NCBI GenBank assembly: GCA_965113315.1
Contig: OZ220364.1
Length of the DNA stretch: 64,000 nucleotides
Strand: one strand, 5' to 3'
Source: Podarcis vaucheri
Taxonomy: Eukaryota
Positions 1 through 64,000 of this stretch are shown here, piece by piece (within the stretch, counting starts at the first letter, position 1; each line of letters starts with the position of its first letter). The translations under genes and the position numbers were made by a program. The notes beneath the pieces are model-generated. The model was given only the letters and a program-made list of their open reading frames with translations. It was not told where the DNA came from and made no database searches.

Positions 1-190
1 TGCTCCATCCTCCATGTGACAGCCCTTCAGATATTTGAAGATGGCTCATATCTCCTCTCAGTCTCCTCTGTCCCAGGCTAAACATACCCAATTCCCTCAA
101 CCTTTCTTCATAAGGCTTGGTTTCCAGACCCCTGGTACTCTTGGTCACCCTGCTCTGTGCATGTTCCAGCTTGTCAATATTCTTCTTAGA
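1..190 (-). mobile_element. CR1 LINE 3' ORF2 fragment
   Basis: The reverse complement reads ...gagaggagatatgagccatcttcaaatatctgaagggctgtcacatggaggatggagca, typical of the end of CR1 ORF2. Confidence 0.75.
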
Positions 191-415
191 ACACCACTGA
201 CACGTGCTTCTCTGTCTCCATGTCTTCCAAGAGGATTTGTCACCTTTTGTTTTTGTACATAACCATGTTTAGCATTATTTCTACACTAGCATTTTTGCTA
301 ACCATGGACATGGCTGATCCAGTTTTTCAATCATGACTAGGACAAGGTTTTCAATTTGTGACTTGATATAAAAATGATTATCGTGGTTAATTCATAAAAT
401 TATTTTAAATGAGTA

Positions 416-564
416 AATCATAGAAATGATTATCATGGGTAAAAATGACCATGGGTAATTAAAAAAAAAGGAAAGGGGGTCAGTTTTCTTACACCAAACT
501 GACCCCCTTTCCTTTTTTTTAATTACCCAGGTCATTTTTACCCATGATAATCATTTCTATGATT
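416..564. repeat. Near-perfect inverted repeat (71/69-bp arms, 9-nt loop)
   Basis: 416..486 is the reverse complement of 496..564 apart from two 1-nt indels. Confidence 0.95.
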
Positions 565-989
565 ATGAGTACTATAGGGTACTGATGACGCAGTTCACAA
601 TTCCCAAAAATGTATTAAATGAGTGGATGTTCCCTAGCATGAATAAAGGAGGACACTCAGAAATAACCGTGCTGTTGCAGAAATCCCAAGCTAGGCAAAT
701 CACATTCTTTCCTCCAATAGTTCTTCTCCAGCTTGTAATCCAAGCCCTGCTCTGCTCATTTATCTCTCTGTGGATGGTGCAGGGAGGAAAGTCTCACTCC
801 CTCTTTCTTTTAACAATGTTACAAGGGTGACATTGTAAGCCCAGTTCAGCCCTGGACTTATTCCTAAGTAAGCACAAATATGATCTGGTTGGGTCCTTAA
901 CTACAGCATTTGCTCCACAGTTGAGGGAAACCACAAAACTCAAAACACCACCACCTGTCATTTGGACACTTTAATATACTTTTATGACA

Positions 990-1175
990 TAACATAAAAA
1001 GAACTGTGCTAGATCGGACCAAAGGCCTATCTAGTGCAGTCTATTCTTCTAGTGGCCACTGGCCAACTAGCAGCTGGACATGAGTGGATTAGCACGCTCC
1101 CACTTGTAAATCCCAGAGGCATGCTACTTCTGATACTGACTAATATTCATTGAGGGCCATATCCTCCTGAATTGT
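990..1175 (-). mobile_element. Degraded CR1 3'-end fragment
   Basis: aacataaaaagaactgtgctagatcggaccaaaggcctatctagtgcag... resembles the reverse complement of a squamate CR1 3' UTR. Confidence 0.55.
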
Positions 1176-3592
1176 GTATTTATACATTAATAAATAATAA
1201 CAATGCATTTGTTGTCTGTGAGACAACATGCAGTGCCATCTTAAAAGAAGTACTGCATCTCTCTACCTCTGTGTGCTGCTGTTGCCATGTGTGGTGTTGC
1301 ATTGGGAGCTTCTTGGTGTGGAACTGAAGCAAGCTGAAAACCTTCCATCTCTTGAATGGCTTGCTTCATCTTGCTTGACTTATGATAAGGCTGCCTCTGA
1401 GTCCTATCCGAAATGTGATTATTTTGGCTGCACTAATACGGTGATTGACTTTGTAGTGATCCCACTTTATTGACAAAGTTGAAGGTTAGGTGCCATGATG
1501 CATGTGACAATTGTTGTGTCTTCATGAGCAGGAGAGCTAAAACTCCTGTGAGGTGGTGGTAGTCTAGAATTGTGCATTTTGCTAATTAACAAGAGTTTTC
1601 TTTCTTCTGTGCTATCCCCTTTAATTCTGAAAGTTTAGAAGAGGGACATGATTAAGAGCCTTTATAGATACATGAGTAAATGCAGTGATTGGAAATTGCT
1701 TGGTTTGGGCAATATGTTTTGTGGGTACATTTTTGTACATAGGAGAAGAGCACTCAGGGTTTTAATTAAACAAAGAGGGGGGCAATTATGCTTGGACACT
1801 TGACGAGCTTAAAAACTGAGGCTGGTAATTCATCAAGTATTTTTTAAATATTAATGTTGTAAGAACAATAAAAGAAGATCATTATCAACAAGCTTCATAC
1901 TTAGGTTAATAACAAAACCTGAATCAAATAACTATTATTGTGAAACAATATGATTTCTTTTAAAGTTAATGTTCATGAACTATTGGTTTTATTACTTTTT
2001 TATTCTGCGCTCTTCTCCAACCCTGTCATTGAAGGTTGTGTGCAAGGTCTTCTTCTCCTCACAAAAAAAATCTGGAGGGAGGCTAACCATGTGGCTGGTC
2101 CAACTTCACCACTGAATGCCATGGCTGAGTTTCCCTCGTCTTAATCAATTTACCCATGAAGCAGTGACCTCTGTCACTGATGGTTGCTTGTGTTCCTCCT
2201 GTTTATATAGCTAGTAGTTATTGCCCTCTTGCTGCAGAGGCAAGCTGTACCTGCTCCTATCCTTTCTAGCAAATAATACCATTCTTGATTTAAAATAAAA
2301 ATGTGTGCCATCTACATAATGGTGTTCCTGGAATATCTAACAGGCCAAATGGAAAGAGGGCCCATTGTGGTAGAAGGCTGTAGCTAGCCTTGTTGTCATT
2401 TTCTAGTACTTCCAAAAATAAACAAATAACCTATTTTCTGTATCTTAGCATTTTATCTATAAACAAAGCATTACTAATGGCAAACAGTAGTTGTAAGGAA
2501 AAACAACCACCTTAGTTGCTGCTAGTACATAAAAGCACAAGTCCTGTGCATGTATTCAGTGGGCCTTATTGCAGTGGGAGTTAGTACTTGAAGTGGAACT
2601 TATTCCTTAATAACTTATTGCTGCAAATATGCAGAACGACAGTTTCCTTAAAATACAGGTTTCGGGGACATGCAAGGCTATTCTATGTTTGTTTGGAATG
2701 CAACATTCCAGTTTCATTACTCATGCTTTCTAGAGTCTTGTTTAATAATCTGGAAATTCATTTACCATTGGACACATTTTTTAAAAAATCAGATTTACAA
2801 GCCTTAAAAAATAATAATACTCAGAATATCCTTTAAATATTTTGTAAAACAATTTTGTTGAGTTTACGTCTGCTGCTAATGGTGATGTAATTAGAATACT
2901 GTGGATTGAACTAGTGCAATTTCACCCCCACCCCCTGTATTTGACTACTGATATAAGAATTACCTGTACTTCTGAGACAGTAGCACTTTCAAATGAAGGG
3001 AGAAGTAATCTAGTGTTGCTCACTGGAAGGACATGGCATGGGGAGGGTCTATAAATGTAAGGATCTACGTAGGGCATAATACAATTATTCTCAGAGCTAT
3101 GTAGCATCAGGCTATGCACATTAGAGCAGTGTGCCTCTTTTCTGTAATTACCTTGTGTGCTATTATGTATGTGCAGCCAAGGCAGGCAAAAAGGGAGTTT
3201 TGTATTGTTCTGAGGGAATCCTGCCTGTATGAGGCAGGATCAAGCCCTAAGTGTAGGCAAATTTAGGAGTCAGGCCTAAAAACCCCCATGAAATTTGAGA
3301 ATGATATTTTCCTCTAACAAAATATATTAAAGGCTCCTAGCTTTGATTGCTATAGTGTGACAGTATAAACTATGTAAGCTCCACTGTATTCAGTGGTGCT
3401 TACTTAACCTTAGACATCTTTATTTTGGATGGAGCAGGGGGGAGAGAAGCAATTTTGTTTTCTGCATGAATGTGTGTCTGTTCAAATGGCTCATGAATGA
3501 ATGCTAATAGGGATATTCTTGTGCCCAAATAGTTAATATATAATGCAGATATGTAGTTATTTGGGATGAAACAACTTGAGTGCTTTCTATTA

Positions 3593-3834
3593 CAGTGGTA
3601 CCTCGGGTTAAGTACTTAATTCGTTCCAGAGGTCCATTCTTAACCTGAAACTGTTCTTAACCTGAAGCACCACTTTAGCTAATGGGGCCTCCCGCTGCTG
3701 CCGCGCTGCTGGAGCACAATTTCTGTTCTCATCCTGAAGCAAAGTTTTTAACCCGAGGTACTATTTCTGGGTTAGCAAAGTCTGTAACCTGAAGCGTATG
3801 TAACCTGAGGGGTATATAACCTGAGGTACCACTG
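3593..3834. mobile_element. Tc1/mariner-type MITE (family 1)
   Basis: TIRs cagtggtacctcgggtt / aacctgaggtaccactg with TA duplication; related copies at 15324 and 57850. Confidence 0.9.
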
Positions 3835-4401
3835 TATAACTAGCAGCTCTCTATATTAATTAAGCATGCATGATATAGAGCATTTAAAAAATAGATTTTT
3901 TAAAAATCCAAAGACACTGATCATATTTCTAATCTTTTTCTTTAAACGTTACCTCAGCCCAGCCATATGCAGATTTAAGTGGGATGCACAGTGCAATCCT
4001 AAACAATGTCTATGAAGAAGCAGGTCCTATTGAGCTCAGTGGGTCTTAGTACGAGATAAGCATGCAGAGGATCACCGTCGTAAGTCTATGGAAATAAATG
4101 CCTTTAAACCCATCTTAATGCTGCTGAAGATCAGACTGTATTGATATAAACTCCTTAAGCCACGAAGCAGACATCTCTCTGGTTTACTGAGTTCTTTTAA
4201 GATCTTAAGTTTTAAAGCATTTAAATGTTGATACACCCTAGAATAGGGTGGTGGCAGAGACACACAGTAAGGGTGGGTGCAAATGGTTAAATGAAAGCAG
4301 TTTCAGTGATGAATTAACGGTAGTTCTTAGTCTTCCAGCAAACATCTGGGGATAATTTTTGCATGTAGCCATGACACAGTTCCTTATTGTACATATATGT
4401 A

Positions 4402-4651
4402 CATTTGTACCTTGGAAGTCAAACGGAATTCATTCCGGAAGTCCGTTCAACTTCCAAAATGTTCAGAAACCAAAGTGCAGCTTCTGATTGGATGCAGGAA
4501 GTTACTGCAGCCAATTGGAAGCCACGGAAGCCCCGTCAGATTTTTGGCTTCCAAAAATAGTTTGCATACTGGAACAGTCACTTCCGGGTTTGCGGCGTTC
4601 AGAAGCCAAAACTTTCGAGAACTAAGCTGTTTGAAAACCAAGGTACGACGG
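4402..4651. mobile_element. Tc1/mariner-type MITE with degenerate TIRs and a different internal sequence
   Basis: ta|catttgtaccttgg ... ccaaggtacgacgg|ta. Confidence 0.65.
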
Positions 4652-4792
4652 TACTAGTTTTTGTAACAGCACTTTATTTATTCAGTTGCCGGCTGTGGTA
4701 GGTATGATAAACTTCCATCAACACACAAGAGCATTTGCTATTCTCTCTTATCAGTGTCTTATGTGACTTTATTAATACTGTATTACATTTAT

Positions 4793-5145
4793 GGGACACG
4801 GGTGGCGCTGTGGGTTAAACCACAGAGCCTAGGACTTGCTGATCAGAAGGTCAGTGGTTCGAATCCCCGCAACGGGGTGAGCTCCCATTTCTCGGTCCCT
4901 GCTCCTGCCAACCTAGAGGTTTGAAAGCACATCAAAGTGCAAGTAGATAAATAGGTACCGCTCCGGCGGGAAGGTAAACGGTGTTTCCGTGCGCTGCTCT
5001 GGTTTGCCAGAAGCGGCTTAGTCATGCTGGCCACATGACCCGGAAGCTGTATGCCGGCTCCCTCGGCCAATAAAGCGAGATGAGCGCCGCAACCTCAGAG
5101 TCGGCCACGACTGGACCTAATGGTCAGGGGTCCCTTTACCTTTAC
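4793..5145 (+). mobile_element. Sauria SINE, full length
   Basis: tRNA-like head with A/B boxes (ggtggcgctgtggg, ggttcgaatccc); (acctttt)-type tail; 12-bp TSD tattacatttat at 4781-4792 and 5146-5157. Confidence 0.92.
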
Positions 5146-5149
5146 TATT

Positions 5150-5348
5150 ACATTTATATCCCACCTTTCCTCTAAGGAGCTCAATTCCCCCTCTCCCCCT
5201 TTTATCCACACAACAGCCCTGTGAGGTAGTTTAGGTTGAGAGGCAGTGACAGGCCCAAGGTCACCAGGTGTGCTGGATCACCAAGTGGGGTTTTGAACCC
5301 CAGTCTCCCAAGTCCTAGTCTAGCCCTCTAAGCATTACACCACACTGG
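5150..5348 (-). mobile_element. Older MIR/CORE-like tRNA-derived SINE
   Basis: caacagccctgtgaggtag...cccaaggtcacc...tttgaacccc...cattacaccacactgg is the reverse complement of a CORE-SINE. Confidence 0.65.
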
Positions 5349-8300
5349 GAAATTCACTATTGGCCTTAGAGCTGTTATTGCTTATACCCAGCATACCGGA
5401 ACAAGTTTCTGTAGTGCAGTGCTGAGGAACCTCCAGACTGGGGGCCTAATTAGGTCCTCCAAGCCTCTTCATTTGGCCTGTTAAGCCATTTGGACCAAGC
5501 CACACCCATTTGTCGTACACCTGCTATCACATAGTATCACATGCGACGTCAGGCGTGTGTTGGGTAAACTAGTGGCTGGACCAATAAGGGGTTAGCAGGC
5601 ACCGCTGATCTCCTGATTGTTGACAGCTCCAAAATTCTATGTGCTGCTCTTTGCAAGTGAGCTTTTACAGAGCTGTGTGCAGTGCTTTGATGCCCCAACA
5701 ACCAGCTGATTTCCAGTGCCCAATTGTTGAGGTTTGAGCCCACAGTGTTTACCACACAGGTAGAAGTTGGTCATCTGACATCAGATGATTGACAGTTCCC
5801 TTTTGATAGTTAGAGGTGGCAAGTGGCATTTTGTGAGCCACCTTTGCTCCCTTCAAGGGAACTTCTTGGCCCCTAAGCAGCCAACCCACATTCCCCCTTT
5901 TCTTCTTATTTTTTTGCATCTTTGAAACTGCCGTTTCAGGCAATGGTAATTAAGAATGGGAAGGAGATAACTGATGCAGATGCTCCCCCCCTCCCTCAGC
6001 ACTCCCCTCTTCCTCTTTTCTCTCCACACTGCTTGTGAGAGGGCGGGAGTGCAGATGAATAAGTAAGAAAGGATGGGTATGTTTTCATGTTTTCTCCCTC
6101 TTATCATTTATGCAACAGCTGCTTTCCAAAATGCTCCTTCCTGGAATGTGAAGAAAGATGAGAGGGAATTCTGGGCAAGCAGAGCCATTGTTAAGCAATG
6201 GCTTCATGCTGCTAATAAGAAACATTAGGAAACTGTGTCACTCAGGGCTACAGTTCTCTACCAGAAGAAATGCAAGGGGGAAAGGAATGAGAGCTGGGAG
6301 TGGGGGTGCGTCTTGAGAAATGGGCAGTGGAGAGATGGGGAAGGCATTGCTTGCGAGAAGCCTATTATGGAATTAAATAGGTTTGTTCCACCACCTCCCA
6401 GCATCTTCTCAATGGAGTCTGCCACAGTTGTTAGAAAGTAAATTCTATTTTATGTGCAGGGCTGGGTCCAAGATATTTTGGTGCCAGGGGCAAAGGACAA
6501 AATTACACTTCTCTCCCATTCCATATACTAAAGGAAAACCAGACCTGAGAGCAGCAGACCAGCTGCACAGGGTGGATAGCATTATGCACACAGTTCTGTC
6601 TTCTACCATGAGACATTATTTGGGCAGTACTTCAGCATCTGAAATTTTTTGGGGGGTCAGTTTAGTTGTCAGCAATCATGCTTAAATACATATAAAATGT
6701 GACCCTCTTACTGGAAGATTAAGATAGTTTCTGGGGTCTCCAGGTGGCCATTGTGGTGGAATGTGATAATTGTATGTAGGCTGAATCCCTGTTGCTGACT
6801 TAATAAAGCTGGCGACTCAAAAAGATAGGCCTGAACATAATGCATGACAGGACTCATCACAGCTGGAAGCTGCAAATATGCTTCCTGGTTGTTCCAAACA
6901 TCACTGAGGTGTGGGCAAATTAATAAGCACAGGTCTGGGTGGCACATGCTAGGCACATAGCTTTGCGTTTTTCCTTATTTCAGGTCCTAGTTTGAGTTTC
7001 CTGTCTTCCATTAATTTCTTCCCATGAAGATGAAAATGTATTTGTGATTCAATGTTGCCTCAAAGTGGCAGAAATCCATATATTCCTTGGACACACCAGT
7101 TCTGATGTTTATTATTTTCACTTATTTAACAGAGCTATAGCATGCAGAACAGCTCTGACTGAAACATAACGTACATGTGGGTTGTGTTCAGTGTTCTCTA
7201 TGAAATGTCTTCTCAGTTTCAAGAGTGCCTTGTGAAACCCATGTGTTCTTACCTTTAACAATATTATATTGACCCTGATGCTGTAGAGGAGCTTGAACCC
7301 TAAAACAAAATGCCACTACATAATGTCTAGGACAAGGCATGCTGTGCCGAGATCACAATTTCAAACTAAGGCTTCTTTTTAAAAAATGGAAGTACTTTTC
7401 ACTTTGGTGCTGTTTGTTTCTTTTAATCCTTGACACCAGTAGAGTACTACTGGAAGGAATATCTATGGTTCTTTTATGTTAAATTTCACCACAAATAATT
7501 GGTACGTATTTGTGAGGTTAAGCACGATAATAGCTGCTAACATCCTGGTTCATTACTTAGAAATGAAACCCTACTAGTCATTTCTAGTAGAGTTTGTTGA
7601 GGACCAGAGCCTAAACCACATGATCAACAAATAATTAGAAGTTGCCAAGAACTAATGCCTGCTTTATTCATGTCTGGAAGATAAGAGCATTTTCCTTTTG
7701 GCCTGAGAGATGCATGCTCAAATCCCAGCCCAGTCAGTGTTCAAAATCATTGTGCAAGCTGAAGGCAGTCATTTCATTGAAAGCCACTGAAATAATAACT
7801 GACTGCCACATCTTTTCATGGTTACATGTTTAGAGGAGATGAAGCCTAATGCACTTGATAATTATAGGAAAAGCTTCATTTTAAGGCTCAGCTGGATATT
7901 GTACAGAGCTGTAATGCAACTGCCAAAATAAAAGTGACTATCTGAGAAACACTCTGATGATCAGTAGAATGATTCTTTTCTACAAATATAAACTGAATTT
8001 AATAGGCTGTTCATATGGGTATTAAAGTTTATTCCATAATGTTCCTGGCAACCTCTGAATTTGGTGTTGGAGAAGTATGTACAAGCTTATTAGTTCTAGG
8101 GCAGAGTGCAATAAACAAAGAAAAAGAAAAGTTGAAAGGTGTTACCAGCCATTGATTGACATGCTAGGGCGTCATACTCAATTACTTCTAAGCTGTCCTC
8201 AGACAGAAGAAATTGTGTATCCATCTGTTCCTCAAATTTGAAACAGAGTTTACAGTCAAGTGCACCAGCAGGCAATTCTTAGTTCAGGACTCTGAACTAA

Positions 8301-8575
8301 AATGATATCCATGACTAGACAGGTAGCCACTCAATGGTACCAGCCAAATGATGCCCTGGTTTTTTTCTTTGAACTAGGAATCAATATAGGTTTTTAAGAA
8401 ACAAACACTTAATGTGGGCAGAATTTCTGTCCCATCAACAATTTCCTTGTAAAACTGCCAAAAGATTTCTTGGCTTTCTCACAGTGTTGTTATCAGTCCC
8501 TGGATTAGATGTGGAGCAGTGAGAGACGTACATCTTTAGGAAGCCTCTGGAACTATGAAAGAATGTAATCCTGAG

Positions 8576-8577
<2 letters not shown>

Positions 8578-8641
<64 letters not shown>
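8578..8641. repeat. Compound (TG)n(AG)n microsatellite
   Basis: Seen directly in the sequence. Confidence 0.95.
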
Positions 8642-8644
<3 letters not shown>

Positions 8645-9457
8645 GGCATCATACTTTCCCCCTGCCCCAGAATGTATGGGGGAAATGGATTTTAACTTCT
8701 GTGTATTTTATCCATTGAGGATAAAGGAGGTTTGAGGTGAGAGGTTGGATTGTGGGATAATTGGACTGGCTGGGGGTTGATTCATAGCAAGCCACTGATT
8801 CAAATGGAAATGCTGCTCACAATCAGCAGTGCAGGAAAATGGCCTGGATACTATTCCTCTCTAGTAAAGGAAGTATGATGAGTTGCCAGCTAATGCATAG
8901 ATTAAAAAAAGAAATGATGGAAAGAAACTAAATTCTAGAAATGCTGCAGACAAGGAAGATCCATTCTAGACTTGGACACCTATGAGATTCTGGCGATTCT
9001 ATGCAAGTAGAGCATGAGAGTTGCACCCATAGCCCTGCAAATGAGAGAGAGAACTCAGGTCTGGGATTTTTAATTGGCAACAAATTTATTAGAAAAACTC
9101 TGAAGGATCTGCAAATAGGTATTGCTGCTGCGTGAAGTGGTTCAAAACAGTGTGGGCTCCTGTAAGTCAGAGACTCATAATACATAACCCTTGGTTTTTT
9201 GGACAAGCTTTAAAATGATTTACTTAGTTTATAGGTCTCAGATATGCATTTTCACTATGCAGCAGCAATAAATTAATGCAGGCAAAAATAATCTTAGTTG
9301 AAATCAGCAAGATGGCACTCCATTATTTGCAGTGTGAAGAGTGGGTTGGATGACAGGAAACAGGCCTTATTTACTTCCTTTCAGGAGAAGAGAGAGTGTG
9401 AACTAAATTAGCCGACTGTAGCAATTAGAACTCTGTGGTCCTTAACTCCTTCATATA

Positions 9458-9823
9458 AAGGTAAAGGTAAAGGTACCCCTGCCCGAACGGGCCAGTCTTG
9501 ACAAGACTCTGGGGTTTGTGCGCCCATCTCACATCTATAGGCCGGGGGCCAGCGCTGTCCGGAGACACTTCCGGGTCACGTGGCCAGCGTGACAAAGTTG
9601 CATCTGGCGAGCCAGCGCAGCACACGGAATGCCGTTTACCTTCCCGCTGGTAAGCGGTCCCTATTTATCTACTTGCACCGGGGGTGCTTTCGAACTGCTA
9701 GGTTGGCAGGCGCTGGGACCGAACGACGGGAGCGCACCCCGCCGCGGGGATTCGAACCGCCGACCTTTCGATCGGCAAGCCCTAGGCGCTGAGGCTTTTA
9801 CCCACAGCGCCACCCGCGCCCCA
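9458..9823 (-). mobile_element. Sauria SINE, full length, CpG-rich (young)
   Basis: (aaaggt)3 tail at the left, tRNA-like head at the right; 15-bp TSD taactccttcatata at 9443-9457 and 9824-9838. Confidence 0.93.
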
Positions 9824-11069
9824 TAACTCCTTCATATACTAACTAGGAAATATGGATTGTTAGGTTTGACTGCAAATCTCCCACACCTGGGACCTTCTGC
9901 ATGCAAAACAGATGTGTTACTTTCATCTCCTAGAAGGTGCCTCAAGATGTTCACCATTTTTTCCCTTCACACCAATTCACCTAACCCAGCACTGTATCTG
10001 CCAAAATGGGGGAAAGGTGGGAGCCTGGACAATTGCCACACTTCTCAAGCCCAGTGTGACTCAGGCAGAAAACCTGTAAAATCCAGAAGTAATCAGGAAC
10101 TCCAGGAGAGGAAAAAATCCTCTGTGGCTGCAACCAAAATTGGAAACCAGAAAATAATAAAAAAATCCCTCACTGGGTCAAGGGTAGGTGGGTGGGTACT
10201 GGTCAAGACCCCACCGCAGAGGCTGCACTGGATAAAACCAGTCCCAACCCACGTCCTTCCCATCAAAACAAAACCAGTCATTTTGCAGTTAGTTCCAAGG
10301 TCATCTCTGGATGGTTGGCCGGGTGCAAACCATGTTCCCCTCCCCCCTGCAATTCTGAGGGAGGAGAAATAGTGTGATTTGATCTGCATGGAATGCATGT
10401 CACAGCAAACATGGTTATGGCAGCTAGCAAACAAAGTGTTTGTACTCTAAAGTGAGAGTGTGCAATAAAGGGACAGTGTGAATTTCTGATCACGGGGATG
10501 ATATGAATGAGTGTTTACATCCATCTGAACTCTCATGTCAATGCTGCAGTCTTGCTGGGAAGCAGCTACAGTCTTTAAACCACCCAGCTATGTGAGTGGG
10601 AGGAGATCGCTGATTACCATCAATTAGAAACTCAACATAGAGAATAGAAACTAGAAAGCTAGCATTAAAACTACATCCTCAGGCATGCTGCTAAATACGA
10701 TGCGTTCTTTTAGTAGCAGGCACTTATAGATATATTTATCTTTTCGCTTTTTGGGGAGGGCATGTAGGGAAGGAGCTAGAAAATATCTGAAGATATGTGC
10801 TTGGGGGGGATATCTTATTACTGAGTACAAACTACATGTGCTTGTCTTTTGTGTTCTGTAAATATAAGCCAAGGGAAAGCCTGAGCAGCCTTGCCACTGT
10901 GGAGGATGGGGAAGAGAAATGTGACTCTTCCACTCCCTGACACAACTCTGACCATCTCAACATGTCTGGTAGTGCTGGGGAGCAAGAGTCTGTTGTCATT
11001 GTGCATGTCATCACCAATAACATGGGGAAAATGTAACCATGCAGTTCCTGAAGCAAAGGTTTCGATAAG

Positions 11070-11775
11070 AGATTAAAATTCCATGTTAGGTATTGTTCAG
11101 GAAGAGATCAGAAATGAAGCTGCTAATATTATAATGCCTACAACGTGGCCACACTTGGCATGCTGTCTAAAGCTTTTGTCATTTTTGTCAAAACGGATAC
11201 CGTGGAGCTGAAAAGGGCACAGAAAAAGGAAACTTAAAATGATCAGGAGCAACTCCCTATAATGAAAGGTTACAATGTTTGTGGTTTTTCAGATTAGAAA
11301 CACACACACACACACACACACACACTTAAGTGGGGAGATGATAGAGATGCATAAAATTACACACAATGTGGACAGAGTGAGTAGGGTTACTAGAACCCAG
11401 AGTAATTCAGGGGAAATGGGAGATTCACAACAAACATGTGAGAAAAGGTACTCCTTCATGCTCTATGTAGTTGCACTGGTGAAGCCAGTGCCACAAGATG
11501 GGATAATGGCCACCAACTTAGCTTTAAAGTAAAATTAGACGAATTCATGGAAGATAAGGCTGTCCATGACTACTAATCATGAGAATTATATGCAATCTCC
11601 AGGATTAGTGGTGACATTCCTCAGAATACCAGTCTCCGAAGGGGAAAAAAGTAGTAGATTGTTGTTGCATTCATGTCCTGCTCTTGGCCTTCCCAATGAC
11701 ATCTAGTTGGGAATTTTGATGCTGGACTTGGATGGGTCTTTATTCTAATACAGGAGGGATCACTTGTGCTTTTAT
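11070..11775 (+). mobile_element. Degraded CR1 LINE 3' portion with an internal (CA)n
   Basis: Remnants of the CR1 ORF2 end and 3' UTR (ggggagatgatagagatgcataaaatt...ttagacgaattcatggaagataaggc...gatgctggact). Confidence 0.65.
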
Positions 11776-13142
11776 CTTCCTACGTGACTTCTAAGAGAAA
11801 CTCCCATTGGACACTTTCATTGAAATCAAAATGGCAACTTCAAATATTAGTCCGTCCGTCCCCGTACCTGGCAGAGTGATACTTAAACTCCCCCCTCTAT
11901 AGACCCCACTGTTCCAGGGCTGCTGAGACTTCCCTTGGCCTTCTAGCACACATCCTGATTGCATTCAGACAAATAATATATCTGATTTAGCCCTGAAAGC
12001 TTATTTGATTCTGGTTTCTCATACATATTCCAGAATTGTTTTGTCAAATAATTAATTCTTGAATTTCCGCTTTAAAAAGAAATAAAAATCAGTTTACAGT
12101 ATATCAATGGATTACTCTGTAGTCATTATGACAAGTTCACAAATCTTAAATAGTTTGCTTACATCCAAGTATCTTACCTTATTTTTCTTTTTTCTGATTG
12201 ATTATAAATCCTCTGAACAGGAACTGTAATCATTTCTTTGTTCTGGGCAACATCTAGAACAGTCAGTGCTTGTTCAAAAGAAATCTTGCCTATGAGAGGA
12301 AGCTAAAATAGAGGTTCAGGTTGAGAGTAATAGATTTAATCCTTGAATTAAGGCGCTTTATACTCTTTGGTTTGCTTTCACAGTTTTTTGGTGTACAGCT
12401 GGGAGAAAAATGATCTAGCTTGATCCCCAAAATTGATAAAGAATTGGTTTATTTCTACATTCACCCCCTCCCCCACCCATGCACTAAATTACGTGTATAT
12501 GGTCCAGATGCTCATTATTCACACTTACGTTTTCTTTCTGTTGAGTGTAATCCCCTGGAGACTAGTAACTTTTCCACTGTAGATTTTGTATTTTATTAAA
12601 AAGTCATGTTATAATGGAAATAGACTGTTTATGGATTGTTCAAAACAATTTATCTGAAAAGAGCTACATCCAACTCTTTGGTCTGTGAAATTTCCATTTG
12701 GTCTTTGAGAGCGGAGAGGAGGATGTTGGAAAGCAAAATATAAATGGAAATTGCTCCATTAGCTGTTTGGGACTCCTTAACATATTGGTGCAGCAGAATC
12801 CCTGTAGTTAATCCATTATTTCAATTATGTTAAGCATTGAAGTTAGACTTATGAAGGAAGTTGGCATTCAGACGGAAAGTACTGCAGAGCATAACTGTAA
12901 ATGGTAGAAGGCTAAAGGCTGCCTATGCAAAAGCATAAAGCAAAACTACTAACACTTTCTACAAGCATTCATTATTCTTAACATAAAGAAGCTTTAAGTT
13001 GTTTTACACATCTTGGGAGTTGAAGTGCTTTAATGAGAGGAAAGAGGGATTCATAAATAAATGAAGTACATTCTTTTAAATGACCACTTGAGACATGTAG
13101 GGATGGAGAATATTTTTTCTCATCAAATAAGCTGTTCTTTTC

Positions 13143-13145
13143 TAT

Positions 13146-13180
<35 letters not shown>

Positions 13181-13260
13181 TTGTATTTTTATATTTTGCT
13201 GGAAGCCTCCCAGAGTGTCTGGGGCAGACCAGTCAGATGGGTGGCATATAAATAATAAAA
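13143..13260. repeat. (TTTA)n tract followed by a short L2 3'-end remnant
   Basis: Seen directly; gaagcctcccagagtgtctggggcagaccagtcagatgggtggcatataaataataaa resembles a squamate L2 terminus. Confidence 0.6.
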
Positions 13261-15323
13261 TAGTTGTTGTTACATTGGTCACAGGACATATGCCAGAAAA
13301 CCTTTTTTTCCATATTTCCAGTCAAAATTACTGTAAGTTTGACACTTGCCCATTAAACATTCGCTCATTGTGTATATTGCTGCAAGTGGAATTTTAGTTT
13401 TGATTCATGTTTTAGTGAGAACAGTTGTCATGAAGTAACAGATCAATTCTTGATGTTGCAAAACTGTTACATGAATCACATTGATTATTTGTAGGGAAGA
13501 TCAAGCTGGTCAACAAATAAATGGTTTAATGTTAATTGGAGTTCAAATAATATGAGCTGAAACACAAATATTATGTAAAGAAGCTTACAAATGTTACATT
13601 TGTCACTATGGATTTACACACTGCAAACAGAAAAATGCCAAAACAAATCATACAATTCAACTGAAATAACTGCATAACTCTCTAGATGTATTGCCTTAGC
13701 AGCCCCGTGCTAAGGACAAATAAGGGGGGAAACCTACCCACAAGCTATTTCTGCATGTTTTAAACCCACTATTATTCACCAAGGGTAGGAATCCATAAAA
13801 ACAACATGAAGAACTGGTCCTTCTGCTTAGTTCTGTTGATTTGAAGGCACTGAATTTACAGTAGTTTCAATGTTGGGTGTGCCCTGATTTCCTAGCACGC
13901 ACCCAGCTACATTTCATCTTTTTTGAACTAGTCAATAAATTTTACATTGTGTGGCTATGCAGTTTTCAAGTGTGTAGCATACTGAGAGGGGAAACCTGTC
14001 AGGCAATGCTGGAAAAAAAATGGATATACTGTAACCTTGGTATAAAGAATAGGAATAAAATTGTATTTCTACTCACACTGTTAGAGGAAGGTTGTTGTTT
14101 TTAATGTAAGGTTGCAGTTTTAATATGACAAAAGCTGGGTGATTAATTTGCCAAGGAAAAAACAATTTCACTTGTCTTCAGAATAGAGAACAAAATGTCA
14201 CAGTTGTTGCCCTCCTGGTAGAACAAATTGTGAGATTAACATTCCAGTTTGCAAGAATGTCCCTAGTCCTGATTTTTTTACACAACAAATTGTTTAATTG
14301 TATCACTCACTTCAGAATACTCTTCTAAAAAGGAGCTAAATTTGCTTTTTAAGGTAAATTTTATTCCGCCTTTTAAAACAAATGCTGGGAAACAAGATTT
14401 GTACATCACAGCCAGTGTTGCAAATTGAGACATGAAAGCTAAGGAGCTAAATGGCACCTTAAACCTAGGTTATGGGCACAACGGAATGTCTAGGCACACT
14501 TCCAGTCCTTCCCCTAACCACCCCCCTAATACTCTTAAGACGGTCTTTTCTCCAGTCTTCAGAGAGTAGCTGGAACTGGGGAGACAGAAAAAGGTCCTCC
14601 TTTCCTTCACTCTGCAGTTTTAATTTGAAATCTAGTCACAGTATTGCGCCCTGAGCTCAGAAACTGCTCACACTAATGACATTCCCTCTCGCAGAATGCA
14701 CCTAGAAGTTTCAAATACTGATTACAGTATAATTTGCTAATCAAAGCCTGCTACTGATCTTTTAATCCCAACCCTTTCCAAACACCAAAGCTTTGCATAA
14801 TAAGATGTGGTTCTAGTATGTTTATTATCTCATTTACACAAAAGCATCTATAGCAAATAGCAACCTTTTAACTACTTGTATATTGGTAAAAACATAGCTT
14901 ACACTGATACAGGAGAAAAACAAATAAACAGGGAAAAAAAGATATATAAATATTGATCCAGAGGTATAAGTGGCTAACTTGTGAAATGGAAATACATATT
15001 TTATTTAAATACATATTTTATGTAACCAGCAAGTATATAAATGACTGTTTATATATAAAACAAAACACCTAGTCTCAGTAAGAGCTTGCTTTTTTCTTTT
15101 TCTTTTTTTGTAGACAGGGTTGGGGATGGGCAACTGGGAGATTGCCTGACAAGGTAGCAGGAAGGTCAAACTTGGGCCTTGGTAGCACTTTCAAATCCAT
15201 TTTTGCCTTGAGAGTTGCAAGAGATTCTCCCTTGAAAACTGATGTCTGTACCTTCCAAACTTTATGCATGTGTATGGAGTGGCTTCTGGGGGTCTTTTAC
15301 CCAGATAAGAAAGTTCCAGTATA

Positions 15324-15539
15324 CAGTGGTACCTCAGGTTAAGAACTTAATTCGTTCTGGAGGTCTGTTATTAACCTGAAACTATTCTTAACCTGTTCTT
15401 AACTTAGCTAATGGGGCCTCCCGCTGCCGCCGCCGAGCAATTCATGTTCTCATCCTGAAGCAAAGTTCTTAACCCGAGGTACTATTTCTGGGTTAGCAGA
15501 GTCTGTAACCTGAAGCATCTGTAATCTGAGGTGCCACTG
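15324..15539. mobile_element. Tc1/mariner-type MITE (family 1)
   Basis: ta|cagtggtacctcagg ... ctgaggtgccactg|ta; internal sequence homologous to the 3593 copy. Confidence 0.88.
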
Positions 15540-16451
15540 TAGTTCCTTAAGATTTTTTATAGCATAAATTCATATTTATTTTTTGAGAGGTTTTCAACCT
15601 TTTTGGGTCCACAGCTCCCTTGACCAACTACATTCTTTCTGCAGCACCCCTGTGGGGCTCAGGAGCCCAGTTAGGTCACCCCTTGCCTGCAGAGCTGGCA
15701 GCCTCTCACCCTTTTTTGAACACCCTCCCTTGTTGTGGAGTGTTCCCTCAGCCTCCTCTCTTCTCCCCTCTCCTTAGGAGTCCTCTGGGCAGCTGCAGCT
15801 TGCCACCCTTGGTCTCTGAGCTTCCCCCCTGCCCCAGGTGTACTATGTGCTGCTGCTTCTCATTAAAGCATGGCTTATTTTTAATGGCCATTTAATGTGA
15901 TTTGTGAACCAGGCCAATATATTTTCCACAATACACTGAAATATTGTGACTAAATCTTTACTTTTATTTCTCATAGATTACTGAAATATTGTTTCTACAT
16001 TTTGTAAGTAGCTTATCCTTCTCCCACCTTAAAGCTATCACAAACAGAATATCTTAACATTTTGTTTTTGTTTTGTTTTTTTAACAGATAAAGCACTATG
16101 TTTCATTCCAGTAAATAGTGTTTTGTTAGAAGCTGTTATGTTCCTTGGAGTGCTATGAGAGCTGCTGTAGACACCTCTGAAATATAGGGAAAGCAAACAG
16201 TTTCCGCTCAGCTTTTGTCAGTCTAGCAGTACTTTGTTTTAAACATGGGAGCCAATAAAGAGACATTGGTCCAGTTCATGCACAATGCTCAAACATGGAA
16301 CAGCATAAATGAGCAAATGTGGGTTCCCAAGGTGAAGTTTGCATCTGCTGTGCTCCTCATCTGCTGCTGCTGCAGCTGCAGAAAACAAATATTGCTTACA
16401 GCTTGAGATTTGTCTGGACAAGAAAACCACAGCCTAGATTCAGATGTATTA

Positions 16452-16700
16452 CAGCCGTACCTCTTGTTACGTCAGTCTCCGGTTGCGTTTTTTCAGGATA
16501 CGAATGCGGCAAACCCGGAAGTGTATACTTCCAGGTTTCGCCATGCGTGCATGCACAGAAGCGCTCTGTGCGTCTCACGCATATGCAGAAGCGCTCTATC
16601 GTGCTGTGCGTGTGCACAGAAGTGGCACTCTAGTTGCGGACTTTTTGGGGTGCGAACAGCACCCTAGAATGGATCGAGTCCATAACTAGAGGTACCACTG
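16452..16700. mobile_element. Tc1/mariner-type MITE (family 2)
   Basis: ta|cagccgtacctc ... gaggtaccactg|ta; internal gcatgcgcagaag-like repeats shared with the 35631 copy. Confidence 0.8.
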
Positions 16701-17579
16701 TACTGAGCCCAGCATCAGCAGGACTGGGGAAATAATGCAGCAGGTGTGATCTTCACTTTTGGCGCCCATTTGTGCACACTGAATCATGCTTATGTGTGAA
16801 CCAGGCCAGCGAGTCACCAAGTAATTGGAAACTATCAAACCTGAATTCTTCTTTTCCTGTTCTTAACAGTCAATGACATCTTGAATAAAATTTGTGGAAA
16901 GCATGTTGGCTGTTAAATGTGTTTTAGGATCCTTGCTAAGCACCACTTGCTTGCAATGGGTGTATCTGTATACGGTACACAAACACTTATGCAAATATCA
17001 GCTCAAGGACTAGATGGGAAATGCTGACTTCTCCCCCTAAATGGTAGTCGAATAATCATGTTGGCAATGATGAACATTAGTTTACTAGGAAAATGCTCAC
17101 CACAGCAAAAATAAAAAGCATTTGATCCACATTACAATCTCTTCCTCTTTAAAATAATATTTCATTTATCTTCAGTTTTATAGCCTGCTGTAAGAGCTTC
17201 CATTTTCAAAGAAGGATATGTACCTTGGAATGAAGGGGTTTATAATAGTTTGTTTCCTACTCACTAGCAAGCAAAGCATATTATCTGAGCATGTCAGTTC
17301 AGGAATATGTACTATATATTCAAGATTTGTTTAGAGAATATGTTTCAGGAAAAAACCTTCAGTTTGAACTGTTTAAAAGGATCTGATTCATACTCTAGAA
17401 ACTGTGTCTTTCATATATATGTTTGGGATAAATAGAAATAATTGGGGGGGGGGAGCTAAACTCACATAGTCAAATACACAGCTAGGAGATGTACTGGCAA
17501 TACCAAGAAGTGCCTCTGAAAGATGAGCTGCCAGTGAGAAAGGCCTTTTCCTGGCTTTGTTTCTGGCCCTCCCCATCAC

Positions 17580-17670
17580 CAGTGCTGTTCTTCTAGAAAG
17601 AAAAGGTGCCAGTACTCACCATGAAATTGTGCCATACTTTTACCCTTGAGCACCCCCAGAAAAAGCACTG
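17580..17670. mobile_element. Short hAT-type MITE
   Basis: TIRs cagtgct / agcactg; perfect 8-bp TSD cccatcac. Confidence 0.8.
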
Positions 17671-17730
17671 CCCATCACTGATACTGTCTTAATTCATGAC
17701 AGCAAGGGATAATAGACCTCTGGCAAAGGT

Positions 17731-17872
17731 AAGAATCATAGAGCTGGAAGGGACCCTGAGGATCATCTAGTCCAAACCCCCTGTAACGCAGGAATATGCA
17801 GCTGCCCCATACAGGGATCAAACCTGCAGCCTTGGCGTTATCAGCACCACACTCCAACCAACTGAGCTATCC
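17731..17872 (-). mobile_element. tRNA(Ile)-derived SINE with a CR1-like 3' end (POM/Squam2-type)
   Basis: Minus strand reads ggatagctcagttggttggagtgtggtgctgataacgccaagg...; tail ggactagatgatcctcagggtcccttccagctctatgattct. Confidence 0.8.
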
Positions 17873-20553
17873 AGGGTTATGTTATTACTGCAAAATGCAT
17901 GTTCTTCTCACTTCCATTTTGCTTTGAAATCTACTCCATTCATAACATAGTCTGGAGTGAAACAAAAAGAAAGGGGTACTTTCTGCAAAGTGGAACTGGA
18001 AGAATCTGGAAGGTGGCATACCTGTGCCAATGACTGGAATGACCAATGGATGGGATGGTGGTGGTCTGAATAATAAAGACTGGAAGAATAACCCAAGAAA
18101 ATCTTTAATAAAAACATTTTTTAAAAAAAATGAAAAAAGATTGGAAGAATCCTTCATTCACACCAGCCATTGTGTGAGGTGGCAAATGGTGGCAAGGAAT
18201 TTGTGGCATCATTGTGTATCTTATGGTTGGCTTTGCTTATAGTAATCAGGGTGTATTCCTCAGTTTAGGTTATAACATATTAAGTGTTGCTTATTTGAAA
18301 TTATACACCAGTTATTTATGGTTATGTTAAAATACAACATTAAAATACGACATTTTTAATGATAGCAAATGAAACCCTTCTTTGGTCTAACAAAACAGTA
18401 TGCAAGAGTGTGCTGTGCATTTTTTAAAAATGGTTTTAAGCCAATTTAAGACAGAAGGGACACTTTGCAACAATTCGTGTTGTAGTATATTTTCTGGAGA
18501 TCAATTACTGATACAGTGGAAAGAGCGCCACCTACTGATTTGCCAGGATGAGCCACTGACAAGTGAGTTTTTTGCAGATCTCATGTGGAAATCTACCTGT
18601 GAAACAGAATTGCTCTGTGATTAAGATTGACCTCAGTGTAAGGAAGTAGGAAAGGTTATGTTTGTGTGGTTGCTAATGCAGGACAGGTGAAGAGTGTTAC
18701 TAAAAGTAATGGATAAATTAAATATATATATAGATATACTGTATAGATATAATGGGGATTACGATTGTGAATTCGTTTTTGTCTTTTAATTGAGGAAACC
18801 AAGATGTGTGTTTGCCTTACAATCTCATGCCAAAATACACATCAGATCTGAAAATATTTTTATAATAACACGCATGTAATTGAGAGAACAAGCGGACAGT
18901 AGGAAATGGGGTACAAATAATTCCGAATGATTTAAGCAAGCAAATTGGGGAAAGAAGAAAGACAGGATAGAACCTGATCTGATTTGTGGGTTGGAGTAGT
19001 TTTTGGGTTTTTTTAAAGACTGAAACTACTAGGTGGCAGGGGAAAGTACTAAAGCCAGATGCTTTTGTACTTCGTGCATATTTCACAAGTGAAATACTGG
19101 ACTTCTTAATTATGCAGGCAAATAGATCACAGAAGTTTATCTGTGTGAAAGGTTTCCCATGCACATGAATGATGATTCAATCAAGCTTCACATATTTTGA
19201 GGTTTAGATCATAGTTTCTGGCTGTAATGCTTGTAGCTTGTACTGAGAATGTGCAGACTGAATGTCTTGTGATATGTTAGAAAATGTAAGGATGACCTCA
19301 TGTCTATTTGTAAACATCAAACAGACTTCTTTTTAGTTTATCTTTCATTACAGATTTTGTTTTTCTTTTATAGTAATATTGGACCACAGGCTTTCTAAAG
19401 CAGAGTTTTCTCTTAGGTCTGAAATATTTGTCATCTAGTGTTGCTTTAAAAGATGTATAGCTAATATATCAAATTGGAAGCATTTTAACTTCAATGTTTA
19501 TATTTAAGTATGTATGATTTGCTTATAATTTTATACTGTATTTTTTATTTATTCTATGATATGCTTTTATGTAAGCCACCTTGATTTCAATTTGGGGGTT
19601 GGGTGAGATATTAGTATTTTGAATGAGAAGACTTATAACATTAAAATCTTGATACCAAGCCGTCTAGACAAAGTGGGGGTAGTGATTTATTTAAAGTAAG
19701 ATGAAGCAAACAAATGAACAACATTTGTGCTCTCATTTAGTCCAGAGAAGAATGAAACATTCTACTGATGACTTGTTTTTGGTGCTTGTGTCAGCCTTAA
19801 ACACAGTGACAGAACTGCAGGGAGCCAAACACATGTTTGCTTTCTGATAATAAATTTGTCATTAGCTAAATACTGGTGGGGCTTAAGTGTCTTATCAAGA
19901 TGGACAGTGATCTAGAGCAATAAGTTTCCAACAGCATGATAAGAAAAATGAAGAGATTTATGTATGATGTGTCAGTTAGAAAGGTTAATTATGGCCACTA
20001 GCCAAAGATATGTGGTTTGGTTCCAAAAAGTGTGCACTGTGAGCAGAAAAGCACTTCTGCTCATCCAAGGAAGGGGTCCCTGCAGTTTTCAAATCTTCCA
20101 GCCATCTGCAGCCTCTCTTATGCCATATCTCACAACGTTTCCCAGGGTCCTCAGACCTTATAGATCTGGTTTTTGGGGTACAGAAAGTGTGAAAACCTCT
20201 ATTCCATGAGAAGAGCAAGACACTTAGTTCTTAGGATATGAGCCAACACGCACACAATAACATGATGCATTTTGGTTTTTGGTTTTTAAAAAGCTATATG
20301 CGAACTAGAATGTCTGGATTCAGATTTCCTCTGAATTGGATTTATTATAATTTTCCTGGAAAGAAAAAAATTTCCTATAAATTTAGTCAACTCAGGAGAT
20401 GGGTCTTAGAACACACCAGGAGTTGATTTCAAGCATGGTTTACTGAGTCCTTTCTTCGTCTTATTTTCTCCACACAGCCCAATTTTTAACTCTAGCCTTA
20501 ACTTTTTTGTCTGTTTTCTCCCCCTGTGTAGGTTTACAATTGTGCTATGAGAA

Positions 20554-46275
<25,722 letters not shown>

Positions 46276-46621
46276 TTTGTCAGCACAGAGGAACTTTCAG
46301 GTACTGCTGTAATGGAAGTTTTCGAGCACTCCATGTGAAATGTGATCAAAGGATACCGTCGTCTCTTTCCTTTCATTCCGAACAACACTCAATAGCGACT
46401 AATTGTGCTCATTCTTTGGCAACTGGCGGTAGCTTCATTGTGCATGGTTGAGTTTAAGTATCCTTGTGAATCATATGTAAATGACTTCCTCTGCAGTAGG
46501 GAAAATGTAAATTGTGTATGTGGTTACTTGAATGTAGTTATCCGTTTGGGGGGGAAATTATGTATATGCTGTATATTTTGCTCAAGAGGTGAAAGAGGTT
46601 ATCAAAGGGTACTACCCTTCA

Positions 46622-46627
46622 AATAAA
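46622..46627 (+). terminator. Probable PRKCD polyadenylation signal AATAAA
   Basis: First AATAAA noticed after the stop, about 350 nt downstream, preceded by UGUA-rich 3' UTR-like sequence. Confidence 0.6.
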
Positions 46628-49600
46628 GTGAAATGGCTAGGCAGTTTTTAACGTCCATCAAACTAAATAATTTGAGTTGATTCTGAGCTTCAAATATTGC
46701 TATTTTTAATTTTAAAAAAGTGGCATCAATTGATTATGGTGCTTCTCAGGCCCTCAATCCAGCAAGTTTACAGCCTTTTAAGTTGTTCTTGCTTTGCTGT
46801 TCATGGATGAAGCCCCATCTAAAAGACAGTGAAAGTAGTGATTTTTTAATTTAAAAACATGTGGGCCTTTCCTTATTAGACTACAGCTACCACAGGCCCC
46901 CTATCTGCAACCCAGTGAGTGAGGAAGTGAGGTGCTAGAGAACAAAGCTGTGTGTATGTGTGCCATTTAGTCCCCCGCCCCCTTTGAGGATGCTGTCCTG
47001 TCCTCAGTGTTGGAAGACAAATAGAACTCTCAACTTAGTTGTGTAAGTGGGGGAGGAGGTGCCATCTTGTCATTTATTTTTCCAGATATCAATCTGTATT
47101 GGGCACACCGTGAGGTAGAATGCAGTTGGGCATGCATGAGACCGGGCAACACACCTTTAATGAAGGACGGTGGGCAGGTCTCATTTCAAAGAACCTGCCG
47201 TTAAAGACCTGTGTGGTTTGGGTCTAACTTTGGTCTCGTTGCCAGCCAATATAGGTCTAGTCAAGCCTCAGCACGCTTGAGAAGTTGAAGGCTAGTTCCT
47301 GTAGGAGTATTTAAATACACAGTATGTGATAACTAATCATTGCTACCTTGTATCTTGATCCAGATAACAGATTTTTAGGCTAAGCAGAAACACCCTACAA
47401 CATGTACAGCATGTTGAAACTGTGGGGTGGGTGGGATGTGGGGTAACAGGGAAGGAATGCTGTCCAACCGATGTATTGATTATGGATTGTTGAAAAACTT
47501 AGAAGGCTAAATAAAAATACATCTATTATCTGAAACGCTGCCCTTCCTATTTTACCCTCTGAAAGCGAATGACCTGGACACTAACCCACAAAGCAGGCTC
47601 TTTTAAGCACAAGCCACCACTGACTTTGAGGATATTCTTGCTAACCTGCAGGGGCCCTAGCTACCAAGTATTCCTACTTCCCCCACTCCACTACCATAAA
47701 TATTGCCTTCCCTGCAATGGCTTCCCCTGAGGCCTAAAATGGATGTCCCTTGGAATTAATTCCCAGGGTGTTGATGCCAGAGCAACACTCCCTTTCTATC
47801 TCTAATGCCAAGAGTGTTCTGCCATTGGTTCAGCCCTAGGCTTCGGAGGCACCAACATTAGAGCTCTGGTATCCATTAGAATGGCTATGGTCCCCTGGGA
47901 TGCTCTCTCAGGAACACATGACAGCATTTTTAAACATTCATGATTCTTTTTAAGATACACAGAAACTTTCACTTTAATATTTTTGCTTCTTGAAAGCTGG
48001 GTTATGCTTCAAGGCAGAAGCACACCACTTGCAACTTGAAATATCCCTACTGTGGAAACTCTTTGTTTTGATAGCTACAAATCTAGCCTTACTCTTGTTG
48101 AAAGTCACATGATTTGTTAAGTCCAGCTTGCTGCAAGACGTATCTTTCCCATGTGCCAGGTTTCATAGGTTACTAAAAATATTTATTCTCTAGGCATCAA
48201 CAGCAGACACTTTGGCTAAAGAGTCAGGCAGTACAATACTTCCTAGGAGTTTGTTTTTATAGGCAAAAGCACAAGTTTCCACAGCTACAAATACCACTAT
48301 GCATTTGTAAACTACTTTTTTAACACTGAGGTAATACTAAATTAAATATAGGTCTGTCATGGTAGTCTACACAAGATTTGCCAGCTGGACTCTGGGTGTA
48401 TTATCCAGATATTTCATGAAATTAGGAAGTTTAAAAATGACTCTGGGCTCAAGACTGGCCTGATATAAACTGAATTCTCCTCATGCAACTTCCTTCGTAA
48501 CAGCAATTTCTAAATCCTCCATAAATTCAGAATGTACCTCTGGACATATTAGGCCACTTCCTAGAGCTACAAGTAAAAGTAAAACTAAGGTATTTCCTAT
48601 GGAATGTTAGCTTCATTATTTATTCCATAATTGATTTCCCTCCATCTGATTAGCACTGACTAACATTACAGAAGCATTACAGAAAATTGCCAACTGCCTT
48701 CTGTAACATTTAAACTATTTCTTTATTTATACTGCCATCAGGAATCAGGAATCCTTTTCAGCTCAATGCCCACGCTTCTTGGGGGTGCATGCGAGTGTTT
48801 AGAAGGGGCAGAGAGGCAGCTCAATTTAACTTTTGTAAATCAGGCTAGTTTCTACATACAGACACACACACACTTTCTATTCTTCATGCAGGCAAGCAAG
48901 AGGCATTAGGCTACAATAACACGGTCTAATCAGACAAAAACACAGGATGTGAAAGAAGGGCCAAGAGGAGGTTTGGACTAGAAAGTCCAGGGATAGTTTT
49001 GCCTCCCACCCAGGCCTAACTTTCCCTATTCCTGCACTACTTTGTCAGCTTATTTCCAAACATCATAGGATGGTAAAGGAAAGTAAAAATTCCTTGATCA
49101 GCTGAGAAAAGAAATACAACAATACTATGAATTACAAGACAGCAGCTGATGATGTCTACAAAACTACCTAGTTAAACAAGACAACTTCATAACCCATGGT
49201 TTGGAATTGGTTTGTTTGACACATCAACATTATTTGAAACTGAAATCTAGCCACACAGGAGAATGGGAAGTGGGAACATGAGGGCCTACCCTTTGTTGGG
49301 TCTTGGGCACATACTGTTAATTCAGCTACTGACATACCTTAATTACATTAAATTATATTACTTAGAATTCTTAAAATGAATTTGTGCCATGTTACCAAAG
49401 CATGGCTTGTACTTACCAACTCAGTGTCCTCACCCATTACACATCATCAACATCAGGCACACAAACAAACATTCAAGAATTTGTAGTTTTAGATGCCTGG
49501 TAACTTTCAGGGAAAATAGAACACTTCTAGACAGATCCTTCCTAGCCACAAGTCTGTGGTTAATGCGGACTACACAAGATAGAGAGCAGGGCAGAATTGA

Positions 49601-51009
49601 TCCCAGAATCATCCCATTGGTCCTAGGAGGAAAAGTACTGACTAGCAGGAAGGGTCATTTTCTATCTGTTGTTTTGTTAAGAACAAAACAACCCTTCAAA
49701 AATAAGTTTGGAATAGGGTGAAAAAAGGATCCATCACACCATTTTCCATGTTTTTAGATTTTGTCAACAACAAAGACTCAGACTAAGATAAAATAGGAGA
49801 GGTCTAAATACTGAGCAGGGTGGAGTTCAGTCTGCTTTAAGCATTTAAAGCCTCCAACTTGTGAGGCACAATTAACAGATTACTCCCTAACCGCAATTAT
49901 CTCCATCCTAAACAAAAATGAAAGGAACCTATCATCTCAGCATCTTATGAACCATGACTTTGTGGAACCAGCTGGTTAAAATCTGTTAAGTAGTTATTCT
50001 CTAGGGAGTGAAATCTCTCAACAATTCAGTTTAAAAGGAATGATGCAAACACAGAGGAAGACGGAAAAGATGGAAAAGAAGGGATGGCCGAGGAAAGAGG
50101 GATGGCAGCTGGAAAAGTGATGAGAGTTATAGAAGATTTGCTACATAGAGGGGACTGTACTGCTGCTGTCGGCTCTAATTATTAGCGGGCTCTACCCTAG
50201 TCACAGGCATTTTTTAGAAGGCATACATTAAGACAATGTATTCTGGCCAAAGACTGGTACAATGAATTAAGAAAAGAGAGGGATGTGTGTTCATAGAATT
50301 ATCATACAGCAGTCATGAAGACAACAGAGTTAGTGGTTGTCCTAATGCTTTCCTTTTCTCCCAGCGGCTACGAGCCATGTGGGTTCTTTGCCCTATAAAA
50401 TGGACATGTCAGGATACAGTGCTACACTTGCATCACTACATTAAATAAATCGCACTCTTTGATGTAAAAAAAATGTAGAAAGATAGCTGAAAATTGTAGA
50501 AAGATAAGGTTCTGATTCTCTTTGATCTAAATTAATCCAGCATTTTCAGGAAACAACCTGGAACAATGACAGTGCTATTTAAACACTGGCAATGGCAGCC
50601 TAAAAGAAGAGTCGTTTTAAGAGTAATGGCAGGGGGTAAATAAATTATGGTTGAAGGAGGAGTAGGTGTTTAAAAGAAGCAGTCCCCTGCTAGTCTCAAA
50701 GTGCCAGCAACACTTTAAAAAACATATGTAAATACAGCAGTGCTGCTTAAAACCAAACATTGACAGTTCATCTAGTGACAGTTCATCTAGCACTAACTCC
50801 AGCAAACCTCACAGTTCCTGGCCTGTTGTTATAGAATATAAAAACCTGGAAATGACTCAGTATTCATCAATAGCATTTGAAATATATGCTTGACCCAATT
50901 TGACAGATTTCAGTTTGAACATCATTGCACTTGAGCTGGACATGTTTGCACATACCTGAAGTGTCAAAAAAAAAAAAAAAATCCAGGAGAGAGAAAAGTC
51001 AATTAGCAT

Positions 51010-54000
51010 CCCTCACAATTTAAAACAATGTTTATTAGCTTGGAATAAATCTCATGTAAGATTAAATTGAAGGCCAAATATATCCTTAGAACTAGGTGAG
51101 TTAACAGTCACATCCTAATTAGTCTCATTCAAAATCATTTGGGTCTACGATACATGTTATGACAAAAGGAAATAATTTTCATAACCTTTTCCATTTCTAG
51201 TACCTACTGAGAGGCATTTCACATAAGCAAAGCCACCGGCTTTCATTCAAGTGTACATTTAAAAGGAAATGGCTAGTAATGGCAACTCTCTGATAAATGT
51301 ACCTGCCAGATCCATATTTTTAGAAACGCTCTTCATTCACACTTTCAAAAGTAGAGAATGAAGCAGTCCTGTGGATCAACAAATACAAAAGGTCTTCTGG
51401 ATTAGTTGATCACTAGAAACCCAGATGAAGCTGGTGGCACACCAACCATCTAACATATCATTTTTAAACTCATTTACTTTGAAGCAAGCAAACTCATTTC
51501 AAAGGGGCTCATTTCCAAATTGCGGAATTGGGATCACATCTTCAGTTAAATTAGAATCCAGAGCTTCCTAGTATTTTCATTTTCAAGTATCAACATACAT
51601 TTATAATTTATTCTTACACACAACAATTTTTTCAGTTATACAATCTTGTAAATAGAAACTACTGTTATCACAGTATATTTAGATGTAGCCTATAAAAATA
51701 TCTACTATACATAAAATATTTAGCCACAGTTTTACAGCACATTGAGAAATATGAAGGTGGGGGGAGGAGAGAAAGCAAATACTTCTGGTTAAGAAAAGGT
51801 TAGAAGAAAATGCTACACCTGCCAATGAAGGCTAGCTTGCAGGCTTAGCTAACTCAAAGGAGAGTATTTTCTTATAAGAACCACATTTACCACTTAAAAT
51901 CCAAAGTTATACCTGCACAATTTTCTGCTCATGAATCCTCAACTTTTCACTCAAGCCCACTAAGTAGCCAATAATAAGAATAATTACTTGTGGCTCACAT
52001 CTAGAGAAGTTAGGGCTAGGCTGTTGACACGATTCATCTGTGATTTAAGCCATTACCCAAAATCCCCTTCTCCAGCTGACACTGTACTGTGGGCCAACAG
52101 CAGAACGCTCCCTTTTCATCTACTCCAGTAAGTAGTGATCTACCTGAATAAATACATTATGATGTCAAGGCATATTCTCTTAAAGGATGGAGTACAGCTA
52201 AAGCGCTTTTGAAGTGTTTGATAGTTTCACATAGTCCTTTTTATGTTTCTGAAATAAGGTTGGCTTTATGGCTTATCTCCAGAACGCTGAATATATTGCT
52301 AAGCTACCTTATTAAAGAAATGAAGAACACGGCAGTATGTTACATTACAGCACCCAGCCACATAAACGAGTCCCCACTCGGCAAAGCTTACATAGTCCAT
52401 TGCAGAGAACTCTTAGCATTAACAGCATGGCAAGGTTCGATGAGGTACCAGCACAGACAGCAAGGCAAAAAAGCATTCAAACCACACGGAACAAAGCTTT
52501 CTTCGGTTCAAGAACAAACAGGCACCTAATCTGCTGCTTGCTGATTTGTATCACATGGACAGATTATTTACACTATACGTTGGCTTAGTACAACAAACAC
52601 AACTGGCCTAACATGCATGAAGTTTTATCACGAACAGGAATTTCTTTCACACGCCTCCCATTCATTGCAACAGGATATATCTGGAGCTTATCCCTGTTGG
52701 GTTGTGACCCTAAAGCAGGACTGATCCAATTTCACAAGTTCACTTACAGCATAGTATCCCTCTTTGCATATAAAGACTTGAAAATCCTAGAGGGCCCCGT
52801 TCTTCACTATGCTCTTGAGCTCCACTCAAGGAATGCACTGAGGCAAATATGTGGCTGCTTAAGGTTCACGGAAAGAAAGAATCCCGAGTCCTCGTTTTTG
52901 GGGGGGACGGAAGATTGTTTCCATTTATGAACGTGCAAATCCTGTTCTCATCAATAAAGTAGAAGATATGCAATAAAGGATCGCTTTCATCTTTCCCATC
53001 CAATGCATTTTAACTTAAATATCACCAATACATAAGAAAAATAAAAACCCAAAACAGCTAATACTTCATCTGTGACTTTGGTTCAAGAAGATGGGTAAGA
53101 ACAAGCTTGCATTAATGCCAATAACTCAGGAGCGCTTCATAATAATTTGGTCTCTCTAGTAATTTGTATTACACCTTCCCTGCACTGTTATTGCCATTCA
53201 CCTCTGGTAACCACCATGCACATTGTTTTATTGTATTACAATCTGCTCCATTTGGAGCAATATTTACATGAGTGTCAATTAAAAACCCTCCCTTTTCATG
53301 GGCTTCTCTGCTTGGGGTTTGGAGTTTGAGGGGGTGTAAAAAAGGGGGGGACCAGGTAAAAACCGTTAAGTAAAATATGCGGTTTTCAATAAACAGACAA
53401 AATAGGTTTGCCGTATGCATGATGTGGAAAGGAAACTATTCACACACTATTCAAATAATAATAATAACCCAGGAGTTCTGGAACATTTCAACAAGATAGA
53501 TGGAATGCATCTGGGAAAATATTACCTATTCTGGCTTTCCATTAAATGATGTGAAGCATCAAGTGGAGCCTTTAGTAAAATTACATAGAAATTAGTGCAG
53601 CTGCCAAAAAAAAAGAAAGAAAATCAAATGTTTAACTGCAAAGCAATGACTTGAAGTGGACAACACTGCTTGTTGCTAAAATTGATATATTAACTGGATT
53701 AATATATCTCACAAGGAGACTGGTGGTACCTTTTGTAGTATACTAAAATAAATAGTTGGAAGAATCCTCAGTTGAAGAAACACCTGTTCTATGTCCGGTA
53801 AAGATTTTATATATAATATAGGAATAAAACAGGAAATCACAGCAAGAAAGGCTTAGGAAAGTATTGCAGAAGAAAGCTAAGATACAGCATTAAGAGAGAC
53901 ACCAGCATTTCATACTTTTAACACCCACAGTCGAAGAACAACAGGATAAAGACAACATATATTAATTTAAAAGCAGTTTCATTCTCTGTTCCACAAATAC

Positions 54001-54204
54001 TTGGTCCATTTCAACCTTTAGTGCCAACTTTGCCTTGTGCCAGATCCAGGCAGCTGAAACACGTCTTCAAGAAGAGAAGGAGTGCATGCATTTCTGTGTT
54101 GCTTGGCTTCCTTGAAGGCTGCCTTCATTCTCAGCTCCCTGAGTGGTTTCCTTAGCACTGCTTCAGCAGTTTGGGACGGTGCTGGCAAGGGGAGGTCAAA
54201 GGTG
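51010..54204 (-). other. PFKFB4: Probable PFKFB4 3' UTR following exon D
   Basis: About 3 kb with no recognisable transposons, AU-rich; minus-strand AATAAA at 51607-51612 and 51031-51036. Confidence 0.55.
51031..51036 (-). terminator. Candidate distal PFKFB4 polyA signal AATAAA (a proximal one lies at 51607-51612)
   Basis: Plus-strand tttatt; a U-rich tract (plus-strand A-run near 50966-50981) lies downstream on the minus strand. Confidence 0.5.
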
Positions 54205-54264
54205 CTACAAATGATTAGGTACAGTCCTCAAAGCTTCTTCTCGAGAGCGGCTAACGCATACATT
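54205..54264 (-). CDS. PFKFB4: PFKFB4 duplicated terminal coding exon D (NVCVSRSREEALRTVPNHL*)
   Basis: Strong acceptor cttgttctcttttcag; 12 of 19 residues identical to the canonical tail without gaps; followed by long UTR-like sequence. Confidence 0.85.
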   Translation of the reverse strand, partial: NVCVSRSREEALRTVPNHL

Positions 54265-55223
54265 CTGAAAAGAGAACAAGACAGCAAGCTTTATATACTT
54301 CACTCAAACACAATGCTTGCCCTTTGGCCAATTCCTGAACATTTCTCACTATCTATGGGCTTTCCTTTGCTAGTTCATGGAAATATGGTGAAATTAAGGC
54401 TGTAATCCTATGCACATTTACTTTAGCATAAGACCCACCGACATCAGTGAAGCCTCGCTTCCCAGAAAATATGCATAGATTTGGGCTGGATAAAATCACA
54501 ATATTTTGTCTTAGCTGGTTCCTCTATATTTTCATGTGTTGTAACAATTTCCATCATTCCAGAATACATTTCTCAATATGCATCAGTCTTCAGTTCCATT
54601 GTTCTGAACACCAGCTTATCAGAAACTCAAAGAGATCCCAATATAGGTTCAGTTGCACTTTGAATGCTTGGTCTTAGGCCTCTGGGCCCCTTATGTAGCC
54701 CTAGGTAGAAGTCTGGTTTTTTCCAGTGTTCACTGGGAACTACCAACATAAGCACATGCTGCTAGCTGATTGAACAACCCAAATGAAATGTTTTCATTAT
54801 CGCAATCAATGCAATGACACATGCACAAGTCCAGGAGGGAGAGATCCTTAAGAGTCACAAGTTTGAACCCAGCTACAATGCCTATACACAATACTTTTCC
54901 TTCCCTTTAAACCAATAACTGTATTAGGCAACAAGCTATGTGATACTACCACCTCTCATCACAGATAAGATATGTCACGACACATTTAACACTCAACATA
55001 CTAGTCTTCAGGCATTCCAGTGGCATGTGAAAACAGCAAGCAAGCAGAGGCAAATTGCTAAGCTCCGGCTCCATCACCCTCCATAAGTTGGGACGTTAAA
55101 CATCTGAAGCAGACAACGTCCTACAGTCATGGAGGCTTCCAGTGTGATTATGGACCCAGGAAGATCTAGGTTTGAAATTGCTTAAGGAAGCCTCCACAGA
55201 TACAAGAGGTTGAAGATGTTAGA

Positions 55224-55358
55224 TCAGTCTTTCTCAACCTTAGGTTTCCAGATGTTGGACTACAACTCCAATCATCCTTAGCTAGCAGGACCAGTGGTCA
55301 GGGATGATGGGAGTTGTAGCTCAGCAACATCTTGGTGACTCAAGTGTTGAGGAAAACA
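55224..55358. mobile_element. hAT-type MITE (ggactacaactcccatcatccc family)
   Basis: Internal palindrome; homologous to the 56699 copy. Confidence 0.7.
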
Positions 55359-55680
55359 GGGGGTGAAATTTAGTGCACTTCTCCCCACTTGCAAGTTGTT
55401 TTTACACACAAGTAGAATGTCTGAACAACCAAAAATTACCCCTCAGGGACTCAAAGGCTGCCAATTGCAAATCTCTATCCTAGAAGCTCAGTCTATCCTA
55501 GACCACAGTCGTTCTAGCAGCAGCCATTTGATACAAGTTGCTACCTGATCCTTGAGGTCAAGTTAAACCGCCCTACATAGTTTCTGCTCAGGCCAAAAAA
55601 AGCCATTTATACATAGGCTTTGTGTTACCACTACAGAGTGCAAAGAAATGCACAAATAGTTTTCTAGTTGTGTTCAGATC

Positions 55681-55862
55681 AGGGCTATTGGACAAGGTAG
55701 ATCCCATGCATTGTATGCAGAAGATCCCAAGTTCAATTCCTGAGATCTCAGCTAGTGGACAATGCAAAACACCTCTGCCTGTGACCTTAGAGAGCTACTG
55801 TAATACTGGGCTTACATGGACCAAGAGCCTGATCTAATATGCAGCAGCTTCCAATATTCCTT
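55681..55862 (+). mobile_element. Degraded Squam3-like SINE
   Basis: gcattgtatgcagaagatcccaagttcaattcctg...gcagcttcc. Confidence 0.5.
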
Positions 55863-56407
55863 ACACATTTTCAAACTCCTATTGGAGTTTTCAAAGTTTG
55901 TCCTGTCCAACTGCATCCGATACTCAACTCTCCCACACAATATGAACATTTTGTCCTGTCAATGAGCCAGACAGATGTGTACCCAAGGAGCTCTAATGAG
56001 TGCCCCAATGATCTTTACCTACCATCAAGCACACCATCATTTTATTCTAAAAGCCTGAACCAACTTTTCTCCACCATCAGAAGTGGTACATCTCCCCAAA
56101 AGCAAGATTTCCAGGTAACAGATTTGGGAGCAGTGAACTCATCTCTTTGCAGGATGAACTGAGTCATCCTACTCTTCAATGGAAGTACGAAACACAAATG
56201 TGTAAGGCACATACCCAAGGCACCCTAATGATTATACCTGCTCCAGTGTAGGTTTGCATGGTTCATGCCAACTTTTAAGAAAATTGCTGCTAATACGTTT
56301 TCCATTCATCTACACATCGACTTCTACAAACTGACTTCCTGGTGCAGAACAGAGATCAAAGAAGTAGGAAGAAGACATTCATAAGACACCTGTACAGGTA
56401 TCGGTTT

Positions 56408-56464
56408 TCAGCAAGGCCTGCTAGCCGCTGGCAGTATAACAGTTGTTATTCTCCTTCTCGGAGA
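56408..56464 (-). CDS. PFKFB4: Candidate PFKFB4 alternative C-terminal exon C (SPRRRITTVILPAASRPC*)
   Basis: Acceptor ctcattttttttgaag; 18 codons then TGA; donor CAG|gtgtct 18 nt after the stop (exon 56390..56464); shares an RR..TVI motif with exon B. Confidence 0.45.
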   Translation of the reverse strand, partial: SPRRRITTVILPAASRPC

Positions 56465-56698
56465 CTTCAAAAAAAATGAGCTGTTATTCTACCCTTAAGT
56501 GAAATTAAATAGGTTTCAGTTAACAAGAATGAACTCAATCTCTTAGAATGAAGACATTAGTAGTATTTGTACTCTTCAAACACAAAACGTGAGATGAGAA
56601 CATGCATTCTTATCAAAAGGGCTCTTGATTTAAGCTGCTAGGGTTTCATACCACATAGCATCATCTACCAGATCCTCTCCTCCCTTTATTACCTTGGC

Positions 56699-56834
56699 CA
56701 GGCATAGGCAAACTTTGCCCTCCAGCTGTTTTGGGACTACAACTCCCATCATCCCTAGCTAACAGGACCAGCGGTCAGGGGTGATGGGAATTGTAGTCCC
56801 AAAACATCTGGAGAGCTGAGTTTGCCTATGCCTG
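56699..56834. mobile_element. hAT-type MITE
   Basis: TIRs caggcataggcaaact / agtttgcctatgcctg; TSD accttggc / accttgac. Confidence 0.85.
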
Positions 56835-57849
56835 ACCTTGACTATTATCCAGGAAAGACATGAGATCCCTAATCAAAGCACTGTAGGGTGTTACAGTCTT
56901 GCATCTGGCCTTTGAGATTAACATCAGTTAAACATCTTAATGGAATCCAAGATATACATAGATACAGAAATCTTAACCAGTCCTGAAGAACAAAAAATCC
57001 AGTATCTAGGATCTTTTCTTTCAGTTCTCAAATGCAAGACCTCCTAGAGATTCACAAGGATATGTGCTCCTTTCCCTTACTTTGCCACGAGATATCACCA
57101 TAATTGTGATATCGATCTTACAAAACTAAAACTCCTGGATTTAAGCTGGGGAGGGGGGCTAACGTTTTCCGGTCAAGGGCTGCACTGACCCATGCCCAAC
57201 ACTGTGAGAAGAATGGTAAACTGGGCTAAGGCCAAAGAAGGAAATTAATCCCTTTTATTATCTTTCCATTTAAGCCAACCCATTTCTTTCCTTCCCCAAT
57301 TCATTCTATTTGTATTTTCTTTTATATACTTTTAGCTGATTGTTTTCCCTCAAAGTCCCACTTCCGCCACTCAAAATTCACACAAATTCATTTTATTTAT
57401 TCACTGTGATGCTGATGCCATTGGTTTTCTTTGTTCTGCTGACGCAGGGAGAGGAGAGAAATTGCCAAAAACGTTTCAAATAAGAAGCCATCAAACCTCT
57501 TAGCTGATGGGTTGGCCTGATCTAAGCAATGTAACCATAAGCACCACCGAAGCTGATTCTCTAGCCCCAACCCCCAACATGAAGTTAGTCTAGTGAAAAT
57601 CGGTTGAACAAAGCAAGTGCCTCTGTTGGGGGAGAGGCTGTTCCTGGCAACATCTCTGGCCCCTATAATAGTTTTGTTTATATGTGGCAATGCAGGATTC
57701 AAGTGACAAACTTTTTCTAATCTACCAAACTTGTTTACAAGATGCTTAGAATTTAGAGTATGTAAGTTAGCAGCAGCTACACTGCTTTGGTTTGGTTTTG
57801 TGAATCACCCTGGGAATTATTTGGCTGTCAGGAAGTATGAAATGATTTA

Positions 57850-58091
57850 CAGTGGTACCTCGGGTTACATACACTTCAGGTTACATACGCTTCAGGTTAC
57901 AGACTCTGCTAACCCAGAAATAGTACCTCAGGTTAAGAACTTTACCTCAGGATGAGAACAGAAATCGTGCTCCGGCGGTGCGGCAGCAGTGGGAGGCCCC
58001 ATTAGCTGAAGTGGTGCTTCAGGTTAAGAACAGTTTCAGGTTAAGAACGAACCTCTGGAACAAATTATGTACTTAACCCGAGGTACCACTG
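57850..58091. mobile_element. Tc1/mariner-type MITE (family 1, inverted relative to the 3593 copy)
   Basis: ta|cagtggtacctcgggtt ... aacccgaggtaccactg|ta. Confidence 0.9.
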
Positions 58092-58538
58092 TATTTATTT
58101 TTTAAGTACTGCAGTTTACTGGCCCATCTCGACATATGGGGAAGCTCCACCTTTTTCCTTTTGGAATTTTACAGCATCATCTTGAAGCACAAATGCCATT
58201 GTGTGTACTAAAATGCTTCTTCTCAGAACCGCCCCCGCCCCCCGCAAGCTGCTTTCGAATCTCCGAGGAGGTAAATTTATGTCAGGGGTTGGGAACTTCA
58301 GGCCTGGGGGCTTCTCTGTCTGGGTCTCAGGACTCTCCTCTTCCTCCTCAGCAACATACCCTCTCTCCCCAGGCCACACCCCTCAGCAGCCCAACTTTGC
58401 ACCATCTACAGCCTAGAATGGAGAAGCAACAGGGAAAGGAGTAGTTGTGTATTATTCCTTTCCACAAGTGCCATTTCTTTACTCCATATTGACAGTGGTT
58501 CTATCCAGAGGTGTTTCAAATGCATGTTTACCCTGGTA

Positions 58539-58598
58539 TTAGTAATGTCTAGTAACTTCACGGGAGTAAGAAATAACAGTTTGCCTCCGTTTGCCAAA
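58539..58598 (-). CDS. PFKFB4: Candidate PFKFB4 alternative C-terminal exon B (FGKRRQTVISYSREVTRHY*)
   Basis: Acceptor tttcttctacag; 19 codons then TAA; donor AGG|gtaaac 7 nt after the stop (exon 58532..58598). Confidence 0.55.
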   Translation of the reverse strand, partial: FGKRRQTVISYSREVTRHY

Positions 58599-59629
58599 CT
58601 GTAGAAGAAATATATTTCTATGATTCTACTTTATAAAGAAAACAAATTAAGACATTACTACTATGAGTCCTCTTCATATAAATTATAAATTAGGGCTGCC
58701 ACCCTATTAAAAACACCTTTGTTGACTGATTGAATCTATTCACTAAAATTCATGCTATTTCAAGAAACTGCATCTGAATAGAATAAAAGAGTCCTGAAGC
58801 AAGAAGCATATTTCTTTTTTTTCTTATAAAATGTTTAGTTTAGTTATAGCAGGCAACTTCTTAGACGAGGCATTCCTTCTCATGTGAACGAAAAGAGAAA
58901 GGCCTCTTTTTAATGGGTGTTTAAAAGAGTCTTAACACCACCTGCAGTTGTTGTTTTTAAAAACTAACAATATTTTTAAATTAGCTTTTAAAAATTAGCT
59001 GTCAAAGTAATTAGAAGTACAAATTAAACTTTAAATGATCAATTAATCCCATAATAAATTTTGCAGACCTTTTTTTGAAATCACAGAAATACATCTTCCA
59101 CAAAGACAGGGGCAAGAACACTATTTCCCAGAAGCTACTATTAAACAGTCATAGAATTCTATGGTTCTATGAATTAGCAGACGATCTACATTGCCGATAC
59201 TATTCACTAGCTGTGAAACTAACTGTAGAAAGACTATTAATTATGCTCCTCTATGTAAAACAATCCAATCACTCAAGAGAAAATAAAAATACTCATTAAT
59301 AGACAACTGCCCCATATTATCTCCCAACAGGGTTTGAGTGTTTGATCAAGCCTTAACGGACATAAAACATCAGGTTTAAAATTAGCAATCACCAATTGAT
59401 CAAGTGTTATATCAGAGAAGCCAGTAATCAGATGGCTCAGCCAATTAGTTCCAATCCAGGGGGTAGGGGACAATAAGATTTGATTGTTTGATTTCTAAAA
59501 GCCACGAGCTACACAAAAACTGATATTATCTGTGGATGATTCCAAAGTGATTGGAACAATTGAAATAATTTTAATATAATATGATGAAAAGAAGCACCAC
59601 ACGTTTCATAGCTGATCAGGACACGGGCT

Positions 59630-59689
59630 TCACTGGTGAGCAGGGACAGTTACAAGGGCTTCCTCGGGAGGTCTTGAAATGTCTACATT
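59630..59689 (-). CDS. PFKFB4: PFKFB4 canonical C-terminal coding exon (NVDISRPPEEALVTVPAHQ*)
   Basis: Minus-strand acceptor ttattattacacag. The phase-0 translation matches the C-terminus of mammalian PFKFB4 as recalled. Upstream catalytic exons lie outside the window. Confidence 0.92.
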   Translation of the reverse strand, partial: NVDISRPPEEALVTVPAHQ

Positions 59690-60086
59690 CTGTGTAATAA
59701 TAAAAATACAGAGGAAAATGTTTATCATGCAACATGGCCAGTCAGCTTTCTTCACAAGTAAACAGCCGAGCTTGTTAAATTAACAAATATAGTCACTTAT
59801 CTAGAGCAATAAAGCTTTTTTAAACCAGAGACAGTGGAATTGCCTTCTTTATAGACTGCGTTTAATAATTCTGTGGACCACAGGCTAAGTGCTGGCAGCT
59901 CTCCTCAAAACACACACACACACAGAAACTGCTTATGTTTAGAGTATCTCAACTATATAACTATATTTAAAAGCTTGTGATTCATTACATTATGCATAGC
60001 ACATTCATACTGCAAAAAGCAAGTCTTATCAGCCAGATACCATTAAATAGAAGTGAACAATTGGGAGGGGGTTGGGTGCCAGGAGA

Positions 60087-60246
60087 AGGGCCATAGCTCA
60101 TTGGTAGAGCATCTCTTGACATATGCAAGCAGAGCTGGAGAAAAAGCTCCTATCTGAAAACATGGAGTCACTCACTGAATACAGACAATACTGAACTAGA
60201 TGGACCAATGGCCGAGTCAGTATAACACAGCTTCCTACATTCCTAT
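60087..60246 (+). mobile_element. Squam3-like tRNA-derived SINE
   Basis: gggccatagctcattggtagagcat...agacaatactgaactagatggaccaatgg...cagcttcct. Confidence 0.7.
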
Positions 60247-60313
60247 GTGTCCTGGTGCATAGGTTCTACTGGAATAATTTTAGTCATATTGTGACATTAG
60301 CCCCTGTATATTA

Positions 60314-60481
60314 CTGTATTTTTCCATGTATAAGACTAGGGTTTTTCCCTTAAAAATAATGTCAAAAATTAGGGGGTGTCTTATCCACGGATACATCTCC
60401 CCCCCCCATTTTCTTAAATCTGAGTCCCCAAAAATAGGGGGCGTCTTATACATGGGGGCGTCTTATGGACGGAAAATACAG
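60314..60481. mobile_element. Tc1/mariner-superfamily (pogo/Tc2-like) MITE
   Basis: TIRs ctgtatttttccatgtataagac / gtcttatggacggaaaatacag. Confidence 0.7.
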
Positions 60482-60759
60482 AGTTCCTACTGTCTAGGAT
60501 AGCATACATTTCCATGTCTTTCAGTCTTGAAGCTATAACTACAGCCCTCAAATTATATGGAGAACTTACCAATAACTGAGTATCTGGCACAAAATTAGAT
60601 CAAATCCTGTTACCATTAAGAGACTGCTCTCTTCTTTAAGTTACACAGAATAAGTACATGAGCTTTTTTTTTAAAAAAAAAAAACCTCAGCCAGATGGGC
60701 AAGGTATAAATAATAAATTATTATAATGCTTCTGCTCATTGTGAGGAAGGACAAGATTG

Positions 60760-60985
60760 GACAACTTCACAGAGGAGAGGACTATTGATGGTGGCTAGCC
60801 ATGATGGCTATTCTCTGCCTCCGCAACTGGAAGCAGCAAAGCTTCTGAATGACAGTTGTTGGAAAGCACGGGAGGGGAGAGTGATCGAATCCTGCTTGCT
60901 GGTCTCCCGCAGGCATCTGGTCAGCCACTGTGGGAACTGGATACTAGACGAGATGATCCAGAAAGCTCTTCTGATGTTCTTAGAA
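60760..60985 (+). mobile_element. CR1 3'-end fragment
   Basis: ttggacaacttcacagaggagaggactattgatgg...gcatctggtcagccactgtggg...gctcttctgatgttctta. Confidence 0.6.
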
Positions 60986-61341
60986 GAAGCTCTAATGGGC
61001 CTTGGAGCCTTGCCTCCTCTTCCGCCCCCTCAGCCCTGGAAACCATTTCCTTTCATTGGCCCCTTTCAGACTTCTGAAATGTCACAAGTTGTGCCTTCAC
61101 GTTCTGAAGTTTATCAGCACAGCAGGAACAGCTGAAGACAGAACTCTAAGGTCAATTCACTGATGAAGCATCATGGGTCTGTGCTAGCACTGCATCATGG
61201 TTGTGCCAGTGCAACTGCAGCAGCAGTATTTATGTCTCAGGAGCACAAAATGCTGTGAACTTAGGTACTAGAAACTTCGGAACAAATGGGTTCAGAACGG
61301 AAGAACAGAACACTATCCGTTGCCTTCTCAGAACCTTTAAG

Positions 61342-61466
61342 GCAGGGGTTGTCAATGCACTGCCCTCCAGAGGCTGTTGGACTCCAAATCCCATCAGCCC
61401 CAGCCAGGACAGCCAATGGTCAGGGATGATGCAACTTGTAATCCAACAACATGTCAATCTCCCTTG
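61342..61466. mobile_element. hAT-type MITE (same family as 56699)
   Basis: caggggttg...ggactccaaatcccatcagccc...tcccttg; flanks ctttaagg / ctttaggc. Confidence 0.6.
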
Positions 61467-61572
61467 CTTTAGGCTTATGCTAGCAGTGCCTGAACCCACC
61501 CTGGGAACTTGGGAACTCTTCAATTGTGGATAAAGAAGAAGGAGGAAAAGTTTCCCTTTGGGGTAACACTAC

Positions 61573-61627
61573 CTGTGCTCGCCATAACAGTCCTGATTAA
61601 TGCCAAACAGAAAAACAACAAACATGG
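61573..61627 (-). CDS. PFKFB4: Candidate PFKFB4 cassette exon with two acceptors (55 nt: PCLLFFCLALIRTVMAST; or a 20-nt form 61573..61592)
   Basis: Very strong acceptor ctcatttctcccgctccactttctgcttctcag; second acceptor ...cattaatcag; donor CAG|gtagtg. Confidence 0.4.
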
Positions 61628-61877
61628 CTGAGAAGCAGAAAGTGGAGCGGGAGAAATGAGGACCAGGCCACCGCCTGGATGAGGGCACACTCTCTCTCTT
61701 ATTCACTCACTAGCCCAAATGAGTATCTAATCAGAGGAACTGTCTGCTGCGGCTAATGAATATCATCACTACTTTTCACGTCTCTCTCCTTTCTCTCCAC
61801 TGATTACCAGGAAGGGTAAGAGGAAAAAAATAAGCAGCACATTTTATTTATTCACTTCCTTTAGAGCACTTCCTTAC

Positions 61878-61908
61878 CGCTGAATATATAAAAAGATCTT
61901 TAAGCAGT
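61878..61908 (-). CDS. PFKFB4: Candidate 31-nt PFKFB4 micro-exon
   Basis: Acceptor cccccctttctgtag, donor GCG|gtaagg; reading frame undetermined. Confidence 0.3.
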
Positions 61909-64000
61909 CTACAGAAAGGGGGGACCCTCATATGAAACAGTTAACAGAAATTACTAATAAATATTTACAGACAGCATATTCACCTTCTACAACACCTCTC
62001 AGCCTCCTGGCTCTCATCCATGGCCCAAACAAACTTTCAGACTAACCCCCAAATAACTCACAATAAAGAGAGTTCCTGGAACGTGCTGGCATTACCATAG
62101 TTCTTTACTCTCAGGCTTGCTTTTATGGGCAATCAAATCCTATACCTGTTTAGTAAGAAACAGGTGAAACTCTGTTCTATGGGATTTACTCCCAACTATG
62201 TGAGTAGGGAACTGCACCCCTGTGTGTGTACACAGGTTGGCTAGTAATATTGGAAGACATGTATATGGCCGGCTTGTATTCTTATTGTGACAAAACATCG
62301 TTAAACCTGCTACCCAAAACTGTAGAGCTAACAATACCTACTTACTTTCAGTATCCAAACATTGTAAAACAGTAATTTGGCAGCCAAGGCTGGCTAAAAT
62401 TGTAGGCAGCCTTGGAAAAATGTCTTAGTGGCCGTTTTGATTCATTTGATATCCAGTATCATTTTGCCATAATCAAGAATATGATGGCAAGAACATGGTA
62501 AAAAATCTCCCATGAAACATCACTAAAAATAGAGTTACTGCTCAATCCTAAAGGACAATCTTATCACTATCAAGAGGATACCTACAGTAACCAAAAGATG
62601 TTCATTTACAACGAGCCAGAGACCCTGCTACCCAAACCTATGAAACACTGAGCAGCTGACAGAAACCAATCCTAAATCTCAAAAATATATTCTGTTTTCA
62701 TCCAGGTTCTGTTCTTCCTGCAGTTTTACACAATTATGCACCATGAAGCCAGATCAGAACTGAATGCTGGTATTGTGCCGCTGCATCAACCAACCCAAAC
62801 AAAGAAACACATGGTTGCCTTTCAAGGACTTGCACATTTTACAAAATGAGTGTTTCTTAAACGCTTCAGCATGTCCAGAAAAGCTTCTCTCTCACCTTTT
62901 TATTCACACACAGTTTAAATAGAAGCCGTTAACAGCTGCCTACCAACCAAGTGGCCATGGATGAGTCATTTGCAAAACACTCCTTGATCAAAAGAGTAAG
63001 GCAACACTGTTAAAGCTGCTAAAAACACACAGCATTCAGATCCAACAGAGCGACTTAACGCAATGAAAATACTGTATTGAGTTAAGCAAACAATTGGGTG
63101 GCAGCACAACGCCTAACTGTGGCAGTTTTTAGGGCTTTCATTGAACAGCTTGCTGTCTGCTCTGCATCACTGCTCACCATAACATCACCTGAATACAAGG
63201 CTACAGACTGTTACAATTGAGGCACTGTTATTTCCCCCAAAGTGGAGTCGTATAATTAGCTGCCAAATTCACTCAGATGACATACGCTGTATTATGAAAG
63301 CACTGTGCAATTAAAGAGTGTCATAATGTTGTCATGAAGGAGAGAAGATTCCATGAAACACAAGTGAAGCAGGCATGAAGATGATGAGTTGTCAGAGAAT
63401 AAAACAATTTCCTTTGTTTTGCAGAGCATTTACCTGAAGTTCCAAAATCCACTACAAGCTCCATTTTAAAGAATGCTCAAATTAAATGACTGTTGTATGC
63501 GCCACTGCACATGACCTCTTGTTCTATTTCTCCTCAAATGATGCCAATAAGTCAGAGACCATGTGCAGAAGGTAATGACATCACAAAAAATAGGTATATA
63601 ATGAAGATCTGGTCATTTTCTAGCATCACAAAGGAGCAAACATAGCACATTTTCCTCTGTTTTTAATGGTATATAATTAGGCTTTTGTGTGCTAATTTGC
63701 TAGTAGAAATAATGACATGTTTGGGAGCTTACAATCCTATCATCACCCCAAGCCATTCAAACCAATGACACTATACTAGCTCACTTTGGTTACTGTTTCT
63801 CAAGGGACTTATTAAAAAACTTCCAGAATAATTACCATTGGTTCAGTCTACATAAATATATCTTGCAATGCATTATACATAGCCCTTGATTTTTATTCTA
63901 ATGTTCACCAAACCCACACATGTAAGAGCAACAAGATATAAGAGGCCCGACTTCGTATTTGAGCAGGCCATTTATCCTGTGCAGGTTATACTTTTGTTTG

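Follow-up and report, generated by a model that had tools for sequence, protein, structure and literature searches.

A probable two-way choice between paralogous C-terminal tails by a stop-bearing cassette exon in Podarcis vaucheri PFKFB4

The 3' end of PFKFB4 in Podarcis vaucheri probably contains a stop-bearing cassette exon, exon A, which makes a two-way choice between related 19-residue C-terminal ends, two further open frames of the same region (segments B and C) being chance frames. The window, i.e., the whole 64,000-nt stretch of DNA that was analysed, holds only the 3' end of the gene, on the minus strand. The original prediction was that four tail exons (A, B, C, and D) had been built by tandem duplication and formed a mutually exclusive tail switch. 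The four segments were found to translate exactly as described, each after an AG, and an in-frame ACT-GT was present in all of them. As for the switch itself, a two-way form operated by a cassette exon is partly supported by our results, but the four-way array is not. The features are as follows.

59603..59689, minus strand: exon A, an internal 87-nt exon, defined by its translation, its identity to the rat protein, and the 59603->54264 joint in runs X1, X6, and X14
59633-59689, minus strand: coding part of exon A, 19 codons, the canonical PFKFB4 tail NVDISRPPEEALVTVPAHQ
59630-59632, minus strand: stop TGA of exon A, followed by 27 nt of 3'UTR
59690-59691 and 59601-59602, minus strand: acceptor AG and donor GT of exon A
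59570..59575, minus strand: ATTAAA, 28 nt beyond the exon A donor, a candidate poly(A) signal should the donor go unused
54265..59602, minus strand: A-D intron, 5338 nt, GT..AG, containing the chance frames B and C and several SINE-like repeats
58539..58598, minus strand: segment B, a chance open frame in the A-D intron, with similarity at background level and a weak pyrimidine tract (0.60)
56408..56464, minus strand: segment C, a chance open frame in the A-D intron, with background similarity and unspliced contigs
51590..54264, minus strand: exon D, the terminal exon, with an approximate 3' end, defined by paralogy, contigs, and a poly(A) signal
54208-54264, minus strand: coding part of exon D, 19 codons paralogous to A, tail NVCVSRSREEALRTVPNHL
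54205-54207, minus strand: stop TAG of exon D, followed by approximately 2.6 kb of 3'UTR
51607-51612, minus strand: AATAAA, near the ends of the D contigs

Tail A was identical at 18 of 19 positions to residues 451-469 of rat testis PFK-2/FBPase-2 (1BIF/2BIF/3BIF; E = 4.8e-05), and its match to liver PFKFB1 (1K6M) was weaker (E = 0.019). Judged by these matches, tail A is the C-terminal end of PFKFB4. No penultimate exon of the form …VNTHR(D/E)… was present on the minus strand above 59689 when the 64-kb window was searched; therefore, the rest of PFKFB4 was placed beyond base 64000. A protein search with the 49-aa frame around tail A returned nothing but ORF calls, made on Logan and NCBI contigs (P0001-P0003 and P0006), in which the intron and exon A were read through with TGA as Trp, and no full-length PFKFB4 was among them. 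An NCBIfam scan of the tail fragments, which are eukaryotic, was uninformative.

A and D have 12 of 19 residues in common but only 34 of 60 bases (BLASTP, E = 2e-08). The ungapped score of the pair was 51, whereas background scores, taken in all six frames across the 64-kb window, did not exceed 35. A and D were the only two homologous tail copies within these 64 kb. They agree in length (19 codons plus stop), in phase, in the position of the stop, and in the acceptor cag|AATGTA. The flanks, however, were 27-40% identical, which is approximately random, and unalignable. At seven of the 12 conserved residues the two copies differ in codon (Ser TCA/AGC, Arg AGA/CGC, and Leu CTT/TTG are among them), and these synonymous replacements point to purifying selection on both copies. 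On the strength of this comparison, A and D are ancient tandem duplicates of the PFKFB4 last coding exon. The predicted tandem duplication thus holds for A and D, but not for B and C, whose similarity was at background.

Selection on D was tested by a single pairwise comparison, A versus D. When the same 26 base changes were simulated under neutrality, the mean residue identity was 5.4 of 19, the probability of at least 12 identical residues was 2.5e-5, and the frame stayed intact with the stop retained in 0.13 of the trials. Because of this low probability under neutral decay, the replacement of synonymous codons, and the unalignable flanks, the D peptide, as judged from sequence, bears the signature of long purifying selection and has been kept as coding sequence. 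In the close relatives X1 and X2, D showed no differences across 60 nt, at an overall divergence of only 1-4%. A PDB search with tail D gave chance matches only, and the A/D frame alignment used as a query yielded no homologous candidates of 27-86 aa, a range outside which longer proteins fall.

The splicing of the region was followed in four runs from related lizards (X1, X2, X6, and X14), X2 being of the same species as X6; the runs are presumed to be RNA and were read as contigs. In three of the four (X1, X6, and X14, from three studies), contigs joined 59603 to 54264. This joint skips 5338 bases, whose ends read CT..AC on the plus strand, and it was placed without ambiguity (both values 0). 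In these contigs, which carry no strand or quantitative information, the depth of the A->D joint was 41.7 in X1, 149.2 in X6, and 16.9 in X14, and that of the D contig was 45.8, 164.7, and 33.4, respectively; in X1 and X6 the joint was thus approximately 90% as deep as the D contig. Immediately downstream of exon A (59273-59471), the depth in X6 was 0. Exon A is therefore internal, not terminal, and D serves as the constitutive terminal exon. Moreover, A and D stood together in one mRNA in X1, X6, and X14, which contradicts the predicted mutual exclusivity of the tails. In these three runs the depths of the A->D joint and of unspliced RNA together come close to the D depth, so that skipping of A is rare or absent in those samples. 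Single contigs covered D from 54264 or 54267 down to approximately 51640 in X2, 51770 in X6, and 52480 in X1, and their depth was 2-9 times that of the intron. The D contigs end near AATAAA at 51612, and for exon A there is only the candidate signal ATTAAA at 59575.

Run X2 behaved differently from the other three. No A->D joint was found in the X2 contigs, and an unbroken contig (58844-59850) spanned both splice sites of A at a flat depth of 16.8; exon A showed no splice branches and its depth was at intron level. The D contig nevertheless had a depth of 117.5, compared with 41.4 for its unspliced continuation. As this contig ends at 54267, three bases beyond the acceptor, the partner of D in X2 must end in CAG, but exon A ends in AAC. 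The partner was seen only as these last three bases, and CAG is a common exon end. From the depths of A and D and the CAG-ending partner, exon A appears to be skipped in X2. Within one species, the use of exon A is therefore sample-dependent. The upstream exon, which lies outside the window, would then be joined directly to D.

Segments B and C are not exons but frames that are open by chance within the A-D intron. The minus strand of 54100-59800 contains 408 AG sites, 64 of which open a tail of 15-23 aa. B and C scored 11-19 against A and D, and the top random scores were 26, 21, and 19. Of the polypyrimidine tracts that had been attributed to all four segments, that of D scored 0.85, but those of B and C were weak (0.60 and 0.65). 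The Thr-Val dipeptide is located at positions 7-9 in B and C and at 14-15 in A and D; since nine of the 64 comparable tails of the region contain Thr-Val, its common occurrence was a post hoc pick. Furthermore, the acceptor of B was crossed unspliced by contigs of X14 (58234-58650) and X2 (58593-58873) at a depth of 0-9, and that of C by contigs of X1 (56169-56574), X2 (55588-56725), and X14 (55318-56725) at the depth of the adjacent intron. Of the proposed acceptors, RNA was thus spliced into 54264, but 58598 and 56464 were crossed unspliced. Background similarity and the unspliced contigs over the acceptors speak against B and C as tail exons.

We propose that an old tandem duplication produced two copies of PFKFB4's final coding exon, of which the upstream copy, A, is now an internal 87-nt exon with its own stop, and the downstream copy, D, a terminal exon that bears the 3'UTR together with the poly(A) signal. 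If A is included, the protein would end in NVDISRPPEEALVTVPAHQ and D would be untranslated. Such an mRNA would be expected to escape nonsense-mediated decay, because its stop lies less than 50 nt from the last junction. If A is skipped, the upstream phase-0 exon would be spliced directly to D, and the protein would end in the paralogous tail NVCVSRSREEALRTVPNHL. A single splicing decision on exon A would thus select between two 19-residue C-terminal ends.

The strongest competitor of this proposal is that D, although formerly coding, is now a 3'UTR exon only, so that all proteins end in tail A and D in X2 is joined to another non-coding or unrelated exon. In line with this, the A->D joint and the D contig are of similar depth in three of the four runs, the junction from the penultimate exon to D was not observed because that exon lies outside the window, and a partner ending in CAG is of a common type. 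However, the frame, length, and stop position of D are intact, and its peptide was conserved through saturated synonymous change, which is hard to obtain if D is not translated. In addition, X2 has abundant D and exon A is never spliced there, and D has the acceptor phase of A, so that a tail in frame follows automatically whenever A is skipped. We therefore consider a purely untranslated D unlikely.

Alternatively, A and D may be classical alternative last exons, A ending at ATTAAA (59575), D being used when A is skipped, and the A->D splice being a minor by-product. This fits the ATTAAA 28 nt past the donor and the weakness of the donor itself (AAC|GTGTGG, 27 nt after the stop). The ORF calls P0001 and P0002, from more distant relatives, have a Leu codon at the position of the donor GTG in the window; as judged from protein alone, the donor may be lineage-specific. 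Nevertheless, at the joint depths found in X1 and X6 the A->D splice is a major form there, and the zero depth of X6 just downstream of exon A also speaks against an end at ATTAAA, so we regard this arrangement as improbable. The least credible reading, which we hold to be very improbable, is that of four mutually exclusive alternative last exons. The AG before each segment, the tails of 18-19 aa, and the in-frame ACT-GT are what it has in its favor, but B and C are at background similarity among 64 comparable tails, contigs cross their acceptors unspliced at intron depth, and A and D co-occur in one mRNA.

The two opposing activities of PFK-2/FBPase-2 control fructose-2,6-bisphosphate and hence glycolytic flux. 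The alternative exons of PFKFB3 are not known to be related in sequence, and they bear phosphorylation sites. Unlike these, the two PFKFB4 alternatives described here are equally long and paralogous to each other, and the proposed switch exon has its own stop. The C-terminal tails of these enzymes belong to regions by which both activities are modulated (PMC4178209), and the choice of tail may influence the kinase/bisphosphatase balance. In PFKFB3, the C-terminal region is variable from exon 15 onward (u-PFK2/i-PFK2 and the brain UBI2K variants) through small 3' cassette exons that are included or skipped; as proposed for PFKFB4 here, a short C-terminal regulatory sequence varies and the catalytic core is constant (PMC4178209, PMC7926708). 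The 58-kDa and 54-kDa isoforms of PFKFB2 arise when the terminal exon 15 is alternatively spliced (PMC4178209), so that, as proposed for PFKFB4 here, an alternative C-terminus is formed at the last exon; however, those two isoforms are unequal in length and in the presence of Akt/AMPK sites, whereas tails A and D are homologous and equal in length. Rat PFKFB4 splice variants whose C-terminal part is changed (Minchenko et al. 2008, according to the review PMC4178209) are a reported case of C-terminal variation by splicing in the same gene, and the statement that mammalian PFKFB4 ends in tail A was therefore too strong. According to that summary, the rat variants are deletions, inserts, and changes of length (PMC4178209), whereas the lizard has a homologous duplicate tail. 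No report of a duplicated homologous PFKFB4 tail exon was found in the literature, in which Minchenko et al. 2008 was represented by the review. The two-tail arrangement is probably already contained in automated RNA-seq-based lizard genome annotations.

Tandemly duplicated homologous exons of animal genes are used alternatively, with both copies under purifying selection, and are typically internal and mutually exclusive. Unlike these, A and D can share one mRNA, and it would be the stop in the upstream copy that makes the two ends exclusive in the protein. Introns in 3'UTRs can escape nonsense-mediated decay under the 50-55 nt rule, and the exon A stop, 27 nt upstream of the last junction, is predicted to allow the same escape. 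The architecture would exemplify a duplicated terminal exon turned into a protein-level switch without nonsense-mediated decay, the terminal copy D doubling as 3'UTR downstream of the stop-bearing internal copy A. We also suggest, tentatively and with somewhat less than even confidence, that PFKFB4 of squamates, perhaps of vertebrates more widely, yields two isoenzymes via tissue-specific skipping of the stop-bearing duplicate tail exon, the tails setting different kinase/bisphosphatase ratios or partner binding. If true, this would add a so far unreported layer to the regulation of an isozyme for which one canonical C-terminus is usually given. Tails A and D differ in seven residues and by approximately three charge units; if the D tail is conserved, this natural isoform pair, seven residues apart, would offer a clean handle on tail function.

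Four minus-strand segments had been predicted as an array of interchangeable C-terminal tail exons of PFKFB4. Their translations were reproduced exactly, and an AG directly precedes each of them:

59630-59689, minus strand: segment A, tail NVDISRPPEEALVTVPAHQ, stop
58539-58598, minus strand: segment B, tail FGKRRQTVISYSREVTRHY, stop
56408-56464, minus strand: segment C, tail SPRRRITTVILPAASRPC, stop
54205-54264, minus strand: segment D, tail NVCVSRSREEALRTVPNHL, stop

Tail A was identical at 18 of 19 positions to the end of the rat testis PFK-2/FBPase-2 (PFKFB4; 1BIF, 2BIF, 3BIF), and liver PFKFB1 was a poorer match. The PFKFB4 assignment was made because of this resemblance, with a single exon as its whole basis. 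The penultimate exon (...VNTHRD...) was absent from the window; therefore, the remaining PFKFB4 lies beyond base 64000. The array as described was confirmed in part, and its interpretation gained partial support. The true feature is a two-copy tail-exon pair, an architecture that is unusual but understandable.

Of the 19 residues in each tail, 12 are common to A and D (BLASTP E = 2e-08 when the query included the preceding cag codon), and the two segments are identical in length, phase, and stop position. A six-frame scan of the 64 kb recovered A and D as the only tail copies; the pair scored 51, and the background never exceeded 35. Judged from their sequences, A and D are true paralogues. 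The resemblance ended at the exon borders, where the flanks were 27-40% identical. At the DNA level, 34 of 60 bases were identical, and the codons differed in 7 of the 12 conserved residues, including Ser TCA/AGC, Arg AGA/CGC, and Leu CTT/TTG. When neutral decay was simulated from A with the 26 base changes that separate A and D, the mean identity was 5.4 of 19 residues, at least 12 residues stayed identical in 2.5e-5 of the trials, and the frame and stop survived in 13%. Since the peptide was kept despite the low DNA identity, the codon swaps, and the simulated expectation, this single pairwise comparison without an outgroup argues for an old duplication and for purifying selection on the D peptide.

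No RNA run was recorded for the source species, and 18 small runs of related species, containing about 0.2-0.3 of the window's words, were guessed to be RNA. The analysis covered four of them in contig form: X1 from organism A, X2 and X6 from separate studies of organism B, and X14 from organism C. In the contigs of X1, X6, and X14, position 59603 was joined to 54264. The position was unambiguous, and the 5338 skipped bases end in CT..AC on the plus strand, which reads as GT..AG in the minus-strand direction. This makes A an internal exon:

59689-59603, minus strand: exon A, internal, 87 nt, TGA 27 nt before the junction
acceptor to about 51640-52480, minus strand: exon D, terminal, in single contigs at 2-9 times intron depth

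An AATAAA was found at 51612, in the 3' region of exon D. The spliced joint and the depth step show that RNA is present in these runs. The tails had been supposed to be mutually exclusive, which is contradicted by their union in one RNA contig in these three runs. The A-to-D splice may be lineage-specific, since at the protein level P0001 and P0002, two ORF calls from related genomes, have a Leu codon at the place of the window's GTG in the exon A donor. An ATTAAA lies at 59570-59575 (minus strand), 28 nt past this donor, and could terminate transcripts at A if the donor is unused.

The A-to-D joint was absent from the X2 contigs. An unbroken X2 contig (58844-59850) ran through the acceptor and the donor of A with an even depth of 16.8, and the assembly graph held no branch from spliced use of A. 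The D contig reached a depth of 117.5, versus 41.4 for the unspliced continuation, and it stopped at 54267 rather than 54264. The alternative path at the D acceptor has the same three bases, CAG, as the intron end; therefore, the spliced partner of D ends in CAG, unlike exon A, which ends in AAC. CAG is one possible codon for Gln, and Gln immediately precedes the matching tail in the rat protein. The X2 data thus fit the use of D without A and are consistent with a putative direct splice from the penultimate exon onto D, which would yield tail D in frame; of D's partner, the contigs show the final CAG.

B and C were rejected as tail exons. Their scores against A and D (11-19) were within the background range. 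Among the 408 AG sites on the minus strand of 54100-59800, 64 opened tails of 15-23 residues. The pyrimidine tracts of B and C were 0.60 and 0.65, versus 0.85 for D, and Thr-Val is at positions 7-9 in B and C versus 14-15 in A and D. Contigs crossed both proposed acceptors unspliced at intron-level depth. The common ACT-GT and the penultimate His of B were post hoc picks. B and C are chance frames.

We propose that exon A would act as a stop-bearing cassette exon upstream of its own paralogue D, with D as the constitutive terminal exon. Inclusion of A would give the canonical tail and turn D into 3'UTR, and skipping of A would give tail D. The A-included mRNA should escape nonsense-mediated decay, because its stop-to-junction distance of 27 nt falls under the usual 50-55 nt rule. 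The consensus N-V-x-(I/V)-S-R-x-x-E-E-A-L-x-T-V-P-x-H-x is preserved in both tails; seven positions differ, and the net charge goes from about -2 to about +1. The tail choice might affect the kinase/bisphosphatase balance, since terminal regions are reported to be regulatory in the PFK-2/FBPase-2 family (PMC4178209).

Splicing is known to vary the C-terminus of PFKFB3, in the variable region from exon 15, and of PFKFB2, at exon 15; rat PFKFB4 variants with an altered C-terminal part have also been reported (PMC4178209, PMC7926708). A recently studied human PFKFB4 variant skips exon 6 and leaves the tail uninvolved (PMC12639319). The literature search found no description of PFKFB4 with its tail exon in two homologous copies and nothing relevant on PFKFB4 in lizards; both isoforms may already be present in automated annotations. 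The protein representative search matched only ORF calls across the intron and exon A from related genomes. Four of them (P0001, P0002, P0003, and P0006, from Logan and NCBI contigs) read the intron and exon A with the TGA taken as Trp and were rejected as gene-calling artefacts. A search with the A+D alignment gave no match, a blank that carries no weight.

Coverage of the A-D intron was uneven (54298-57680 versus 58278-59272). The half closer to D had a depth of 5-40 in all runs, and 58278-58875 had a depth of 0 or close to it in X1 and X6; slow removal of the 3' part of the intron, another transcript, or contig filtering are possibilities. A SINE-like element of very high copy number (ggtacctcgggttaag...) occupies 57850-58100. 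Its summed contig depth was 80,000-350,000 in all four runs, and it is therefore abundant in the transcribed sequence of these lizards. A second short repeat (...caactcccatcatccctgaccactggtcctg...) occurs in two copies in this intron, at 55276-55340 and 56720-56840, inverted relative to each other. In the read layout, these copies give rise to numerous spurious joints and 'opposite strands' records.

A gene for a delta/theta-subfamily protein kinase C (36000-46272, plus strand) is convergent with PFKFB4, their 3' ends being about 5 kb apart:

about 39451-39654, 43600-43794, 44595-44885, and 45329-45460, plus strand: kinase-domain exons
end near 46272, plus strand: last coding exon

Its best solved match was PKC theta, and its C-terminal motif is one that we take to resemble PKC delta.
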